A stretch of 64,000 bases of DNA from IMG/VR virus record IMGVR_UViG_3300036833_000303, positions 6,208 through 70,207 of that record; one strand, written 5' to 3'. The stretch is from a virus (Duplodnaviria; Caudoviricetes). Both the position numbers and the translations under genes were made by a program. The notes below the pieces were generated by a model that ran no database searches, was not told where the DNA came from, and was given only the letters and a program-made list of their open reading frames with translations. Of this stretch, positions 1 through 64,000 are shown piece by piece (position 1 is the stretch's first letter; the number at the start of each line of letters is the position of its first letter).

Positions 1-14
1 GCTGTAGTTTAGAG

Positions 15-461
15 GTGTATGCGTGCTGGGTGCGGTTGCTGCCATGGGCGATCCAGCACAAGCCGCCGGGCTATCTGCCGAATGATCTTTTAGGACTCAG
101 TCGTTTACTCAGAGTGCCCGGTTCTCGCAAAGTCGGGCGCTTGCTTGATGAACTCGAAGAGCTTGGCTTGGTGAAGCGGACCAAAACCCGGCTCTCCATT
201 CCATATTTGGTCAGCATGCGTATGTCGCCCAGACATTGGGAGGAATTGCGCGAGAAAGTGTTCCAGCGCGATGGCTACCGATGCGTCTATTGTGGGTCGG
301 AGGTACCGCCGCTGCACTGCGATCATCGGATCCCGATATCCCGTGGCGGTTCGAACGCGATCGGAAATTTGGCGACTGCGTGTGAACTGTGTAATCGCGA
401 CAAGCGTGATCAAACGCCTGAAGAATGGCAAGGACGAGTGGTCATCGGGGGGGAGGCTTAA
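15..461 (+). CDS. HNH endonuclease with DUF1376-like N-terminus (probably 5'-truncated by the window)
   Basis: RDGYRCVYCG...HCDHRIPISRGGSNAIGNLATACELCNRDK is a classic HNH motif. The frame is open back to the window start. Confidence 0.8.
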   Translation: MYACWVRLLPWAIQHKPPGYLPNDLLGLSRLLRVPGSRKVGRLLDELEELGLVKRTKTRLSIPYLVSMRMSPRHWEELREKVFQRDGYRCVYCGSEVPPLHCDHRIPISRGGSNAIGNLATACELCNRDKRDQTPEEWQGRVVIGGEA

Positions 462-464
462 GCA

Positions 465-1751
465 ATGGCGCAGGCACCGATTATGCCGGTATTCACCGAT
501 GCGCTCATTGGCGACACCACGCATCTGTCAACCGAACAGTTCGGCGCTTATTTCCTGATCCTGTTGGCGACCTGGCGTAACAACGGTCGGGCCTTGCCCG
601 ATGACGATGAACGGATGGCGCATGTTTGCCGCGCGACCATGAAACGGTGGCGTGCGAAATTGCGACCTGTGCTGCTCGAATTTTTCGATGTCTCTGACGG
701 CTTCTGGCATCAAAAGCGGCTGGAAACGGAATGGGATCGCGTCACCAAAATGATCGCGGAACGTCGTTCTTCTGCGGCGCATGCCAGGAAGGCTAAGCCA
801 CGGAAAAACCGAGAAACACGTTTAGCTAATCAACGTTGGTATCAAGCAGCAAAACGGCTTGAAACCAACGAGCAACCAAAGGAGGAGCTTCGCTCCTCTA
901 ATCCAGACTCCCTTCCCATACATGTTGAACCTTCTGAATCCCTTGACGCCGCGCACGCGAGCAAGGAAGAAAGCGTTAAAACAAAAGTTGTGGAGACCCG
1001 AGACGCGAGCTGCGCTCGCCTTGATGGCCTTCAACCCGTGCAACCCGAACCGGATGCTGCGATAACAGAAACGCCGGTCGGGATTGGTCCGGCCGGCGTT
1101 CCAACGGGAGTTATCGATGATGGTACCATCGAAGCTTCCGCGACGGATTATCGTGGTTTTGGTCTTCGAGATCAAGAAGCTCTTGGTTGTGAGGATCAGG
1201 CTCACGGTGTCATAGCGGAGGGGGCCGCGTCAACCGGCGCGGCCCTTCCCGGGCAGGCGAAAACCGGCGATCAACGCGAACGGAAACGGGGGTGTCGCCT
1301 CAGCCCGATCGGTCAATCGCGACCGCGACCGCCGCCGTGCGATCCGATCCGCCGCGACTTCCGCCGCCGGCAGCAGATCCTCAACCTCGAGGAATGGCTC
1401 AAAACCACCTCGCTCGGCGACCCGGACAAGCAGCGGCGAGCCCAGGAGGTGCTCGCCGGCGCCAAGGCGGCGCTCCACGACCCGGCGCCGGCCGCGTGGA
1501 AGGCCCGGCCCTTCGCGGACAAGCTCCTCTACGACGAGCTGGCCGCGCTCTATGCCGCCCACCGCCCGCTGCGCCGCGGTGAGAGCCCGTCGCTCGAACG
1601 GCGCCGGCAACTGCACGAGATCCAGTTCCGCGGCTGTCCGCCACCGCCGGCCGCTCGGTGGCAGGCCTGGGACCGCAGCGTGCTGCAAGGCATGCCACCG
1701 CCCCCGAGGCTTGCCCTGCGGAGCTCCGCGAGCGGAGCGGGGGCCGCATGA
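465..1751 (+). CDS. DUF1376/YdaU-family phage replication initiator-like protein
   Basis: N-terminus MPVFTDALIGDTTHLSTEQFGAYFLILLATW...LPDDDERMA...QKRL matches the DUF1376 pattern. Early-operon position. Confidence 0.7.
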   Translation: MAQAPIMPVFTDALIGDTTHLSTEQFGAYFLILLATWRNNGRALPDDDERMAHVCRATMKRWRAKLRPVLLEFFDVSDGFWHQKRLETEWDRVTKMIAERRSSAAHARKAKPRKNRETRLANQRWYQAAKRLETNEQPKEELRSSNPDSLPIHVEPSESLDAAHASKEESVKTKVVETRDASCARLDGLQPVQPEPDAAITETPVGIGPAGVPTGVIDDGTIEASATDYRGFGLRDQEALGCEDQAHGVIAEGAASTGAALPGQAKTGDQRERKRGCRLSPIGQSRPRPPPCDPIRRDFRRRQQILNLEEWLKTTSLGDPDKQRRAQEVLAGAKAALHDPAPAAWKARPFADKLLYDELAALYAAHRPLRRGESPSLERRRQLHEIQFRGCPPPPAARWQAWDRSVLQGMPPPPRLALRSSASGAGAA

Positions 1752-2020
1752 TCTCGATCGGCGAGGCGCTCAAACGTCCGGAGCCAGCGCCGGAGCCCTC
1801 TGCTTCGCATGAAGCTTCGCAGGGCAATGATCGCACGCTGTCCTTGGTCGAGTTTGTGCTGCGCCGGTTTCCATCGGAACAGGCCGAATTCGCAGTGCTG
1901 GCACTGATGGGCGACGACCCCGAGCATGATGCCGAATGGTGGGCGCAGCGCATCGAGAGGCTGATCCAACTCGAAGACCCGCCGGAACCTTGCAAGCTCC
2001 AGCCCGAGATCGCGGCATGA
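1748..2020 (+). CDS. Hypothetical protein
   Basis: ATGA overlap with the previous gene. Contains a palindromic repeat copy (SHEASQG). Confidence 0.5.
   Translation: MISIGEALKRPEPAPEPSASHEASQGNDRTLSLVEFVLRRFPSEQAEFAVLALMGDDPEHDAEWWAQRIERLIQLEDPPEPCKLQPEIAA
1795..1827. repeat. Palindromic miniature repeat (in CDS)
   Basis: 1800-1827 is identical over 28 bp to 4696-4723. Confidence 0.8.
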
Positions 2021-2537
2021 GTGCGTCCTATGCGAACGAGCGCGATTAGGGAGGTGAGAGGGTGATATTGATCAGAATTCGCCCCTCTTTCGATTTGAGC
2101 AGGCGGGCGAGCCAACGCGGCAGCCAGATCGATATCGTGCGCTCGCGTGGACTTAGTGGCTCATCGGGATCGTGGGGGACCGGAAAGCGGAAGCCAAATT
2201 CCATGGCCGTACCTTTCGCGAGGTTCGACCCGGAGGAGGAAGTCAACCGGATGAACCGATTGACCTCCCCCTGCTTAATCGATGATGATCTTGACGCGCA
2301 AGCGCCAGAACCTCATGATCAGCAGGAGTCTGTGATGCTTCTTCATCACATTCTCCTCACAGGTGCCGACCGAACCATCCGGTCGGCATTTGCTTTGTAT
2401 GCCATGAGCGCGTTGTTGCTCAAGCTTGCCGCGAGCAGCGCCAACAGCCTGGCAAGCTATAAAAAACCGGCGCCATTGCTATGACCGTATTGTTCGCGCC
2501 GAGCCGCGATGGAGGCGCGCGAACAGGAGTTTGTCGA

Positions 2538-2750
2538 ATGAACCGTCTGGTGTTGGAAGCCGATGGCGCGATGCTGGTCGCCGACCTCGAAGATGATGAT
2601 TTCCTGCATACCGTTGTGCCCGAGGGCGAGACGATCGGCCAATTCCGCATTGTTGTCGGCGGCAGACCGGAGCACTCCCTCGGGGAAATTCACCTCGACC
2701 GCGACCAGGCCCGGCAGTTGCGCGACTGGCTCAATGCGGCGCTCGCCTGA
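2538..2750 (+). CDS. Hypothetical protein
   Basis: AGGAG RBS before ATG 2538. Lies between 34-bp direct repeats. Confidence 0.55.
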   Translation: MNRLVLEADGAMLVADLEDDDFLHTVVPEGETIGQFRIVVGGRPEHSLGEIHLDRDQARQLRDWLNAALA

Positions 2751-2764
2751 CCGGGGCCATCGCT

Positions 2765-3349
2765 ATGACCGAATTGTTCGCGCCGAGCCTCGCCGACCAG
2801 AAGAAACAAGTTCGAGCCCAACGGCGAGCGCGCCTGAAGGCTGAGTTGGCAGGAATCCCAGCTTCTTGTCATCCACACAGACCGGCTTGCGTCAAAAAAA
2901 CGACCTTATGTCGACCCTGCTATGACGCCCTCAGGTTCGCCAAACGACCTGAATTGGGTAAACGAAAGAGGGCTCGTCAGGCGAAATATTATCATCAGTA
3001 CTATAAAGATCATCGGAACAAAATACTGCATTCCAAGCGCGAGAAATACGCAGATCAGGACATTTCTTGGCGCCGACAAACATCGCTTAAACAGCGATAC
3101 GGCTTGACGCTAGAGGATTACGATAACCTTCTACAATTACAAAATGGCGTGTGTGCGATTTGTGGTCGGCCACCACGCGGAAAAACCAAGGGGCGACGTC
3201 TCTATGTAGACCACGATCAGACGACTGGCAGAGTGCGAGGTTTACTATGCCCTAGCTGCAATACCACGTTGGGGCAGTTCAATCATGATCCGGCTGTACT
3301 GTTGGCGGCCATCAATTACCTAAGGCGCGAGTTGCCAAATGGCGATTGA
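2765..3349 (+). CDS. Endonuclease VII-type (HNH) homing endonuclease
   Basis: LKQRYGLTLEDYDNLLQLQNGVCAICG...LYVDHDQTTGRVRGLLCPSCNTTLG matches the EndoVII motif. Lower GC than its flanks. Confidence 0.82.
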   Translation: MTELFAPSLADQKKQVRAQRRARLKAELAGIPASCHPHRPACVKKTTLCRPCYDALRFAKRPELGKRKRARQAKYYHQYYKDHRNKILHSKREKYADQDISWRRQTSLKQRYGLTLEDYDNLLQLQNGVCAICGRPPRGKTKGRRLYVDHDQTTGRVRGLLCPSCNTTLGQFNHDPAVLLAAINYLRRELPNGD

Positions 3350-3566
3350 TCTTCAGGACCAAATAAACTGCGTTCGCCGCGAGATCGGCAAGCGGCGGGT
3401 GGCCTACCCGCGGTTCGTCGCCTCACCGAAGCACCACCACAATCACATGACCCAAGCCAAGGCGGATAGGGAGATCCAGCTTATGTGTGCAGTGCTTGCC
3501 ACTTTGGAGGAACTGCAGCAGCTGGGCAAAACCATGTTGGAGGGGGCAATGACGCAACGACTCTGA
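3339..3566 (+). CDS. Conserved small phage protein
   Basis: DQINCVRREIGKRRVAYPRFV...MTQAKADREIQLMCAVLATL pattern, common in phage early regions. Confidence 0.7.
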   Translation: MAIDLQDQINCVRREIGKRRVAYPRFVASPKHHHNHMTQAKADREIQLMCAVLATLEELQQLGKTMLEGAMTQRL

Positions 3567-3570
3567 TGAC

Positions 3571-3660
3571 GTGCGCTTCGGCTGCGGGCTGCGCAACGGA
3601 TTGCTGATCAGCACGCTGATCTGGGCCGCAATCATCTGGGCATTGGTGCACTACCTGTGA
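3571..3660 (+). CDS. Possible single-TM micropeptide
   Basis: GTG-started VRFGCGLRNGLLISTLIWAAIIWALVHYL. The start is uncertain and the 5' end may be frameshifted. Confidence 0.3.
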   Translation: MRFGCGLRNGLLISTLIWAAIIWALVHYL

Positions 3661-3675
3661 GAAGGAGGTTTGACC

Positions 3676-4113
3676 ATGAATTCACACGCGGCTTTTGCTC
3701 TGGCACATCCGGTGTTCGATCCGGAGCGCCAGATTGTCGGCAGGCATTACTGGCTCGAGGACCGCACCGTCACCGCCTGCCTGACCGTCAACCTCGGCAT
3801 GGAGTGAACGCGCTATGCGGAGGGCCGTCCGCTGTGGCAGTTGAGCCTCGCGGCTCACACGTCCGAGGGTCCTCTGCTGGTGCTCCGTTGGAGCCCGACG
3901 CGCCGCCGCCGCATGGAGCGGATCAGGGACCGGATCTTTTTTGGGCTCGGCACCGACGAGCCGCTGTTTGAGGAGGTCCTGCCCGACGATCTGGCGATCG
4001 CGCGGTTTGGTAACCTGCCGATCTCGGTGAGCTGGCGCAAGCCGCTGTCGCTCGCCGAGGTCAATCAGATGGCACCGACCGCAGAAGTGCGTCAACGACC
4101 GGGTAGACCATAG
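3676..4113 (+). CDS. Hypothetical protein interrupted by one in-frame TGA (3805-3807); selenoprotein candidate or pseudogene
   Basis: AAGGAGG RBS, ATG 3676, 43 codons, TGA, then the same frame stays open to 4113. No RBS before the downstream TTG 3841. Confidence 0.55.
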
Positions 4114-4128
4114 GAGAAGGAGTGCCCA

Positions 4129-4647
4129 ATGAGCTGCTTATTCTGTGTCCATTACACGACGACTGAACCGGCCGAACATCGACAAGCGCGTGAAGCCGGG
4201 CAATGCCCGGACCACTGCACTTCGGGCCAGGAATGGGACTTCGGACAGGCTATGCGCTATGTGGCCTTGAACAACAAAATGTTGGTGGGCGTATGTCGGC
4301 TGAATGCCGAGCCGGTGCAGAAAACCTGTGCCGATGTCTGCGGGCACATCGAGTTGGTCGAGGCAAGTTACCGCACCCCACGCAACTACGATCGTCATGT
4401 GCGGTCGCGCAAGCCCGGTGAAAACCTGGTCGCTTGGGCGCAGCGCCAAATGCGGCTTCTCGTGCACGGCGATTATTGGGAACGGAACCGCAAAGACGCG
4501 GAAAACCAAAATGAGCGCCTAAAAGGCCAGCTCAAAGCCGTCCGCAAAATCTCGGCCGGCCGTCTGGCACAGATCAGAAAGCTGAAGCCGGCAAAGCAAA
4601 CTCCAGCACCCCCGCATCTGGTGCCAATGGCGGAAGCAGCCGACTGA
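4129..4647 (+). CDS. Hypothetical protein with Cys motifs and C-terminal coiled coil
   Basis: GGAG RBS; CxxC at the N-terminus. Confidence 0.6.
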   Translation: MSCLFCVHYTTTEPAEHRQAREAGQCPDHCTSGQEWDFGQAMRYVALNNKMLVGVCRLNAEPVQKTCADVCGHIELVEASYRTPRNYDRHVRSRKPGENLVAWAQRQMRLLVHGDYWERNRKDAENQNERLKGQLKAVRKISAGRLAQIRKLKPAKQTPAPPHLVPMAEAAD

Positions 4648-4667
4648 TTCATCGGAGGGTTTGGGAC

Positions 4668-5210
4668 GTGGCAAAAGCGAAAACCAGGACGGCCCCTGCT
4701 TCGCATGAAGCTTCGCAGGGCAAGAGCGAGATCGTCAACCGCGATGCGCTCGGCCGGTTTGTAACCCGCATCGAGATCCTGCGCGACGACCGCAAGGGAA
4801 TTAACGACACGCTGAAAGAGGTCTACGAGGAGGTCCGGCAAGCCGGCATGGACGCCGAGACCGTGCGCCAGATGGTGCGCGAGCGGGAGCTTGATCCGCA
4901 GATCCGGCAGGACCAGTACGCCCTGCGCGACGAATACCGCCGGGCCCTCGGGCTCTACCTCGACACGCCGCTCGGCCAGTCAGCCATGCGAAGCGCTTCG
5001 GAGCTTCAGCGAAGTAGGGGCGAAGCAGGGGCGATGGAGCCGAGTGTGACCGAGGCGCCCACCGTCAACGGGCGGGCCGCTAAGAAGCCGCGGCCGTTCG
5101 CCAAGCAGACCGTTCACGACCCGCGCCGCAGCCGCAAGCGCAAGAGCGTCGACGACGGCTTGGCCGAGGCCCGGGCGCATCTCGGGGGCGAGCCCGCGGG
5201 AACCGCGTGA
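4668..5210 (+). CDS. GapR/DUF2312 (UPF0335)-like DNA-binding protein
   Basis: LGRFVTRIEILRDDRKGINDTLKEVYEEVRQAGMDAETVRQMVRERELD matches the GapR pattern. Confidence 0.75.
   Translation: MAKAKTRTAPASHEASQGKSEIVNRDALGRFVTRIEILRDDRKGINDTLKEVYEEVRQAGMDAETVRQMVRERELDPQIRQDQYALRDEYRRALGLYLDTPLGQSAMRSASELQRSRGEAGAMEPSVTEAPTVNGRAAKKPRPFAKQTVHDPRRSRKRKSVDDGLAEARAHLGGEPAGTA
4692..4723. repeat. Palindromic miniature repeat (in CDS)
   Basis: CTGC-TTCGC-ATGA-AGCTTC-GCAG. Confidence 0.8.
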
Positions 5211-5677
5211 GCGCTGCCGCACACTGGTCGAGCTCGCGCGATAAAGCGCCACGCTTCAAGTTGACCGCGCCCGAGCCGCTCGAGGTCGACATCCACCAGG
5301 CCTGCGCCGAGGCCCTCGACAAGCTCTTGCTGCCGCCGGCGGTGTGGGCGTGCTATCCGGCCGGTGCGACGCAGCTGACGGCGCAACAGGTGGCGCGCTA
5401 TTCACGCCTCGGGCTCAAGCGCGGCTGGCCGGATTTGATTATCATCTTCGACGGCCGGATCTTCGGGCTCGAATTGAAGCGCAAAGGTGGGCGGCTTTCG
5501 AAAACACGCGTCAGCCGGACCCGCCGGGGCAGCCCGCGCATCCTCGACGGTCAGAAAGATGTCTTCAAGCGGCTGGCAGCTGCTGGCATGACGATCGCCG
5601 TCGCCCACTCGGTCGACGAGATGCTGGCCCAGCTCGCCCGCTGGGATATCCCGCTGCGCGCCAGAGTCGTGGCATGA
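5207..5677 (+). CDS. VRR-NUC family nuclease (Holliday-junction resolvase-like)
   Basis: EVDIH...GLKRGWPDLIII...GLELKRKGGRLS...Q motif. Confidence 0.72.
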   Translation: MSAAAHWSSSRDKAPRFKLTAPEPLEVDIHQACAEALDKLLLPPAVWACYPAGATQLTAQQVARYSRLGLKRGWPDLIIIFDGRIFGLELKRKGGRLSKTRVSRTRRGSPRILDGQKDVFKRLAAAGMTIAVAHSVDEMLAQLARWDIPLRARVVA

Positions 5678-5702
5678 ACATAACCCACGGAGGAGAAACT
5701 AC

Positions 5703-5963
5703 ATGGCCAAGTCAGAACAGAAGGTCGAGCGCACCATGCATGGCCTGGTCGACGCGTTGTTCAATTCGATCGACCGGTTGAACAACAACGAGATCGACGC
5801 CGAGCAGGCCCGCGCGATCTCGCACACCGCCAAGACCATCGTCAGCGTCGCCGCGCTCGAGCTCGAATATCGCAAATGGACGAGCTCCGAGCCAACGCTG
5901 TCGGGACAGCTCGAATCGTTGCTCATTAGCGGTCCGAGCCCCGAGGCGCCCGTACCCCAGTGA
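5703..5963 (+). CDS. Hypothetical protein (paralogue of 7256-7513)
   Basis: GGAG RBS; GLVDALFNSIDRL...AISHTAKTIVSVAALELEY. Confidence 0.6.
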   Translation: MAKSEQKVERTMHGLVDALFNSIDRLNNNEIDAEQARAISHTAKTIVSVAALELEYRKWTSSEPTLSGQLESLLISGPSPEAPVPQ

Positions 5964-6247
5964 TCGCGACCCCGCTACGGCGGGATTGTCGCACCCCGCT
6001 CTACCCGGTGGAGTGTCCGATCTGCGGTGCGCGGCTGGGCGCGCTCTACCGCGACGGATTGACTTTGCGCATGTTCGCTCGGCCGTGCAGCGATCGCTGC
6101 GTGCGGTTGTGGGGTTACGGACGAGGTAGGGCGAGCTGGCGCGACTATCCCCCGGTCATCCGCCAAGTCTATCTAGCCGCGGGATTACTGGAATATGAAA
6201 CACGTCAAGCGACCGCCTCTGCGTCTCTACCGGACGCTGTTCCCTGA
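5960..6247 (+). CDS. Hypothetical Zn-finger-like protein
   Basis: GTGA overlap; CPICG...CSDRC. Confidence 0.35.
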   Translation: MIATPLRRDCRTPLYPVECPICGARLGALYRDGLTLRMFARPCSDRCVRLWGYGRGRASWRDYPPVIRQVYLAAGLLEYETRQATASASLPDAVP

Positions 6248-7241
6248 CCTCAAGCGACAAATGCAGGAAAGAAACAAAACGCCCGATCGGCAGCCGGAAT
6301 CCGTTAGTAGGGCTCACTTCATTCACGGCATGCTGCTACAGCAAGCTGTGGTATTTGACTGTCGATCCTTGCCACTGGACTTTATCCGTGAGACCGGAGA
6401 TGCGTGTTTTGCCGAAAAACAAGCGCTACAAGAAAAAATCCAGATACCATTTCCAATATGTTATTTCGAGTTCGAGGCTCATCCTAAATCGCTGGTCCGG
6501 GCGATTGTCGCAGAACAGATCCGTAGCTATGACGGGATGGATGAAGAATTGTCGATCCCTGGGACTCGGGATTGGGCCGACCCTCCAGACGGAAAACCTC
6601 TATTGGGCGACATCGTCAGGACATGGTTTTATCCAGCCTGGTCCCCGCAGTTTGATCCAGACGGGCCACGCGAAGCGTGGAATCTTACTTTGGAACAACT
6701 AAAGGATTTGGCGGACAGATCATTGTTTAACACTGTGGCGGGTGATTTTACCAATGGGGCAATCGGACAGGATGAGTTTTTCGTCGTGCGAGAGCTATAC
6801 ACCACGTCGGGCTTCCGTATCGAACCGGGATCGCTAGAAGACGCCACAGCCCGAGAGGCTGCGATCATGCTGCTCGGAGCACTGGTCCTCCTCGACGAGA
6901 AACTGGTGATTGACACCTTCGTTCCCGACCCGGTGGCGTGGTGGCAACGCGAACGAATCAGGAAAGGTAAACCACCTACTTCCGGAGATGCTCATGTGCT
7001 GACCGTCAACGTGCCCGCTGTACGTTATGCGGTGAGCCGCAGCGCGGTCGCTGCCGGTACCCACGAATCGCCTTGTCTGCATTGGCGCCGAGGGCATTCG
7101 CGCACCCTTCACCGTGGCAGTGAGTTCGAGAGCGCGACATGGGTGCGGCGCTGCCTCGTTGGCGATCCCGACAAGGGCTTTGTGGCACCGCGCTACCGGC
7201 TGACCAGCCGCTTGCCGATGCCTGGCGAAGTCGTCCATTGA
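6195..7241 (+). CDS. Hypothetical phage protein
   Basis: 348-aa ORF with C-terminal SPCLHWRRGH...WV...LVG motif seen in phage proteins. Confidence 0.65.
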   Translation: MKHVKRPPLRLYRTLFPDLKRQMQERNKTPDRQPESVSRAHFIHGMLLQQAVVFDCRSLPLDFIRETGDACFAEKQALQEKIQIPFPICYFEFEAHPKSLVRAIVAEQIRSYDGMDEELSIPGTRDWADPPDGKPLLGDIVRTWFYPAWSPQFDPDGPREAWNLTLEQLKDLADRSLFNTVAGDFTNGAIGQDEFFVVRELYTTSGFRIEPGSLEDATAREAAIMLLGALVLLDEKLVIDTFVPDPVAWWQRERIRKGKPPTSGDAHVLTVNVPAVRYAVSRSAVAAGTHESPCLHWRRGHSRTLHRGSEFESATWVRRCLVGDPDKGFVAPRYRLTSRLPMPGEVVH

Positions 7242-7255
7242 GGAGAACAAAATCT

Positions 7256-7513
7256 TTGGAAACGAAAAAAAAGCTGTTCGAAGCCCGCCCGCCCGCGCGG
7301 CGCTCGACCACCGGGTTGCGCGACGCGCTGTTCGACGAGATCGACCGCATCCGCGCCGGCACTGGCAACCTGCTGGAGGCTGGCGCCATCGCGCGCCTAG
7401 CCCAGCAGATTGTCGCGGTGACGCGCATCGAGATGGAATACGCGCTGACCGCTGAGCGCTTCCCGGAATTGACCCCACCGCGCGACATCGTCTTGTCGAG
7501 TGGTGGTAAGTAG
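7256..7513 (+). CDS. Hypothetical protein (paralogue of 5703-5963)
   Basis: GAGGAG RBS + TTG; GLRDALFDEIDRI...AIARLAQQIVAVTRIEMEY. Confidence 0.55.
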   Translation: METKKKLFEARPPARRSTTGLRDALFDEIDRIRAGTGNLLEAGAIARLAQQIVAVTRIEMEYALTAERFPELTPPRDIVLSSGGK

Positions 7514-8015
7514 GCGCCGCCATCTTCGCCGCGTCGCACCCGGAACCAACCTTTCGCGGGCCGGCCAAGCAGCGGTAGACGCGGCCCGTCCTCGCCTCAC
7601 TAGATACCAGCGACGCAAGGAAGCCAGGCTCGCCGCCATCGCCGCGGAACGCGTCCGGCTGGAGGAGGTCGCCCGCCAGCGGCGCCAGATCCGCGCAGAC
7701 AAGCGCTTGGCCCGGCTCGAGAAGAGCCGCAAGCGGCGGCTCTTCGAAACCCCTATCCAGGGACAATGTGCGCTGTGCCACCACTATGGCCCGCATGGCG
7801 ATTTGTGGCCATATCGCTGGTTTGGCGTCCCCGACAATTTTTGGTCGGTCGCGCCGATGTGCGATACCTGCTGGATCGAATGCACTCGTTTCTTTAGCCG
7901 ACGTCGGATCGTCCGCGATCTCGATCATCGCATCGACGGCGATGATGTCGTGCTATTCCTCGCTCACATGCTGAAGAAACCGCCGATCTGGCTGAGGAAC
8001 CTCTGGGACGGATAA
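7500..8015 (+). CDS. Hypothetical protein with basic N-terminus and CxxC pairs
   Basis: CALC and CDTC motifs. Confidence 0.45.
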   Translation: MVVSRRRHLRRVAPGTNLSRAGQAAVDAARPRLTRYQRRKEARLAAIAAERVRLEEVARQRRQIRADKRLARLEKSRKRRLFETPIQGQCALCHHYGPHGDLWPYRWFGVPDNFWSVAPMCDTCWIECTRFFSRRRIVRDLDHRIDGDDVVLFLAHMLKKPPIWLRNLWDG

Positions 8016-8142
8016 ACGGGAAGCGGCGCCGACCAGGGGGGATCAGCGCCGCCTTTTGGGAGGAAGAGCGAAGATACCACGGGGGGGTGGATGGTTCGCC
8101 GTTCCAGGTTGGAACCATTCTTAGCACAGGAAACCCGACAAA

Positions 8143-8760
8143 ATGAAGCGTGGACATCGGGGCCGGCCACGCCAGGCCGAGGCGCGCCGCCGCGCCACCA
8201 CACGGGCGGGCCGCGCACCCAAGCCCGATCTCGGCACGGCCGAACTGCGCCTACTGCGGCAACGGCTGAACGGGCGAATCGATCTGCCCGCAGATCCGCT
8301 GGGGGCGTTGCTGGCGCGCGAGCTGATCGAGCTGCCCCAGTATAGCGCCGCCCGCCGCTATGCCTATCTGGTGGCCCGCGCGCGCGCCGGCTGGGGGCTT
8401 TCCGAGGGCTCGGTCGCCGATCTCTACCGCCGAATGATCGCCGGCACGATCGGCGACATCGCCACCCGGCACCTCGAGTCCGGCAGCCCGGGCGAGAGCG
8501 AGGCGGCCGAACGCGAGTTGCTGCGCATGAACGCCGAATTGCGACCGCCGGGCGATTCCGGTGTCGGCTTCCATATGGTGCGTGCCGTGGTGCTCGATTC
8601 GGCGTGGCCGAGTTGGCTCAAGCGCAAGATCCTGCGCGAGCCGGAGCGCCCGCGCGACGATGCGCGGCTGGCAATCCTGCGCGAGGCACTCGGGCGCCTG
8701 GTCAGCCTGCGCCGACCGCGTCCGCTCGTCGAACCGGTTGCGGTCCAAGAAATTGCTTGA
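8143..8760 (+). CDS. Putative late-gene regulator
   Basis: Last gene of the early rightward operon, where Q-like regulators usually sit. The function is positional inference only. Confidence 0.5.
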   Translation: MKRGHRGRPRQAEARRRATTRAGRAPKPDLGTAELRLLRQRLNGRIDLPADPLGALLARELIELPQYSAARRYAYLVARARAGWGLSEGSVADLYRRMIAGTIGDIATRHLESGSPGESEAAERELLRMNAELRPPGDSGVGFHMVRAVVLDSAWPSWLKRKILREPERPRDDARLAILREALGRLVSLRRPRPLVEPVAVQEIA

Positions 8761-8832
8761 CGAGCGTGCGGGTTTCGCTTGCTACTCTGATGCGACGTAA
8801 TTGAGGGTTCCCTGCTCGTCGCCGCATTCTCA

Positions 8833-9096
8833 TCATCCTCGCACAGCGGGTGGTGGCGGTGCGGGCACTTGGATGATAATCGGGGCCGGCGGCGGTGCCG
8901 AGCCGACCTTGTACCCAACGAGACCGCCGAGCACGCCGAACAGCACGGCGACGACGCCGACTGCGGTGATGATCACCTTCCACGGCTCCAAGCGTTCGAG
9001 TCTGATCTTGTAACGGGTGTCGGCTTGCTTATTGTCAATGTCGGCGCGCATTTGATCCATCTTCAGCTTGCGCTCTTCCTCGCCGTCGGTCGTCAT
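8833..9096 (-). CDS. Small coiled-coil/TM/Pro-rich membrane protein
   Basis: MTTDGEEERKLKMDQM...WKVIITAVGVVAVLFGVLGGLVGY...PAPIIIQVP; resembles 20561-20842. Confidence 0.62.
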   Translation of the reverse strand: MTTDGEEERKLKMDQMRADIDNKQADTRYKIRLERLEPWKVIITAVGVVAVLFGVLGGLVGYKVGSAPPPAPIIIQVPAPPPPAVRG

Positions 9097-9156
9097 CAGC
9101 CCTGGGCCGCTCATTAAGATCGAGCTGACCCAAGGCTTCCGCCATGGCTTCCGCGC

Positions 9157-9442
9157 TCATGGGTCGGGGTGCTTGAGTTTTTCGACCCGTTCGGTGAGTT
9201 CGTCGATTTGCTCCTGCATGTCTGTTTCGGCTTCTGCCCGGTCAGTATCTGCCTGCCGGGAACGCCAATAGCGTATGCTCGATGTGATCTAGCCGATGAT
9301 CGATGTGAGATAGCCGATGGTCGATGCGGGCCATTCGACTGCGTAGATTCTGGTTATCCCTTCGCAGCATGTTTTGACTGTCTAAAACGCGCTGCACCAT
9401 CTTTTGCAGCAAATCCAAAGTGACCGGTTCAGGCATGGCCAT
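9157..9442 (-). pseudogene. Frameshifted heptad coiled-coil protein
   Basis: IDHRLSH-IDHRLDH heptads. A one-base shift near 9261 joins it to SRQADTDRAEAETDMQEQIDELTERVEKLK. Confidence 0.55.
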
Positions 9443-9690
9443 TACCTCGTCAGCGCGGCGGCGGCAAGGGCGACAGCTTGCGCCCCGACCATCGCGGCCA
9501 TCACGCCCCACAGGTAGGCCCGGCTCGGTTTCTCGGCCAATTCAGCCTTGGTCGCCAAGTATGGCAGTTCGGTCTTCAGCCGCTCGTCGATGCGGATGAT
9601 CAGCGGCTCGAGCCGCCCGAGCGTCGTCTTGATCTCGCGGATATCCTCTTCGATGCGGTCGAGGCGGGCTTCGGCCCGGGCTTCGCTCAT
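9442..9690 (-). CDS. Coiled-coil + C-terminal TM protein (DUF1640/XhlA-like)
   Basis: RLDRIEEDIREIK...LATKAEL...YLWGVMAAMVGAQAVALAAA. Confidence 0.7.
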   Translation of the reverse strand: MSEARAEARLDRIEEDIREIKTTLGRLEPLIIRIDERLKTELPYLATKAELAEKPSRAYLWGVMAAMVGAQAVALAAAALTR

Positions 9691-9977
9691 CGGCCGAGCT
9701 CCTCGGCAAAGTCGCGGGCCAGATGCTCGATCTCGTCACCGAGCGCCATGAGGTCGTGTCCGAGGTCGTCCTGCGCGCGCTCGACCTGCTGTGCGAAGCG
9801 GTAGGCGCGCATGGCGATCGCCACCGCCTTGGGGACGTGCTCGAGCTTTGCCCCGCTCGAGGTCGTCCCGGCCTCGTAATAGCCGTAGGTTCGCAAGGTG
9901 ACGCCGAGACGCTCGGCGGCGGTCTTCTGGGTCCACCCGAGCTCGAGGCAGATCTGGCGCAATTCGGTTGGTGTCAT
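9687..9977 (-). CDS. XRE-family HTH protein
   Basis: MTPTELRQICLELGWTQKTAAERLGVTLRTYGYYEAG. Confidence 0.78.
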   Translation of the reverse strand: MTPTELRQICLELGWTQKTAAERLGVTLRTYGYYEAGTTSSGAKLEHVPKAVAIAMRAYRFAQQVERAQDDLGHDLMALGDEIEHLARDFAEELGR

Positions 9978-9992
9978 CGGTCAGCCTTGGGT

Positions 9993-10035
9993 AAGCTTCT
10001 ACGCGCGAGGCTTCGAAGCTTCAGCGAAGTAGCCT
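9993..10035. repeat. Palindromic miniature repeat
   Basis: 9993-10034 is 39/42 identical to 52942-52983. Confidence 0.8.
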
Positions 10036-10074
10036 ATTTCTAGCGGTCTCGCGGGCCGCGCTCGCCGGCTTCGT

Positions 10075-10137
10075 TCCTTTCGCCGACGAGCACCGGGAGC
10101 GGGCACGTGCCCGGGGGATTCCAGTCTCGCCGGGCAC
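10075..10137 (-). promoter_or_regulatory. Degenerate hairpin(CTGGAA)-GAAAGGA leader cassette
   Basis: GTGCCCGG/CCGGGCAC stem enclosing CTGGAA, then GAAAGGA, but no start codon at the usual spacing. Confidence 0.45.
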
Positions 10138-10139
10138 AC

Positions 10140-10484
10140 TCATGTGAGTGCCCCCACTTTCGCGGCCACCCGAAGCAGCAGCCACAAGCTCGGCGCTCCG
10201 GCAACCGTCAGCACGCCGTAAATCCCGGCGACCATCCATTTGAGCACAAACAGATCGGCCTCGATTTTGGTAACCCGGCCGTCAAGGCCGGCAAGCCGAC
10301 CGTCGATGGCTCCTACCCGGCCGTCAAGGCCGGCAAGTCGACCGTCGATGGCTCCTAGCCGGTTGTCGATCGAATCGAGCCGGTTCTCGTAGCTCGCCAA
10401 TTCCTCGGCGGCGGCCTGTGCCTCGGCTTCTGGCACACCTGCAGCTTTGAACGCGGCGTAAGTTTTCGCCAGCATGATTGGCAT
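10140..10484 (-). CDS. Coiled-coil + TM protein (DUF1640/CCDC90-like) with tandem heptad repeats
   Basis: MLAKTYAAFKAAGVPEAEAQAAAE...(IDGRLAG LDGRV)x2...VLKWMVAGI; GAAAGGA RBS. Confidence 0.75.
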   Translation of the reverse strand: MPIMLAKTYAAFKAAGVPEAEAQAAAEELASYENRLDSIDNRLGAIDGRLAGLDGRVGAIDGRLAGLDGRVTKIEADLFVLKWMVAGIYGVLTVAGAPSLWLLLRVAAKVGALT

Positions 10485-10495
10485 CGGGAAGGTCG

Positions 10496-10556
10496 TCCTT
10501 TCGGGGCCGGGTTCCAGCGCCGGCCCTGTAGATATACGCATTTAATGCGGGATTGC
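10496..10556 (-). promoter_or_regulatory. Promoter-operator-hairpin-RBS cassette
   Basis: TAGCAA-tccc-GCATTAAATGC-g-TATATC, then GGCCGG-cgctggaac-CCGGCC, then GAAAGGA. Confidence 0.7.
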
Positions 10557-10711
10557 TATGGTTTGCTCTTCTTGATTGCCTTGGCGGCGAGGCGCCGCTG
10601 ATTGCGCGCAGAGGGCGGGTCCTTCGTCCCATCCGAGATTGTGCCCTCGATGGAAATTTTACGGCCCTTAAGGGGGCTCCGGCGTTTGGTCTTCACGGCT
10701 GAGTGTCCCAT
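10556..10711 (-). CDS. Small basic peptide (51 aa)
   Basis: TGATG-coupled to the upstream micro-ORF; K/R-rich. Confidence 0.35.
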   Translation of the reverse strand: MGHSAVKTKRRSPLKGRKISIEGTISDGTKDPPSARNQRRLAAKAIKKSKP

Positions 10712-10815
10712 CACGAAAGCAGCCAGATCGCGACGACGGCGATGCAGATCATTACCGCGAACGCCGCGCCCACCTCGGACGAGGTGTTTTGGCGGAACTC
10801 CCGAGGGTTATTCAC
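10711..10815 (-). CDS. Single-TM micropeptide (34 aa)
   Basis: GTG overlaps the stop of the upstream gene; VGAAFAVMICIAVVAIWLLS. Confidence 0.4.
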   Translation of the reverse strand: MNNPREFRQNTSSEVGAAFAVMICIAVVAIWLLS

Positions 10816-11080
10816 TTACCGCCCTCCCGGTAGGATTGAGGCCGTAGACGTTCATGCATTTGTCGAACAGGAACTTGTCGCGCGAATCGCCCATCCAGTG
10901 GACCCAGCCGCCCGGCGCCAGATACGCGTCGAATATGCTGTTCGGCCGGAACATGCTGGCGAGCCGGGTTTGGCTCACGCAATACGTGACGGTATAACTG
11001 TTCAGCAGGGTCTGCGCCCTAGCAGATACGCAGCCGACGAGCGCAACCGCCAAAGCGGCTGCGGTGATCATGATCTTCAT
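10808..11080 (-). CDS. Small secreted protein (moron)
   Basis: Signal peptide MKIMITAAALAVALVGCVSARA; cassette RBS. Confidence 0.65.
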   Translation of the reverse strand: MKIMITAAALAVALVGCVSARAQTLLNSYTVTYCVSQTRLASMFRPNSIFDAYLAPGGWVHWMGDSRDKFLFDKCMNVYGLNPTGRAVSE

Positions 11081-11088
11081 CGAAGGGT

Positions 11089-11153
11089 TCCTTTCAAGGC
11101 CGGCGTTCCAGCGCCGGTAGGGGTCTAGGTAAGCATTAAATGCAGAGTGTCAA
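11089..11153 (-). promoter_or_regulatory. Promoter-operator-hairpin-RBS cassette
   Basis: TTGACA-ctct-GCATTTAATGC-t-TACCTA, then CCGGC-gctggaac-GCCGG, then GAAAGGA. Confidence 0.75.
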
Positions 11154-11431
11154 GGTGCCTGGCGGCTGGCGATGATCGCGTTGGCGATGGCGTTGACTTG
11201 GGCTGCAACCTCGGCGCGCTGGGCGCGAAACTCCTCGGCCATGTCGCGGCGTGCCTGCACCAGGTCGCCGCGGATCTCGGCAAACCGTTGATCGCTCTCG
11301 CGGCGCATTTCGGTAAATTGATCGTCGAACTTGTCCATGCGCTTTTCGAGCCGCGTGAACATAAAGGCGAACAAACCAAAACCACCGATGATCAGGGTGG
11401 CCAGCGCGCTGAACTGAGCCAATTCCATCAT
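11150..11431 (-). CDS. N-terminal TM + coiled-coil protein
   Basis: FSALATLIIGGFGLFAFMF-TRLEKRMDKFDDQFTEMRRE... Confidence 0.7.
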   Translation of the reverse strand: MMELAQFSALATLIIGGFGLFAFMFTRLEKRMDKFDDQFTEMRRESDQRFAEIRGDLVQARRDMAEEFRAQRAEVAAQVNAIANAIIASRQAP

Positions 11432-11661
11432 GCACCTGCCGGGAAGTAGAGATCGCCGCGCCGGGTGACCCGGCCGGTCTCGACCAGGAGCCGCATCATC
11501 GCCTCGAACTGGGCGAGGCTGAGGTATGGCATCAGAGCCGCGTACATGACGCCGCCAGGCGCGCCCTGCGGGCTCTCGTTGACGGTGGCGATCACCGCGT
11601 CGCACACGCGCTTGGCGGTGAGCAACGCGTTGCGGTCTTCACGGGACATCTGTTGGGTCAT
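11428..11661 (-). CDS. Small hypothetical (winged-helix-like) protein
   Basis: Cassette RBS before ATG 11661; 77 aa. Confidence 0.65.
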   Translation of the reverse strand: MTQQMSREDRNALLTAKRVCDAVIATVNESPQGAPGGVMYAALMPYLSLAQFEAMMRLLVETGRVTRRGDLYFPAGA

Positions 11662-11668
11662 CGGGGGT

Positions 11669-11699
11669 TCCTTTCGAGTGATCGCGTTCCAGCGCGGTC
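11669..11699 (-). promoter_or_regulatory. Hairpin-RBS cassette without promoter/operator
   Basis: GACCGC-gctggaac-GCGATC, then GAAAGGA. Confidence 0.65.
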
Positions 11700-11700
11700 G

Positions 11701-11772
11701 TTAAACGAGGTAGAGCAGTAGCTCCTGGGCGCCGAACAGTTGCTCCGCACCGCAGGCCTCGCAGGTGTAGTT
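11701..11772 (-). pseudogene. Orphan 3' fragment of a Zn-ribbon phage gene
   Basis: NYTCEACGAEQLFGAQELLLYLV* has no proper 5' end. Confidence 0.35.
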
Positions 11773-12049
11773 AGCCCACGCCGACGGTGTCGCGCAGCAC
11801 GGCGAGGTCATCTGCGCCGATGATTGCGCACATGGAATAGGTGCCGTAGGGTTTGAATTGCTCGACGCCATCGTAAACGTAGAGGCCTCGGCGCACGGTC
11901 TTGTCGCCAACCCTGATTGTCACGGTCTTCGCTGTGCGGCTCAAGATCTCGAACGACAGGATCGTGTCGTAATCGCAGATCGAACGAGTTTGATAGGTTT
12001 GCCCAATCTTGAATTTCTCGGTGGCGGTTTGGATCTGGGACTTTTTCAC
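11771..12049 (-). CDS. Hypothetical protein (moron)
   Basis: GTG 12049 after the cassette RBS; FKIGQTYQTRSICDYD... Confidence 0.65.
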   Translation of the reverse strand: MKKSQIQTATEKFKIGQTYQTRSICDYDTILSFEILSRTAKTVTIRVGDKTVRRGLYVYDGVEQFKPYGTYSMCAIIGADDLAVLRDTVGVG

Positions 12050-12058
12050 TGGAGGGGT

Positions 12059-12133
12059 TCCTTTCTGAGCCTCGACCGGGGTTCCAGCACCGGGCGATAG
12101 GCGAGATATAAGCATTTAATGCATGATTACAAG
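12059..12133 (-). promoter_or_regulatory. Promoter-operator-hairpin-RBS cassette
   Basis: TTGTAA-tcat-GCATTAAATGC-t-TATATC, then cccggt-gctggaac-cccgg, then GAAAGGA. Confidence 0.75.
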
Positions 12134-12169
12134 TAGCCCGCCCAAAAAAAAGCGCGCGGAGGCGAGGCC

Positions 12170-12625
12170 ATGGCCATGCGCAACGGCGTCGTCGGCGCCT
12201 TCGTGCCCGACCGCTACCACAAAAAGCTCGTCACCGAGTTGGTCGGCTTCGGTCTGACGCACGAAGAGATCGCCCCGCTGGTGATCGACTACCACACCCA
12301 GCAGCCGATTAGCGCTTCTAGCCTGCGGCGTCACTTCCGCCGCGAGCTGACACTGGGTCTGCCCAAGGCTAACGCGACGATCGCCCGCGCCCTCTTCAAG
12401 GCCGCCGCGCAGGGCAACGTCACCGCCCAGATCTTCTGGCTGAAGACCAGGGCAGGTTGGCGCGAGGTGCAGTTCGTCGAGGTCGTGCCGTCACCGTCGG
12501 AGATGTCGGATGAACAGCTCGACCGGTTCATCGAGCGCGGCGAGGCTGACATCCGCACGCGTGAAGCGGGAGGCAACGTCGCTTCGCTTAGCGCTTATCG
12601 AAAGAGACCGCCGCCGCCAGGCTGA
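12170..12625 (+). CDS. terS: Terminase small subunit
   Basis: Directly upstream of terL; HTH-like N-terminus; ALFKAAAQGNVTAQIFWLKTRAGWRE. Confidence 0.78.
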   Translation: MAMRNGVVGAFVPDRYHKKLVTELVGFGLTHEEIAPLVIDYHTQQPISASSLRRHFRRELTLGLPKANATIARALFKAAAQGNVTAQIFWLKTRAGWREVQFVEVVPSPSEMSDEQLDRFIERGEADIRTREAGGNVASLSAYRKRPPPPG

Positions 12626-14042
12626 GGCGAGCCGCTTTGCCGCCTGGCGCGACAAGCCCGCGGCGTTTGTCGCCGAGGTGCTCGGCGAATTCCTGTGGTC
12701 GAAGCAGATCGAGATCGCCGAGGCGCTGATCGGTCATCGCAAGGTCGCCGTGCAGTCCTGCCACGGGCCCGGCAAGTCCTTTATCGGGGCGCGCATCGTC
12801 GACTGGTTTATCGCCACCGCCGTCCCCGGCGAGGCGCGGGCGATCACCACCGCGCCCACCGGCGACCAGGTCCGTGGGGTGCTGTGGCACGAGATCAACA
12901 CCGCGCATACCAAGGGCCGATTGCCCGGCCGCACCACCCAGACCGAATGGTGGATCGGCAAGTTCCTGGCCGCACTCGGGCGCAAACCTTCCGACTACGC
13001 GCCGATCGCCTTCCAGGGCTACCACGCCAAGCGGCTCTTGGTGCTGATCGACGAGGCTTGCGGCGTCCCGCTGTCGCTGTGGATCGCCGCCGACTCGCTG
13101 CTCACCACCGAGGAGAGCCGCATCCTGGCGATCGGCAACCCCGACGACCCGGCTTCGCAGTTCGCCACCGTGTGCAAGCCGGGCTCGGGCTGGCACGTCA
13201 TTCGCATCAACGCCTTCGACACCCCGAACTTCACCGGCGAGGAGGTTCCCGATGCGATCCGGCCGCTCTTGACCTCGCGGATCTGGGTCGAGGACAAGCG
13301 CAAGAGCTGGGGCGAAGCCTCGCCCTTGTGGCAGTCGAAGGTGCTGGGCCTCTTCCCCGACGTCGGCGACGACACGCTCATTCCGCCGGGCTGGCTGCGC
13401 GCCGCAGTCGACCGCTATGCCGAGACGCAAGACGACCCGGAGGCCGAGGTCGAGCTCGGCTGCGACATCGCCCGTTTCGGCATGGACGAGACGGTGATCA
13501 TCATGCGCCGCGGCATCCGCGCGCGGATTTACGCCACCTTGCACCAGCGGGATTTGATGACCGTCACCGGCACCATCGTGCGGGCGATCAAGGACACCGG
13601 TGCCCGGCGGTGCAAGATCGACGATGCGGGTCTCGGCGGCGGGGTGACCGATCGCCTCCTCGAGCTGGTCTCCGAACGCGAGTTCGCCGGCCAGGACGTC
13701 GAGATCATCCCGATCAACGTCGGTACCGCGGCGACCGAGGGCGACGAGCCGCGCTCGACCCAAGAGCGCTTCCGCAACCTCAAGGCCGAAATTTCTTGGG
13801 CCCTGCGCGACCGCTTTGAGACCGGCGATATCGCGATCGAAGAGGACGAGGATCTGCTCGGCCAGACTGCGGTGATCAAATACAAGCTCACCTCACGCGG
13901 CCAGATCGAGATCGAGCGCAAGGAAGACATCAAGAAGCGCGGGTTGCCCAGCCCCGATCGATTCGATGCTCTCGTCCTCGCATTTGCTCCTCGTACTTCG
14001 CGCTCGCTGCGGGCTTGGGAATCGCTTTTGGAGAACCGCTGA
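12561..14042 (+). CDS. terL: Terminase large subunit
   Basis: SCHGPGKS Walker A, LIDEA Walker B, GCDIARFGMDET and PSPDRFDALVLAFA nuclease motifs. Start probably GTG 12561. Confidence 0.92.
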   Translation: MKREATSLRLALIERDRRRQAEASRFAAWRDKPAAFVAEVLGEFLWSKQIEIAEALIGHRKVAVQSCHGPGKSFIGARIVDWFIATAVPGEARAITTAPTGDQVRGVLWHEINTAHTKGRLPGRTTQTEWWIGKFLAALGRKPSDYAPIAFQGYHAKRLLVLIDEACGVPLSLWIAADSLLTTEESRILAIGNPDDPASQFATVCKPGSGWHVIRINAFDTPNFTGEEVPDAIRPLLTSRIWVEDKRKSWGEASPLWQSKVLGLFPDVGDDTLIPPGWLRAAVDRYAETQDDPEAEVELGCDIARFGMDETVIIMRRGIRARIYATLHQRDLMTVTGTIVRAIKDTGARRCKIDDAGLGGGVTDRLLELVSEREFAGQDVEIIPINVGTAATEGDEPRSTQERFRNLKAEISWALRDRFETGDIAIEEDEDLLGQTAVIKYKLTSRGQIEIERKEDIKKRGLPSPDRFDALVLAFAPRTSRSLRAWESLLENR

Positions 14043-14252
14043 ATGGCGCAACCACCAGAGCGACCCGAGCCGATGCTGCAGTTCTTCGTCTACGCCCACC
14101 TGCGTGACGATTTGAAGCCGATCAGCCAGGTGTTCTGCGACCTGGCGCACGAGCTCGTCAACACCCTGCCGCGCAATCCCGAGAGAACGACGGCGCTGCG
14201 CAAATTGATGGAGGCCAAGGACTGTAGTATAAGAGCCTTGTTGTACAAGTAA
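14043..14252 (+). CDS. Small helical-hairpin protein, possibly Acb2/Tad1-hairpin-like
   Basis: LQFFVYAHL...FCDLAHELVNTLPRNPERTTALRKLMEAKDCSIRA. Confidence 0.55.
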   Translation: MAQPPERPEPMLQFFVYAHLRDDLKPISQVFCDLAHELVNTLPRNPERTTALRKLMEAKDCSIRALLYK

Positions 14253-15872
14253 ATGGCGCAGACCACCCGCCGGCGCAGCATCGCATCAACGGTAAATAAA
14301 GCGCAGGCACAAGAAAAGCGCGCGCGGCGCAACCCGCCAACGGCAGACTCATTTCAGAACTTTGCCAGTTCCGTTGGGATGGGCACTCGCAATTTGCATA
14401 GTGCCAGTACCTATGGCTTCAACCCGCTCTCGCGCGAGCGCACATTGCTCGAGTGGATGTACCGGGGCAGCTGGATCTGCGGCATCGCCGTCGACAGCGT
14501 CGCCGACGACATGGTCAAGATGGGGGTGGACTTTGGCGGAACCCTGCCGCCCGACGACGGCGAGAACCTGGAAAAGGCGCTGGCCGACCATCAGATCTGG
14601 AACCAGCTCAACGAGCTGATAAAGTGGGGCCGGCTCTACGGCGGGGCGATCGCCGTGATGATGGTCGACGGGCAAGACCCGGCCACCCCATTGCGCATCG
14701 ACACCGTCACCAAAGGTCAGTTCAGGGGTTTGCTGGTGCTCGACCGGTGGATGGTCGAGCCGTCGCTCAATAACCTCGTCAGCGACGCCGGCCCCGATCT
14801 GGGCCTGCCGAAATTCTACAAGATCACCGCCGACGCGCCGGCTCTGCCGCGCATGGATGTGCACTACAGCCGCTGCTTTCGCTACACCGGGGTCGATCTG
14901 CCGTATTGGCAGAAGATCGCCGAGAACATGTGGGGCATATCGATCTACGAGCGACTGTGGGATAGACTCACTGCGTTCGACTCGGCGACCCAAGGTGTGG
15001 CGCAGCTGATCTACCGGGCATATCTGCGCTGGGTCAAGATCAAGAACCTGCGCGAGATGATCGGCGCCGGCGGCAAGCGCCGCGATCTGCTGTTGCAGCA
15101 GATCGACATGATGCGCATGTTCCAATCGAACGAGGGCATCTCGCTGCTCGACGCCGAGGACGAGTTCGGCGCCTCGACCTACAGCTTTGCCGGGCTCGAC
15201 ACGGCACTCCTGCAGTTCGGCCAGCAGCTGTCCGGGGCATTGCAGATCCCGCTGGTGCGGCTCTTCGGCCAATCGCCGGCCGGGCTCAACGCGACCGGTG
15301 AGAGCGACCTGCGCTTATTTTACGACGGGATCCACCAGCAGCAGGAGATGCGGCTGCGCCGGCCTTTGACCAAGACGATCAACATCCTCGCCAGGAGCGA
15401 AGGGATCAAATTGCCCGACACCTTCGCCTACACCTTCCGGGCGCTCTGGCAGTTGACCACCAAGGAGAAGGCCGAGGTCGCCGAGCTCACCACCCGCACC
15501 GTGCTCAGCGCCGACGAGCTCGGCGTGATATCGCGCAAGACCACCCTCGAGGAGCTGCGTCAGTCAGGTCGCGAAACCGGGGTGTGGAGCACGATCAGCG
15601 ACGAGGACATCGAGGCCGCCTCGGCCGATCTGCCGCCGGCCCCCGCCGAAGCCTCGGCGCAGGCGGGTGGTGTTCCCGGCATGCCGGTGGCTCCCGGCGC
15701 CGGCGAACGGCCGGGCCCGGGCAGCGAGGTCGAGGGCGAACCGGGGCAAGGCGAGACCGGGAAGTCGACCAGGCTCGGGCCGGGGCTGGCACCAATCCAG
15801 GGCGGCGCCCAACGTCCGCGGTTGCCCGTGCCACCGCCCAGAGTCACCCTTGGCCGCGGGGAGGCAGCATGA
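14253..15872 (+). CDS. Portal protein (DUF1073 family)
   Basis: LEWMYRGSWICGIAVDSVADDM...WGRLYGG...IPLVRLFGQSPAGLNATGESD. Confidence 0.9.
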   Translation: MAQTTRRRSIASTVNKAQAQEKRARRNPPTADSFQNFASSVGMGTRNLHSASTYGFNPLSRERTLLEWMYRGSWICGIAVDSVADDMVKMGVDFGGTLPPDDGENLEKALADHQIWNQLNELIKWGRLYGGAIAVMMVDGQDPATPLRIDTVTKGQFRGLLVLDRWMVEPSLNNLVSDAGPDLGLPKFYKITADAPALPRMDVHYSRCFRYTGVDLPYWQKIAENMWGISIYERLWDRLTAFDSATQGVAQLIYRAYLRWVKIKNLREMIGAGGKRRDLLLQQIDMMRMFQSNEGISLLDAEDEFGASTYSFAGLDTALLQFGQQLSGALQIPLVRLFGQSPAGLNATGESDLRLFYDGIHQQQEMRLRRPLTKTINILARSEGIKLPDTFAYTFRALWQLTTKEKAEVAELTTRTVLSADELGVISRKTTLEELRQSGRETGVWSTISDEDIEAASADLPPAPAEASAQAGGVPGMPVAPGAGERPGPGSEVEGEPGQGETGKSTRLGPGLAPIQGGAQRPRLPVPPPRVTLGRGEAA

Positions 15873-15902
15873 GTACAGCCGGCGCCCGCGAGGCCTCTTG
15901 AA

Positions 15903-16859
15903 GTGCGCTCGGCTGATGACGTCACCGTCCGGCGCGGGATTGCCGAGCCGCAGGGCGGCTACGGCTACTACAAAGGCTGGTCGCCGTTCTTTGGCGGACG
16001 CGGTCAGCACATCGGGGCCGAGCTCGCCCGCGCCAACGCGCTGCGGGCGCGACGCGCCGAGAAACAATTCGCCGTGCAGCTGCGGCAGATCGCCCGCCAC
16101 GTCGGCAACATCGTCAACGGCATGCTGGGGATCGCGCCGAGCACCGCCGAACTCACCGCCATCGAGGCCGCGCTCGACGCCTACGCCCGGCTGATCGAGC
16201 CGTGGGCGACCGCCACGGCGACGCGCATGCTCACCGACGTCGAGCGCCGCGATGCCGCTGGCTGGCATAAACTAGGACGAGAAATATACCGGGCGCTGCA
16301 TCAGGAAATCGAGGCTGTTCCGATCTCCTCCATGCTCAATGATCTCCTAGAGGAACAGGTACGATTGATTCAATCGCTCCCCAGAGAAGCGTCCGAGCGA
16401 GTTCACCAACTCGGAATCGAAGCGATCACCGGAGGCAAGCGCTGGGAAGAGATCGCGCAAGCGCTCTTTGCGACTGGCGATGTCACGTTGTCGCGCGCGA
16501 ATGTCATAGCCAGGACTGAGACAAGTAGAACTGCAAGCGAAATACAGGCTACCCGCGCGCAGGGGATTGGCAGTACACATTTCCAATGGTTCACGGCAAA
16601 TGATGCTGATGTCAGGCCGTTGCATAAGAAGATCGCTCGCGAAAATGGCGGAGTGTATGCTTGGAATAATCCACCTATTTTAGACGATGGACGTCCAGGA
16701 TTACCTGGAACTATCTGGAATTGCCGTTGTTATGCATCTCCACTACTTGCAGAGGATGATCTGAGAGGCGGGCCTGTGCCACGCAACCCGGCGTATCTAG
16801 CCGCCCTTCGCGAGCAGGGCTATTCCACTGGGGCCGCGTTCGAGGAAGGCACGTCTTGA
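15903..16859 (+). CDS. Minor head morphogenesis protein (Mu gpF/SPP1 gp7-like)
   Basis: RANVIARTETSR...WFTANDADVRPLH...PGTIWNCRC. Confidence 0.82.
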   Translation: MRSADDVTVRRGIAEPQGGYGYYKGWSPFFGGRGQHIGAELARANALRARRAEKQFAVQLRQIARHVGNIVNGMLGIAPSTAELTAIEAALDAYARLIEPWATATATRMLTDVERRDAAGWHKLGREIYRALHQEIEAVPISSMLNDLLEEQVRLIQSLPREASERVHQLGIEAITGGKRWEEIAQALFATGDVTLSRANVIARTETSRTASEIQATRAQGIGSTHFQWFTANDADVRPLHKKIARENGGVYAWNNPPILDDGRPGLPGTIWNCRCYASPLLAEDDLRGGPVPRNPAYLAALREQGYSTGAAFEEGTS

Positions 16860-17120
16860 GGCACTCATTTTTTGGCGTGTCGCCTCGGAATGTGTCCTCC
16901 GACGCCCGGCGGCAATGAGTTTTTGACGGGTCGCCTCGGAATGCTTTTTGCCGAGACGCGCAACGGACATCGTCTGACAATGCTCTTCGGATAGCTTTTT
17001 GCCGAGATGCGCAGCGGACATCTTTGCACGCGCCACCTCGGAATGCGTCCTGCCGCGGCTGGCAGTAGGCGTTTGCGTTGATTGCGCTCCGGTCCTTTGT
17101 CGGGGTGTTCCTGGATGCAT
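16797..17120 (-). CDS. NUMOD3-repeat protein (degenerate homing endonuclease, no nuclease domain seen)
   Basis: HSEVARAKMSAAHLGKKLSEEH...HSEATRQKL...HSEATRQKMS. Confidence 0.6.
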   Translation of the reverse strand: MHPGTPRQRTGAQSTQTPTASRGRTHSEVARAKMSAAHLGKKLSEEHCQTMSVARLGKKHSEATRQKLIAAGRRRTHSEATRQKMSASRRAFLERGPSGIALLAKGG

Positions 17121-17133
17121 TTCTCGCACGCGT

Positions 17134-17189
17134 AGTGTAAGCAATGCCACGCTGCAGATCCTGATAATTCCGGCCAAAAACTTGATAAT
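17134..17189 (-). promoter_or_regulatory. 56-bp repeated promoter-like element, copy A
   Basis: 44/56 identical without gaps to 33298-33353; ATYATCAR direct repeats 21 bp apart; TACACT -10. Confidence 0.55.
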
Positions 17190-17206
17190 GGAGGCCGTGA
17201 GCGACA

Positions 17207-18727
17207 ATGCAATTCTACACGATCGAGCAGATAGGGCCAAGCCGCAGCCTGACACCAGAAGGATTTTTGTTGTGTAAGTCGGTCCCAGTCGCGCGGACAG
17301 GATTGCAACTCTACGGACCTGGCGAAACCCCAATACAAATGGGTGCTGCCGACGTCGTGCGCATCGAGCGCGATCCGGAAGAGGTCTTTCGCGACGAAAC
17401 CGTCGCCAGCATTAATGGCAAACCGATCGTCAACGATCATCCGACTGATGCCGATGGTCAGCGCACCGATGTGACGCCAAAAAACTGGCGCGATCTCGCA
17501 GTCGGCCACGCCATGAATGCGCGCCGCGGCGACGCTGAATTCGACAACTTCCTGATCGCCGATCTATTGATTACTGACCAGGACGCCATCGATCTGATTC
17601 AGAGCGGCAAGCGCCAAATATCCGTCGGCTATGACGCCGATTATGACGAGATCGAGCCCGGTCACGGCCGACAGAAGAATATCATCGCCAATCATCTTGC
17701 GATAGTCGACGCCGCTAGATGCGGCCCGGCCTGCGCGATCGGCGACAGCATTCCACCTGAAACAGAGGAGGCACCCATGCCCAGCGTATCACTGATGCAG
17801 CGCGTCCGCGACCTGCGTGCCGCCTTCAAGGCCGGCGACAAGAAAGCCTTCGACGAAGCCTTGGGCGAGACCGAAGGCGCAGCAATGGACAATGAAGAGG
17901 AAGGCAAGGAGAACGGCGGCGTCCACGTCCACCTGCACCAGCCCAACGGCAAGGCCAACGGCGAAGACCAGGGCGGCACCACGCTCGACCCGGACCAGCT
18001 GAAGACGGCGGTCGAGACGATCCACGCGCTCGAGGAGCGGATGATCGCTCAGGGCCAGGAAAACGACGAGATGTGGGACGCGCTGGATTCGATCGCCGGC
18101 GGCGGCGGGATGCGCGATGCCTGGCCGCACCGCGACGCGCGCCGGGCTCGCGACGGCCGCGGGCGCGACCAGAAAGAGGACAAGGACGACAAAGACGATA
18201 ACGAAACCGACGACGCGCGCAGCCGCGACCAGGAAGGCAACAAGAAAATCTTGCCCGGCTTTGAGATGGAAGTGCCGCCGGGCGCCACCGACGCGCTGCG
18301 CAAGGCGCGCGATTCGGCGCTCCTCGAGGACAGCTTCAGCCAGACCATCGCACTCGCCGAGATCCTGGTGCCGGGCATTCGGCTGCCGACCTTCGACCGC
18401 GCCGCACGCCCCCGCAAGACGTTCGACGCGCTGTGCGCCTTCCGCGGCAAGGTGCTCGACCTGGCCTACGCCCAGCCCGATGGCCGCGACCTGATCGACG
18501 AGGTCACCGGCAGCCGCTTTACCTCGGCGCGCGCCATGACGTGCGAGCGAATGCGCGACGTCTTCTTCTCGGTGGGCGCGCTCAAGAAGCGCCTCAACAA
18601 CAGCGGCGGCGGCACCGCAGACCAGCAGCTCCAGTTCGGCGGCACAGCACCACCGACCGGACCGATCCAGACCCTGGCCGATCTGCAGAAGTCGCTCGAC
18701 GCGCATTACGCCGCCGCTAAGCATTAA
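17207..18727 (+). CDS. Head maturation protease/scaffold (DUF2213)
   Basis: TPEGFLLCKSVPVARTG...ISVGYDADY...NHLAIVDAARCGPACAIGDS. Confidence 0.85.
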   Translation: MQFYTIEQIGPSRSLTPEGFLLCKSVPVARTGLQLYGPGETPIQMGAADVVRIERDPEEVFRDETVASINGKPIVNDHPTDADGQRTDVTPKNWRDLAVGHAMNARRGDAEFDNFLIADLLITDQDAIDLIQSGKRQISVGYDADYDEIEPGHGRQKNIIANHLAIVDAARCGPACAIGDSIPPETEEAPMPSVSLMQRVRDLRAAFKAGDKKAFDEALGETEGAAMDNEEEGKENGGVHVHLHQPNGKANGEDQGGTTLDPDQLKTAVETIHALEERMIAQGQENDEMWDALDSIAGGGGMRDAWPHRDARRARDGRGRDQKEDKDDKDDNETDDARSRDQEGNKKILPGFEMEVPPGATDALRKARDSALLEDSFSQTIALAEILVPGIRLPTFDRAARPRKTFDALCAFRGKVLDLAYAQPDGRDLIDEVTGSRFTSARAMTCERMRDVFFSVGALKKRLNNSGGGTADQQLQFGGTAPPTGPIQTLADLQKSLDAHYAAAKH

Positions 18728-18748
18728 ACTCAATTTGACTTCCGCCGC

Positions 18749-18772
18749 AGCGGCCTTCGGGGCCGCTTTTTT
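18749..18772 (+). terminator. Rho-independent terminator
   Basis: AGCGGCC-ttcgg-GGCCGCT followed by TTTTT. Confidence 0.75.
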
Positions 18773-18794
18773 AATGCCTGAAAGGAGGCCGTAA

Positions 18795-19319
18795 ATGGTT
18801 GCGTTTCCTTACCGAATGGGCGCGGGGTTTGCGGGCTCCGTGTCTCGCATGCATCCCAGCGCCACGATCGAGCCGGCGCTGGCCAACGTGGCCCTCCCGC
18901 CGACCGGCTACGGCCAGGCGGCCATGGTCAATGTCGCCGATGGGACGATCCGCGCTATGGCGGCAGGCGACACCACGGTGACCGACGTATATGGAATCAC
19001 CGTCCGCCCGTTCCCGTTCCAGCAGTCCGTGACCGGACCCGGCAGCGTCTACGGCTCGACGGGGTTCGGCACGACGGCACCGCCGCCGGGCGAGATCGAC
19101 ATCCTTCGCCAGGGCTACATCATGGTGCCGGTCAACGGTGCCACGGTCAAAGGCGGTGCCGTCTTTGTCTGGGTCGCCGCCACTGCGGCACCGCATGTCC
19201 AGGGCGGGTTCGAAGCCGCCGCGACCGCGGGCAGCACCGCCGCCCTCAGCAGCTTGAAGACCACCTTCAATGGCACGCCCGACGCCAATGGCTTGGTCGA
19301 GCTCGCTTACAACGTCTAG
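18795..19319 (+). CDS. Head decoration/cement protein
   Basis: Lies between protease and capsid genes; MVAFPYRMGAGFAGSVSR...PFPFQ...ILRQGYIMV. Confidence 0.78.
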   Translation: MVAFPYRMGAGFAGSVSRMHPSATIEPALANVALPPTGYGQAAMVNVADGTIRAMAAGDTTVTDVYGITVRPFPFQQSVTGPGSVYGSTGFGTTAPPPGEIDILRQGYIMVPVNGATVKGGAVFVWVAATAAPHVQGGFEAAATAGSTAALSSLKTTFNGTPDANGLVELAYNV

Positions 19320-19336
19320 CCAAAAGGGGAGAGGCC

Positions 19337-20521
19337 ATGCCTTTCGACGGCACTGCACTTCTGAAGTCGTCCAGCGCGCTGTCGGCGCCGGCGATCATTC
19401 ACCGTGGCCGCTGGCGCACCCATGACCAGCTGCAGACCTACGACAGCCAGCGGACCTACGACGCCGGCGGCAATCATCTCGGCCGCTCCTTCGGCCAGAG
19501 CTACCGCAGCTGGGACGGCAAATACTACGACTCGAGCGGCGCGTTCCTCTTGGGCGAGCTGGTTCGCCTCGACCAGACCACGCACCTGCCGCTGGCCAGC
19601 GTCTCGTGGGGCCGCGACATCGATCTGCGCCAGGACGTGACCGTCGCCGACGACGCCACCTCGTGGACGCTCTCGACCTTTGGCTCGCCCGGCGGCTTGG
19701 GCATGAGCAACGCGATCACCGGCGGCAAGGCGTGGATCGGCAAGGCGACCACCGAGATCGCCTCGGTCGATGTCGACATCGCATTACAGACCAAGCCGTT
19801 ACGGCCCTACGCGCTCGAGGTCAAGTACACCGTGTTTGAATTAGAGAGTGCATTGCGGCTCGGTAGGCCTATCGACGCGCAGCGTTATGAGGGTCTACGA
19901 ATGAAGCACCAGATGGATATTGACGCTCAAGTATACGCAGGTGATAGCGATACGGGTGATCGTGGGTTAGTCAATCAACCTCTATTTTCAGCGCCGAATA
20001 ATACACCCGGCGCCGGGACCATCACGAATCTGCCAACGGGAAACTGGATGGCGGGGGCGACGACGCCGGCCATGATCCTCGCCGACTTCAACTTCGCGCT
20101 CACCACGACGTGGCAGGCCGCCGCCTGGGCAGTGGTGCCATCGCGCGTCCTGATACCGCCCGCCCAGTACGGTGCAATCGCCACGCAACTGGTGTCGACT
20201 GCTGGCACCACCAGCATTCTTCGCTACGTCGAGGAGAACAATGTTCTGGCGCGCTCGGGCCAAGGCAAGCTCGAAATCTATCCGTCAAAATGGTGCGTCG
20301 GGGCCGGCGCCGGCGGCACCATCGGCACAGCCGGACCGGGCACCACCGACCGCATGGTGGTGTACACGAAATCGCCCCAATACCTCCGCTACCCGATGAC
20401 GTTACTTGCGAGGACGCCGCTTCAGTATGACGGCATCTGGCAAAAAAGCGCCTATTATAGTAAACTCGGAGTATTAGAGGTGATATATCCTGAGACAATT
20501 GCTTATTATGACAGGGTATGA
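19337..20521 (+). CDS. Major capsid protein (DUF2184-like)
   Basis: FLLGELVRLD...EVKYTVFELESA...PIDAQR...RYVEEN...GVLEVIYPETIAYYD. Confidence 0.9.
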   Translation: MPFDGTALLKSSSALSAPAIIHRGRWRTHDQLQTYDSQRTYDAGGNHLGRSFGQSYRSWDGKYYDSSGAFLLGELVRLDQTTHLPLASVSWGRDIDLRQDVTVADDATSWTLSTFGSPGGLGMSNAITGGKAWIGKATTEIASVDVDIALQTKPLRPYALEVKYTVFELESALRLGRPIDAQRYEGLRMKHQMDIDAQVYAGDSDTGDRGLVNQPLFSAPNNTPGAGTITNLPTGNWMAGATTPAMILADFNFALTTTWQAAAWAVVPSRVLIPPAQYGAIATQLVSTAGTTSILRYVEENNVLARSGQGKLEIYPSKWCVGAGAGGTIGTAGPGTTDRMVVYTKSPQYLRYPMTLLARTPLQYDGIWQKSAYYSKLGVLEVIYPETIAYYDRV

Positions 20522-20560
20522 TGCATAAACTCTTCCATTGTGCGCGGGAGATGATTTCGA

Positions 20561-20842
20561 TCATGGCTTTGCCCCCTGGCTGAGCCCCTGGGGCTGGTCG
20601 AGGTGGACGACGATGGGCTGGTCGATGTGGACGGTGAGGATCTGCGGTTTGGGCGGATACACCAGGTCGACGAGATGGCCGGCTACGACGATCGCTGCCA
20701 GCGCCAGCGCGATCATCGCCACCGCGCGTGGCGTCTCCCAGCGCGCCTGTCGGCGGACCTGGTCGATTTGCGCGTGCAGCAGCGCCCACTTGGCGCGCTC
20801 CTGCTCCTCGGGGGTCGGTTGTGGTATTTGGGTGGTAGCCAT
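20561..20842 (-). CDS. Small coiled-coil/TM membrane protein (antisense moron)
   Basis: EEQERAKWALLHAQIDQ...AVAMIALALAAIVVAG...PQILTVHIDQP; resembles 8833-9096. Confidence 0.62.
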   Translation of the reverse strand: MATTQIPQPTPEEQERAKWALLHAQIDQVRRQARWETPRAVAMIALALAAIVVAGHLVDLVYPPKPQILTVHIDQPIVVHLDQPQGLSQGAKP

Positions 20843-20877
20843 GGTCGAGGTCACCTCTCGATGGTGGTCAGGGGCAT

Positions 20878-20920
20878 CGGGCGGTCGTGGAATCCCGTCC
20901 GGTGCTCCGCTGATATAGGC
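20878..20920 (-). promoter_or_regulatory. Divergent promoter(-10)-hairpin leader
   Basis: gccTATATC followed by a 7-bp stem whose loop (cgtggaatc on +) is the cassette loop in reverse orientation. Confidence 0.4.
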
Positions 20921-20938
20921 ACGGAAAGGACGGGAACC

Positions 20939-21274
20939 ATGGCCCAAACACCTCATCGCCCGCCATCGCGAGGCGGCAACGGCGAGCCCGCGAAAGACCC
21001 GGAGGTGGCGGCCCGCGAGGAGCGCGCGGCGCGCGATGAGGCTGAGGCGGCGACCGCGCACTTGCCGACGGTCGGTCAGCCGCGGCAGCCGCCGATGACA
21101 CCCGAGGAGGCCGCACCCGACGAGCCGACGGTCAAGATGAACTTCCCGCATCCGGTGGTCCTGACGCTAGAGGGCTACCGCATGGTGCGCTTCGAAGAGG
21201 GCGTGCAGGACGTGCCGGAGAGCCTGGCCGCACACCCTTATCTCGAAGCCAACGGCGCTACGCGGGTGCGCTGA
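20939..21274 (+). CDS. Small virion-associated protein
   Basis: GAAAGGA RBS; C-terminus FEEGVQDVPESLAAHPYLEANG, typical after this capsid family. Confidence 0.65.
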   Translation: MAQTPHRPPSRGGNGEPAKDPEVAAREERAARDEAEAATAHLPTVGQPRQPPMTPEEAAPDEPTVKMNFPHPVVLTLEGYRMVRFEEGVQDVPESLAAHPYLEANGATRVR

Positions 21275-21318
21275 GATGGATCAGGAAGCACCAGTTCCGC
21301 TCGATCCCGACTTGCTGA

Positions 21319-22044
21319 TTAGACGAGAAGGGGTCTCGTAGTTGCCGGTGTCTTGGCGGTGCGTTTGCGGCGAACGATGATACTCGCCTTTATGCCCCGA
21401 AGCTGATTGTTGCGACCCCATATGGCTTCGCCAGCGCGATAATGCTCGGTAAAGTGGCAATTTGGGCAAAGCACTTCGTAATTATCGAAAGCGTGGTTTC
21501 GTCGATTTCGATCCTTGTGGTGGATATGAAGCACGGCGGGCTCTTCCTTCCACCCACAGCGCTGACAATAAGGAAAGGCCTCTTTAAAGGTACGCGCCGA
21601 CGTTACATGATTGCCACTCAAAATGCGATTATGTGCCCCTCTGCCCAATACATTGGGCAACCGATATTGCATTCCATCTCGGGCCTTTGGCTTTTTTGTT
21701 CTTTTCATAAGAGCGGTGATGGCGCAAGCACGAGAACAAAAGCGGCGCTTAGTCGCTCCAGCGGTTCGAATATACGACTTACCGCATTGCTCGCAATTGC
21801 GGGTCATGTCTTTGTTGCCTCGGACACCACGGGCTGGACTGCGATTGAAACAACCGATCGAGCAATACCGCGATGGATATGACGGCGTGACTTCGAATGT
21901 CTTAGCGCACTGCGGGCATGTCCTTGTCTCACGCTTACGCCGATGAAGCGCGGCGCGACAGACTGGACTGCATGTCGTGCCTCGGATTGGTCGGCTGCGA
22001 TGATATTCCGCGCCACAATGGGCGCATGTGCCTCTGTGAATCAT
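21319..22044 (-). CDS. HNH homing endonuclease with repeated Zn-ribbons
   Basis: Several CxxC...CSxxC repeats; CQRCGW...LHIHHKDRNRRNHAFDNYEVLCPNCH. Confidence 0.78.
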   Translation of the reverse strand: MIHRGTCAHCGAEYHRSRPIRGTTCSPVCRAALHRRKRETRTCPQCAKTFEVTPSYPSRYCSIGCFNRSPARGVRGNKDMTRNCEQCGKSYIRTAGATKRRFCSRACAITALMKRTKKPKARDGMQYRLPNVLGRGAHNRILSGNHVTSARTFKEAFPYCQRCGWKEEPAVLHIHHKDRNRRNHAFDNYEVLCPNCHFTEHYRAGEAIWGRNNQLRGIKASIIVRRKRTAKTPATTRPLLV

Positions 22045-22058
22045 AGGGGAGAATATAC

Positions 22059-22544
22059 ATGCCTCTAACGGAAAAGGGAAAGTCCATCCTGGGTTCGATG
22101 GAAAAAACCTACCGCGATCCTGAAAAAGCCAAGCAAGTTCTGTATGCTTCAAAAGCAGCCGGGAAAGTCACCGGCATCGACAGCGAGGACACCATGAACG
22201 CGGACCAGACCAAGCCGGAGGATTGCGAGGATGCGTCCACCATGGGCGTCGGCGATCAACCGAGCGACATCGGCGCCGACCCGGGCGTGCCGCCGCCCGA
22301 GTTCAATCATCCACAGCAATTCCCCGGCACCTCGGCGCCACCGGAGAAGGCCACCGGGGACGTCGGTTTTGGCGCGCGCGACGCGGGTCCCGGCTATGGC
22401 GGCATCGTCGGTGGCGCGATCGAGCAGAACTGGGGCGACCAGATGCCGGGCGGCATGAGCCTCGACCAGATCCAGGCCGAGAATCAGCGTTATTGGGACC
22501 AGTGGGCACCGCTGCCGGTGACCGGGGCGGTGCGCACAACGTGA
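22059..22544 (+). CDS. Hypothetical protein
   Basis: GGGGAG RBS; MPLTEKGKSILGSMEKTY...VLYASKAAGKVTG. Confidence 0.58.
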   Translation: MPLTEKGKSILGSMEKTYRDPEKAKQVLYASKAAGKVTGIDSEDTMNADQTKPEDCEDASTMGVGDQPSDIGADPGVPPPEFNHPQQFPGTSAPPEKATGDVGFGARDAGPGYGGIVGGAIEQNWGDQMPGGMSLDQIQAENQRYWDQWAPLPVTGAVRTT

Positions 22545-22562
22545 CAATCGAAGGAATGACAC

Positions 22563-22652
22563 ATGAGTGAGACGCACGAGCCTGAACCGGTAGAAGAGCC
22601 CGAGAAGGACGACGAGCCCGAGAAGGACGACGAGGACGAGGACGCCGCGTGA
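22563..22652 (+). CDS. Acidic micropeptide (29 aa)
   Basis: GAAGGA RBS; MSETHEPEPVEEPEKDDEPEKDDEDEDAA; GTGA-coupled to the next gene. Confidence 0.4.
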   Translation: MSETHEPEPVEEPEKDDEPEKDDEDEDAA

Positions 22653-23128
22653 GCAACGGCAACGGCTGCACGCCGCTGACGCCGGTGACTTTCCGGGCGA
22701 TGTTCCCGGCGTTCGACCCAACGATCTATCCCGACGCGACGGTGCAGATCTGGCTCGACCTCGGCCAGAACTTTGTCGACTGCTGTCTGTGGGGCAATCT
22801 CTATCAGTTCGGCCAGGGGCTGTGGGCCGCGCACGAGCTCGCCAAGATGCAGATCGCCGCGACCGCCGCAGCCGGCGGCAACCCCAGCGGCATCTCGGGC
22901 ATCATGAATTCGAAGTCGGTGGGTCCGGTCAGCGTCGGCTACGACACCTCGATCGGCACCGAGCCCGACGCCGGCCAGTACAACCTGACGATCTACGGCC
23001 GGCAGTACATCCACTTCGCGCGGCTGATGGGCATCGGCCCGATCCAGGTGGGTGCTGCGTCCGACCCGCCGCCGTTCTCGGGGCCGGCATGGCCGGGGCC
23101 GCCCCCGTGGCCAGGCTGGTTCGGTTAG
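22649..23128 (+). CDS. Head-tail adaptor (DUF4054)
   Basis: FRAMFPAF...WAAHEL...SKSVGPVSVGYD...YNLTIYGRQY. Confidence 0.82.
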   Translation: MSNGNGCTPLTPVTFRAMFPAFDPTIYPDATVQIWLDLGQNFVDCCLWGNLYQFGQGLWAAHELAKMQIAATAAAGGNPSGISGIMNSKSVGPVSVGYDTSIGTEPDAGQYNLTIYGRQYIHFARLMGIGPIQVGAASDPPPFSGPAWPGPPPWPGWFG

Positions 23129-23140
23129 GAGGGATAGCGG

Positions 23141-23356
23141 GTGATCACGATCCCTGAAGAGTTATGCGCGGACCTGATCGGTCACCTCGAGCTGGTCGCG
23201 CGCGGCGGGCTGCCGAGCCCGGAGCGCGGCGCCGAATTGCTGCGCCGGCTCAAATTCGCGATCGCGCAGTCGGGCCGCGGGTTCACCCCGACCGAGGCCG
23301 AGCAGCACCCCGAGCTCTACCAGAACGCGCCGCCGCCGCGGGAGCCCGCTGAATAG
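23141..23356 (+). CDS. Hypothetical protein
   Basis: GGAGG RBS + GTG. Confidence 0.5.
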   Translation: MITIPEELCADLIGHLELVARGGLPSPERGAELLRRLKFAIAQSGRGFTPTEAEQHPELYQNAPPPREPAE

Positions 23357-23441
23357 CAAGGTCGAGCCCCGGACGTAGGATTGCCGGTCTCCGGGCGAGA
23401 TGCGCGCCCACGGGCTTCTAAAGAGGTTTCCTCGCGAACTT

Positions 23442-23477
23442 CGGAGCGGCCTGCTTCGCACCGCTCCGGCTTCTTTT
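23442..23477 (+). terminator. Possible terminator hairpin
   Basis: CGGAGCGG/CCGCTCCG stem, then gcttctttt. Confidence 0.35.
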
Positions 23478-23493
23478 CCAAACGGAGGCTGAA

Positions 23494-23715
23494 ATGCAAT
23501 CACAGATGCGTGCGCGGCTGGAAAACGTCGTCGCCTACCACGCTGCGGTGGCCGAGGCGGCGACCGATGAGGAGCAACGCGACCTGCACGAGGAGGTCGC
23601 CCGGCAGCTCCAAGAAGTCCTCGACGCCGATCCGGCGACCAGCGCGATCGACACCGCGATGGCGACACGGACCATCCGGCGCGAGACCCAGATCCCCCGG
23701 CGGCGCGTCCACTGA
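23494..23715 (+). CDS. Hypothetical protein
   Basis: GGAGG RBS. Confidence 0.5.
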   Translation: MQSQMRARLENVVAYHAAVAEAATDEEQRDLHEEVARQLQEVLDADPATSAIDTAMATRTIRRETQIPRRRVH

Positions 23716-23728
23716 AAGGGGGGAGACC

Positions 23729-24241
23729 ATGCCCGACAGCGGCGTCATGGTTCTGGTCGATCACACCAAGCAGCTCGCCGCCGCGCTCAAGGCGCTCGGC
23801 ACCAACAAGGTGCTGGTCGGAATCCCGCAGGAAAATTCCCCAAGACCTGGAAGTCCCATCGGAAACGCGAGTCTTGGCTACATCCACGAGCTCGGTTCGC
23901 CGGCACGCAACATTCCAGCGCGGCCGTTTCTCGTGCCGGGCGTCACCAAATCCAAGGATCAGTGGCTCAAAAAGTTCGAGCAGGCGGCCCACGCCGCGCT
24001 CGCCGGCGAGCCTCTGCTGATGAGGCGGCACCTCGGCGAGGCCGGACAGATCGCCGTCAACGCTGTGACTCAGACGATCAGTGCCGGGATTCCGCCGCCC
24101 TTGCAGCCGGCCACGGTGGCGGCCCGCAGGCAGCGCACACCCGGCAGTCGTTACCGGCGCAAGGCGACGACGGCGGCCGATGTTACGCCATTATTGGACA
24201 CTGGCTCGCTGCTCCGCTCGATTGTCTGGGTGTGGGGCTGA
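23729..24241 (+). CDS. Neck/tail-completion protein
   Basis: VLVGIP...GYIHELGSPARNIPARPFL...PLLDTGSLLRSI. Confidence 0.75.
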   Translation: MPDSGVMVLVDHTKQLAAALKALGTNKVLVGIPQENSPRPGSPIGNASLGYIHELGSPARNIPARPFLVPGVTKSKDQWLKKFEQAAHAALAGEPLLMRRHLGEAGQIAVNAVTQTISAGIPPPLQPATVAARRQRTPGSRYRRKATTAADVTPLLDTGSLLRSIVWVWG

Positions 24242-24244
24242 TCG

Positions 24245-24643
24245 GTGCCTAGCCTCGACGTCAACGAGGCGTTCGACCCCAGCATGCTCGACTCCATCAC
24301 AGTGGTGCGCCGCGCCATCGTCATTGACCAGTACGGGCGCGGGCAGATCACGGATACCCCTATGGCGGCTATGGCGGTGATCGGCGCGGCTTCGCCCGAC
24401 GATTTGCGGCGCTTGCCGGAAGCCGAGATGCAGGAAAAGACGATCGGGCTGTGGACGCCGTTCCGGCTGCAGGGTGCGGCGATGGACGCGATGGGCAACC
24501 AGATGCATCCCGACCAGATCCAGTGGCACGGCGACACCTACATCGTCCGAATACTCGATGATTGGTCGGGCTATGGCCGGGGGTTTGTGTACGCGGTCGC
24601 CACCGCGATCACGGCCACCCCAGTGCCGATGGGCCTTGCCTAG
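24245..24643 (+). CDS. Head closure/stopper protein
   Basis: MPSLDV...DLRRLPE...PDQIQWHGDTY...DWSGYGRGF. Confidence 0.72.
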   Translation: MPSLDVNEAFDPSMLDSITVVRRAIVIDQYGRGQITDTPMAAMAVIGAASPDDLRRLPEAEMQEKTIGLWTPFRLQGAAMDAMGNQMHPDQIQWHGDTYIVRILDDWSGYGRGFVYAVATAITATPVPMGLA

Positions 24644-24717
24644 CTACTACGCGCAACTATGCTCTGCGAAGCCGCTACGCATAGCAGAGGGCTTCGTAGC
24701 TTTAGCGGAGAAGGCTG

Positions 24718-25566
24718 ATGGCGGCAGCGGCGGACAGCGGCGAAGCCGGATTTCTGCTCCCGCGTCAGCCGCCGGCTCCGCTCTTCGACGACGACTGGGA
24801 CGATTTTCTGCATGACTTCTTCGCCGGCATCGTCAGTTTCGATCCGACCTTGGTGCGTCCCCGGTGGGAGCCGGAGCCCGCGCCGCGCCCGGATATCGAC
24901 ACCGACTGGTGCGCCTTTGGCGTGATGTCCACGACCATCGATTTCGATCCGGCAATCGTCCATATCCCCGCGCTGCCGCCGCCGACCGCGGGGAGCACCT
25001 GGGATAATGGCGCATCGTCCTGGGACGCGGGCGCGTCGACCTGGGACGCTGCAGCATCGAGGGCCGCTGCTGGGAGCACCTGGGACAACGGCGCGACGAC
25101 CTGGGATGGCGGTGCGACGGTTTGGGATGCCGCTGCTGCCGACAACGGCTACGACGCGCTGCAGACGCATCAGATCGAGACCATCCTCGTTTCGTTCTAC
25201 GGCCCAAACGGCGACCGGTTCAGCTCCTATCTGCAACGCGGTCTATTCATCGACCAGAACCGGGCGGTGCTGCGCGCCAACAGCGCCGGCCTGGTCGAGG
25301 TCAGCGGCGTGACCCGCACGGCCGAGCTGATCAAGGAGCGGTGGTGGCCGCGCAGCGACATCAACATCATCCTGCGCCGCGAGATCCGCTACGACTACAA
25401 CGTCCGCAACCTGCTGCAGTCGCGGGGCACGATCACCGCGCAGCCGCCGGGTGAAACGCGGCTCGTCGAGGACGATTTCGATACGGGCAGGCAAGCGCCC
25501 GCCGCCGGCAGCACCTGGGATGGCGGCGCGACGACCTGGGACGGCGGCACGACGACCTGGGATTAG
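24718..25566 (+). CDS. Tail terminator/neck protein with inserted TWDxG repeats
   Basis: VRPRW...DWCAFGV...VSFYGPN...GLFIDQNR core plus 7-aa repeats. Confidence 0.72.
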   Translation: MAAAADSGEAGFLLPRQPPAPLFDDDWDDFLHDFFAGIVSFDPTLVRPRWEPEPAPRPDIDTDWCAFGVMSTTIDFDPAIVHIPALPPPTAGSTWDNGASSWDAGASTWDAAASRAAAGSTWDNGATTWDGGATVWDAAAADNGYDALQTHQIETILVSFYGPNGDRFSSYLQRGLFIDQNRAVLRANSAGLVEVSGVTRTAELIKERWWPRSDINIILRREIRYDYNVRNLLQSRGTITAQPPGETRLVEDDFDTGRQAPAAGSTWDGGATTWDGGTTTWD

Positions 25567-25578
25567 GGGGAATCGGAC

Positions 25579-27057
25579 ATGCCTTCACAAATCGTCGTAA
25601 CCGTCCCGGTTTCCGGCAACCCGACGACGGCATCCGTACGCAGCAACTTTCAAATCGCTGCCAGCGAGATCACGGCGCTGCAGGCAACGCCGCCGGGAAG
25701 CGGCATCGGCACCGTCAACGCAGGGCCCGGGCTGAGCGGCGGCGGTTCGACCACTTCGGTCACGCTCAGCCTCGCTACTCCGGTCTCCGTGGCCAACGGC
25801 GGCACCGGGGCTGCCGCTTTGAGCCAGTACGGGGCGCTGCTCGGCAACGGGACCAGCGCCGTCGCGGCCGCGGCACCAGGAGCGGTGGGCACGGTACTGA
25901 CCAGCAACGGAGCCGCCGCCAATCCGACTTTTCAGCCACCTGCGACCGGCGGCGGCACGGTCGGCAACGCCACCGCTGGTCAGATGGCGCAATACACCGG
26001 GGTCAATGTGGTCGGCGGCGCCACGATCTCGGGTGATGCGACGATCGCCGCGGGCGGTGCGCTGACCCTGGCAAGTGTGGTAACGGGTGCCACCTTTGCC
26101 TATCCTACCAGCCTGACCGTCGACGCGAAGGGCCGGATCACCGCTGCGACGGCGGGCGTGGCGCCCCCGACACCGGGGCCCGCCGGCTCGGTGCTCGGCT
26201 CGAACGGCACGGTCGCGGCCTACACCCGCGACCTGACCAGCCTCAACACGGTCACGGTAAACCAGAACACTGGGGCATTGCCCGCACCATACTCGGGAAC
26301 ACTGGTTCGTGCAGCCGGGGTGGACACTCAAAATGCCCGGGTGGAGATCGACTGTTTCAGCACCGGTACTGCAAACTCGCCGCAGCTCTCTCTTCGACGT
26401 TCGTCTGGAACGGCCGCCGCCCAGTTGCCGCCATTTCTCAACGCAATATTGGGGTACATCAATTTTGCCGGTTACACCGTCACGCCCGGCTATCAGCAAT
26501 CAGCCGGGATTATAGCGCGGGCCGCTGAACTATGGAACGACAACGCGCAAGGCTCGCAGCTGGAATTTAGCACTACGACACTGAATACCCAGGTCGGTGC
26601 GACTAATCCGACACGCATGACGATCGGCCAGGGCGTCGTTGTCGGCGGGGCGACCGGCGGCGCCACCACCATCGTTGGCGACATGGGACCGGGTACGGTC
26701 AATGTTCCCGCTACCGGTGGTTATTACGTTAACGGCCAGCCGCTTAGTACCGGCGGTGGCGCCGATACCGTGACGCGCAATATCGCCGCCGCAGCGACGG
26801 CTCCTTGGGCGGCGCTTCCCAGCGCTTTCAACGAGGTCACCACGGTCGCGGCCGTGGGTAACGGCTGTGCGCTCCCTGCGGGAACAGTCGGTCAGATTTG
26901 CAAGGTCCGCAACAGCGGGGCCAATCCTTTGGCCGTTTATCCGGCGGCGACTGCGGCAATCAATGCGCTGGCTGTCGGCGCGTCTATTACCGTTCCCGTC
27001 GACACCACCGCCTATTTCGAAGCGGTGGCGGCTACTCAGTGGTACACGGTGCCATGA
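25579..27057 (+). CDS. Gly/Ala/Thr-rich fibre-like virion protein
   Basis: Contains one copy of the module repeated in fibre 49225-51501. Confidence 0.6.
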   Translation: MPSQIVVTVPVSGNPTTASVRSNFQIAASEITALQATPPGSGIGTVNAGPGLSGGGSTTSVTLSLATPVSVANGGTGAAALSQYGALLGNGTSAVAAAAPGAVGTVLTSNGAAANPTFQPPATGGGTVGNATAGQMAQYTGVNVVGGATISGDATIAAGGALTLASVVTGATFAYPTSLTVDAKGRITAATAGVAPPTPGPAGSVLGSNGTVAAYTRDLTSLNTVTVNQNTGALPAPYSGTLVRAAGVDTQNARVEIDCFSTGTANSPQLSLRRSSGTAAAQLPPFLNAILGYINFAGYTVTPGYQQSAGIIARAAELWNDNAQGSQLEFSTTTLNTQVGATNPTRMTIGQGVVVGGATGGATTIVGDMGPGTVNVPATGGYYVNGQPLSTGGGADTVTRNIAAAATAPWAALPSAFNEVTTVAAVGNGCALPAGTVGQICKVRNSGANPLAVYPAATAAINALAVGASITVPVDTTAYFEAVAATQWYTVP

Positions 27058-28106
27058 CCCTACTTCGCGCTGCGCGCTACGCAGGGCTTGTCCTGGCCTG
27101 CATAGCCTTGGCGACGCAGGCTGCCCATGCTCAGGCGGTCGCCGGCCGGCCTCATCTGTTCACGGCTACCGCGGTCAGCGGAACAGCAAATGCGCCGACC
27201 ATCACGACGGGCGGCGGGTTCAACAACACGGCGATGGACATCGTCTGCGCCAATTTCACCACGCCAAACACCGGCCCTGTCAACACGCTTGCCGTGGATG
27301 GCAAGCCTGGGTTGCCGGTCCAGCGCCAGGTGCCCGGCGGGCTCATAGCTTTAGGTGGCAACGAGCTGACCGGGTACCAGTGTCTGCAGGTCAACACCGC
27401 CGGTACCGGGTTTGTGCTCGGCGGTGTGGCGGGTGGGATCACGGTCAATCCTACCCCCACGCCTCATCCGGTGACCGGCGCCGAGTGGACATACGGACAA
27501 ACATTTGTCTGCACGACGGCCTGTTCTCTGACGTTTCCCGCGGTGAGCACGTTGCCTAATCAAGGCGGGGTGAACATTGCCACCATCGGGGTACAGGCGA
27601 CGTTGACGCCAGCCTCGGGCGACCAGATCAACCCCGCGCAGATCGGCGGCAGCACAGGACCGGGCGGTGCGGTGACGTTCCCGGCCGATACACAGTCTTT
27701 TGTTGCGAATGGCGGTGCCAACACGCTGAGCGTGCCGATGGGTCCGGTGCAGGCTTTCTCGTTTGCTTGGCTGACGGGGATGGATCTGAGTGTAGCGGCC
27801 AACGGTTTTGGTGTCCACCGGACGACGACACCGCGCATCGTCTACGTCATCAGCTGCGAGAACGACGTCGTGGCGAGCACCGGCGCTACTATGCAGTTCT
27901 ACCAGCAGACGGCGAGCGGAGCGATTGGGAGCGGCACGATGATGGGTACCCCGTTCAATATGACGACGGGTGCATTGACCGAAGCCGCGAACTTGCTTCC
28001 TGCTGCGGGGGTCGTTGTGCCGGCGAATTACTGGATCGGCGCCAAAGTCAGCGGCGGACCATTATCTCCTACGGGACAGGGTCGATGCAACGGAAGCTTT
28101 CGCTAG
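27054..28106 (+). CDS. Exported or virion protein with signal peptide
   Basis: MTLLRAARYAGLVLACIALATQAAHA-Q. Confidence 0.6.
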   Translation: MTLLRAARYAGLVLACIALATQAAHAQAVAGRPHLFTATAVSGTANAPTITTGGGFNNTAMDIVCANFTTPNTGPVNTLAVDGKPGLPVQRQVPGGLIALGGNELTGYQCLQVNTAGTGFVLGGVAGGITVNPTPTPHPVTGAEWTYGQTFVCTTACSLTFPAVSTLPNQGGVNIATIGVQATLTPASGDQINPAQIGGSTGPGGAVTFPADTQSFVANGGANTLSVPMGPVQAFSFAWLTGMDLSVAANGFGVHRTTTPRIVYVISCENDVVASTGATMQFYQQTASGAIGSGTMMGTPFNMTTGALTEAANLLPAAGVVVPANYWIGAKVSGGPLSPTGQGRCNGSFR

Positions 28107-28294
28107 TTATCCTGATGGGGGTGCTGCTGGTGTCGATGTCGGCTGACGCATTCATCCTGCTGATGCCGACCGGCGGTGTGGCGCCCTCGTGCTTTACTGC
28201 TCCGGCGCAGTATGCCGCAAGCGGCGCTCCCACGTTTCCCTTGCAGATTGCCGGTCCGGCGAGCCCGACCTTCCCTATTACTCTTTGTCCGTAA
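28085..28294 (+). CDS. Small signal-peptide protein
   Basis: MQRKLSLVILMGVLLVSMSADA-F. Confidence 0.5.
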   Translation: MQRKLSLVILMGVLLVSMSADAFILLMPTGGVAPSCFTAPAQYAASGAPTFPLQIAGPASPTFPITLCP

Positions 28295-28304
28295 GGAACG
28301 CAGC

Positions 28305-28844
28305 ATGCGCAGGTTTCTCACAGGATCTCTGATAGGAGCCATTGTTGCTGCCGTCGTTGCCGGCAGCGTCTATTCCGCCACCAGCCTCTTATACATCAGC
28401 GGCACGCTGACGTCGGGGCATGTGCTGGTGGCAACCGCGGACGGGTTTGGCGCACAGGATGGCGGAGCTGCTGTTGCACTCGGATCGGCCAACACCTGGA
28501 CTGCCGCCAATACGTTCGCCGAGGTTCACGGTGCGGTCAATGCGCGACCGCTGACGACGAACATCTACACCGCTGTGACCGCCGACTGCGGGACGATCGT
28601 CGTACTGCCAACCGGCACCACACCGAGCGTGACCCTGCCGAATTTGAATACGCCGTGCACGATTACCTTTATCCTTTCTACCGCCGTGGCTTACACGTTC
28701 AACGCCGCGTCAGGCGGCTCGACCAACAACACGTCGGCTTTTCATGTCTCGAAAGCCACGATAGGCACGATGGTCGGAGCCACGATCATGACGCCGAGCG
28801 CCACAGCCGCGGTGTGGACCCTCTCGGGGGATCTTGCATCGTGA
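28305..28844 (+). CDS. Signal-peptide protein
   Basis: AAGGA RBS; MRRFLTGSLIGAIVAAVVAGSVYS-A. Confidence 0.6.
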   Translation: MRRFLTGSLIGAIVAAVVAGSVYSATSLLYISGTLTSGHVLVATADGFGAQDGGAAVALGSANTWTAANTFAEVHGAVNARPLTTNIYTAVTADCGTIVVLPTGTTPSVTLPNLNTPCTITFILSTAVAYTFNAASGGSTNNTSAFHVSKATIGTMVGATIMTPSATAAVWTLSGDLAS

Positions 28845-29614
28845 GATTTCGATACTTTCTCCCGATCGCGCTGTTATGTGGCGTGCTCGCGGGGGCGTTC
28901 TATGCTCGCGCGCAGATGTGGAGCCCATGGGTAAAGGGAACTCCAGTCGCGGCCGGCGTCGGCGGGCCTTTCGTCGCCGGTCCGCATGCGGCGATAGCCG
29001 GAAGCGGGACCGCTGCGTGCGGCCCGACCACCGCGATAAACACGGCCGCAGCCCCGGCCGCCAAGCTGATCGTCGTTTACGTGGCGAATTACGCTACGTC
29101 GACCGGCACCAACGTCCTCTCCGACAGCCTCAGCAATACCTGGGGAACACCGGATATTTCCTATGATCCCAGTAATGGGGGTTATAAGATCCTTGTATAT
29201 CATGTTTACGCCCCGGCTGTTGGAGCGTCGCACACATTCACCTTCACCGGCAATTACTGCGCGCTCTTCGTCGCCACATTCAGTGGCGGAAGCGCTACGC
29301 CTGGGAAGGACCAAACCAATTCGAATATTAATCTCACCAGTGGGTTGTCGAGCTGGCCCAATGCAACGGCTACTCCGCAGGCGTCGAACGAGTTGGTCGT
29401 CGTCGGCATACAGTTTGGGACGACTGCCGGCACGATTAATAGCATCAGCGCGCCTTTCACCATCACCGACACTGTGCCTTATGTCAATTCGACGACGAGC
29501 TACGGCGGTTCCTTTGCGTACCAGATCCAAGGCACCACAGCGGCGCTGGCGAACCCGACCTGGACGGGAAACGCGAACCAAACCCCAGTGACCATGATCG
29601 CCACCTATAAATGA
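28841..29614 (+). CDS. Signal-peptide beta-rich protein
   Basis: MRFRYFLPIALLCGVLAGAFYARA-Q. Confidence 0.6.
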   Translation: MRFRYFLPIALLCGVLAGAFYARAQMWSPWVKGTPVAAGVGGPFVAGPHAAIAGSGTAACGPTTAINTAAAPAAKLIVVYVANYATSTGTNVLSDSLSNTWGTPDISYDPSNGGYKILVYHVYAPAVGASHTFTFTGNYCALFVATFSGGSATPGKDQTNSNINLTSGLSSWPNATATPQASNELVVVGIQFGTTAGTINSISAPFTITDTVPYVNSTTSYGGSFAYQIQGTTAALANPTWTGNANQTPVTMIATYK

Positions 29615-29624
29615 TGTGTTCGTC

Positions 29625-30884
29625 ATGCAGCGCAGGAGCATAACCAGACGCGCCGCGCTCGGCGGCGCCGGGGGCTTGCTTCTTGTGGCGAAGCCGTCGC
29701 TCGCAAGGCGGGTGTTGACGTTTGGCGGCAACAATCAGCCTCCCATAAGCACAGTTAACTACGGGGCGGTTTACAAGTACAATAACGGGTTCTCCGCCGG
29801 CAAGTTCATCAACAGCGACGTGTGGGCGACGACGTGGGCCAGCGACGGGAATATCTATGCCGCACACGACGACAGCAATAATTGGCAGGCGACGGGCAAT
29901 ACCGGGAACCTGCAGATCAGCAAGCTCTCGGATTTCTCGACGTCGATGACCGGGACCATCGTGAACGATATGAACGCGAACTTCGGGGGGCAGACCCAGC
30001 CGGGGAACACCGACAACGCGACCTTCAAAGCGATGGGGATGATTAGCGTCAACGGTACGCTTTATGTGGGGGTGGCAAAGCAGGTTTACGGCCAAAACAC
30101 CGGGATTGGAACAGCGGCCCGCCAGTCTTCGGCGAACATGCAGATCATCAAGTCGAGTGATCACGGCGTCAACTGGACGCCGCTGCCGCCAAATGGTCAG
30201 GCGCAGCCATACCCGTCGCCGATGTTCAGCGGGCTCGTCAACAACACTTGTTTCTTTGTCCAGTATGCGACCGCGGATTATCAGAACAACACAGTCGATG
30301 GTTCCGATCAGTTTGTCTATGCCGTGTCGAACGACGGCTTTTGGAACAACGGCAACAAGCTGTTCCTCGGTCGGGTGCTGATCACCGATTTGCCAAAGCT
30401 CGATGGCACGCTGTGGAGCTATTATCAGGGTGGCGACGGTTCGCAGCCTGCTGCCTGGGTTCTCGGATCTGCCGGGTGGGCGAGCGCGCAGCCGATCATC
30501 AATCCTGCGCCGTCCGGCAGCTCGCTCAAGGTCAGCAGCAACGGCGTGCAGTACCTGCCGGCTTTCAAGCAGTATGTCCACATTCAATGGTGGTATCCGT
30601 CGATCGTGAACAATGTCGTTAACAACTCAGGGGTCACGCAATGGGATTTCTATACGTCTCCCGCCCCTTGGGGACCGTGGAGTTTGCTGCCATCAGCATC
30701 GAAGCTGTGGAATAATCCGGTAGGGACGCCTGGGCGTGGGCTTTATAATCCTAATATCATACCGAAATCGGTAAGCACCGATGGCGGGCGTACGGTGATG
30801 ATCACGACCGCGGGGGATTACAACAGTCAAGCTCATGACGTAGGGGACTACACGTTGACTTTAATTCCCACCACACTAAGCTAA
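29625..30884 (+). CDS. Tat-signal, DUF4185-like beta-propeller (putative glycoside hydrolase)
   Basis: Twin-arginine SITRRAALGGAGG; SDVWATTWASDG, SSDHGVNW, APWGPWS, GLYNPNI motifs. Confidence 0.6.
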   Translation: MQRRSITRRAALGGAGGLLLVAKPSLARRVLTFGGNNQPPISTVNYGAVYKYNNGFSAGKFINSDVWATTWASDGNIYAAHDDSNNWQATGNTGNLQISKLSDFSTSMTGTIVNDMNANFGGQTQPGNTDNATFKAMGMISVNGTLYVGVAKQVYGQNTGIGTAARQSSANMQIIKSSDHGVNWTPLPPNGQAQPYPSPMFSGLVNNTCFFVQYATADYQNNTVDGSDQFVYAVSNDGFWNNGNKLFLGRVLITDLPKLDGTLWSYYQGGDGSQPAAWVLGSAGWASAQPIINPAPSGSSLKVSSNGVQYLPAFKQYVHIQWWYPSIVNNVVNNSGVTQWDFYTSPAPWGPWSLLPSASKLWNNPVGTPGRGLYNPNIIPKSVSTDGGRTVMITTAGDYNSQAHDVGDYTLTLIPTTLS

Positions 30885-31073
30885 AGTGTGACGGGAGGGC
30901 TGCGATGAACAAGATTTACAACGCGTGCATGATCGAGATAGCCATTGCCGCCTGCTTGTATTGGTCGCCACGGCTCGATTATTCGCAATGTCGGCCGTGG
31001 TACGACTGGCTGCTCGAGCTGTTGTCGGCGGCCAACGATGACCGAGCGCATCAGTAGTTAAAAGGAGGAACGG

Positions 31074-31151
31074 ATGAAAGTGAAGCCTGCCGCGGGTCGC
31101 GATCCTGAGCTTGTCGAAGGGCGCCACCCGACAAACCCCGATAGGAGATAA
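31074..31151 (+). CDS. 25-aa minigene, possible truncated DUF2635-like protein
   Basis: AAGGAGG RBS; MKVKPAAGRDP...; directly upstream of the sheath gene. Confidence 0.35.
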   Translation: MKVKPAAGRDPELVEGRHPTNPDRR

Positions 31152-31154
31152 GCG

Positions 31155-32708
31155 ATGCCGCAAGGCTTGAGCGTCAGCCGCGTGGTTGACGTGACCGTCA
31201 ATTTCACGCCCCAGGCGATCCCGACGACCCGCTTCGACACCCTGCTGATCCTCGGCGACAGCCCGGTCGTCGACACCGGCGAGGTGATGCGCGAATACAA
31301 TTCGATCCATGACGTGAGTGTCGACTTCGGTACCGCTGCGACCGAATACCAAGCCGCCGCGCTGTTCTTCGGGCAGGTGCCGCAGCCGGGCACCCTCTTC
31401 ATCGGCCGCTGGGCGAACACCGCGACCAATGGCCGGCTCGTCAGCGGGCCACTGTCGGCCACCCAGCAGCTGATGTCGAACTGGACCGTCCTCACCGGCC
31501 CCAACACCGGCGGGTTCACATGCACGCTCGACGGCGGCACGGCGTTCCATGTGAGCGGCCTCGACTTCGGCACCCAGACCAATCTCAACGGCGTCGCCTC
31601 GGTCATCCAAACGGCGATACGCACATCTGGCGGGGCGGGTGCGGCAAACGCAACCTTCACTTGGGGTGGCATCAACAATCCGGTCTTCATGCTGACGAGC
31701 GGCAGCGCCACAGGCGGCCCGAACTCGACGGTCAGCTACCTGAGTGCGCCGCTCGCCGGCCTCGACATCTCCGGCGCCGGGGGGACGCTAACGGGGAATA
31801 TACCCTACGGCGGCTTGCTGATGACCTCGACGCTGGCCTCGCGCAACGTCGCCGGCATCGCGCTCGAGACCCCGGTCGCCTGCGTCGCGCGGGTCGACGG
31901 CCGGGGCTGGTACGCCTGCACCTTCGCCGCCTCGCGCATCCTGACCACCGCCGAGCACCAGGCGGTCTCCGGCTATATCGAGGCCGCCGCCGACAAACAT
32001 ATGTACGGGATCACCTCGCAGGACTCGCAGTGCCTCAACGCCGCCAGCGCCGCCGACATCGGCAGCCTCTCGATGCTCGCCAACTACATGCGCACCGTGG
32101 TCCAGTATTCGTCGCAGCGCTTCGCGATCGCCAGCTTCTTCGGCCGCGCACTGACCACGAATTTCGAGGGCAGCAACACCACGATCACCATGAAGTTCAA
32201 GGTCGAGCCGGGGATCTTCCCCGAGCTGTTGAGCGCCACCCAGGCGTCGACGCTGGCCAACAAGCGCACCAACGTCTACGTCCAATACAACAACGGTGCC
32301 GCGATCGTCGAGGAAGGCGTCATGTCGGGCCCCGCCTACTTCGACGAGATGTACGGGCTCGATTGGCTGTCGAACCAGATCCAGAACGACCTGTGGAACG
32401 TGCTCTACCAGAGCCCGAAAGTGCCGCAGACCAATCCCGGCGTGCATACCCTGGTGACCACCTGCGATCTCACCCTGTCGCAGGGCGTCACCAACGGACT
32501 GGTAGCGCCCGGGGTGTGGAACGCGCCGGGCTTTGGCGAGCTCAACCAAGGCGATACGCTGCACGCAGGCTGGTATACATTTGCCTCTTCGGTCGACACC
32601 CAAGATCAGGCCGATCGCGAAACAAGAATAGCTCCCGTCATAACTATTGCGGTGAAAATGGCTGGAGCTATCCATTTCTCTGACGTGACGATCAACGTTA
32701 ACCGCTAA
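31155..32708 (+). CDS. Tail sheath protein (DUF3383)
   Basis: MPQGLSVSRVVDV...EYQAAALFFGQVPQP...KVPQT...AGAIH. Confidence 0.88.
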   Translation: MPQGLSVSRVVDVTVNFTPQAIPTTRFDTLLILGDSPVVDTGEVMREYNSIHDVSVDFGTAATEYQAAALFFGQVPQPGTLFIGRWANTATNGRLVSGPLSATQQLMSNWTVLTGPNTGGFTCTLDGGTAFHVSGLDFGTQTNLNGVASVIQTAIRTSGGAGAANATFTWGGINNPVFMLTSGSATGGPNSTVSYLSAPLAGLDISGAGGTLTGNIPYGGLLMTSTLASRNVAGIALETPVACVARVDGRGWYACTFAASRILTTAEHQAVSGYIEAAADKHMYGITSQDSQCLNAASAADIGSLSMLANYMRTVVQYSSQRFAIASFFGRALTTNFEGSNTTITMKFKVEPGIFPELLSATQASTLANKRTNVYVQYNNGAAIVEEGVMSGPAYFDEMYGLDWLSNQIQNDLWNVLYQSPKVPQTNPGVHTLVTTCDLTLSQGVTNGLVAPGVWNAPGFGELNQGDTLHAGWYTFASSVDTQDQADRETRIAPVITIAVKMAGAIHFSDVTINVNR

Positions 32709-32830
32709 TTCGGCCCGACGCAGCTGCCGATCAGGTAGAGGATAAACAGCACCACCAGAATCTCGGGCAGGCGCCGCAGAACCCCGAGGACGGCCAGCGC
32801 CAGCAGAATGCCGCCCGCGACCGCGATCAT
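32705..32830 (-). CDS. Small 2-TM membrane protein (41 aa)
   Basis: MIAVAGGILLALAVLGVLRRLPEILVVLFILYLIGSCVGPN. Confidence 0.5.
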   Translation of the reverse strand: MIAVAGGILLALAVLGVLRRLPEILVVLFILYLIGSCVGPN

Positions 32831-32833
32831 TTC

Positions 32834-33253
32834 TTACCGCCGGTAGATTTGGGTGATGCCTTTATACGTGCATTTGAATCCGGTTACCGTTGGTTGGCAG
32901 TAGTTCTCAATCCACGCGATGTTATCGGAAGAAATGACCCACCATATTGCCTCGGCGATGTTTTGGTCTTTGATCGCACATGCTTCGATCGTATCGAGCC
33001 GCTGCGCACGAATTGCGAGACAGCCCCCCTGACCATTGGTCTGCAACGCCAAACCTAAATTAGGATCGAAGGCCTGGGCGCTCGCGGCGCTGGCGACCAT
33101 GGGTGGCGCGGCTGGTTCGAAAGGCCGCTCCTGATCAGAGTGGCATAGCGATCCGTGCGGAACCGTGCTGCACGGGTCAGGCACGTCATGAGCACTGGCA
33201 GTGCTCGCGACCACGGCGGTGGCCAGCGCGATGGCGGTGAGGGTCTTGTTCAT
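32834..33253 (-). CDS. Secreted Cys-containing protein (antisense moron)
   Basis: Signal peptide MNKTLTAIALATAVVASTASA; cassette RBS. Confidence 0.65.
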   Translation of the reverse strand: MNKTLTAIALATAVVASTASAHDVPDPCSTVPHGSLCHSDQERPFEPAAPPMVASAASAQAFDPNLGLALQTNGQGGCLAIRAQRLDTIEACAIKDQNIAEAIWWVISSDNIAWIENYCQPTVTGFKCTYKGITQIYRR

Positions 33254-33260
33254 CGGGGTG

Positions 33261-33353
33261 TCCTTTCGTGTGGGGGCGTTTCCAGCGCCTACACTCTGAT
33301 ATAAGCAGCTCCAGACTGCTGATCTTGATGATTGCGGCCAAAAACTTGATAAT
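33261..33353 (-). promoter_or_regulatory. 56-bp promoter-like element copy B + hairpin-RBS cassette
   Basis: 33298-33353 matches 17134-17189; gctTATATC, GGCG-ctggaaa-CGCC, GAAAGGA. Confidence 0.65.
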
Positions 33354-33356
33354 TCG

Positions 33357-33647
33357 TCACGGCTGCTCCCCTTCAAGCGCACCGACGCGATCGGCAAGCT
33401 GCAGCTGGTGGTCGATAAGGGCCTGCACCGAGGCCGCGACGCCGCTCATCAATCCGGTCAGCAAGCGGACATCCGCGCGCAAGGCACGGGTCTCAGCAAG
33501 TTCCTGGTCGACGCGCCGCTGCAACAACCTGATGTCGGCGCCTTTGGCGAAACTCGCCATGTCGCCACGCAACGCGTCGAGATCAGCTTTGGTGGCCATG
33601 TTCGCCTCGATCCGGGCGAGGCGAGCGATTAAATCTTGGTCGGGCAT
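33357..33647 (-). CDS. Coiled-coil protein (ATKADL motif)
   Basis: AGGAGG RBS; RIEANMATKADLDALRGDM. Confidence 0.68.
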   Translation of the reverse strand: MPDQDLIARLARIEANMATKADLDALRGDMASFAKGADIRLLQRRVDQELAETRALRADVRLLTGLMSGVAASVQALIDHQLQLADRVGALEGEQP

Positions 33648-33677
33648 CGCTGGTCCTCCTATGACCGGCTGTGTCTA

Positions 33678-33710
33678 GGGCGGCGCGGTGTTCGAAGCAC
33701 CACGTCGCCC
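33678..33710 (-). promoter_or_regulatory. Leader hairpin with CTTCGAA loop
   Basis: 13-bp stem GGGCGACGTGGTG/CACCGCGCCGCCC upstream of the AGGAGG RBS. Confidence 0.5.
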
Positions 33711-33727
33711 GCTTTATGTGGTGATCC

Positions 33728-33753
33728 GAAGCCCCGCTTGCCAGCGGGGCTTC
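33728..33753. terminator. Perfect 11-bp hairpin, possible terminator
   Basis: GAAGCCCCGCT-tgcc-AGCGGGGCTTC. Confidence 0.45.
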
Positions 33754-33776
33754 TGCTATCGGAGGGAGAATAAGCC

Positions 33777-34250
33777 GTGGCCACATACTCGTTTTTAGAT
33801 AACCTTTGTAGCATTGTCGGTCCCAATGGGAACGTCACGCTGGGCTCGGGAGCAGGTAACGCCGAAGGCGGCATAAGTATTGTCATGACCGAGGACAAGT
33901 CGACCATGACGATCGGCGCCGACGGCGCGGTCATGCACTCGCTGCATGCGGGAAAGTCGGCGACGGTTACCGTGCGGTTGTTAAAGACCTCGCCGAGCAA
34001 TTCGGTGCTGTCGACGATGTACGGGCTCGACACCAACGTCGCGGGCAACCCGCAGGCCTCGGCCAATCACGGCACCAACCAGATCAGCATCCGCGATCTG
34101 CAGCGCAACGACGTGATCAACTGCCAGTTTTGCGCCTTCGCGAAATTCGCCGACGTCACCTATGCGAAGGAGGGCGGCGAGATGGTGTGGACGTTCCACG
34201 CCGGCCAGGTCGATTTCGTGCTCGGCTCGGGGCTCGCGGTCGCGTTCTAA
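33777..34250 (+). CDS. Tail tube protein (DUF3277-like)
   Basis: MATYSFLD...MTIGADGAVMHSLHAGKS...LLKTSPSN. Confidence 0.85.
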   Translation: MATYSFLDNLCSIVGPNGNVTLGSGAGNAEGGISIVMTEDKSTMTIGADGAVMHSLHAGKSATVTVRLLKTSPSNSVLSTMYGLDTNVAGNPQASANHGTNQISIRDLQRNDVINCQFCAFAKFADVTYAKEGGEMVWTFHAGQVDFVLGSGLAVAF

Positions 34251-34442
34251 ATGCCTGCTGAAATCAGCAGCAATTTCGGCATCAACGATTTATTGGCTAT
34301 GCTGCGGCAATGCGGCTGGTGCGGCATGATCCATGGCCCGACGTGCCCGCGGATCAAAGCCATCGAGTATTACCCCAATGGCACCGTCAAGCGTGTCGAG
34401 TTCATAACGGAGGTGACGAGTGCAGGAGCTTTCGATCGGTGA
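34251..34442 (+). CDS. Small hypothetical protein
   Basis: CGWCGMIHGPTCPRIKAIEYYPNGTVKRVEF. Confidence 0.5.
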   Translation: MPAEISSNFGINDLLAMLRQCGWCGMIHGPTCPRIKAIEYYPNGTVKRVEFITEVTSAGAFDR

Positions 34443-34902
34443 GGTCAACTACCGCACCGGCAAGCTGGACGCGTTCCAGCAATTCCATGTGTTCCGCAAG
34501 CTGAGCCCCATCCTTTCGGGGTTGATCGAGACGTTCTCGCGCGCCCGGACTTCGGTGGCTGTCGGCAATGGCAATGACGAAGAAAGTCCGGCGGCCAACC
34601 CGGCCTTCTGGTCGGCGGTGGGTCCGGTGGCGCACGCGATTGCCGAGATGTCGCAAGAGGACAGCGAATACATCTTGCGGACTTGTCTCGGCACGGTCAT
34701 GCGCCGCGGCGCGGGCCCAGGCGGCAACTGGGCGCGGCTGACGACCATGACGGGCGTCCTGATGTTCGAGGATCTCGACCTCGGCGCAATGCTGCAGCTG
34801 ACCTATGCGGTGCTGGAGGACAACCTCGGGGATTTTTTTCGCGACGGCCTCCTCAGCATTTCAGCCGCCCAATCCCTTACGCCATCGAATGGGTCAGCAT
34901 GA
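34420..34902 (+). CDS. Tail assembly chaperone
   Basis: YRTGKLDAFQQFHVFRKLSP...DNLGDFF; lies between tube and tape measure. Confidence 0.82.
   Translation: MQELSIGEVNYRTGKLDAFQQFHVFRKLSPILSGLIETFSRARTSVAVGNGNDEESPAANPAFWSAVGPVAHAIAEMSQEDSEYILRTCLGTVMRRGAGPGGNWARLTTMTGVLMFEDLDLGAMLQLTYAVLEDNLGDFFRDGLLSISAAQSLTPSNGSA
34833..34839 (+). other. -1 programmed frameshift slippery site T TTT TTT
   Basis: In-frame X XXY YYZ heptamer; the -1 frame is open to 35084. Confidence 0.7.
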
Positions 34903-35084
34903 ACGACGAGGGCGAGGAATGGCTGCTGAGGCCGGTCGCGGAGGGCATGTGCCGCTATGAGTCGCTCAAGGACGGCACACTGGGCCTCAACGACATCGCG
35001 CGCATGAACGACTACCTCGACGTGCGCGCTGAGAACCGCGCCCGCATCGAGGACGCCGTCGCAGCGGAGCACCGCCGTGGCTGA
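34899..35084 (+). CDS. Tail assembly chaperone C-terminal frameshift partner
   Basis: EEWLLRPVAEGMCRYESLKDGTLGLNDIARMNDYLD. Confidence 0.78.
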   Translation: MNDEGEEWLLRPVAEGMCRYESLKDGTLGLNDIARMNDYLDVRAENRARIEDAVAAEHRRG

Positions 35085-37608
35085 TACTGTTCTCCAGAGC
35101 TTTCTAGTCAAGCTCGGATTCACTGTCGACCCAGGGGGGCAGAAGCGCTTTCAAGACACGATGACCGGTGCTGCGCGCCAGGTCAACGAGCTACGCCTCG
35201 GGTTGGTGGCGCTCGCGATCGGTGTCGAGGAGGTGGTGCGGCGCACGACCCGGTCGTTCGACCAGCTCTATGCCAGCAGCCGCGACATTGGCGTCAGTGC
35301 GCGCGGCCTCAAGGAGACTGCATCCGGATTTGACGCCGTGGGCTTGGCGGCCGACTCGGCGAGAACCACGCTCAATCAGATCCGCCAAGGCCTGACCGGC
35401 GAGACCAAGCCGGTTTTCGACAATATCGCCGCATCGCTCAAGGTCACTTACACCGACGCCAAGACATTTTTCGAAAACACCGCTGAGGCTCTTGGAAAAG
35501 AGATCCGTCTGCACGGCGAAGGAGCCGGCACTCTCGCCTTCAGCATAAAGCAAATGGCCGCCCAGGCGGGCATCAATTACGAGGCTTTGCGCACCGTCGG
35601 GCTCGGTTGGGAGTTTTATCGCGATCGCGTCAAATATGTCGACGATCTTTTTACTAAGCTCTTCAAAAACGACAAGGGGATAAAAGACGCCACCGAAGCC
35701 GCAGCCAAGATGCACAACGAGTTTGGCAAGGTCGGCGACGCCATTGAACTGGGTTTGGCGCGGATCGTCACCGATCCCGCGGTCAGCAAGGCAATCGACG
35801 ACATCGCCGCCGGGCTCGCCAAGTGGCTGGTCAGCGATGCCACGGTCGATAACATCAAGAGCATACTCGACAGCATCGAAAAAGGTTTGAAAGATCCCGA
35901 GACCATCAAGGAAATCAGCAAAGCGCTGCACGATCTCGGTGACGTCGTCCTTGCGGTTGGCCAGGCGGTCAAATGGTTGATCGAGACCATTGGCGTCAAG
36001 GGATTGGCCGAGATCTTCGGCGGGTATCTCGCCATCACGTTCCTCGGCCGCCTCGCCGCCGCGTTTGGCGCAGTCAGCGCTGCTGTCGGAGTGCTGATCG
36101 CCAGGTTGCCGGTGCTGATCGGGCTTTATGCCGCTTTCAAAGGGTCGCAGCTGACGCCCCAAGAACTGACTCCGGGCGCACCGGAACAGCAAAAACGCGC
36201 CGAGGATATTGAGAAAAGCTTTGAAGGAACCAGCATTGGCGGGTTCTTCAAATGGCTACACGATTTCGACCCGTTCAAGGGCAAGGGCGTCTTTGGTGCC
36301 CCGCATGGCCAGCACGGCGGCATCGTGCCGATCAACGCTCATGCCGGTGAGATGCTGTTGCCGCGGCAGATCAGCGAGGGGCTGCAGCAGCTCTTCATGC
36401 GCGGCCCGGCCTATGGCGGCGGGGCGGCCAACGACAACTACCTCGCCGACCAGCTCGACCGCTGGCTGCATGGCGACAGCGCGTTCCGGCCGATCGTCGA
36501 CCTGGCCAACCAAAGTTTTGAACGCCTGCGTCAGCTGTTTCTAGACTTTTTCAAGCCGATGGAACAGCAACCGGCGGCTCCCGGCGGCGCACCGGGCGGC
36601 CCTGCGGCTCCCGGCGGACCCGGCATTGTGGCAGGGGGCGGTGCGTTCACCGGCGACAAAGCCGAATTCATCAAAAAGGCCTGGCCGCTGGCGCAGCAAG
36701 TTGCCTTGCAGACCGGTATCGATCCCCATCTGGTTCTGGCCCAGGCGGCACTGGAAAGCGGCTGGGGCCAACGCGCGACGGGACAGAACTTTTTCGGGAT
36801 CAAGCCCGGCGGCACCCTTGCCAAATACGGGTCGATGGAGGAATCGTTTCAAGCCTACGCCGATCTGATGAAAACGCGCAACTATTCAGGCGTCCGTGCG
36901 GCGCAGGGCATCCCGGCGCAGATCAAGGCAATGATCGCGGCGGGCTACACGCCCGATGTCGGATATGCCGAACAGCTCCAGCAGATTTCCGGCCAGCTCG
37001 CCAATGTCGAGACGACGCCGGGTGCGGTCGGCGCCGACAATGCCCAATGGGCCAGCAGCCAAGCCAACTGGGCGCGCCGCACCGGAGCACTCGGCACACC
37101 GGAAGAGGCGGGCCGGAACTTGGTCTCGGTGAAGTCGAAAGATGGGCAGACCTGGCGCGTCAATAAAGCCGTTGCCGCCGGCTTTCAGGTGTTGATCGAC
37201 GAGTTTGACCGGCGCGGATTAAAGCCGATCTCGGGTGGCGGCTATGCTCCGCGCCCAATCCGCGGCAGCAGCGAATGGTCGGCGCATGCTTTCGGCTCGG
37301 CGATCGACATCGATCCGGAGGCCAATCCGCTGGGCGGCAAAGGCAAGATGCCCGACTGGGTCGGCCCGTTCGCCCGCAAGCTCGGGCTGGTGTGGGGCGG
37401 CTATTGGCAAGGCCGTCCGGACCCGATGCATTTCGAAGCGACCGCTGCAGCCATGCGCCGCGGCGGCACCTCGGCCTATGCCGACAACAGCACCACCACG
37501 ATCAACGTTCACGCCACTGACCCGCACGGCACGGCCCGCGCCGTCAGCGATCAGCATGACCGCCGCTCGGCCAGTCACATGCGCAATTTTCGGACCCATG
37601 TCGCATGA
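35077..37608 (+). CDS. Tape measure protein with glucosaminidase (FlgJ-like) and M15-type peptidase domains
   Basis: FLVKLGFTVD N-terminus; LAQAALESGWG...NFFGIK; SAHAFGSAIDI...DPMHFE. Confidence 0.85.
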   Translation: MADTVLQSFLVKLGFTVDPGGQKRFQDTMTGAARQVNELRLGLVALAIGVEEVVRRTTRSFDQLYASSRDIGVSARGLKETASGFDAVGLAADSARTTLNQIRQGLTGETKPVFDNIAASLKVTYTDAKTFFENTAEALGKEIRLHGEGAGTLAFSIKQMAAQAGINYEALRTVGLGWEFYRDRVKYVDDLFTKLFKNDKGIKDATEAAAKMHNEFGKVGDAIELGLARIVTDPAVSKAIDDIAAGLAKWLVSDATVDNIKSILDSIEKGLKDPETIKEISKALHDLGDVVLAVGQAVKWLIETIGVKGLAEIFGGYLAITFLGRLAAAFGAVSAAVGVLIARLPVLIGLYAAFKGSQLTPQELTPGAPEQQKRAEDIEKSFEGTSIGGFFKWLHDFDPFKGKGVFGAPHGQHGGIVPINAHAGEMLLPRQISEGLQQLFMRGPAYGGGAANDNYLADQLDRWLHGDSAFRPIVDLANQSFERLRQLFLDFFKPMEQQPAAPGGAPGGPAAPGGPGIVAGGGAFTGDKAEFIKKAWPLAQQVALQTGIDPHLVLAQAALESGWGQRATGQNFFGIKPGGTLAKYGSMEESFQAYADLMKTRNYSGVRAAQGIPAQIKAMIAAGYTPDVGYAEQLQQISGQLANVETTPGAVGADNAQWASSQANWARRTGALGTPEEAGRNLVSVKSKDGQTWRVNKAVAAGFQVLIDEFDRRGLKPISGGGYAPRPIRGSSEWSAHAFGSAIDIDPEANPLGGKGKMPDWVGPFARKLGLVWGGYWQGRPDPMHFEATAAAMRRGGTSAYADNSTTTINVHATDPHGTARAVSDQHDRRSASHMRNFRTHVA

Positions 37609-38957
37609 GCGACGAAAAACCGCAGAGTTTCCAGGTCTCCAACCTCGGCATCCCGACCAGCCGCCTCGAGGGATGGCGCAAGCTCGCCTATCAATTGCAA
37701 CCGAGCCAGGGGCCTGGTTCCGGACAGCTCGATCCAAACACCATCGTCAACGACGCCCAGTGGCTGCGCCGATTCAATCTCACGGTCTACAAAGCGGGAC
37801 CGGCCCCGCCCCCGGCGACGCCGAGCCCGACGACCAACCTGGCATCCCCCGCGCCGCAGCAGCGCAACGGCAGCGGCAACGGCGGATCGACGCTGGATAT
37901 CTCGCTCGACGTGGTCGCCACGCCGCTGCCGCCACCAACGCAACAGGGTGTCGACCTGTCGAATCTCCGCTGCGGCTTCAATATTCAGAAAACTACATCA
38001 TCCAGCCCGAACAAACTTTATGCCCGCATCTACAATATGGCGCCGGCAACGATGGGCAAGGTCATCGAGTTCAGCCGCATACAGATCCAGGCGGGCTATT
38101 GGTTTTCCAATTACGGGATAATTTTCGACGGGACGATTGTTCAGTTTTTGCGCGGCAAGGAGAACCCGGTCGACACCTATCTCGACATTCACGCGGGCGA
38201 CGGCGATCTCGCGATGACGGCCTCGACATTCACGGCAATCCCGGCGGGCTCCCCGGTGAGTGCCAAGTACGCCGCGGTGTACCGAAGCTACAAAGAGCAG
38301 CAGCCGGATCTTACGCAAGGCCAGCAGGATCATAACAAAATCAAGGATAAGACAATCCGCACGCAGGTGCTGGCCGGCAACACCACCGACTACGCCCGCG
38401 ACCTGTACATGCAATACAATCAGGACATCTATATCGACAACGGCCAATGGAACGTCATGGCGCGCTCCAGCTATAAGCCTGAGGAGGCCGTGATCCTGTC
38501 GCCCAAGACCGGGCTCGTCAGCCTGCCCGAAGTGACCATACAAGGCATCCAGGCGCGCTGCCTCTTGAACCCGAAATTAAAGCTCGGCGGGTTAGTCAAA
38601 ATCGACACCAACGTGCTTTCGGGGGTGCAGTATATTCCGGGCACCGCAGCGAAGACCGATGCCCAAGGCAATATCATCGGGCCGGGCGATCCGACCGGCG
38701 GCTTTCTCATACAAGGCGCCATCCCCAACGAACAATTCGAGACTGCGTGGACCGCGCCGACCGGCCTCTACAAAATTCTGTTTCTCAATTATGTCGGCGA
38801 TACGCGGGGCCAACCCTGGTACTGCGAGTTGACTTGCATCGCGGTCAACAGCAACGGCGTGGTGGACCCGAAATTGATCAATCCGCGCAGTGCCGTGGGT
38901 CGTGCCGCAGCAGAGGCCGGGTTCGGCGGCATCCAGCCACCCACTACATTCACCTAG
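37605..38957 (+). CDS. Baseplate hub protein
   Basis: WLRRFNL...ARIYNMAPAT...QAGY...IIFDGTI...SPKTGLVSLPE...RCLLNP...GDTRGQPWY. Confidence 0.8.
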   Translation: MSDEKPQSFQVSNLGIPTSRLEGWRKLAYQLQPSQGPGSGQLDPNTIVNDAQWLRRFNLTVYKAGPAPPPATPSPTTNLASPAPQQRNGSGNGGSTLDISLDVVATPLPPPTQQGVDLSNLRCGFNIQKTTSSSPNKLYARIYNMAPATMGKVIEFSRIQIQAGYWFSNYGIIFDGTIVQFLRGKENPVDTYLDIHAGDGDLAMTASTFTAIPAGSPVSAKYAAVYRSYKEQQPDLTQGQQDHNKIKDKTIRTQVLAGNTTDYARDLYMQYNQDIYIDNGQWNVMARSSYKPEEAVILSPKTGLVSLPEVTIQGIQARCLLNPKLKLGGLVKIDTNVLSGVQYIPGTAAKTDAQGNIIGPGDPTGGFLIQGAIPNEQFETAWTAPTGLYKILFLNYVGDTRGQPWYCELTCIAVNSNGVVDPKLINPRSAVGRAAAEAGFGGIQPPTTFT

Positions 38958-39869
38958 ATGGCTCGGGGGTATCTCCCCGCCTGGCCGCGCGCCGTTCTGC
39001 CGGTTCCCGGCGGGCGCCGTCAACTGCCAGCCGTAGCCCCCCGCGATGTCGTGTTCGCCGGCGGGGTCGCTCGATTTCAGCCGCTGCCGTTTGCGACCCA
39101 GTCGGGGCAAGCGCTGTTCATGCCCTCGCGGCGCTCGATCGGCGGCATCGTCGCGGAATGCACGATCGAGGAAACCGCCGAGGACGATCTGCAGATCACC
39201 GAGCACCCAGTCGAGCAGGGTGCGCCGATCGCCGACCACGCCTTCAAGCGGCCCAGCCAGGTCACGATCCGCGCCGGTTGGTCGCGCCAGCGTTCCTATG
39301 ACCTGTCGGCCGAAACCGGCGTCTACGGCCTGCTGCTGAGCTGGCAGGCGGCGCTGATGCCGTTCGACGTCTACACCGGCAAGCGCCACTACGTGAACAT
39401 GCTGATCGAGCGGCTGACGGTGAACACCGACCAGCACAGCGAATACGCGCTGATGGCGACATTGTCCTGCCGCCAGGTGATCATCGTCGGCACCCAGACA
39501 ACGGAGGTGACGGGCTCGTCCACCGACCCAAACGCCCACGCCGACGCATCCTCGACGGGGCCGCAGACCAATACCGGCGATAAAGTCTCGACGAATCTGG
39601 GCGCGCCGACCGCAGTGACTAGAAGCACCGGGTTTGCTGGCGTTCAGGGATTGCCAGGCGGCCCTTCCGGCCCCACTGTGTCGGCACCGGTAGTGGTGAC
39701 GAGCTATGGTGGTACGTCGGGCATCGAGGGGTTGCCCGGCTCGCCTTCCGGTATCGCCGCCGGGCATCAGCTCGACGCCAATGGCGCCTATCCGCCCGCC
39801 AACCCGCCGATTCAGACGCCGGACTCGCTCGACACCGGGCCCAATCCCTTCGCCGGCGCGACGACATGA
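38958..39869 (+). CDS. Baseplate/tube-initiator (Dit-like) protein
   Basis: ITEHPVEQGAPIADHAFKRP...TGKRHYVNMLI. Confidence 0.8.
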   Translation: MARGYLPAWPRAVLPVPGGRRQLPAVAPRDVVFAGGVARFQPLPFATQSGQALFMPSRRSIGGIVAECTIEETAEDDLQITEHPVEQGAPIADHAFKRPSQVTIRAGWSRQRSYDLSAETGVYGLLLSWQAALMPFDVYTGKRHYVNMLIERLTVNTDQHSEYALMATLSCRQVIIVGTQTTEVTGSSTDPNAHADASSTGPQTNTGDKVSTNLGAPTAVTRSTGFAGVQGLPGGPSGPTVSAPVVVTSYGGTSGIEGLPGSPSGIAAGHQLDANGAYPPANPPIQTPDSLDTGPNPFAGATT

Positions 39870-40210
39870 CCTCGATTCACGAGATCCCGCTGACGCCGCG
39901 GCCCCAGGTCATGCGCTGCGAGATCGGCGGGACGACCTACACGCTGCACTTCAAATACAACAAGGCGATGCAAGCCTGGATCATGGACATCCGCGACGAA
40001 AACGACTTCCCGATCGGCGGCACCGGCGGGCTCGACGGCATCCCGCTGGTGACCGGCACCGATCTGCTCGGGCAATTTCGTTACTTGGGTGTCGGGGGTG
40101 GCGTTCCAATGATCGTGATGACGATCGCCGTCGGGCACAGCCCGGACGAAGTGCCGAGCTTCACGAATTTAGGTGTTGATGCTCACCTCTACTTCGAAAC
40201 CCTCGTCTGA
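39866..40210 (+). CDS. Baseplate plug-like small protein
   Basis: EIPL...YN...WIMDI...IPLVTGTDLLGQFRYLG. Confidence 0.75.
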   Translation: MTSIHEIPLTPRPQVMRCEIGGTTYTLHFKYNKAMQAWIMDIRDENDFPIGGTGGLDGIPLVTGTDLLGQFRYLGVGGGVPMIVMTIAVGHSPDEVPSFTNLGVDAHLYFETLV

Positions 40211-40211
40211 C

Positions 40212-40314
40212 CCTGCTTCGCCCACACATCCTTCGTAGCTCCGCTACTTCGGAGCGCAGTAGGAGGCTACGCAGGACTGATCCTTCGAAGCTACCAAAGG
40301 GAGCGAAGTAGGAT
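40212..40314. repeat. Nested cluster of palindromic miniature repeats (intergenic)
   Basis: CCTGC..GCAGG enclosing TCCT..AGGA, followed by ATCCT..AGGAT, all with TWCGC/AGCTWCG cores. Confidence 0.75.
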
Positions 40315-42361
40315 GGCCAGCGGCATTTTCGACCCGACCGAGCGGTTTCTCGATTGGGACGAGGCGACCCGTCAAGACCAAGAGGCGCACCAGTCGCGCA
40401 TCTGGACCGCGATGCCAGTCATCATCGGCAAGCACATCCCCGACAAGATGACGGTCGAGGCACAACCCTCGGTGCAGCTCGCGAACCTGCAATCCGACGG
40501 AACGATCAAATGGCGCAGCATTCCCTCGGCCCCCGACATGCCGCTCCTATACCTCGGCGGCGGGGGCGCGGTGATGACGATCCCGGTCCAGCAGGGCGAC
40601 GAGGGGCTCGTCGTCTATTCCAGCCGCTCGATCGACAACTGGTGGCAGAGCGGCGGGGTCCAGCCGCAATTCGACAACCGCATGCACAGCCTCAGCGATG
40701 GCTTTGTCATTCCGGGGTTTCGTTCGCAGGCGCGCAAGCTACCGAATATCAGCACGACGACGTGGCAACTCCGCACCGAGGACGGGCGGTCGCATTTCGA
40801 TTTTAATCCGAAAAGCGGCAGCAACCAGCGCGGCGTCATCGGCGGCCAGTTCACTTTCACCGCGCCGGACAACCCGAGCCAGTTCCTCGGGATGGCGCTG
40901 AACAGCGTCCTCCAAAGCCAGCTGCACAACGCCAGCATCTCGATCCAGCACATCGCCCAGGCGGCCGGAATCGCCACGCCCGGCTCGCTCCTCGGCGGCA
41001 TCCTCAACAGCGCGGAGCAGGCGATCGGCGCGTGGCAGGCGATCACCAACGGGTCGTTTCAGGTCGCCATCAACAACATCATCCACCAAGTCACCGGCCT
41101 CAATTTTGCGGCCGTTCAAAGTCTCGCTGATGTCGCCAATGTGATTAATGCCGGACTGAGCGCCGTAGCGGGAGGATCTGCGCTCGCCTCGATGGCGTGG
41201 AACGCAGCGGGTCAATTCTTCAACTTGACCAATGCCATTTCCGGCATCAATTCGGCGATCGGTTTTCTTGGCGCAATGACTGGTATTGGCACCGATATTT
41301 CGGCGCTGTTAAAAATGACCGCGCCCCTCGCAAACATCGTGGCTGGAATCGGCCCGGCGCAAAATCTGATCCGTCTTCTGGCGCAGGGTCAGATCGCTTT
41401 TACGGCAGCGAACCAGATCCTACATACCACGCCGCTCGCGACGTTTAGCGCCAACCTCAAAGCCTTTGGCCGGGTCGACGCTTCAGGCGGGTTCTTTATC
41501 AACGGCGTTCCTATCGGTTTCGGCGGTGGCGGTGGTGGCGGTGGCGGTGGAGGTGGAGGAGGTGAGGGCGGCGGCATCACCAGCGTGACGCTGATCGGTG
41601 ACGTCACCGGCACCGGAACCGACACGGTGTCCACTGTCGTGGTCGGGCTGCAGGGTCACGCGATCGCGACGACCGCGCCCGGCAACGGCCAAGTGCTGAC
41701 GTGGTCGGGAACCGCGAATGCCTGGGGCCCGGCAACCGGAACACCGGGGCCAGCGGGGCCGCAGGGACCGATCGGCAACACCGGGGCGACCGGGCCGCAG
41801 GGACCGATCGGCAACACCGGGCCTGCCTCGACTGTTCCGGGCCCGCCAGGACCGATCGGGGCAACCGGGGCACAGGGGCCGATCGGACTGACCGGGGCCA
41901 CGGGGGCGCAGGGGCCGATCGGTCTGACCGGCAACACCGGCGCTACCGGGCCGGCAGGCGTGCAAGGCATCCAAGGCAACCCGGGCGCCACGGGAGCTAC
42001 CGGGGCGCAGGGGGCACAGGGCATTCAGGGCGTACCGGGGGCCACGGGCGCGACCGGGCCGGCTGGTCCACCCCTGACCGTCCCCGTCACCGTAACGACC
42101 GCTTCATATACCCTCGCGACCACCAACGTCGGACGGATCTATGTCTCCTTCAACGGCGCTGTGACCATCACGCTGGCCCCGGCGATGATGGTCAATGGGC
42201 AAGAGATCGTGATCATGGAGCGCGGCGGGTATGTCAACTCGGTGATTACGGTGCTGCCCGGGGGAGCGGCCACTATCGACAACCAACCTTCGGCGATTAT
42301 CAATACGGCTTACGGCAGGCTTCGATTGATCTTCGACGGCACGAACTATGGTGTGGCGTGA
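40313..42361 (+). CDS. Baseplate spike (Gp138-like) fused to collagen-like G-X-Y repeats
   Basis: IWTAMP...[25 protein letters not shown]...RMHSLSDG; more than 30 GXY triplets at about 41740-42075. Confidence 0.8.
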
Positions 42362-44499
42362 TGCCCCTGCTTCGCTCTTTGAGCTTCGCAGGGCTGGTTC
42401 TGGCACTCGTCCTGCGAAGCTTTAGCGTAGCAGGGCAGGTCCATCCTACGCCGCCAACCACCGATGTGCCGTGGACCAATCCTTTAACAGTCACTGGCGT
42501 GCGGTCTCCCGGCGCTGTAAACGTTCAGGCATGGGGTGCCAAAGGCGACGGTACCACCCCAGATGGAGCGGCGATCAACGCCGCGACCGCCTATGTCGGA
42601 AACCTCGGCGGCGGTACGGTCTATCTCCCTCCGACCGGGGCCGCCTACGTGATCGACCATGGCATAACCGTTCCGGCCGGTGTGCATCTCCAAGGCGCCG
42701 GGGGGCTCAATTGGACGAGCCCGATCGACAATACCGAGAGCCATTGGACCAACAAGTCGACGTGGCTGCATTGCACCGACACCGCCAACCCGTGCATCGA
42801 CATCACCGGCAGCTCGGTTACTGTCGAGGGTCTGAATTTCTGGTACACGCAGCCAACCCCGACTAGCGGGAATTGTGCCAGTCCTTGCACCTACGTGCCG
42901 TTTACGTTTAACACGTACCCGTGGACGATCAAGATCGAACCTACCGCGATGGTCGGAATCTGGATCAATAGTAATAGCATCGTCAACGCTAGCCATTGCG
43001 TCGATTGGGAGGGGCCGCAGAACGGTGTTTTCGGGATATATTCCGGTATGGATCAGGACAATTTTGGGTGTTTCGTCACCGGCATACGCTTTTATCGGAT
43101 TGACAACACGTTGAATTTGAGCCGGTTGCGCCATGAGATGTGGTGGTATCAGGGCACCGCTAATGTTTGGTACGCGATGCAGTCATCGGCAGTCGGTCAT
43201 GTCGACTGGGATATCCAATACCTCGCCAATCCACAGATCACCGATGTCGAGTTCGCCTTTACCGGAACAGCGATGAAATTTACCGATGCAGGCCCTGTCG
43301 GCGGCTTTAACGCTACCTTTGCCGTCAATCATATGCAGGCCAAGGGGGTGTCGTTCAATGAGGTCTGTCAGGCGATGGCGGTAGCGTCTCCCACGACCAC
43401 GGTCAGCGGGACGTTCACCGACACGCTACTGTTCTCCGACAGCACGACAAGCGGGGTCGCCGGCCAGTGCGCGCAGAAGACGCCTTATATGATCAACCTT
43501 GCCTCCGACAACGCGGTCGTCTTTTTCAACGGCCTCGTGGGCGGTTTGGTCCAGTCTATAGCCACGATTGGCGGCGGCAACAGCGGGCAATTGCATCTTA
43601 CCAATCTCCATGTTGACCAATATTCCTCCTTCGCTCCCGGTGCTGTGGGCGTCCAGACCCAGTCCGGATCGTTTGTCGAATTTATTGGGTCGCCACTCGT
43701 CTATCCGAATCCGACCACCGGTATGACGGCAGGAGCACTGTGCTCGGGCACCGGTGGCTGCACCCATGCCAATAGCATGATCAGCGGCCTGGAGCTGGCC
43801 GCGATTCCCGGTTCAGTCAGCCAGTTGACTTTCACCAATATGAAGTCACCGCAATCCCCAGGGTACTATCTCGGCACCCCGGTGTGGGACTTGCGCAATG
43901 ATACCAGCGGGACTTTCTACCTCGATCGGTCTAGCGTCACCAGCGGGTTTATCGACACGCCGATTTCCATCACTCCGACCGGAACCGCCAGCGGCCAGAG
44001 CCAAGTCGGGATCAACGGCCAGGCGGTGTTCAGTAAGGGCGTGAACGGCACTCTGGAGGTCGGCGCTGCCGCCGGGGCGGCTAGCCAGGTGATGTTCTCA
44101 AAAATCACCACCCCTCTAACTGCGGGGTCGGTTATGGGTACCCTGACGTGGGGCTGGGTCACTGGTGTCGACGGAAATATTTATCTCGATCGGTACAATC
44201 CCAGCAGTGGGGCGTACATCGACCCGCCGCTATATGTCATTCCGCTCAGTACCGGGGTCAACCAGACGCAAGTACAGATTACCGGCGAGGCGGTGATCCA
44301 CGGCGGTAGCTATATGGTCCCGATCCTGATATCGGCGCTGCCGGCGTGCAGCGGCTCGAACGCCGGGCTGCTTCAGGTGGTGTCGAATGGCGCGGCGGCC
44401 CCGGCGCCTCCAGCATCACTCTACGGCACCACGGTGGGCACGACTGGAAACCTCGCGGCGCTCGTCATGTGCAACAATACGAATTGGATCTATCAATGA
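42361..44499 (+). CDS. Pectate_lyase_3-type beta-helix tailspike/depolymerase with signal-like N-terminus
   Basis: VNVQAWGAKGDGTTPDGAAINAA...GGTVYLPP motif. Confidence 0.75.
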   Translation: MPLLRSLSFAGLVLALVLRSFSVAGQVHPTPPTTDVPWTNPLTVTGVRSPGAVNVQAWGAKGDGTTPDGAAINAATAYVGNLGGGTVYLPPTGAAYVIDHGITVPAGVHLQGAGGLNWTSPIDNTESHWTNKSTWLHCTDTANPCIDITGSSVTVEGLNFWYTQPTPTSGNCASPCTYVPFTFNTYPWTIKIEPTAMVGIWINSNSIVNASHCVDWEGPQNGVFGIYSGMDQDNFGCFVTGIRFYRIDNTLNLSRLRHEMWWYQGTANVWYAMQSSAVGHVDWDIQYLANPQITDVEFAFTGTAMKFTDAGPVGGFNATFAVNHMQAKGVSFNEVCQAMAVASPTTTVSGTFTDTLLFSDSTTSGVAGQCAQKTPYMINLASDNAVVFFNGLVGGLVQSIATIGGGNSGQLHLTNLHVDQYSSFAPGAVGVQTQSGSFVEFIGSPLVYPNPTTGMTAGALCSGTGGCTHANSMISGLELAAIPGSVSQLTFTNMKSPQSPGYYLGTPVWDLRNDTSGTFYLDRSSVTSGFIDTPISITPTGTASGQSQVGINGQAVFSKGVNGTLEVGAAAGAASQVMFSKITTPLTAGSVMGTLTWGWVTGVDGNIYLDRYNPSSGAYIDPPLYVIPLSTGVNQTQVQITGEAVIHGGSYMVPILISALPACSGSNAGLLQVVSNGAAAPAPPASLYGTTVGTTGNLAALVMCNNTNWIYQ
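42363..42434. repeat. Inverted doublet of palindromic miniature repeats (REPIN-like)
   Basis: Copies 42363-42394 and 42411-42434 are in opposite orientation. Confidence 0.75.
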
Positions 44500-44729
44500 C
44501 ACCAATTCCCGCCAACCTACAGCTTGCCGTCACGCTCGAGGCGCAAGCGTGGAATACCATTTTGGAGGGGCTGGGCGAGCTGAAATACAAAATTGCCGCG
44601 CCGCTCGTCGCCGCGCTCACCGAGCAGCTAACGCGGGGAGCCCAGACGCAGGCCGCCGTCACACAGCCCGCCGAAGCCTCGGCGACGGCGGGCAACGGGG
44701 TCGACAGCCACCCATGGTCGGGCTGCTGA
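44496..44729 (+). CDS. Small tail-associated protein
   Basis: ATGA-coupled; WNTILEGLGELKYKIAAPLV. Confidence 0.55.
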   Translation: MTPIPANLQLAVTLEAQAWNTILEGLGELKYKIAAPLVAALTEQLTRGAQTQAAVTQPAEASATAGNGVDSHPWSGC

Positions 44730-44730
44730 C

Positions 44731-45180
44731 ATGCGTTTGCGAATCCAAGACGCTAATGGTGATTTTCAGTTCGGCCACAATGGCGGAGACATCTGGTACA
44801 ACACGCCCGAGATGGTCGGCCAGCTGGTGATGACCCGGCTGCTGCTCTACGCCGGGGAATGGTTCCTGGACACTCGTGAGGGCACACCGTGGGGCGGGTT
44901 TCCGCTCAATCCCCAGGTCGTCGCACAGGGCCAGATCCTCGCCGAGCATACCGCGCTGTCGCGTGACATGGCCTTGCGCACACGGGTTCTGGCGACCCCG
45001 GGCGTGCAGTCGATCGTCAGTTACGCCAGCCAGACCGACCCGAATACCCGCACCTTCTCGGTCCAGATGGTCATCGAGACGCTCTACGGGAGGCTGGCAA
45101 TGAGCATTCAGCCGTCCGCGTCTTACGCCAGCCACTGGATCATCGACTATTCGGCGCTGACCGGAGCCGACCCGCTGTGA
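44731..45180 (+). CDS. Baseplate wedge/sheath-initiator (gp25/gp46-like)
   Basis: MRLRIQDANGDFQFG...TRLLLYAGEWFLDTREGTPW. Confidence 0.8.
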   Translation: MRLRIQDANGDFQFGHNGGDIWYNTPEMVGQLVMTRLLLYAGEWFLDTREGTPWGGFPLNPQVVAQGQILAEHTALSRDMALRTRVLATPGVQSIVSYASQTDPNTRTFSVQMVIETLYGRLAMSIQPSASYASHWIIDYSALTGADPL

Positions 45181-45293
45181 ATCTGATCCTGCTCGCCGAG
45201 TTTCGTAACATGATCGGCTATCCGCCGCGCGAGACCTTGTCGTTATTTCTTGCCATGCCGGTCGGCGAAGAAGCCAGCGAGGGTTCTCCATGA
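45177..45293 (+). CDS. Micro-ORF (38 aa)
   Basis: Coupled by GTGA and ATGA overlaps on both sides. Confidence 0.35.
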   Translation: MNLILLAEFRNMIGYPPRETLSLFLAMPVGEEASEGSP

Positions 45294-46747
45294 CCACGCC
45301 GATCGTCGTCAAGATCGACAGCATGGGGATCACCGGACCGCCGTTCGATCAAGTGCTCGCTTATCTGCAGCAGCAGTGGTACTCGATCCAAGGGATCGAC
45401 ATCGTCCTCGACCCGTCGACCCAGGACGCACAGCTGCTGGCGATCTTCGCCGACGCGCTCAACGACATGAATTCGAGCGCCATCGCGGCGTTCAACAATT
45501 TCATCCCGAGCTTCGCCTTTGGCGCGGGCCTCTCCTCGATCGTCAAGATCAACGGCATCGCCCGCCAGGTCGCCTCCTCGAGCCGGGTCACGCTGACCCT
45601 GGGCGGGACCGAGGGTACGATCGTCGCGAACGCCACGGTCGGCGACAACATCAACCTCGGCACCCAGTGGTTTGTCATCGGGCCGGTCACGATCCCGCCG
45701 GCCGGCGTGGTCGATGTGCTCGCCGCCTGCACGAGTCTCGGGGCGACGACGGCCGCACCCGGCACGCTCACCCAAATCCTCACGCCGATCCCCGGCTGGC
45801 AGACCGCGACCAACGTCGCCGCCGCCACGCCGGGAGCCCCGGTCGAGACCGATGCCCAGCTGCGCCGGCGGCAGACCCAATCGACGGCACTTCCGGCCTC
45901 GACGGTGCTGTCCTCGATCCAGGGCAACCTGCTCAACCTGGCGGGAGTGACGCGCGCCAAGGTGTTTCAGAACGACACCGTGATCACCGATCCCACCACC
46001 GGCATTCCGGGCCGCAGCATCGCCTGCGTCGTCGAGGGCGGCGATCCGACCCAGATCGCCACCACAATCGCCCTCACCAAGGCGCCCGGTGTGCCGACCT
46101 ACGGCGACACCTCGGTGACGGTCTACGACAGCGTCGGCACGCCGAATCTGATCAGCTATTGGCAACTCAGTCCGATCGAGATTTCGGTGCTGATCTGGCT
46201 CGTCGCCTCGGTCGGCTACACCTCGCAAGTCGCCACCTACATCCAGCAGGCGCTCGCCGAGTATTTCAATTCGCTCGACATTGGTCAGTTGATCTACATC
46301 GGCGATGCCTACTCGCCGGCCAATCTCGACGGCGACGCCGCAGTCATCGGCACCGGATTGCTCCAGGTCCAGCTGGATCCGCTGAGCGCGACCTATCATA
46401 TCGGGCTACCGCACACCCCTCCGATGGTCGGCCTGGCGCTGTATCGACCCGGCATGGAGGCGACGGGCGGACCCTATCCTGCCGGGGCGACGGTGATCAG
46501 CGTCACGAATACCACCTTCAACTACCACGTTCCCGAGGCGCTGTGGCTGACCCTCGACAACGGCACCTTCTTTCAAGCCACCACTACCGCGGTCGGCACC
46601 CAGTCGATCACGATCGACACCCCTGTGCCATCGGAGCGCTCAGTCCTCGCGGGCGCCAAGATCTACGGCGTCCGCGGGATCGTCATAAACTTCAACGAGG
46701 CCGCTACCGTCGCCAATCTGAGCGACATCATTATCAACGCACAATAA
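45290..46747 (+). CDS. Baseplate J-like wedge protein
   Basis: GITGP...GLSSIVKINGIAR...ETDAQLRRRQ...SIACVVEGG. Confidence 0.87.
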   Translation: MTTPIVVKIDSMGITGPPFDQVLAYLQQQWYSIQGIDIVLDPSTQDAQLLAIFADALNDMNSSAIAAFNNFIPSFAFGAGLSSIVKINGIARQVASSSRVTLTLGGTEGTIVANATVGDNINLGTQWFVIGPVTIPPAGVVDVLAACTSLGATTAAPGTLTQILTPIPGWQTATNVAAATPGAPVETDAQLRRRQTQSTALPASTVLSSIQGNLLNLAGVTRAKVFQNDTVITDPTTGIPGRSIACVVEGGDPTQIATTIALTKAPGVPTYGDTSVTVYDSVGTPNLISYWQLSPIEISVLIWLVASVGYTSQVATYIQQALAEYFNSLDIGQLIYIGDAYSPANLDGDAAVIGTGLLQVQLDPLSATYHIGLPHTPPMVGLALYRPGMEATGGPYPAGATVISVTNTTFNYHVPEALWLTLDNGTFFQATTTAVGTQSITIDTPVPSERSVLAGAKIYGVRGIVINFNEAATVANLSDIIINAQ

Positions 46748-46760
46748 GGGGAGACCGCGC

Positions 46761-47498
46761 ATGGCCGCGCTCCACAACCGGGTCGATCCGCAGGATCAGC
46801 TCGAAGCCGACATCACGCCCTACACCGACCACATCACCTCCGAGCACCAGGACAAGCCGAAATTCGTCGCGACGATCTCGGCCACGGTGCTGCCGCTCGC
46901 CGACACCGCCTGGCTCGAGCAAAACTTCTATCTCTATTACGACTTAGACCTGGCGGTCGGCGCGCAGCTCGACGCGGTCGGCATCTGGGTCGGGCGCTCG
47001 CGCTATCTGCCAACGCCGATCGCCGGGTATTTCTCATTGGACGTCGTGGGCTTGGGTTTGGATCAATCGGTGTGGCGGCGGCCGTTCGACCCCGACAGCG
47101 GAACCGTGACCCTGCCCGACGAGCTCTACCGCACTCTCTTGCGCGCGGTGATCCTGGCCAACCACTGGGACGGCACGATCCCCGGCGCCTATGCCGCATG
47201 GGCCCCGATCTGGGCGAACTACCCGGGGTATACCTTTGTGATCCAGGACTACGAAGATGGCAGCATGGCGTACGGTCTGCTCGGTCCCGGCCCGCCCAAC
47301 AACATCATGATGGGCTTCCTGACGTTCGGCGAGATCGACACCAAGCCTGCCGGCGTCGAGCTCATGCACTTTCTGCCGACGGTGTGGCCCGCCGGCCCTG
47401 GCGGCACGCCGGTCTTCGGCCTTGATTCGTCAAACGCATACTGCGCGGGGCTCGACATTGGGGCATGGGCAAACTTCGCGGTTTTCCAACCGGAGTAA
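46761..47498 (+). CDS. Baseplate wedge protein (DUF2612)
   Basis: YTDHITSEHQDKPKF...DLAVGAQLDAVGIWVG...NHWDGT. Confidence 0.85.
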   Translation: MAALHNRVDPQDQLEADITPYTDHITSEHQDKPKFVATISATVLPLADTAWLEQNFYLYYDLDLAVGAQLDAVGIWVGRSRYLPTPIAGYFSLDVVGLGLDQSVWRRPFDPDSGTVTLPDELYRTLLRAVILANHWDGTIPGAYAAWAPIWANYPGYTFVIQDYEDGSMAYGLLGPGPPNNIMMGFLTFGEIDTKPAGVELMHFLPTVWPAGPGGTPVFGLDSSNAYCAGLDIGAWANFAVFQPE

Positions 47499-47503
47499 GT
47501 ACA

Positions 47504-48604
47504 ATCGCACAAAATGACTTTCTCCCGTTTGCGATAGCGGCGAACGCGAATGTGCGCGACCAGCCGACGTGGGCGGCGAGCAGCGTGCTGTCGACCGGCA
47601 TGGTCTCGGGCGAAGCGATCTCGCTCGACTTCAACAAGGCATGGCGGCAGCCAAGTTTTGTCGGCGCGGCGATCAGCCAGTGGATCAACCAAGAACTGGT
47701 GAACACGCCGATCCTCGATGACGGCAATTTGCAGGAGTACATCAATAACTTCGATGCCGCTCTGCTCAAGCGGATCTTGTCGCAGGTCCGCATCAAGGCG
47801 ACCGGTGCGGTCACCGTCTACGTCAGCGCGCTGAGCGGCAACGACGCCAACAATGGACTGAGCACCAGCGCGCCGTTCCGGAATATCCAGACCGGCATCA
47901 ACTACATGCTCAACAACGTCGATCTCGGGCCGAACCAGGCGACCGTGATGATCGAGGCGGGTACCTACAACGAGAGCATCCTGGTCGGCTCCTCGCCGCT
48001 GGGACTGCTCGGCATCGGCCAATTCCAGTTGGGAACCTACAACGGGCAGGTGGCGATCAACGGCACCGGCTATGTGTTCGCCCTTTCCGGCGGCGCGCAG
48101 CTGTCGCTCGCCGGCAATTTTTTGCTCAGCTGCCTGCAAACGGCGAACCAGCCCAACGCGGCCCTGGTGGTAAGCGCCGGCTCGCGACTGGCCTGCAACG
48201 GAACAGGATTGGTGTTTGGCAACAGTCCTAGCTGCTCGCACATCTACGCAACCACCAGCGGCCAATTCGGCAATGCTCCCAATGGCAGCTATACGATCGC
48301 GGGCGGTGGGCTTTTCCATTGGCACGCAGACACTGGCGGCTCTGTCAGCTTGCAGTCCTGGGGTGCGCCATCATTGTCGATCACACTGCAAAACACGCCG
48401 AACTTCAGCGATTTTGCGGCGATCGTTGCTGGGGGCACATTGTCTCTGAACGCCATTGCCTTTGTTGGCACCGGAGCGACGGGGACGCGCTACACGGTCC
48501 GGACCAACGGCGTCATCACCACCAACGGGGCAGGCGCGAGCTATTTGCCCGGCAATGTGGCAGGGAATCCGATGCCGGACCCCACCGGAGGACAATATGT
48601 CTGA
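47504..48604 (+). CDS. Tail fibre-related baseplate protein (probable ATC start; alternative ATG 47465)
   Basis: (M)AQNDFLPFAIAANANV...NKAWRQPS; VYVSALSGNDANNG...PFRNIQ. Confidence 0.7.
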   Translation: MAQNDFLPFAIAANANVRDQPTWAASSVLSTGMVSGEAISLDFNKAWRQPSFVGAAISQWINQELVNTPILDDGNLQEYINNFDAALLKRILSQVRIKATGAVTVYVSALSGNDANNGLSTSAPFRNIQTGINYMLNNVDLGPNQATVMIEAGTYNESILVGSSPLGLLGIGQFQLGTYNGQVAINGTGYVFALSGGAQLSLAGNFLLSCLQTANQPNAALVVSAGSRLACNGTGLVFGNSPSCSHIYATTSGQFGNAPNGSYTIAGGGLFHWHADTGGSVSLQSWGAPSLSITLQNTPNFSDFAAIVAGGTLSLNAIAFVGTGATGTRYTVRTNGVITTNGAGASYLPGNVAGNPMPDPTGGQYV

Positions 48605-49214
48605 CGTTCGCGAGGACCAGCCGCCGGGTCTTGCTGTCATCCCACTGGGGACAAACGCCATAATGACGCCGGCAAACTGGTACTGGGTGGTCGGCAACCA
48701 TTCGGGTGTGGTCTACTCCTCGAGTGCGGCGGCCTATGTCGCGACCACCGACACAAACTACACCGCCTGGCTCAGTCTCGGCAACGTGGCCACCAACATC
48801 CTGTGCGACGGCGAGCTCGCCGATGTGCTGGCCACGCGCGGGCTCGAAGGTGCGGTCGTGCTCAACACCGATCCGACCGACTGGGGAGGCTGTCTGCCCG
48901 CCACCATCACCGCGGCGATGCAGGCGGCGGGGGTGCAATTGACCAGCACCGGCACCCCGGCGCTCGACGCGCATTACCAGCTGCACGGCCCGTTCGACAC
49001 GATGATGCGGACGCAGATCTACATCAACGCGCACGGCCAATTGCCGAACAACCAGCCGTTGGTGTGGCCCGCCTACGACGTGACCGTGACGTTCGCCACT
49101 GCGGCCGAATTCACTGCGGTCTATCAGGGGCTCCAGGACTATTATCACGGCTGGCAGAACTACGCGCTGAACGGCGGCACGATGCCGACCTGGGGCACTT
49201 GGACCATCGCCTGA
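48597..49214 (+). CDS. Tail fibre assembly-like protein
   Basis: NWYWVVG...VYSS...YTAWL. Confidence 0.6.
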   Translation: MSDVREDQPPGLAVIPLGTNAIMTPANWYWVVGNHSGVVYSSSAAAYVATTDTNYTAWLSLGNVATNILCDGELADVLATRGLEGAVVLNTDPTDWGGCLPATITAAMQAAGVQLTSTGTPALDAHYQLHGPFDTMMRTQIYINAHGQLPNNQPLVWPAYDVTVTFATAAEFTAVYQGLQDYYHGWQNYALNGGTMPTWGTWTIA

Positions 49215-49224
49215 GGCAACGCAA

Positions 49225-51501
49225 ATGCAGGGCACTTATCTCGGCGGCTACCCGTGGAAAGACACGGGCATCCTGACCGCGGCCGACCTCAACGCGGCGA
49301 TCGGGGTGGCGACGGAGCTGGCGGGCGACGCCGTGCAGCGCACCGGCGACACGATGACCGGGGCGTTGGTGATCAATCTCAACGCCGCGCCGGCAACCTC
49401 GCCGGGCGGCGGGACGGTGCTGCATCTGAAGGGGATCGACGGGGCCACCGAGCACATCTACATCAACGCATACTCTGCCGGCACGTTCGGGGCCGCTCCC
49501 AACATCCAATTTGCCGCTGCCGCCGGCACGGGCGCGGCGCCGGCTCCGCTGCACTCGGGTGATTTCCTCGGTTCTCTCTCCTATGCCGGCTACTGGCGGT
49601 CGGCCGCCGGGGCCAGCGGATGGAGCACCAACCGGGTAGCGCTCAACGCCTTTGCGCTGGACAATTTTTCGGACACCGCGCAAGGGACGCAGTTGCAGGT
49701 CAGGGCGACGCCGCCCGGCACCACCAACCTGACCACCGTTCTGACGATCAGCCCAGGGCTTCAGGTCGGTGCGCCGACCGGCGGCGATAAAGGCACCGGC
49801 TCGATCAATGCCCAGGCGATCTACATCAACAACCAGCCGGTCGGCGCGCAGAGCGGTGCCGTGCCGATCACCGGCGGCACGATGACCGGGCCGCTGGTGG
49901 TCAACCTCAACGCCGCGCCGGCAGTGCCACCAAGCGGCGGGACGGTGCTGCACCTGAAGGGGATCGACGGGGCCACCGAGCACATCTATATCAACGCCTA
50001 TTCCACCGGCATTTTGGGTGCCGCTCCCAACATCACCTTAGCCGCCGCGCGCGGCACAGGCGCCGCTCCCGCCGCTTTGCAATCCGGCGACTTCCTCGGT
50101 GCGCTGTCCTTCCAAGGCTATGGCGCCACCGGCTGGAGCGGCAACCGCGTGGGGATCAATGCCTTTGCATTGGAGAACTGGGATCACAGCGGCGTCAACA
50201 ATACCGCGCAAGGCACCCAGCTGCAGATCCGGACGACACCGGTCGGCAGCACCACCCTGACCACGCGTCTGACGATCGGCCCGGGGCTGCAGGTCGGGGC
50301 GCCGGCATCGGGCGACATGGGGATCGGCACGATCAACGCCCAGGCGCTCTATGTCCAAGGGGTGGCGGTCGCGGCCGGCGGCCTCGGCGGTGCGGTGCCG
50401 CTCGCCGGCGGCACGATGAGCGGGACGCTCGGGGTCAATCTCAACGCCGCCAACTTGTTGCCGACCAGCTTGGGCCTGCCGCTGATCCACGCGGCCGGCG
50501 CTGACGCCACCCCGGCGCTGCTCGTCCTGGACGCCTATACCACCGGCACCGGTGCGCCGACCGTCAATTTCCGCGCCGCGGCGGGCACCGGGCTCAACCC
50601 GGCCACGGTCAGCCCCACGGTCGCGGCGAACCTCGGAGCGCTCCGGTTTTACGGCTACGACTCGACGACCGGCTCGTTCGAGAGCGCCGGTGCAGCGGCC
50701 GTATTCCGGGCGATCGTCAACGGCCCGTGGAGCAGCACCAGCCATCCGACGCGCTTCGAATTCCTTACGACTGCGGCCGGCTCGACCAGCCCTTCCGCGC
50801 CGTTCAGCATGATCCTGGCGCAAGGGCTCGTGGTTGGCGGGCCAAGCGGCGGCGCCGCCGGCGACATGGGTTTCGGCTCGATCAACGCCCAGGCGATTTA
50901 TGTCCAAGGACAATCGGTCGCGTTCAACGCCGTCGCCCGCACCGGCGACACGATGACCGGGGCGCTGGTGGTCAACCTCAACGCCGCGCCGGCAACACCG
51001 CCGGCGGGCGGGACGGTACTGCACCTGAAGGGGGTCGACGGGTCAACCGAACACGTCTACATCAATGCGTATTCCAACGGCGTCTTCGGGGCTGCTCCGA
51101 ACATCACCTTGGCGGCGGCGCGCGGCACGGGTGCCATACCGGCGGCGCTGCAACCGGGCGACTTTCTCGGTGCGCTGTCCTTCCAAGGCTACTGGCAGTC
51201 GGCCGGCGGGGCCACCGGATGGAGCGCCAACCGGGTCGGGATCGACGCCTTTGCGCTGGAGAACTGGTCGGACGTCCGGCAGGGCTCGCAACTGCAACTC
51301 CGGACGACGCCGGTCGGCGGCACTACCCTGACCACCGTTCTGACGATCGGCGCGGGGGTGCAGGTCGGTGCCCCGACCAGCGGTGACATGGGACCGGGCT
51401 CGATCAACGCTCAGACCATCTACATCAACGGTAGCGCAGTTCAGATCGGCAACGCCGGCAGCGGTCCCTCCGGCGCTGGCCGTATGCTCTATCTACCATA
51501 G
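49225..51501 (+). CDS. Long tail fibre built of four tandem modules of about 175 aa
   Basis: Repeated GxTMTGxLVVNLNAA...GDxGxGSINAQAIY. Confidence 0.75.
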   Translation: MQGTYLGGYPWKDTGILTAADLNAAIGVATELAGDAVQRTGDTMTGALVINLNAAPATSPGGGTVLHLKGIDGATEHIYINAYSAGTFGAAPNIQFAAAAGTGAAPAPLHSGDFLGSLSYAGYWRSAAGASGWSTNRVALNAFALDNFSDTAQGTQLQVRATPPGTTNLTTVLTISPGLQVGAPTGGDKGTGSINAQAIYINNQPVGAQSGAVPITGGTMTGPLVVNLNAAPAVPPSGGTVLHLKGIDGATEHIYINAYSTGILGAAPNITLAAARGTGAAPAALQSGDFLGALSFQGYGATGWSGNRVGINAFALENWDHSGVNNTAQGTQLQIRTTPVGSTTLTTRLTIGPGLQVGAPASGDMGIGTINAQALYVQGVAVAAGGLGGAVPLAGGTMSGTLGVNLNAANLLPTSLGLPLIHAAGADATPALLVLDAYTTGTGAPTVNFRAAAGTGLNPATVSPTVAANLGALRFYGYDSTTGSFESAGAAAVFRAIVNGPWSSTSHPTRFEFLTTAAGSTSPSAPFSMILAQGLVVGGPSGGAAGDMGFGSINAQAIYVQGQSVAFNAVARTGDTMTGALVVNLNAAPATPPAGGTVLHLKGVDGSTEHVYINAYSNGVFGAAPNITLAAARGTGAIPAALQPGDFLGALSFQGYWQSAGGATGWSANRVGIDAFALENWSDVRQGSQLQLRTTPVGGTTLTTVLTIGAGVQVGAPTSGDMGPGSINAQTIYINGSAVQIGNAGSGPSGAGRMLYLP

Positions 51502-51514
51502 GAGGCTTGGCCTG

Positions 51515-51838
51515 ATGGCTCGTAAACTGCCGTTGCGCGTGGTGCCGATGGCAAATGGCGCCGGCCCGCCGCTCGAATTCAATTACGGCGACACGATGCA
51601 GATGCTGCTGCGCCAAGGGTCGCTGGGTCGGGGGCTCACTCTCGACGAAGTGCTGCGTTGCGTCGAGGCCATGGCTCCGCTTGAAGAGGCGATCAAGGCG
51701 AAAGCCGACGAAGTCACGTTTACCGAGGAGCAATATCGCACATTGAAGGAAAAGCTCGACACGTTCGCGTGGACGATCGCCGACCGCGTCATCGCCGAGT
51801 TTGGGCTGGCGATCCGCCAGGCTCCCGAGATCACCTGA
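51515..51838 (+). CDS. Hypothetical tail-associated protein
   Basis: GGAGG RBS. Confidence 0.6.
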   Translation: MARKLPLRVVPMANGAGPPLEFNYGDTMQMLLRQGSLGRGLTLDEVLRCVEAMAPLEEAIKAKADEVTFTEEQYRTLKEKLDTFAWTIADRVIAEFGLAIRQAPEIT

Positions 51839-51848
51839 ACGGTGCCGT

Positions 51849-52082
51849 GTGTATCGGGCTTTGCCGATCGTGTGTCTGATCCTGGTCCACTCGGCCGACG
51901 GAGGTGATCTATGGATCGAGAGCGCGGCGATTACCGTGGTCAAACCACTGTTCGGCGAGCACCAAGACCACCTCGCCAAAGGAACGCGGACCCTGGTTTA
52001 TACGGCTGGAAAAGTCTTTGGCGTTCGTGAGGAGGAGGATGCCATCGAGCGCATGATCAAGGCGTGTCCCAAAGGATCTTGA
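51849..52082 (+). CDS. Hypothetical protein
   Basis: Short ORF following the tail genes. Confidence 0.45.
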   Translation: MYRALPIVCLILVHSADGGDLWIESAAITVVKPLFGEHQDHLAKGTRTLVYTAGKVFGVREEEDAIERMIKACPKGS

Positions 52083-52253
52083 GTGTCACGACCCCGACCC
52101 TGATGCTGCTGCGTTCTACCTTGCCGGTCGTGGCCGCGGTCAACGCGTGCGACAAATAATCATTAACTAGGCGGCGAGCCAGCTGGCGTCTTGGCAGGGC
52201 CGGGGCGCTGCCGAGCCCGGGCAAGGCCCGGCAGGCCCAGAACCGAACTTCCT

Positions 52254-52997
52254 TTAGGAGCGCCGACGGCGGCGGTAGGCGGCAGCGCTCATGCCGATCA
52301 GAGCGGTGCCGAGGATCGCCAGCGAGGCGGGCTCGGGAACCGATGGCGCCTGTGAGATCGTGTCGGTAAGCGCCGTCACGATGGCGTTGGGGCCGGTGGT
52401 GATCGTCTCGTCGACGCTCATTTGCGCGACCGAGGCGAAGACTGCCGTTTGGGGGCAGGTCGAGGTTTGCGGATTTACCGTTCTGGTGCAGCTAAAGTTG
52501 ATCGACGCGGGGGAAGTGAACCCGGTGAGGGTGGCGCTTGCGGCCACACCGGTCAGGCTCGCGTTGAGCGTGAAGTCCTTCTGTAGATCGTCGATCAAAA
52601 AGTTTTGCGCCAACGCCGGGTTGACGGCGACCGTATAGTCGACGGTGCCGGTCGAGCTCGGAGCAACCGTGCCCGCGAACCCCAAGGTGACGTTGCCTGG
52701 GGTCATCAGAAATGAAAAGCTGGCGCTGCCCGAATTCGTGATCGCGCCGCTGGTCGCGAACTGGCCGAAAGTCTTGTCGCCGGCATCCACGCAGTTGCCG
52801 GTTGACGCGCCCGAGGCGGTCACCAGGAACGAGGCCGCTACAGCGCCGCCGGAGGTAACGGTCTGTGTCGTTCCGGTGCAGACGACGGCTTGCGCCCCAC
52901 CGGCGGTCAAGAGGCCGAGCGCCAGGGCGGCGCCGGCGAGCAAGCTTCTTCGCGCAAGGCTTCGAAGCTTTAGCGAAGTAGCCAATTGCTTGTGCAT
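52254..52997 (-). CDS. PEP-CTERM sorting-domain surface protein (moron)
   Basis: Signal peptide; C-terminal VPEPASLAILGTALIGMSAAAYRRRRRS. Confidence 0.85.
   Translation of the reverse strand: MHKQLATSLKLRSLARRSLLAGAALALGLLTAGGAQAVVCTGTTQTVTSGGAVAASFLVTASGASTGNCVDAGDKTFGQFATSGAITNSGSASFSFLMTPGNVTLGFAGTVAPSSTGTVDYTVAVNPALAQNFLIDDLQKDFTLNASLTGVAASATLTGFTSPASINFSCTRTVNPQTSTCPQTAVFASVAQMSVDETITTGPNAIVTALTDTISQAPSVPEPASLAILGTALIGMSAAAYRRRRRS
52942..52983. repeat. Palindromic miniature repeat (in signal-peptide codons)
   Basis: GGCT-TCG-AAGCT-TTA-GCGAA-GT-AGCC. Confidence 0.8.
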
Positions 52998-53194
52998 GTG
53001 AAACTCCCTTCTGTGCACGTTGTTGCCCGATTCAACACAGGTGCAAGGAGCGGGCCAAAGTAGCAAGCGCTTGATTTTTATGATTTCACGTCTCGGAAGC
53101 GACCGGGGAAAACCCCTAAAACCGTAAACGTGGCCGACAGCCGCTTCTCCGACATCTTACACGTTTCCCGTTTCGTTCGTAGGAGCATCGAGTA

Positions 53195-53301
53195 TGCGGT
53201 GCGGGGCCCCACACCGCAGAGGGTAGGGTTGCATCCGGCGAGGCCCCTCGTCGGATGCTGGGTTGGGGCTGCAAACCTGCGCGCGGGGCCGCGCGCATTT
53301 T
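53195..53301 (+). ncRNA. Candidate structured leader or sRNA ending in a terminator
   Basis: Hairpins 53195-53218, 53231-53258 and 53278-53297 + TTTT. Confidence 0.35.
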
Positions 53302-53318
53302 CTGAAGGAGCTTTAGCT

Positions 53319-53936
53319 ATGCCGGTTCTTGATGCTGTTTTCGTTGGTAAAATTCATCTACCCGAAGTCGGCGGCGGGCCGATCTATCCGCCGGTGCCGG
53401 GTCAACCGCCGGGGATCTGGCCTTCGCCGGGTGTTCCGACGCACCCGATCTACTGGCCGCCGAGCATCTGGCCCGGTCCCGGCTATCCGACGCATCCGAT
53501 CGCACCCGGCGGCCCCCCGCCGGGCATTTGGCCGGCGCCTGGAGTCCCGATGCCGCCGATCTATTACCCGCCGGGCATTTGGCCCAGCCCCGGTTATCCG
53601 GCTCATCCGATCGGACCCGGGGGCCCGCCGCCGGGGATCTGGGGTGGAGCGCCACCGCCTTATGTCGATGTCGGGCCGCCTGGGCCGCAACCGATCCCTG
53701 GCTGGCCCCCGGTGGTGATGCCGCCGATTTACTATCCGCCGCCGCAGCCCCCGAGCGAAGGTAGTCCGGGAGAACCCGCACATCCGATCTCGGGTGGGGC
53801 CATGTGGGCGTGGTCGCCCGTCTATGGCTGGGTGATCGTGCCCGGCACCGGGATGCCGCCGGGATCGCTCGGGCCGCGTCCATCCGAGCCGCCGCCCGAT
53901 CCCAATGCGCCCACGGTGAACCCGCTCCCTTCGTAA
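53319..53936 (+). CDS. Pro/Gly-rich repeat protein
   Basis: GAAGGAG RBS; repeated PPGIWPxPGxPxHPI. Confidence 0.65.
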   Translation: MPVLDAVFVGKIHLPEVGGGPIYPPVPGQPPGIWPSPGVPTHPIYWPPSIWPGPGYPTHPIAPGGPPPGIWPAPGVPMPPIYYPPGIWPSPGYPAHPIGPGGPPPGIWGGAPPPYVDVGPPGPQPIPGWPPVVMPPIYYPPPQPPSEGSPGEPAHPISGGAMWAWSPVYGWVIVPGTGMPPGSLGPRPSEPPPDPNAPTVNPLPS

Positions 53937-54058
53937 CGGAAGACGAGGAGCCGGACCCGGAGCCGCCCCCGCCGGGACCGTCGTCTTCCGATCTAACCCG
54001 GCGGCAATTGCGGCAGCTACGGCGGGCGCGCCGCTCTTAAGTTTCCTCCCGCGACTTG

Positions 54059-54092
54059 GCCCCTAGGGTACTCCCCTAGGGGCTTTTCTTTT
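54059..54092 (+). terminator. Rho-independent terminator
   Basis: GCCCCTAGGG-tactc-CCCTAGGGGC + TTTTCTTTT. Confidence 0.75.
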
Positions 54093-54095
54093 CGC

Positions 54096-54285
54096 TTTGC
54101 CAAGACACCTGAAGCGTTGTTCCACTTTTGCCAAAGTTTTCCAATTTTTGCCAAGGATTTCCCAATTAAATCAACACCATCCACCCGCTTTGAAGTCCGT
54201 GGCGATCACCGGATTCGCATTCTCTTCCAATGGGTTAAGTCGACCTAGTTTTCCACTTTTTGCCAATTTTTCCAGTTTTTGCCAA
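54096..54285. other. attP with arm-type repeat arrays
   Basis: TTT(G/T)CCA(A/C/G) octamers at about 10-bp period on both sides of a tRNA fragment, next to the integrase stop codon. Confidence 0.75.
54189..54228 (-). tRNA. selC: 5' half of tRNA-Sec (selC), attP identity block; not a complete tRNA
   Basis: GGAAGAGA-AT-GCGAATC-CGGT-GATCGC-CACGGA-CTTCAAA parallels E. coli selC GGAAGATC-GT-CGTCTC-CGGT-GAGGCG-GCTGGA-CTTCAAA; UCA anticodon. Confidence 0.8.
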
Positions 54286-55495
54286 AATTTATGACGTTCG
54301 CGCCGTCGTCATCGAGGATGCGACTGGCCGTTTCCGCCGCCCGATTCATGTCGGCCTCCCGGCTATAGTGGAACGCCATCGTCGGGCCTTTGTGACCGAG
54401 TTCGGCCTGGATCGCGCGAACATCGGCACCGCGATCGGCGAGCTTTGTCGCATTCGTCGTGCGCAACCCGTGAGGTGTCAGTCCCGGCGCGACACGCCCT
54501 TCGCATTCGAGGCGACACACCAAGTTGCGAAGGTATTTCCGAAAGGTTCCGGCGCTCCACGGTTTGCCGTCCGGCCCGGCGATGATCGTCGGACCCCGTC
54601 GCGGGGCTGCGTCGAGGATCTCGCGAAGCATCCGCCGCGCCGGTTTGCGGGGAACCTCCTCCCCGGTCTTGCCTTGGTTCCATCGAATGTGCGTCCCGTC
54701 GTAGGCTGACCAGGGGACGCTGACGATGTCGCCACCCCGCATGCTCGCGAACATGTCGAGGGCGAGCGCTACTTTGAATGTGCCTTTGGCCTCCTCGAAA
54801 ACGATACGGCATTCGTCATCCGACCAGCGGCGATTAGCTTTTGGAGCGTTCTTCGGAGCTTCGATCTTTTCAAATATCGGAGTTGGGGCATCCTCCCATT
54901 CGTGCGTTTTGGCCCACTTCAAAACGAGACGCAGCACTTGCATGACGTAATTCGCGAACCGCCGCCCGTGTTGATTTGCTGCCGTGTCTTGGATCTGGAA
55001 ACACTGCTTTGTGGTGAAAGTCCTCAGGGGCGCTTCATTGAAATGCGACAGGTAATCGAGCACCTTGTCGTAATCCTGTTGAGTGCGCAGCATGCGGTTT
55101 TTGAATTTCGGGCTCGCCCGATAGGCCGCGACCAACGCTCCCCACGTTTCGGGTAGGAATTGGGGCTCGCCCTGCAGCGTGCGAACCGCAGCCTTGAAAG
55201 CAGGCGTTCCGGGTTGTGCCGTGAGGCGTGTCCGCTTTTGCCCGGCACCGTCCGCGACGTCGGTCGCGCGATAATGATAAACGTAGCGGCCTCGTGCTAC
55301 TCGCTTGATGCCGCTACCGCGCGGTTTCCGCTCCGGCTTTACTCCCTGTTCAAGAGCGGAATATTCGGCCCAGAATTCAGGGGTTTTGGGTGCGGCAACA
55401 ATTCGCTGCATGCCGCTCTTGCGGTGGTAGAGATATTCGAGATCGCCTACCTTGACGCGCTTGATGCCGGGAGGGAGTATAGTGCGCTTAGCCAT
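54245..55495 (-). CDS. int: Tyrosine integrase
   Basis: SMRGGD (R), KT (K), HGLRTT (HxxR), LGHK (H), HYS (Y). Confidence 0.92.
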   Translation of the reverse strand: MAKRTILPPGIKRVKVGDLEYLYHRKSGMQRIVAAPKTPEFWAEYSALEQGVKPERKPRGSGIKRVARGRYVYHYRATDVADGAGQKRTRLTAQPGTPAFKAAVRTLQGEPQFLPETWGALVAAYRASPKFKNRMLRTQQDYDKVLDYLSHFNEAPLRTFTTKQCFQIQDTAANQHGRRFANYVMQVLRLVLKWAKTHEWEDAPTPIFEKIEAPKNAPKANRRWSDDECRIVFEEAKGTFKVALALDMFASMRGGDIVSVPWSAYDGTHIRWNQGKTGEEVPRKPARRMLREILDAAPRRGPTIIAGPDGKPWSAGTFRKYLRNLVCRLECEGRVAPGLTPHGLRTTNATKLADRGADVRAIQAELGHKGPTMAFHYSREADMNRAAETASRILDDDGANVINFGKNWKNWQKVEN

Positions 55496-55576
55496 TGGTC
55501 GTGCTCCTCACGATCGAAGGTCAGAGACGCCGGCTCGCTAGCTACGGGCCGGCGCCTCGTCTTTAGATAGTATTTT

Positions 55577-55861
55577 TTACCGGCGATTGCGAGCTTTTGA
55601 TTTTAGGCCGAGTGTTGGGAGCAAATCCGCGACCGAGGGGAGCGGTGTCTCGATCAGGCCGGATTGAATGTCGAGATAGTGGTCGAGGGCGCGGACGTCC
55701 CAAAATTTGCGCTTGCCGATCTCTATCGGCGGCACTTCCTGGCCGATGGTTTCGATGAAGTGCGGGGTCGAGATGCCGCCGCAATATTCCGCCGCCTGCT
55801 CGCGCGACAATAAGCGCGGCGGTAGATTGGAGGGAAGAGTTCGAGTGCGCTCGGAATTCAT
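55577..55861 (-). CDS. Excisionase/AlpA-like HTH protein
   Basis: PRLLSREQAAEYCG...PIEIGKRKFWDVRALD; directly upstream of int. Confidence 0.72.
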   Translation of the reverse strand: MNSERTRTLPSNLPPRLLSREQAAEYCGGISTPHFIETIGQEVPPIEIGKRKFWDVRALDHYLDIQSGLIETPLPSVADLLPTLGLKSKARNRR

Positions 55862-55927
55862 CCGGTCCCCCACTAAAAGGTCGGCGGCGGGTGTCCTTTC
55901 TTCAAACTCAAATGTGCTTGTTTCTCC

Positions 55928-56176
55928 TCACTCGTCTTCCTCGTCGGCCGGGTCGTCGTGGCGCTCGACGCCCCACCATTCCCATTGGCACTTGTCGCAG
56001 AACTCGGCGCACCAGCCCGCGGCGTTCCACAGGATCAGCGGGATAAAGCCGGCGTCTTCCTCGTCGTCCGGTAGCGGATCGCCGCAGTAGCTGCAGTGCT
56101 TCGTGCGCGGTTCGTCCGGCCCGCCCCAGTTGACCGCCATCCATTCGAAGCCAGGCTTGGGCGCGAGGCCGGTCAT
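55928..56176 (-). CDS. Hypothetical protein (CxxC pairs)
   Basis: CSYCG...FCDKC. Confidence 0.55.
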   Translation of the reverse strand: MTGLAPKPGFEWMAVNWGGPDEPRTKHCSYCGDPLPDDEEDAGFIPLILWNAAGWCAEFCDKCQWEWWGVERHDDPADEEDE

Positions 56177-56745
56177 GCGTTGATCCGCCCGGCGAGCACG
56201 GCGCGCTCTACTTCGGTCAGATCCCAGGCGGCACAGACGACCCAGAGATCGGCTTGACCGATGCGGCGCAGCAACAGCGGGTCGATCGGCGGCGCTGGAC
56301 GCCAGATCGCCTCGAACAGAACATGGTAATTCTGCAATCCGCGCTTGGGCCGCAGATGGACCGGAACCAGCGGCGTCTGGGCGCGGTGGGCGTTTTGATA
56401 ACGGATCCCCGGGAACGAACCCGCTGGAAAGTCGATATAGGACTTGCGATGGTTGTTGTGCTGCCAGACGTCCTTGTTCATTCGCGCCGAGCCGTCGCGC
56501 CAACTTTGCAGCATGCAGGTCTTGGCGTCGGCGCGGACGATCGCCAACTTCGGCAATCCATCTTCGCCGAGCCCGGCTGTCGTGACGCTGTCAAGGGCGC
56601 GGATCACCACCCGGCCTTGCGCAATGTTCTGATAGGTCCGCTGAATCTCCCAGTCGATCGGGGTCGAATAGTGTTGATGCTCGCGATACTTACGGAAGAG
56701 CGCCCGGGCTTCTTCGCGGTCGACGGTGATTTGTTGCGTGTCCAT
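56173..56745 (-). CDS. Conserved phage hypothetical protein
   Basis: PLVPVHLRP...YHVLFEAIW...DPLLLRRIG...VCAAWDLTEVERAV. Confidence 0.65.
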   Translation of the reverse strand: MDTQQITVDREEARALFRKYREHQHYSTPIDWEIQRTYQNIAQGRVVIRALDSVTTAGLGEDGLPKLAIVRADAKTCMLQSWRDGSARMNKDVWQHNNHRKSYIDFPAGSFPGIRYQNAHRAQTPLVPVHLRPKRGLQNYHVLFEAIWRPAPPIDPLLLRRIGQADLWVVCAAWDLTEVERAVLAGRINA

Positions 56746-56747
56746 GT

Positions 56748-57056
56748 TCACAGCTCCTCGAGGTCTTCGCGGTAGGAAAAACGCACCAGGCGCACCGGGT
56801 AGCCGGTCGCACGATGGGCCATCTCGGCGTATTGGCGCAGCGATTTGATGCGGTCTATGTCGGCGCCGATCAGCGGCATGTGGATATCGCCGATCTGGGC
56901 GCTGCAGACGCCCTCGCCGCCGTCGGGCCCGGTCGCCACCCAGGCGTACAGCGCATCGATCGTCTGACCGGTGCCGGGCTTCCAGTTCTTGGGCTGCGTG
57001 GGTTCGCGGTAGAAGCGGTTGTCGCGCGCTCCTGAGCGTTTGTCGAAGGGCATCAA
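56748..57056 (-). CDS. Hypothetical protein
   Basis: IDALYAWVA...GEGV...MPLIGAD...SLR motif. Confidence 0.6.
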   Translation of the reverse strand: MMPFDKRSGARDNRFYREPTQPKNWKPGTGQTIDALYAWVATGPDGGEGVCSAQIGDIHMPLIGADIDRIKSLRQYAEMAHRATGYPVRLVRFSYREDLEEL

Positions 57057-57544
57057 TGCCTCGCTTCCACAAGCAGATCCATCATGCGCCCGTGGACGAA
57101 ATCCTGCGGGCGCGGCGACGGGCGCCGCTCGAGGCGGCGGATCTTGCCCTTGTAGTCGCGGTGCACGTCAAACACAGCGAGCAGCGATTTCTCGCGGTCG
57201 CCGACACTGATCGTGTAACACTCGCTGCGGCGGTCCTTGTAGACGCCGCCGGTGCCTTCGCGATCGATGATCGTCTTGCCCGCGTCCTTGTCGTGCTCTT
57301 CGAGCCTGACGTACCAGGCGGCGAAAATGATCGCGTAGCGCTCGGCGTCGGCCGCCCGCGCGATGCCTCTGAACACCGCGACCATCAGGTCCTTGTCGTC
57401 GATGGTCGGCGGGACGACCACCGTCGCCTCAGCGGTCTCGAAGGCGAACATCGGCTTCAAATCCTTGTCCGCCGCCACGGTCTGGACCGCGTCCTCGAGC
57501 CAGCGGATGTTTCTCTCAAGATAATCCTCAAGTGATAACGTCAT
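57053..57544 (-). CDS. Hypothetical protein with recoded N-terminus
   Basis: MTLSLEDYLERNIRW...; ATGA-coupled. Confidence 0.62.
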   Translation of the reverse strand: MTLSLEDYLERNIRWLEDAVQTVAADKDLKPMFAFETAEATVVVPPTIDDKDLMVAVFRGIARAADAERYAIIFAAWYVRLEEHDKDAGKTIIDREGTGGVYKDRRSECYTISVGDREKSLLAVFDVHRDYKGKIRRLERRPSPRPQDFVHGRMMDLLVEARH

Positions 57545-58239
57545 CTGGCCCGCCCCTTTGATGCGGCACCGATCTTGGCGCGCGTTGCCTCAGAATGCCT
57601 AAAGCCTCGATGCTTCTGACGCGTCGCCTCGGAAACTGGCCGCCCGATCAACGCAATGACGATTTTCTGGCGGTGCTCTTCAGACAGCTTCCTTCCGCGA
57701 AGCGCGACACGCACCTTTGCGCCCACCTCCGGTCGCTTCTTCCCGAGCTTTGCAATGCGGATCTTTTGACGCGTCGCCTCAGAACACGCTGGACCGCGCC
57801 GATTCGCGTGCTTGCGTCCGACATTCATCATGCGCAGTTGCACCAGTGTCGCCTCGGACGGCTTCTTGCCGAGTTTTGCAGCACGCATCTTCTGGCGCGT
57901 CTCCTCGGATGGGGCCGCCGTGCCGTCGCCGCCGTTCGTCCGATTAACTAGCGGCCCATCGGGGCGTCGCCCGAGGGCCGTAATCCACGCGATCTCGTAC
58001 TCGCACGCCTTCTCACGTGTCAGACGCTCGGCAATCTTGATCTTGGGCACCTCGGTCCAGCCGGCCGCAAACATCTTGCGAATAATATTCGTCTTATGCA
58101 GGTTCTCGCCGCGCCTCTTAGCCTTATTCCGTACGGCCAACTCATGCTGATTCCAACGGTTGCCGTTACCTTTGCCGACATAAAACGGAGTGCCATCGTC
58201 ACGGAACAGAATGTAGATGTAGAAATTCGTGTCGATCAT
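57541..58239 (-). CDS. GIY-YIG homing endonuclease with NUMOD3 repeats
   Basis: FYIYIL...PFYVGKG..R...H...E...I...LVN + SEETRQKM repeats. Confidence 0.82.
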   Translation of the reverse strand: MIDTNFYIYILFRDDGTPFYVGKGNGNRWNQHELAVRNKAKRRGENLHKTNIIRKMFAAGWTEVPKIKIAERLTREKACEYEIAWITALGRRPDGPLVNRTNGGDGTAAPSEETRQKMRAAKLGKKPSEATLVQLRMMNVGRKHANRRGPACSEATRQKIRIAKLGKKRPEVGAKVRVALRGRKLSEEHRQKIVIALIGRPVSEATRQKHRGFRHSEATRAKIGAASKGRAR

Positions 58240-58274
58240 CGGACACTCGCCTCGAGGTAGTCTTCCAAGGTCAT
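58236..58274 (-). CDS. 12-aa minigene MTLEDYLEASVR (displaced original N-terminus)
   Basis: ATGA-coupled on both sides; shares LEDYLE with 57544. Confidence 0.55.
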   Translation of the reverse strand: MTLEDYLEASVR

Positions 58275-58447
58275 CGCCCCTGCTCCTCGATCAACCGGTT
58301 GGGTGTGCGCCGGCCGTCGACTAGGCTGTCGTCGCGGCCGGCGCGGTAGACCCGATGGCCCTGGCGGCGCAAGGCCCGCACGGCGCGCCAGAAGCGCAGG
58401 CTTTCCGGCATCTTGCGGCGCGGCTGGGTCGGTTCTAGCTCGTTCAT
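58271..58447 (-). CDS. Small hypothetical protein
   Basis: 58 aa, translationally coupled. Confidence 0.5.
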   Translation of the reverse strand: MNELEPTQPRRKMPESLRFWRAVRALRRQGHRVYRAGRDDSLVDGRRTPNRLIEEQGR

Positions 58448-58683
58448 GGGTCGGGCATTGGGCCGTCGGGGGCCTGCTGCGCGCCCATCACGTCGTCGTA
58501 GATCGTGCGCAAGGCGGTGATATGAATTCGGATCGCCATCACGCGCTCGGCTAACGGCAGGTTGGTCAGCGACGCCATGAACGCCGCGCCGAGGATCCCG
58601 GGGATAAGCATTGCGGGCACGCCTTCAGCGCGCAACTCGCTCTCGATCCGGCCGGCCCGGCGGAATAGCTTCTCATCGATCAC
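58444..58683 (-). CDS. Hypothetical protein
   Basis: 79 aa, translationally coupled. Confidence 0.55.
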   Translation of the reverse strand: MIDEKLFRRAGRIESELRAEGVPAMLIPGILGAAFMASLTNLPLAERVMAIRIHITALRTIYDDVMGAQQAPDGPMPDP

Positions 58684-60410
58684 GCCGCAGCCTCCTCCAG
58701 CTGGCGCAGCGGCTCGGCGACACCCTGGTCGAGCCAGTAGCTGGCACCGAGCCCGGCGGCGGCGAGATCGGGCATCTGCTCGCGGCGCGACAGGGTGAGA
58801 CAGATCAACGCCGGCAATCCGGCGTCCCCGAGCATGGCGACCAGCCCCGAGCGGGTCGTACCGTCGAGGACATCGGCGGCGTCGAACACCACCATGGCGG
58901 AGCCGTCGAGCAGCGCCATGGCGACCGCCAGGACCGCGCGGACGCGATACTGTTCGCTGGTCGACAACAGCGCATAGGGGCGCCCGCCGTAGGCGATGGT
59001 CATCGCCGGATCGACGGTCACCGGCTTCCAGTCGGCGGCGTCACAGAGCGGGGCGAGCCGGGTCGTGCCGAACACCTCGAGCACGCGCCCGAGCTTCTGC
59101 CCGCGCAGCCCGTCGGGCGCCAGGATCTCGATCAACAATTCGTTCGAGGCGACTTTCGCGTGGAGATCGCCGGCCTCGGCCTTCTGGCGGAACGCCGCGA
59201 GCCGGCGCTGGCCGATTTCCAGCGATTCCTTGGCAGCGGCGATCTGTGCCGCGTCACCGCCGCTGGGCGGCATCGTGGCGAGCTTGTTGGCGCTGTCGAT
59301 CGCCAGGTGCATCTCGTGGCGGGTCGCCTCGACCGTGCGGTTCTGCTGGGTGAGCTCACCCCTGAAGCGCTCGACGGTGCCGTCGGCCTCGGCCAGCGCC
59401 AGGCGGCGCTTTTTCAATTCGGCGGGTGCTACCACCTCGGCCTTTTCGAGACGCTGCTCGGTGAGATTGACCCGGCGCAATACGACCGGCTCGCCGCAAT
59501 GCGGGCACGGCATTGGTGTCTCGCTGCCGGCGGACGGCAGCGCATCGCGCGCGTTCTGCGCCTTCATCAACTCGTCTTCGCGACGGGTTTCCTCGATCTC
59601 GGCATCGGCCAGCTTGTCCTTGAGATCCTCGACCTGGGCGGCCTGGGCCTGCAGCCGCTCACGTTCGGCGCCGGAGACGGCGGCGGTGGCGACTGCTTTG
59701 TCATGCGTGCCCTGTAAGTTTTTGAGCGCGTTCGCGAGACGCTCCTCGCTGGTGTTGTCGAGATCGCCGTGCCGGCCGAGCTCGAGCCAGTCTTCGGGCT
59801 TCCAGGATGCGCCGATGCGGCTGCCGTAATTGGCCTTGGTGATCTGCTTCCAGCGGCCCTTGAGTTCCGCGCCCTTGTCGCGCCGCGAGGTGTGCGTGCC
59901 GTCCCAGCCTTTTTCCTCGACCAGTTTCCAGACCACCTCGACGATCTCCTGGTCGCCGAGCTCGACGTCGGCCAACGCCTGGGCCAAATCCTCGCGGGTC
60001 GGGTCGGCGTGCAGATAGTCGCCGAGCACCCGGGCGCGCTCCTTGGGCGCCAGCAATGCCACCGAGTCGAGCCCGGCCGCCCAAGGCGAGGCATGCGGCG
60101 GCTCGCCGGTCGCGGTCGCCTCGCAAGACGGCCAAGCGATGCGGGCGGTTCCCGCCTCGGAGCGGATCTCGACCGCGGCACCATCGGCGCCGACGTGCAC
60201 CAGCATGCCGGCCGAGCCCTTGGTCAGCCCGGCGAGCGGAAGGGTGTTGCCGCTGAGCACGGCCCCGGTGGCTTGGGCGAGCGAGGATTTGCCGGTCGCG
60301 TTCTTGCCGCCGACCAGCGCCAGCGGGCCGCAGGTGATCTCGGCGCGCGCGGCGCCGCGGAAGTTGCGCAGTTTGATGCTGATCAATTCGTTGGTCACGT
60401 CGATCCTCAC
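58680..60410 (-). CDS. SMC/Rad50-like AAA ATPase
   Basis: LRNFRG, GGKNATGKSS Walker A, coiled coil with CPHC hook, LLSTSEQYR signature, VFDAAD Walker B. Confidence 0.8.
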   Translation of the reverse strand: MRIDVTNELISIKLRNFRGAARAEITCGPLALVGGKNATGKSSLAQATGAVLSGNTLPLAGLTKGSAGMLVHVGADGAAVEIRSEAGTARIAWPSCEATATGEPPHASPWAAGLDSVALLAPKERARVLGDYLHADPTREDLAQALADVELGDQEIVEVVWKLVEEKGWDGTHTSRRDKGAELKGRWKQITKANYGSRIGASWKPEDWLELGRHGDLDNTSEERLANALKNLQGTHDKAVATAAVSGAERERLQAQAAQVEDLKDKLADAEIEETRREDELMKAQNARDALPSAGSETPMPCPHCGEPVVLRRVNLTEQRLEKAEVVAPAELKKRRLALAEADGTVERFRGELTQQNRTVEATRHEMHLAIDSANKLATMPPSGGDAAQIAAAKESLEIGQRRLAAFRQKAEAGDLHAKVASNELLIEILAPDGLRGQKLGRVLEVFGTTRLAPLCDAADWKPVTVDPAMTIAYGGRPYALLSTSEQYRVRAVLAVAMALLDGSAMVVFDAADVLDGTTRSGLVAMLGDAGLPALICLTLSRREQMPDLAAAGLGASYWLDQGVAEPLRQLEEAAA

Positions 60411-61678
60411 ATTTCGAAGTTGACGCGGCGCGGCTTCGAAGCCTCTGGCTCCTTCGCCGTAGGCTTCGGAGCCTCTGGCGAAGTAGCCTTGGCCGTTGTC
60501 GGGGTTTCACCAGTATCCGCCTTCGTAGCCTTCGGCGGAGTAGGCTCGGAGCGGCCAGGGGATGGTTCCGACGTATGCCCCGCTGCAGGCGGGGCATCGT
60601 TAGAAGCACCGGACGGCTGTCCGGCGCGTCCAGATGTAGCAGTCGGCTCGGCCGCATCTTCGGAAGGGCGCGGACGTTGTTCCTCGCCGCCGCTGGTGGG
60701 CGTCAGACCTGCCTGAGGCAGGTCTTCGCTAGGAGCGGCACGCTCTGGCGCGCCGCGTCCCGCCGGTGGGCCGGCTCGGGTTGCTGTGGGCTCTGGTGCT
60801 CGCCGGCGGGACGCGCGCTCCTGGGGCTCCTGCGTGGTTTCTGCGGCGACTTCCTGGGCGACGTCGAGCCCGAGCGCCTTGGCGGCTTCGACAAACGCCG
60901 GCAGCCGGCCTTCGCGCGCCGCGTCGCCGAGCCCGGCGATCTGGTCGAGGGTCAATTCCTCGACGGCGCGGCGGTCGAGTGCCAACGCCTTCTGGGCGGC
61001 GAAGCGCAGCACGTTGCCCCGCTTCTCGTCGATCACGCTGGCGGTGATGGTCTCGGTCTTCTGCAATTGCAGCATCTGCTCCTGCCAGCGGATGCGGATG
61101 TCTTGCGGGATCAGCGCCAAGACGGCGTTGCGGTAGGCCTTCGACTGGGCGATCGTGGCATAGTTGGGCCGCTCGTATTCGCTGCCGTCGCGGCGGTATT
61201 CGAAGCGCATCTCCTGGCGCTCGACCTGGATCGCATTGCCGGTCTTGAGATCCTGCATCTCGACGAGTGCGGTGTAGTAATCGGGGTCGGCTTCGAGCTC
61301 GTCGACGATCGAGACCGACTGCGAGCCCGGGTAATTCTCCGACGGGTAGGCGGTGAAGGTGATCACCCGCCCCTTCTTCTGGTACGAGCCGACGAGGCGA
61401 TGCTTGAGGCCTCTGTAGTGCGCGGCCAAGTGCCTGGCGCCGATGACGCTGATCCCGGCGACCTGCGTGCCTTTGATGTCGAAGTTGTAGACAAAGCTCG
61501 ACGACCCGGCGCCGTGCAATATCTCGTCGGCGATCAGGACGTTGTCGCGCTCCTCCATGACGTGCCAGGCGTCGACGTCAAAAGCGCCGTTGCCGCTGAT
61601 CGTGCGGACGGCTTCGAGGGTCTGCTGGCGGCGCGGTGCCGCGAGCTGGGGGCGGGCGGCGGTAGCGGTTTGGGCCAT
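60407..61678 (-). CDS. Putative recombination/ssDNA-annealing protein with disordered C-terminus
   Basis: Lies between exonuclease and ATPase; AQSKAYRNAVLALIP. The function is positional inference. Confidence 0.55.
   Translation of the reverse strand: MAQTATAARPQLAAPRRQQTLEAVRTISGNGAFDVDAWHVMEERDNVLIADEILHGAGSSSFVYNFDIKGTQVAGISVIGARHLAAHYRGLKHRLVGSYQKKGRVITFTAYPSENYPGSQSVSIVDELEADPDYYTALVEMQDLKTGNAIQVERQEMRFEYRRDGSEYERPNYATIAQSKAYRNAVLALIPQDIRIRWQEQMLQLQKTETITASVIDEKRGNVLRFAAQKALALDRRAVEELTLDQIAGLGDAAREGRLPAFVEAAKALGLDVAQEVAAETTQEPQERASRRRAPEPTATRAGPPAGRGAPERAAPSEDLPQAGLTPTSGGEEQRPRPSEDAAEPTATSGRAGQPSGASNDAPPAAGHTSEPSPGRSEPTPPKATKADTGETPTTAKATSPEAPKPTAKEPEASKPRRVNFEM
60432..60545. repeat. 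Cluster of palindromic miniature repeats (in CDS)
   Basis: Copies 60461-60489 and 60519-60545. Confidence 0.7.
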
Positions 61679-62533
61679 TTACTTTGTCTCCTTGTCTGGG
61701 TCGCCCTCGCGGCAGAACGCAGTGCCAAATGCACTGCACCATTTGGGCGAGCATAAGATTGAAGCCGGGTTCGCTTGGAAGGACCAGGGATCGCCCGGCA
61801 GAATGCGGCGCACCGGGTCGCCATGGCGGAAGGTCCGCAGGTCGGCTTCGATGTGACGAATGATGTTGATGGCGGCGGTCTCGGCGGCGGCGATCGGCAC
61901 CGGCTTGGAAACCGGGTCGGGCTGCGCCGTCTTCGGCCCGACCCGGCGGATGAAGTCGACCGCAGCGGTCTGGATGTCGAGCCCGTGGGTGCGGGCGAGC
62001 AGGCTATAGCCGCCGATCTGCGGAGCGTTCGAGCCGGCGGCGCGCGCCCCGGTCTTCAAGTCGCGGATCGATTGCGGCTCGCGGGCGACGACGTCGGGCT
62101 TGCCGCTGAGCACCAGACCCGGGGCGACCTCGGCCTCGAGGCGTTCCTCGACGATGATCGGCTGCACGTCGGGAGCGATGACGCGGTGGTAGGTTCGCGC
62201 CATGCCGACGGTTTGCCGGGACGCCTCGGCGCGAGTTTGCGTCGTCGCATCAAAGGCAATGCCGTCGGCCAGCTGCTCGGAGAGAGTCTGCGCGGCGCAA
62301 TCGGTGGCGACGCTCGCCGGCGGCAGCTCGCCGGTCTTGGCCTTCTCGCCGAGCGCGACCTCGGCGGCGCGGTGCACTGCCGTGCCGATCGCAGCCCCTA
62401 CGCCGCGCGGCGGCGAGCGCAGTTTGAAGCCGGCCGCCTCGATCTCTTGGCGGAACAGCCGGGCCGCCCCTCGCCGGTTGCAATCCGGGTAGGATGACAA
62501 AGCGCTGGCGCGGATAATGGTCGCCTCAGCCAT
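61679..62533 (-). CDS. PD-(D/E)XK exonuclease (RecB/Cas4-like)
   Basis: IRASAL...C...GTAVH...SGKPD...IRDLKTG...QIGGY...C. Confidence 0.8.
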   Translation of the reverse strand: MAEATIIRASALSSYPDCNRRGAARLFRQEIEAAGFKLRSPPRGVGAAIGTAVHRAAEVALGEKAKTGELPPASVATDCAAQTLSEQLADGIAFDATTQTRAEASRQTVGMARTYHRVIAPDVQPIIVEERLEAEVAPGLVLSGKPDVVAREPQSIRDLKTGARAAGSNAPQIGGYSLLARTHGLDIQTAAVDFIRRVGPKTAQPDPVSKPVPIAAAETAAINIIRHIEADLRTFRHGDPVRRILPGDPWSFQANPASILCSPKWCSAFGTAFCREGDPDKETK

Positions 62534-62867
62534 CGGCCGCCCCTGCTGCGTCACTGAACAGATCGCCTGCCGGCAGGATCTCGATCTTTGGCGGCCAGCG
62601 GACGCGGCCTTCGTCGATGACTGCGGTGTTCGACACCACGGCCTCGATCTCGTCGCGCTCGCCGAGCAGCGGGTAAAACCGGGCATGCGCGACGCGCGGG
62701 ATGTAGCCGAGAAACTGGCCGGCATGGTCGTAGACGGCGACGGCGCGCGGATCGACCTTGTTGGTGGGTTCACGCATCAGGCGCACCTGGTCGCCGGTCT
62801 TGAGCCGCTCGACGGCGCGCACCGCCGCACCGCTGTGGTGGTGACTGCCGACAATCACGGTTCTCAT
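62526..62867 (-). CDS. HIRAN-domain protein
   Basis: IVGSHH...GDQVRLMREPTNKVDPRAVAV...LGYIPR. Confidence 0.8.
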   Translation of the reverse strand: MRTVIVGSHHHSGAAVRAVERLKTGDQVRLMREPTNKVDPRAVAVYDHAGQFLGYIPRVAHARFYPLLGERDEIEAVVSNTAVIDEGRVRWPPKIEILPAGDLFSDAAGAADG

Positions 62868-63094
62868 CGCCGATTGTTCCTCTTGGGCAAAAACTCGCGG
62901 GCCTCGGGCGGATCGGCCGGTGGCCGCCACTGCAGGCGCGCGGCGAGCATGTCGAAGATGGCGGCGAGCAGCCGGTTCCACGGGACCGACAGCTCGAGGT
63001 CGACCGGGACGTGGTGGATCGTCGTATGGACAATTTTGTTGGCGCACAGCGCGCGGAACGCCGCCTCGTCGAGGACGACGCGGTACGGGTTCAT
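62864..63094 (-). CDS. Hypothetical protein
   Basis: 76 aa, translationally coupled. Confidence 0.5.
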   Translation of the reverse strand: MNPYRVVLDEAAFRALCANKIVHTTIHHVPVDLELSVPWNRLLAAIFDMLAARLQWRPPADPPEAREFLPKRNNRR

Positions 63095-63318
63095 GGCAGG
63101 TGCAGGACGCGGTGGACCAGCGCGTGCGCCAACAGATAGCCGAGCGCCACCGCGCCGGCGGTGGCGAACAGCGAGACGACCGCATAGCGCAAGCGCTCGT
63201 GGCGGCGGCGCAAGCCTCTTCGCGTAAGCTCCTCGAGGGCGCCGGTCGCTAGTAGCCCTACTACGCTAAAGCTCCGAAGGGGGCGAACGCATTTGTGGGT
63301 CAACGGGTTAACTCTCAT
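63091..63318 (-). CDS. Small membrane protein, first gene after the leftward promoter
   Basis: C-terminal TM YAVVSLFATAGAVALGYLL. Confidence 0.45.
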   Translation of the reverse strand: MRVNPLTHKCVRPLRSFSVVGLLATGALEELTRRGLRRRHERLRYAVVSLFATAGAVALGYLLAHALVHRVLHLP

Positions 63319-63328
63319 GTGGACGGTG

Positions 63329-63357
63329 ATTTTAATAGAATTCTCTCTAAGACGCAA
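63329..63357 (-). promoter_or_regulatory. Sigma70-type leftward early promoter (PL-like)
   Basis: TTGCGT-17 bp-TAAAAT. Confidence 0.65.
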
Positions 63358-63864
63358 CCGTATTTTGCACTCTAACAACAGGGAGCGCCATCACGATCTT
63401 TCACAAGGAATTCACGAGATATTGATGGTTGACGCTGCTCCGCCCGAGGGCAAAGATGACGAAACCATGACGTCGCGTGCCGCAGCTTCAGGCCGAATCG
63501 GGGGCTCGAATGCCGGAGAATCGCCACTGCGAAGCTCACAGGAAACTCTTCGAGACCGGCCGGCGATGGCGCTCGGCGCACCCGATTCCGTCGCCTGCAC
63601 GCTTGCACTTGATCGACGTTACGGCGGGGTTAGCCCTGGTTGTCGCGGGTTGGGTGGTGCAGCCTTACAGTGCGGCGTCGCCCTCAGGCTCAAACGCATT
63701 ATGGCTAGGGCTGGCGCTCGCCGCGGTGATCTGTGACCGCGCGGGCCGCATCACGGCACTGCTCGGTAATTCCGGGTGTCTGGTTTGGGAGTGGATGTCG
63801 CCCGGCGCTCCACCCCAGCACGGGGTTGGGTGGCTCGTCTTTCACATCGCATCGTGGTTGTTGA

Positions 63865-64000
63865 TCATCGTGCTCGCCGACCAGCGCCAAAACCTGCGGC
63901 GATGGCTGCTACGAGCGTGGAGCGCACTGTATCGTCAATCACTTGACCATCACGGCGACGGTCCGCGAGCACATTATACACCTGTGCTACAGCCGTGGGC
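63865..64000 (-). CDS. 3' end of a gene running off the window (possibly the repressor)
   Basis: Open frame PTAVAQVYNVLADRRRDG...GAGRRAR*. Identity is positional guess only. Confidence 0.4.
   Translation of the reverse strand, partial: PTAVAQVYNVLADRRRDGQVIDDTVRSTLVAAIAAGFGAGRRAR

Follow-up and report, generated by a model that had tools for sequence, protein, structure and literature searches.

A tailed-phage attachment site with the 5′ half of a tRNA-Sec gene as its core suggests integration at selC in reverse polarity

Described tRNA-targeting elements and the present locus

To our knowledge, an element that integrates into a tRNA gene almost always carries the 3′ part of that gene, so that the host keeps the promoter. 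The islands found at E. coli selC, the gene for tRNA-Sec, and the retronphage phiR73 use the 3′ end of that gene. The symmetric sublocation class of Williams 2002 reportedly comprises tyrosine integrases whose crossover in a target tRNA gene falls within the anticodon loop, and the Mesorhizobium loti element of Zhao & Williams 2002 is said to be an integrative element in reverse orientation.

Integration into the 5′-distal part of a tRNA gene has been called "considerably less frequent" than use of the 3′ part, in a paper that lists archaeal cases and cites Zhao & Williams 2002 for integration of this kind (PMC6563490). In the Pf-tRNA-Sec filamentous prophages of Pseudomonas aeruginosa, the attP is a block of 27 bp from the 3′ end of the tRNA-Sec gene (PMC7549136); these prophages use the 3′ end, as a first-pass annotation of the present DNA had stated for the known selC-targeting islands. 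In the tRNA-dependent lysogeny of mycobacteriophages, integration destroys the host tRNA, and the loss is made good by a complete tRNA gene that the phage carries separately (Guerrero-Bustamante & Hatfull 2024, PMC10865867).

The stretch of viral DNA analysed here (the window; 64,000 nucleotides) contains a phage attachment site next to a tyrosine integrase gene (int), with the 5′ half of a tRNA-Sec gene as its core. We interpret it as an intact attP for selC, whose core the integrase (Int) joins to host selC at or near the anticodon loop, with the tRNA polarity reversed relative to a sister clade of integrases, and assign this reading a probability of about 0.8.

Like the anticodon-loop class, the locus has int beside attP, arm sites, and a core made of a tRNA piece that ends at the 7-nt loop, and the sister clade (loci L072-L076 and L079) is a textbook case of that class, with positions 30/32-76 of tRNA-Phe. 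Unlike that class, whose blocks are 3′ parts on the strand opposite int, the locus has the 5′ part of the gene (positions 1-38) on the int strand itself, which implies that the element replaces the promoter side of the tRNA gene. Recombination with the 5′-distal part is shared with the Zhao & Williams element and the archaeal 5′-distal integrators, and Mesorhizobium, the reported host of the former, would also match the likely alphaproteobacterial host group of the window phage. What distinguishes the present case from these is the tRNA-Sec target and a whole clade of tailed phages with several host-matched halves. The Pf-tRNA-Sec prophages have the same target gene and a tyrosine integrase, but leave the host promoter and most of the gene intact, whereas the window phage supplies positions 1-38. 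As in the mycobacteriophages, tRNA function in the lysogen would depend on phage-supplied sequence; unlike them, the window phage supplies half a gene in cis and no complete tRNA gene.

A limited literature search yielded no earlier report of 5′-side integration at tRNA-Sec; its full-text part led to the Pf-tRNA-Sec paper alone. Integration on the 5′ side of tRNA genes is known but rare; new here is a phage integrase clade that acts on selC in reverse polarity and has a canonical sister clade. Of the two marks of reverse orientation, the attP content is seen in the window itself and the junction form only in a relative, by comparison of loci L009 and L007.

The attachment site and its tRNA-Sec 5′ half

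The window phage is a temperate tailed phage, probably of an alphaproteobacterial host. The IMG/VR record that holds the window spans 70,207 bp, has a CheckV completeness of 100%, and is labelled "linear", without terminal repeats. Late genes lie to the left of the site; int and early genes, including those for an SbcC-like ATPase and a homing endonuclease, follow on the right on the minus strand (Table 1). We read this order of late genes, attP, int, and early genes as lambda-like.

Table 1. Features of the attachment site and of the late genes to its left, in window coordinates
Feature	Position	Strand	Description
Large terminase	12510-14042	+	Late gene left of attP
Portal	14253-15872	+	Late gene left of attP
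Tail protein	49225-51501	+	Late gene left of attP, beyond the P′ arm
Terminator-like hairpin	54058-54084		After the late genes
P′ arm (side away from int)	54096-54174	.	About five arm-type repeats, families D1 and D2
Anticodon loop CTTCAAA	54189-54195	-	Core end far from int; presumed 7-bp overlap for strand exchange
attP core, tRNA-Sec 5′ half	54189-54228	-	40 nt; match of covariance model R1
Leader	54229-54244	-	16 nt, from int stop to tRNA position 1
Tyrosine integrase P0001	54245-55495	-	416 aa; PF00589
P arm	54250-54291	.	Four direct arm-type repeats at ~10-bp spacing, overlapping the 3′ end of int

Arm-type repeats flank the core on both sides and adjoin int, the arrangement of a lambda-type complex attP, and the relatives are laid out alike. 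On both sides the arms consist of direct repeats at ~10-bp spacing, of families D1 and D2, with the minus-strand reading TGGCAAAAA / TGGAAAAA. The P′-arm repeats belong to the same family and have the same orientation as those of the P arm, and the P-arm motif family occupies the same position in the relatives (alignment A3). Because arm repeats and phage genes are present on both sides, the segment 54096-54291 is an intact attP and not a prophage end. The leader contains TAACCCATT; in L055 and L057, a TAAC(C/T)CATT form of it stands shortly before the half.

The integrase matches PF00589 with 50.1 bits against a cut-off of 27.1 (E = 3.7e-13). R253, K276, H342, R345, H376, and Y377, which we take to be its catalytic residues, are among the invariant columns of a 20-sequence integrase alignment (A2). 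The last ~19 codons of int (54245-54301, minus strand) are encoded by the P-arm repeats. This ~19-codon extension gives the window integrase a KNWKNWQK-like tail, and its relatives end soon after a ..LDDEG-like motif.

On the other side of the site, window positions 54029-54098 (plus strand) match the alphaproteobacterial suhB/mmgR sRNA family (RF00519) below threshold, at 34.8 bits against 41 (E = 4.8e-5). The matched segment contains a GUUUCCUCCC motif together with the hairpin of Table 1, a strong predicted terminator. It forms the last part of the late operon, adjoins the P′ arm, and would be the extreme end of the prophage; the loci of four relatives that were examined contain no such match.

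The core is composed of an 8-nt acceptor strand, a 2-nt linker, a 6-bp D-stem with one bulged A, and a CGGT loop, and continues with the 5′ strand of the anticodon stem, CACGGA, and the loop CTTCAAA, which holds the UCA anticodon. Beyond this loop the minus strand reads GCGGGT, which does not pair with CACGGA, so the likeness to a tRNA stops at the last base of the anticodon loop. The 40-nt fragment occurs once in the window and in none of 100 shuffles. A covariance model (R1) was built from seven genuine tRNA-Sec 5′ halves of bacterial genomes, with phage sequences excluded, and was run on both strands of 162 kb of sequence, from the window and 15 related loci. It matches exactly 54189-54228 on the minus strand, with 34.5 bits (E = 1.8e-5), as the sole match in the window. 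The fragment thus combines every feature by which we define a tRNA-Sec 5′ half: the model match, the UCA anticodon, the 8-nt acceptor strand, and the 6-bp D-stem with a 4-nt loop. ARAGORN found no tRNA in the whole window, the Rfam tRNA-Sec model RF01852 had no match in the whole record, and a relaxed Rfam scan of 53500-55000 did not list tRNA-Sec; tools for full-length tRNAs are blind to a half tRNA.

The first-pass annotation had described this site from the letters alone, and its description stands. The fragment that it quoted is indeed the reverse complement of 54189-54228, and the 16 nt that it placed between the int stop and the fragment are found as the gap 54244-54229 next to the TAG at 54245-54247. 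Its assignment to the 5′ half of tRNA-Sec is borne out by a model score that exceeds chance, and the unpaired GCGGGT and CACGGA agree with its claim that the likeness ends right after the 7-nt loop. That an attP carries this half, as it also held, accords with the position of the core between arm repeats with phage genes beyond both.

The D-arm of the window half has the form 7+4+6 versus the usual 6+4+6, and the fragment measures 40 nt versus the usual 39. Several alphaproteobacterial tRNA-Sec genes (L158, L159, L183, and others) likewise have 40-nt 5′ halves with a bulged base at the same place in the D-stem, and the stem strand CACGGA also occurs in some natural alphaproteobacterial genes of this 40-nt type. 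By this comparison, the extra D-arm nucleotide is natural variation. The nearest natural half found, that of L183, has the same 40-nt build and is identical at 34 of 40 positions. A host selC with an exact copy of the half was not found, which speaks against the proposed target: an exact 30-mer of it had no match in genome or viral contigs, and an exact 23-mer had a single match in metagenome contigs, which lies inside a coding region and was taken as chance.

Relatives, integrase phylogeny, and an integrated junction

The integrase has 79 homologues (80 matches counting itself), nearly all of them metagenomic, with a best identity of 54%; as a single query against genome contigs and viral contigs it gave no match. 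Loci of relatives were taken from the contigs of several of these homologues and from IMG/VR relatives. They contain four further versions of the 5′ half (L007/L069, L052-L054, L055/L056, and L057/L070), all downstream of int, co-directional with it, and ending at CTTCAAA, with R1 scores of 29.7 to 47.2 bits. Across the versions, the D-stem strands are CAAATC/GATTTG, CGAATC/GATTCG, CGGGGC/GTCCCG, and GCG(N)ATC/GATCGC, the last in the window and L055; these pairs were read by hand, as the 39-nt and 40-nt types fall in different alignment registers. Judged from these strands, D-stem pairing is kept in every version through compensatory changes on both sides.

The shared block begins exactly at tRNA position 1. 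In L057 and L070, which belong to very different phages, an identical half is preceded by unrelated leaders. A bare recombination site needs neither a paired D-stem nor a block that starts at position 1, and both features argue that the phage halves track working tRNA-Sec genes. The halves also lie within the natural variation of tRNA-Sec, which includes the rare bulged D-stem type. The same pair of loci, L057 and L070, led us to reject a captured host selC promoter as the origin of the phage leader.

Comparison of L069 (4520-4590) with L070 (4250-4335), whose integrases and flanks are almost identical, reveals a single difference: a block composed of the leader and tRNA-Sec positions 1-25. 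This pattern suggests that leader and 5′ half are exchanged between phages as a module, possibly to match different host selC alleles. In the most abundant member of the clade, the P0007 phage (L001, 5317-5365; also L002-L006 and L071), the arm layout is kept and the core has diverged. This core resembles the L007 half, but its loop is not CTTCAAA and lacks UCA, and R1 found no match in it (L001). The P0007 phage may have been retargeted to a non-tRNA site or to a decayed selC.

A maximum-likelihood tree of 32 integrases unites every carrier of a Sec 5′ half in one clade with a support of 100/100, together with the window protein, the P0007 phage, and two members with contigs too short to reach the site. 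Its sister clade, composed of L072-L076 and L079 (support 100/99), has attP blocks that run from position 30 or 32 of tRNA-Phe, the start of the anticodon loop, to the CCA (76), on the strand opposite int; in L073, a whole tRNA-Phe is convergent with int. More distant relatives (30-44% identity) are convergent with tRNA-Thr, tRNA-Lys, or tRNA-Gln in the usual orientation. At L090, 3950-4023 (plus strand), a complete tRNA-Gln follows a distant integrase (30% identity) co-directionally, and could be another reversed case or a phage-borne tRNA.

In both the Sec and the Phe clade, the anticodon loop is at the block end far from int, and the tRNA-Phe stem strand ACGGA is identical to that in the window Sec half. 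As the Phe blocks start at the anticodon loop, the lineage would cross over at that position, with the Sec clade as its mirror image; the first-pass idea of a crossover in the anticodon loop gains backing from these same starts at 30 or 32. The end of tRNA likeness at the loop in all five versions of the half points to the same position, and the split of L009 from L007 3 nt later bounds the crossover on one side.

This split marks an integrated junction. Loci L007, L008, L009, and L010 carry the same integrase, P0006, and agree completely over int, the int-side arm, and the 5′ half and for two bases beyond the loop. L009 and L007 diverge 3 nt after the anticodon loop: the free forms L007, L008, and L010 run on into the P′ arm and then phage baseplate genes, and L009 runs on as a tRNA 3′ half that ends in CCA, followed by non-phage genes, including one for an AP_endonuc_2 protein. 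A full tRNA-Sec spans the L009 junction (5528-5619; RF01852, 53.8 bits against a threshold of 47), and its 3′ half shares 76-83% identity with genuine alphaproteobacterial tRNA-Sec 3′ halves. The order of int, phage 5′ half, and host 3′ half that the first-pass annotation had predicted is thus seen in one relative. With the P′-arm sequence as query, the search for a reciprocal junction returned only known attP contigs and no such junction for any relative, and the P′-arm scan found no junction of the window phage itself.

The L009 hybrid scores 53.8 bits versus ~62-82 bits for genuine tRNA-Sec. Its acceptor position 7 is mismatched, and the T-stem, which lies in the host-derived 3′ half (5590-5619), is unpaired (TAGG versus CGGC), whereas every natural alphaproteobacterial tRNA-Sec examined has TGGG/CCCA. 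Either selC of the L009 host was already defective, or restoration of the gene matters little there; the host selC may be decaying.

The proposed rebuilt selC gene and an in-frame UGA gene

In the mechanism that we propose, Int bound to arm and core sites would recombine attP with host selC by strand exchange at or beside the 7-nt anticodon loop. The int-side junction would then be a hybrid selC that begins with the leader and 5′ half of the phage and continues with the 3′ half and downstream DNA of the host, and the host promoter with the host's own 5′ half would be left at the far end of the prophage. The resulting prophage would read host selC promoter and 5′ half, P′ arm, late genes, early genes, int, P arm, leader and 5′ half, and host 3′ half. 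The exact cleavage points, and the use of selC by the window phage itself, are inferred. In this arrangement, the rebuilt selC would lose its own promoter; its hybrid tRNA-Sec would presumably be functional, and its expression would depend either on transcripts that read through from int and are processed by RNase P, or on a weak promoter-like element formed by the arm sites.

A strict scan of the tRNA strand predicted no sigma-70-like promoter, and no terminator-like site was predicted between int and the half on that strand; together, these two results favour read-through from int followed by RNase P processing. A looser scan revealed an arm-site element, TTGGCA-N18-(A/C)AAAAT, with a score of 9/12 in L052, L070, and L007, where its end lies 17-39 nt ahead of the tRNA; its equivalent in the window reaches 8/12 with a 19-nt spacer. 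As a candidate promoter, this element is a weak lead. In the genuine selC loci L025-L027, the apparent TGA stop of a putative upstream ORF lies ~20-25 nt before tRNA position 1, and no promoter of the gene's own is obvious. Proximity of the apparent stop to selC suggests that co-transcription with a coding gene may be tolerated.

Genuine selC genes are unevenly distributed. A clear tRNA-Sec (~62 bits or more) was found in 9 of 151 genomes sampled from one order; in a class sample of 401 genomes, 77 match a loose pattern from D-loop to anticodon loop, and the loci retrieved yielded 28 confirmed tRNA-SeC calls. The distribution of selC is patchy, and the gene is dispensable under most conditions, which may be why a risky integration that removes the promoter could evolve. 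Searched against 401 alphaproteobacterial genomes, the integrase has relatives of at most 44% identity only, with nearby tRNAs convergent in the usual orientation. Its relatives in a cultured-phage collection are below 31% identity and mostly have alphaproteobacterial hosts; the portal protein, compared with cultured phages, indicated no host.

The 5′ half might serve only as homology for recombination, in which case integration would knock out selC and leave a hybrid that is not properly transcribed and does not function, with no selection for its repair. The defects of the L009 hybrid, with its unpaired T-stem and acceptor mismatch, would fit such an outcome, as would the lack of a clear promoter on the tRNA strand, the patchiness of selC (9/151 genomes of one order; 77/401 by the loose pattern), and the loss of the UCA loop in the P0007 phage. 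Against it, the D-stem, far from the crossover, has stayed paired by compensatory change in every version; the block starts at tRNA position 1 behind unrelated leaders; and the halves remain within natural tRNA-Sec variation, down to the bulged D-stem type. We therefore regard a simple knock-out as unlikely.

Two further explanations deny that the site is in use as a selC attP at all. The fragment could be a relic of an old aberrant excision or of a decayed phage tRNA gene, with the phage integrating elsewhere; no junction is known for the window phage, and ARAGORN and Rfam call nothing at the fragment. Its location exactly between two sets of arm repeats beside int, the persistence of this arrangement across the whole integrase clade despite diverged sequences, and the use of the 5′ half in L009 make a relic very improbable. 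Still less credible is a record that represents a prophage within host DNA, with the fragment as a displaced piece of a host tRNA at the prophage end. The "linear" label and missing terminal repeats would allow this, but structural genes on one side and int with early genes on the other, arm repeats of the same family on both sides, and the complete CheckV score speak against it; no host genes directly flank 54189-54228, and the integrated relative has a whole tRNA, not a half, at its int-proximal junction. An intact attP that recombines with host selC in reversed polarity remains our preferred reading.

The Sec and Phe clades form a natural system for how an integrase lineage flips the polarity of its target, and for the fate of a tRNA gene in which phage DNA takes the place of promoter and 5′ half. 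The proposed integration predicts a link between lysogeny and selenoprotein synthesis, and the integrase/attP pairs, with their defined host-matched targets, are possible integration tools for selC-bearing Alphaproteobacteria. A more far-reaching and, in our view, doubtful reading is that the prophage controls tRNA-Sec of the lysogen through the int transcript or the arm-site promoter, that closely related phages swap modules of leader and 5′ half and so keep matching different host selC alleles, and that a phage gene with a strictly conserved in-frame UGA (3676-4113) could depend on this supply. If true, selenoprotein synthesis (for example, of formate dehydrogenases) would be tied to the regulatory state of the prophage and to Int occupancy of the arms.

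The gene in question is an early ORF at window positions 3676-4113 (plus strand) with one in-frame TGA at 3805-3807. A general co-occurrence of this gene with a selC attP was considered and rejected: a tRNA-Sec half was found in 0 of 30 viral records with the gene, so the two are not linked in general. No Cys is aligned at the TGA position in four homologues examined, and a hairpin downstream of the TGA is no stabler than shuffled sequence (z = -0.53). The three best-aligned full-length homologues are without the TGA segment. Homologues of the ORF split exactly at the TGA into pieces of ~44 aa and 75-100 aa. The codon is TGA in all 44 distinct IMG/VR loci, never TAA or TAG, and in the homologues it follows ..N(I/L)G(M/A)E or a sequence close to it. 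The next codon is variable, with ATG in a few loci only, and in all loci not cut by a contig end another 86-100 conserved codons follow without a stop. This pattern of conservation points to UGA recoding, as Sec or by read-through, rather than to two genes.
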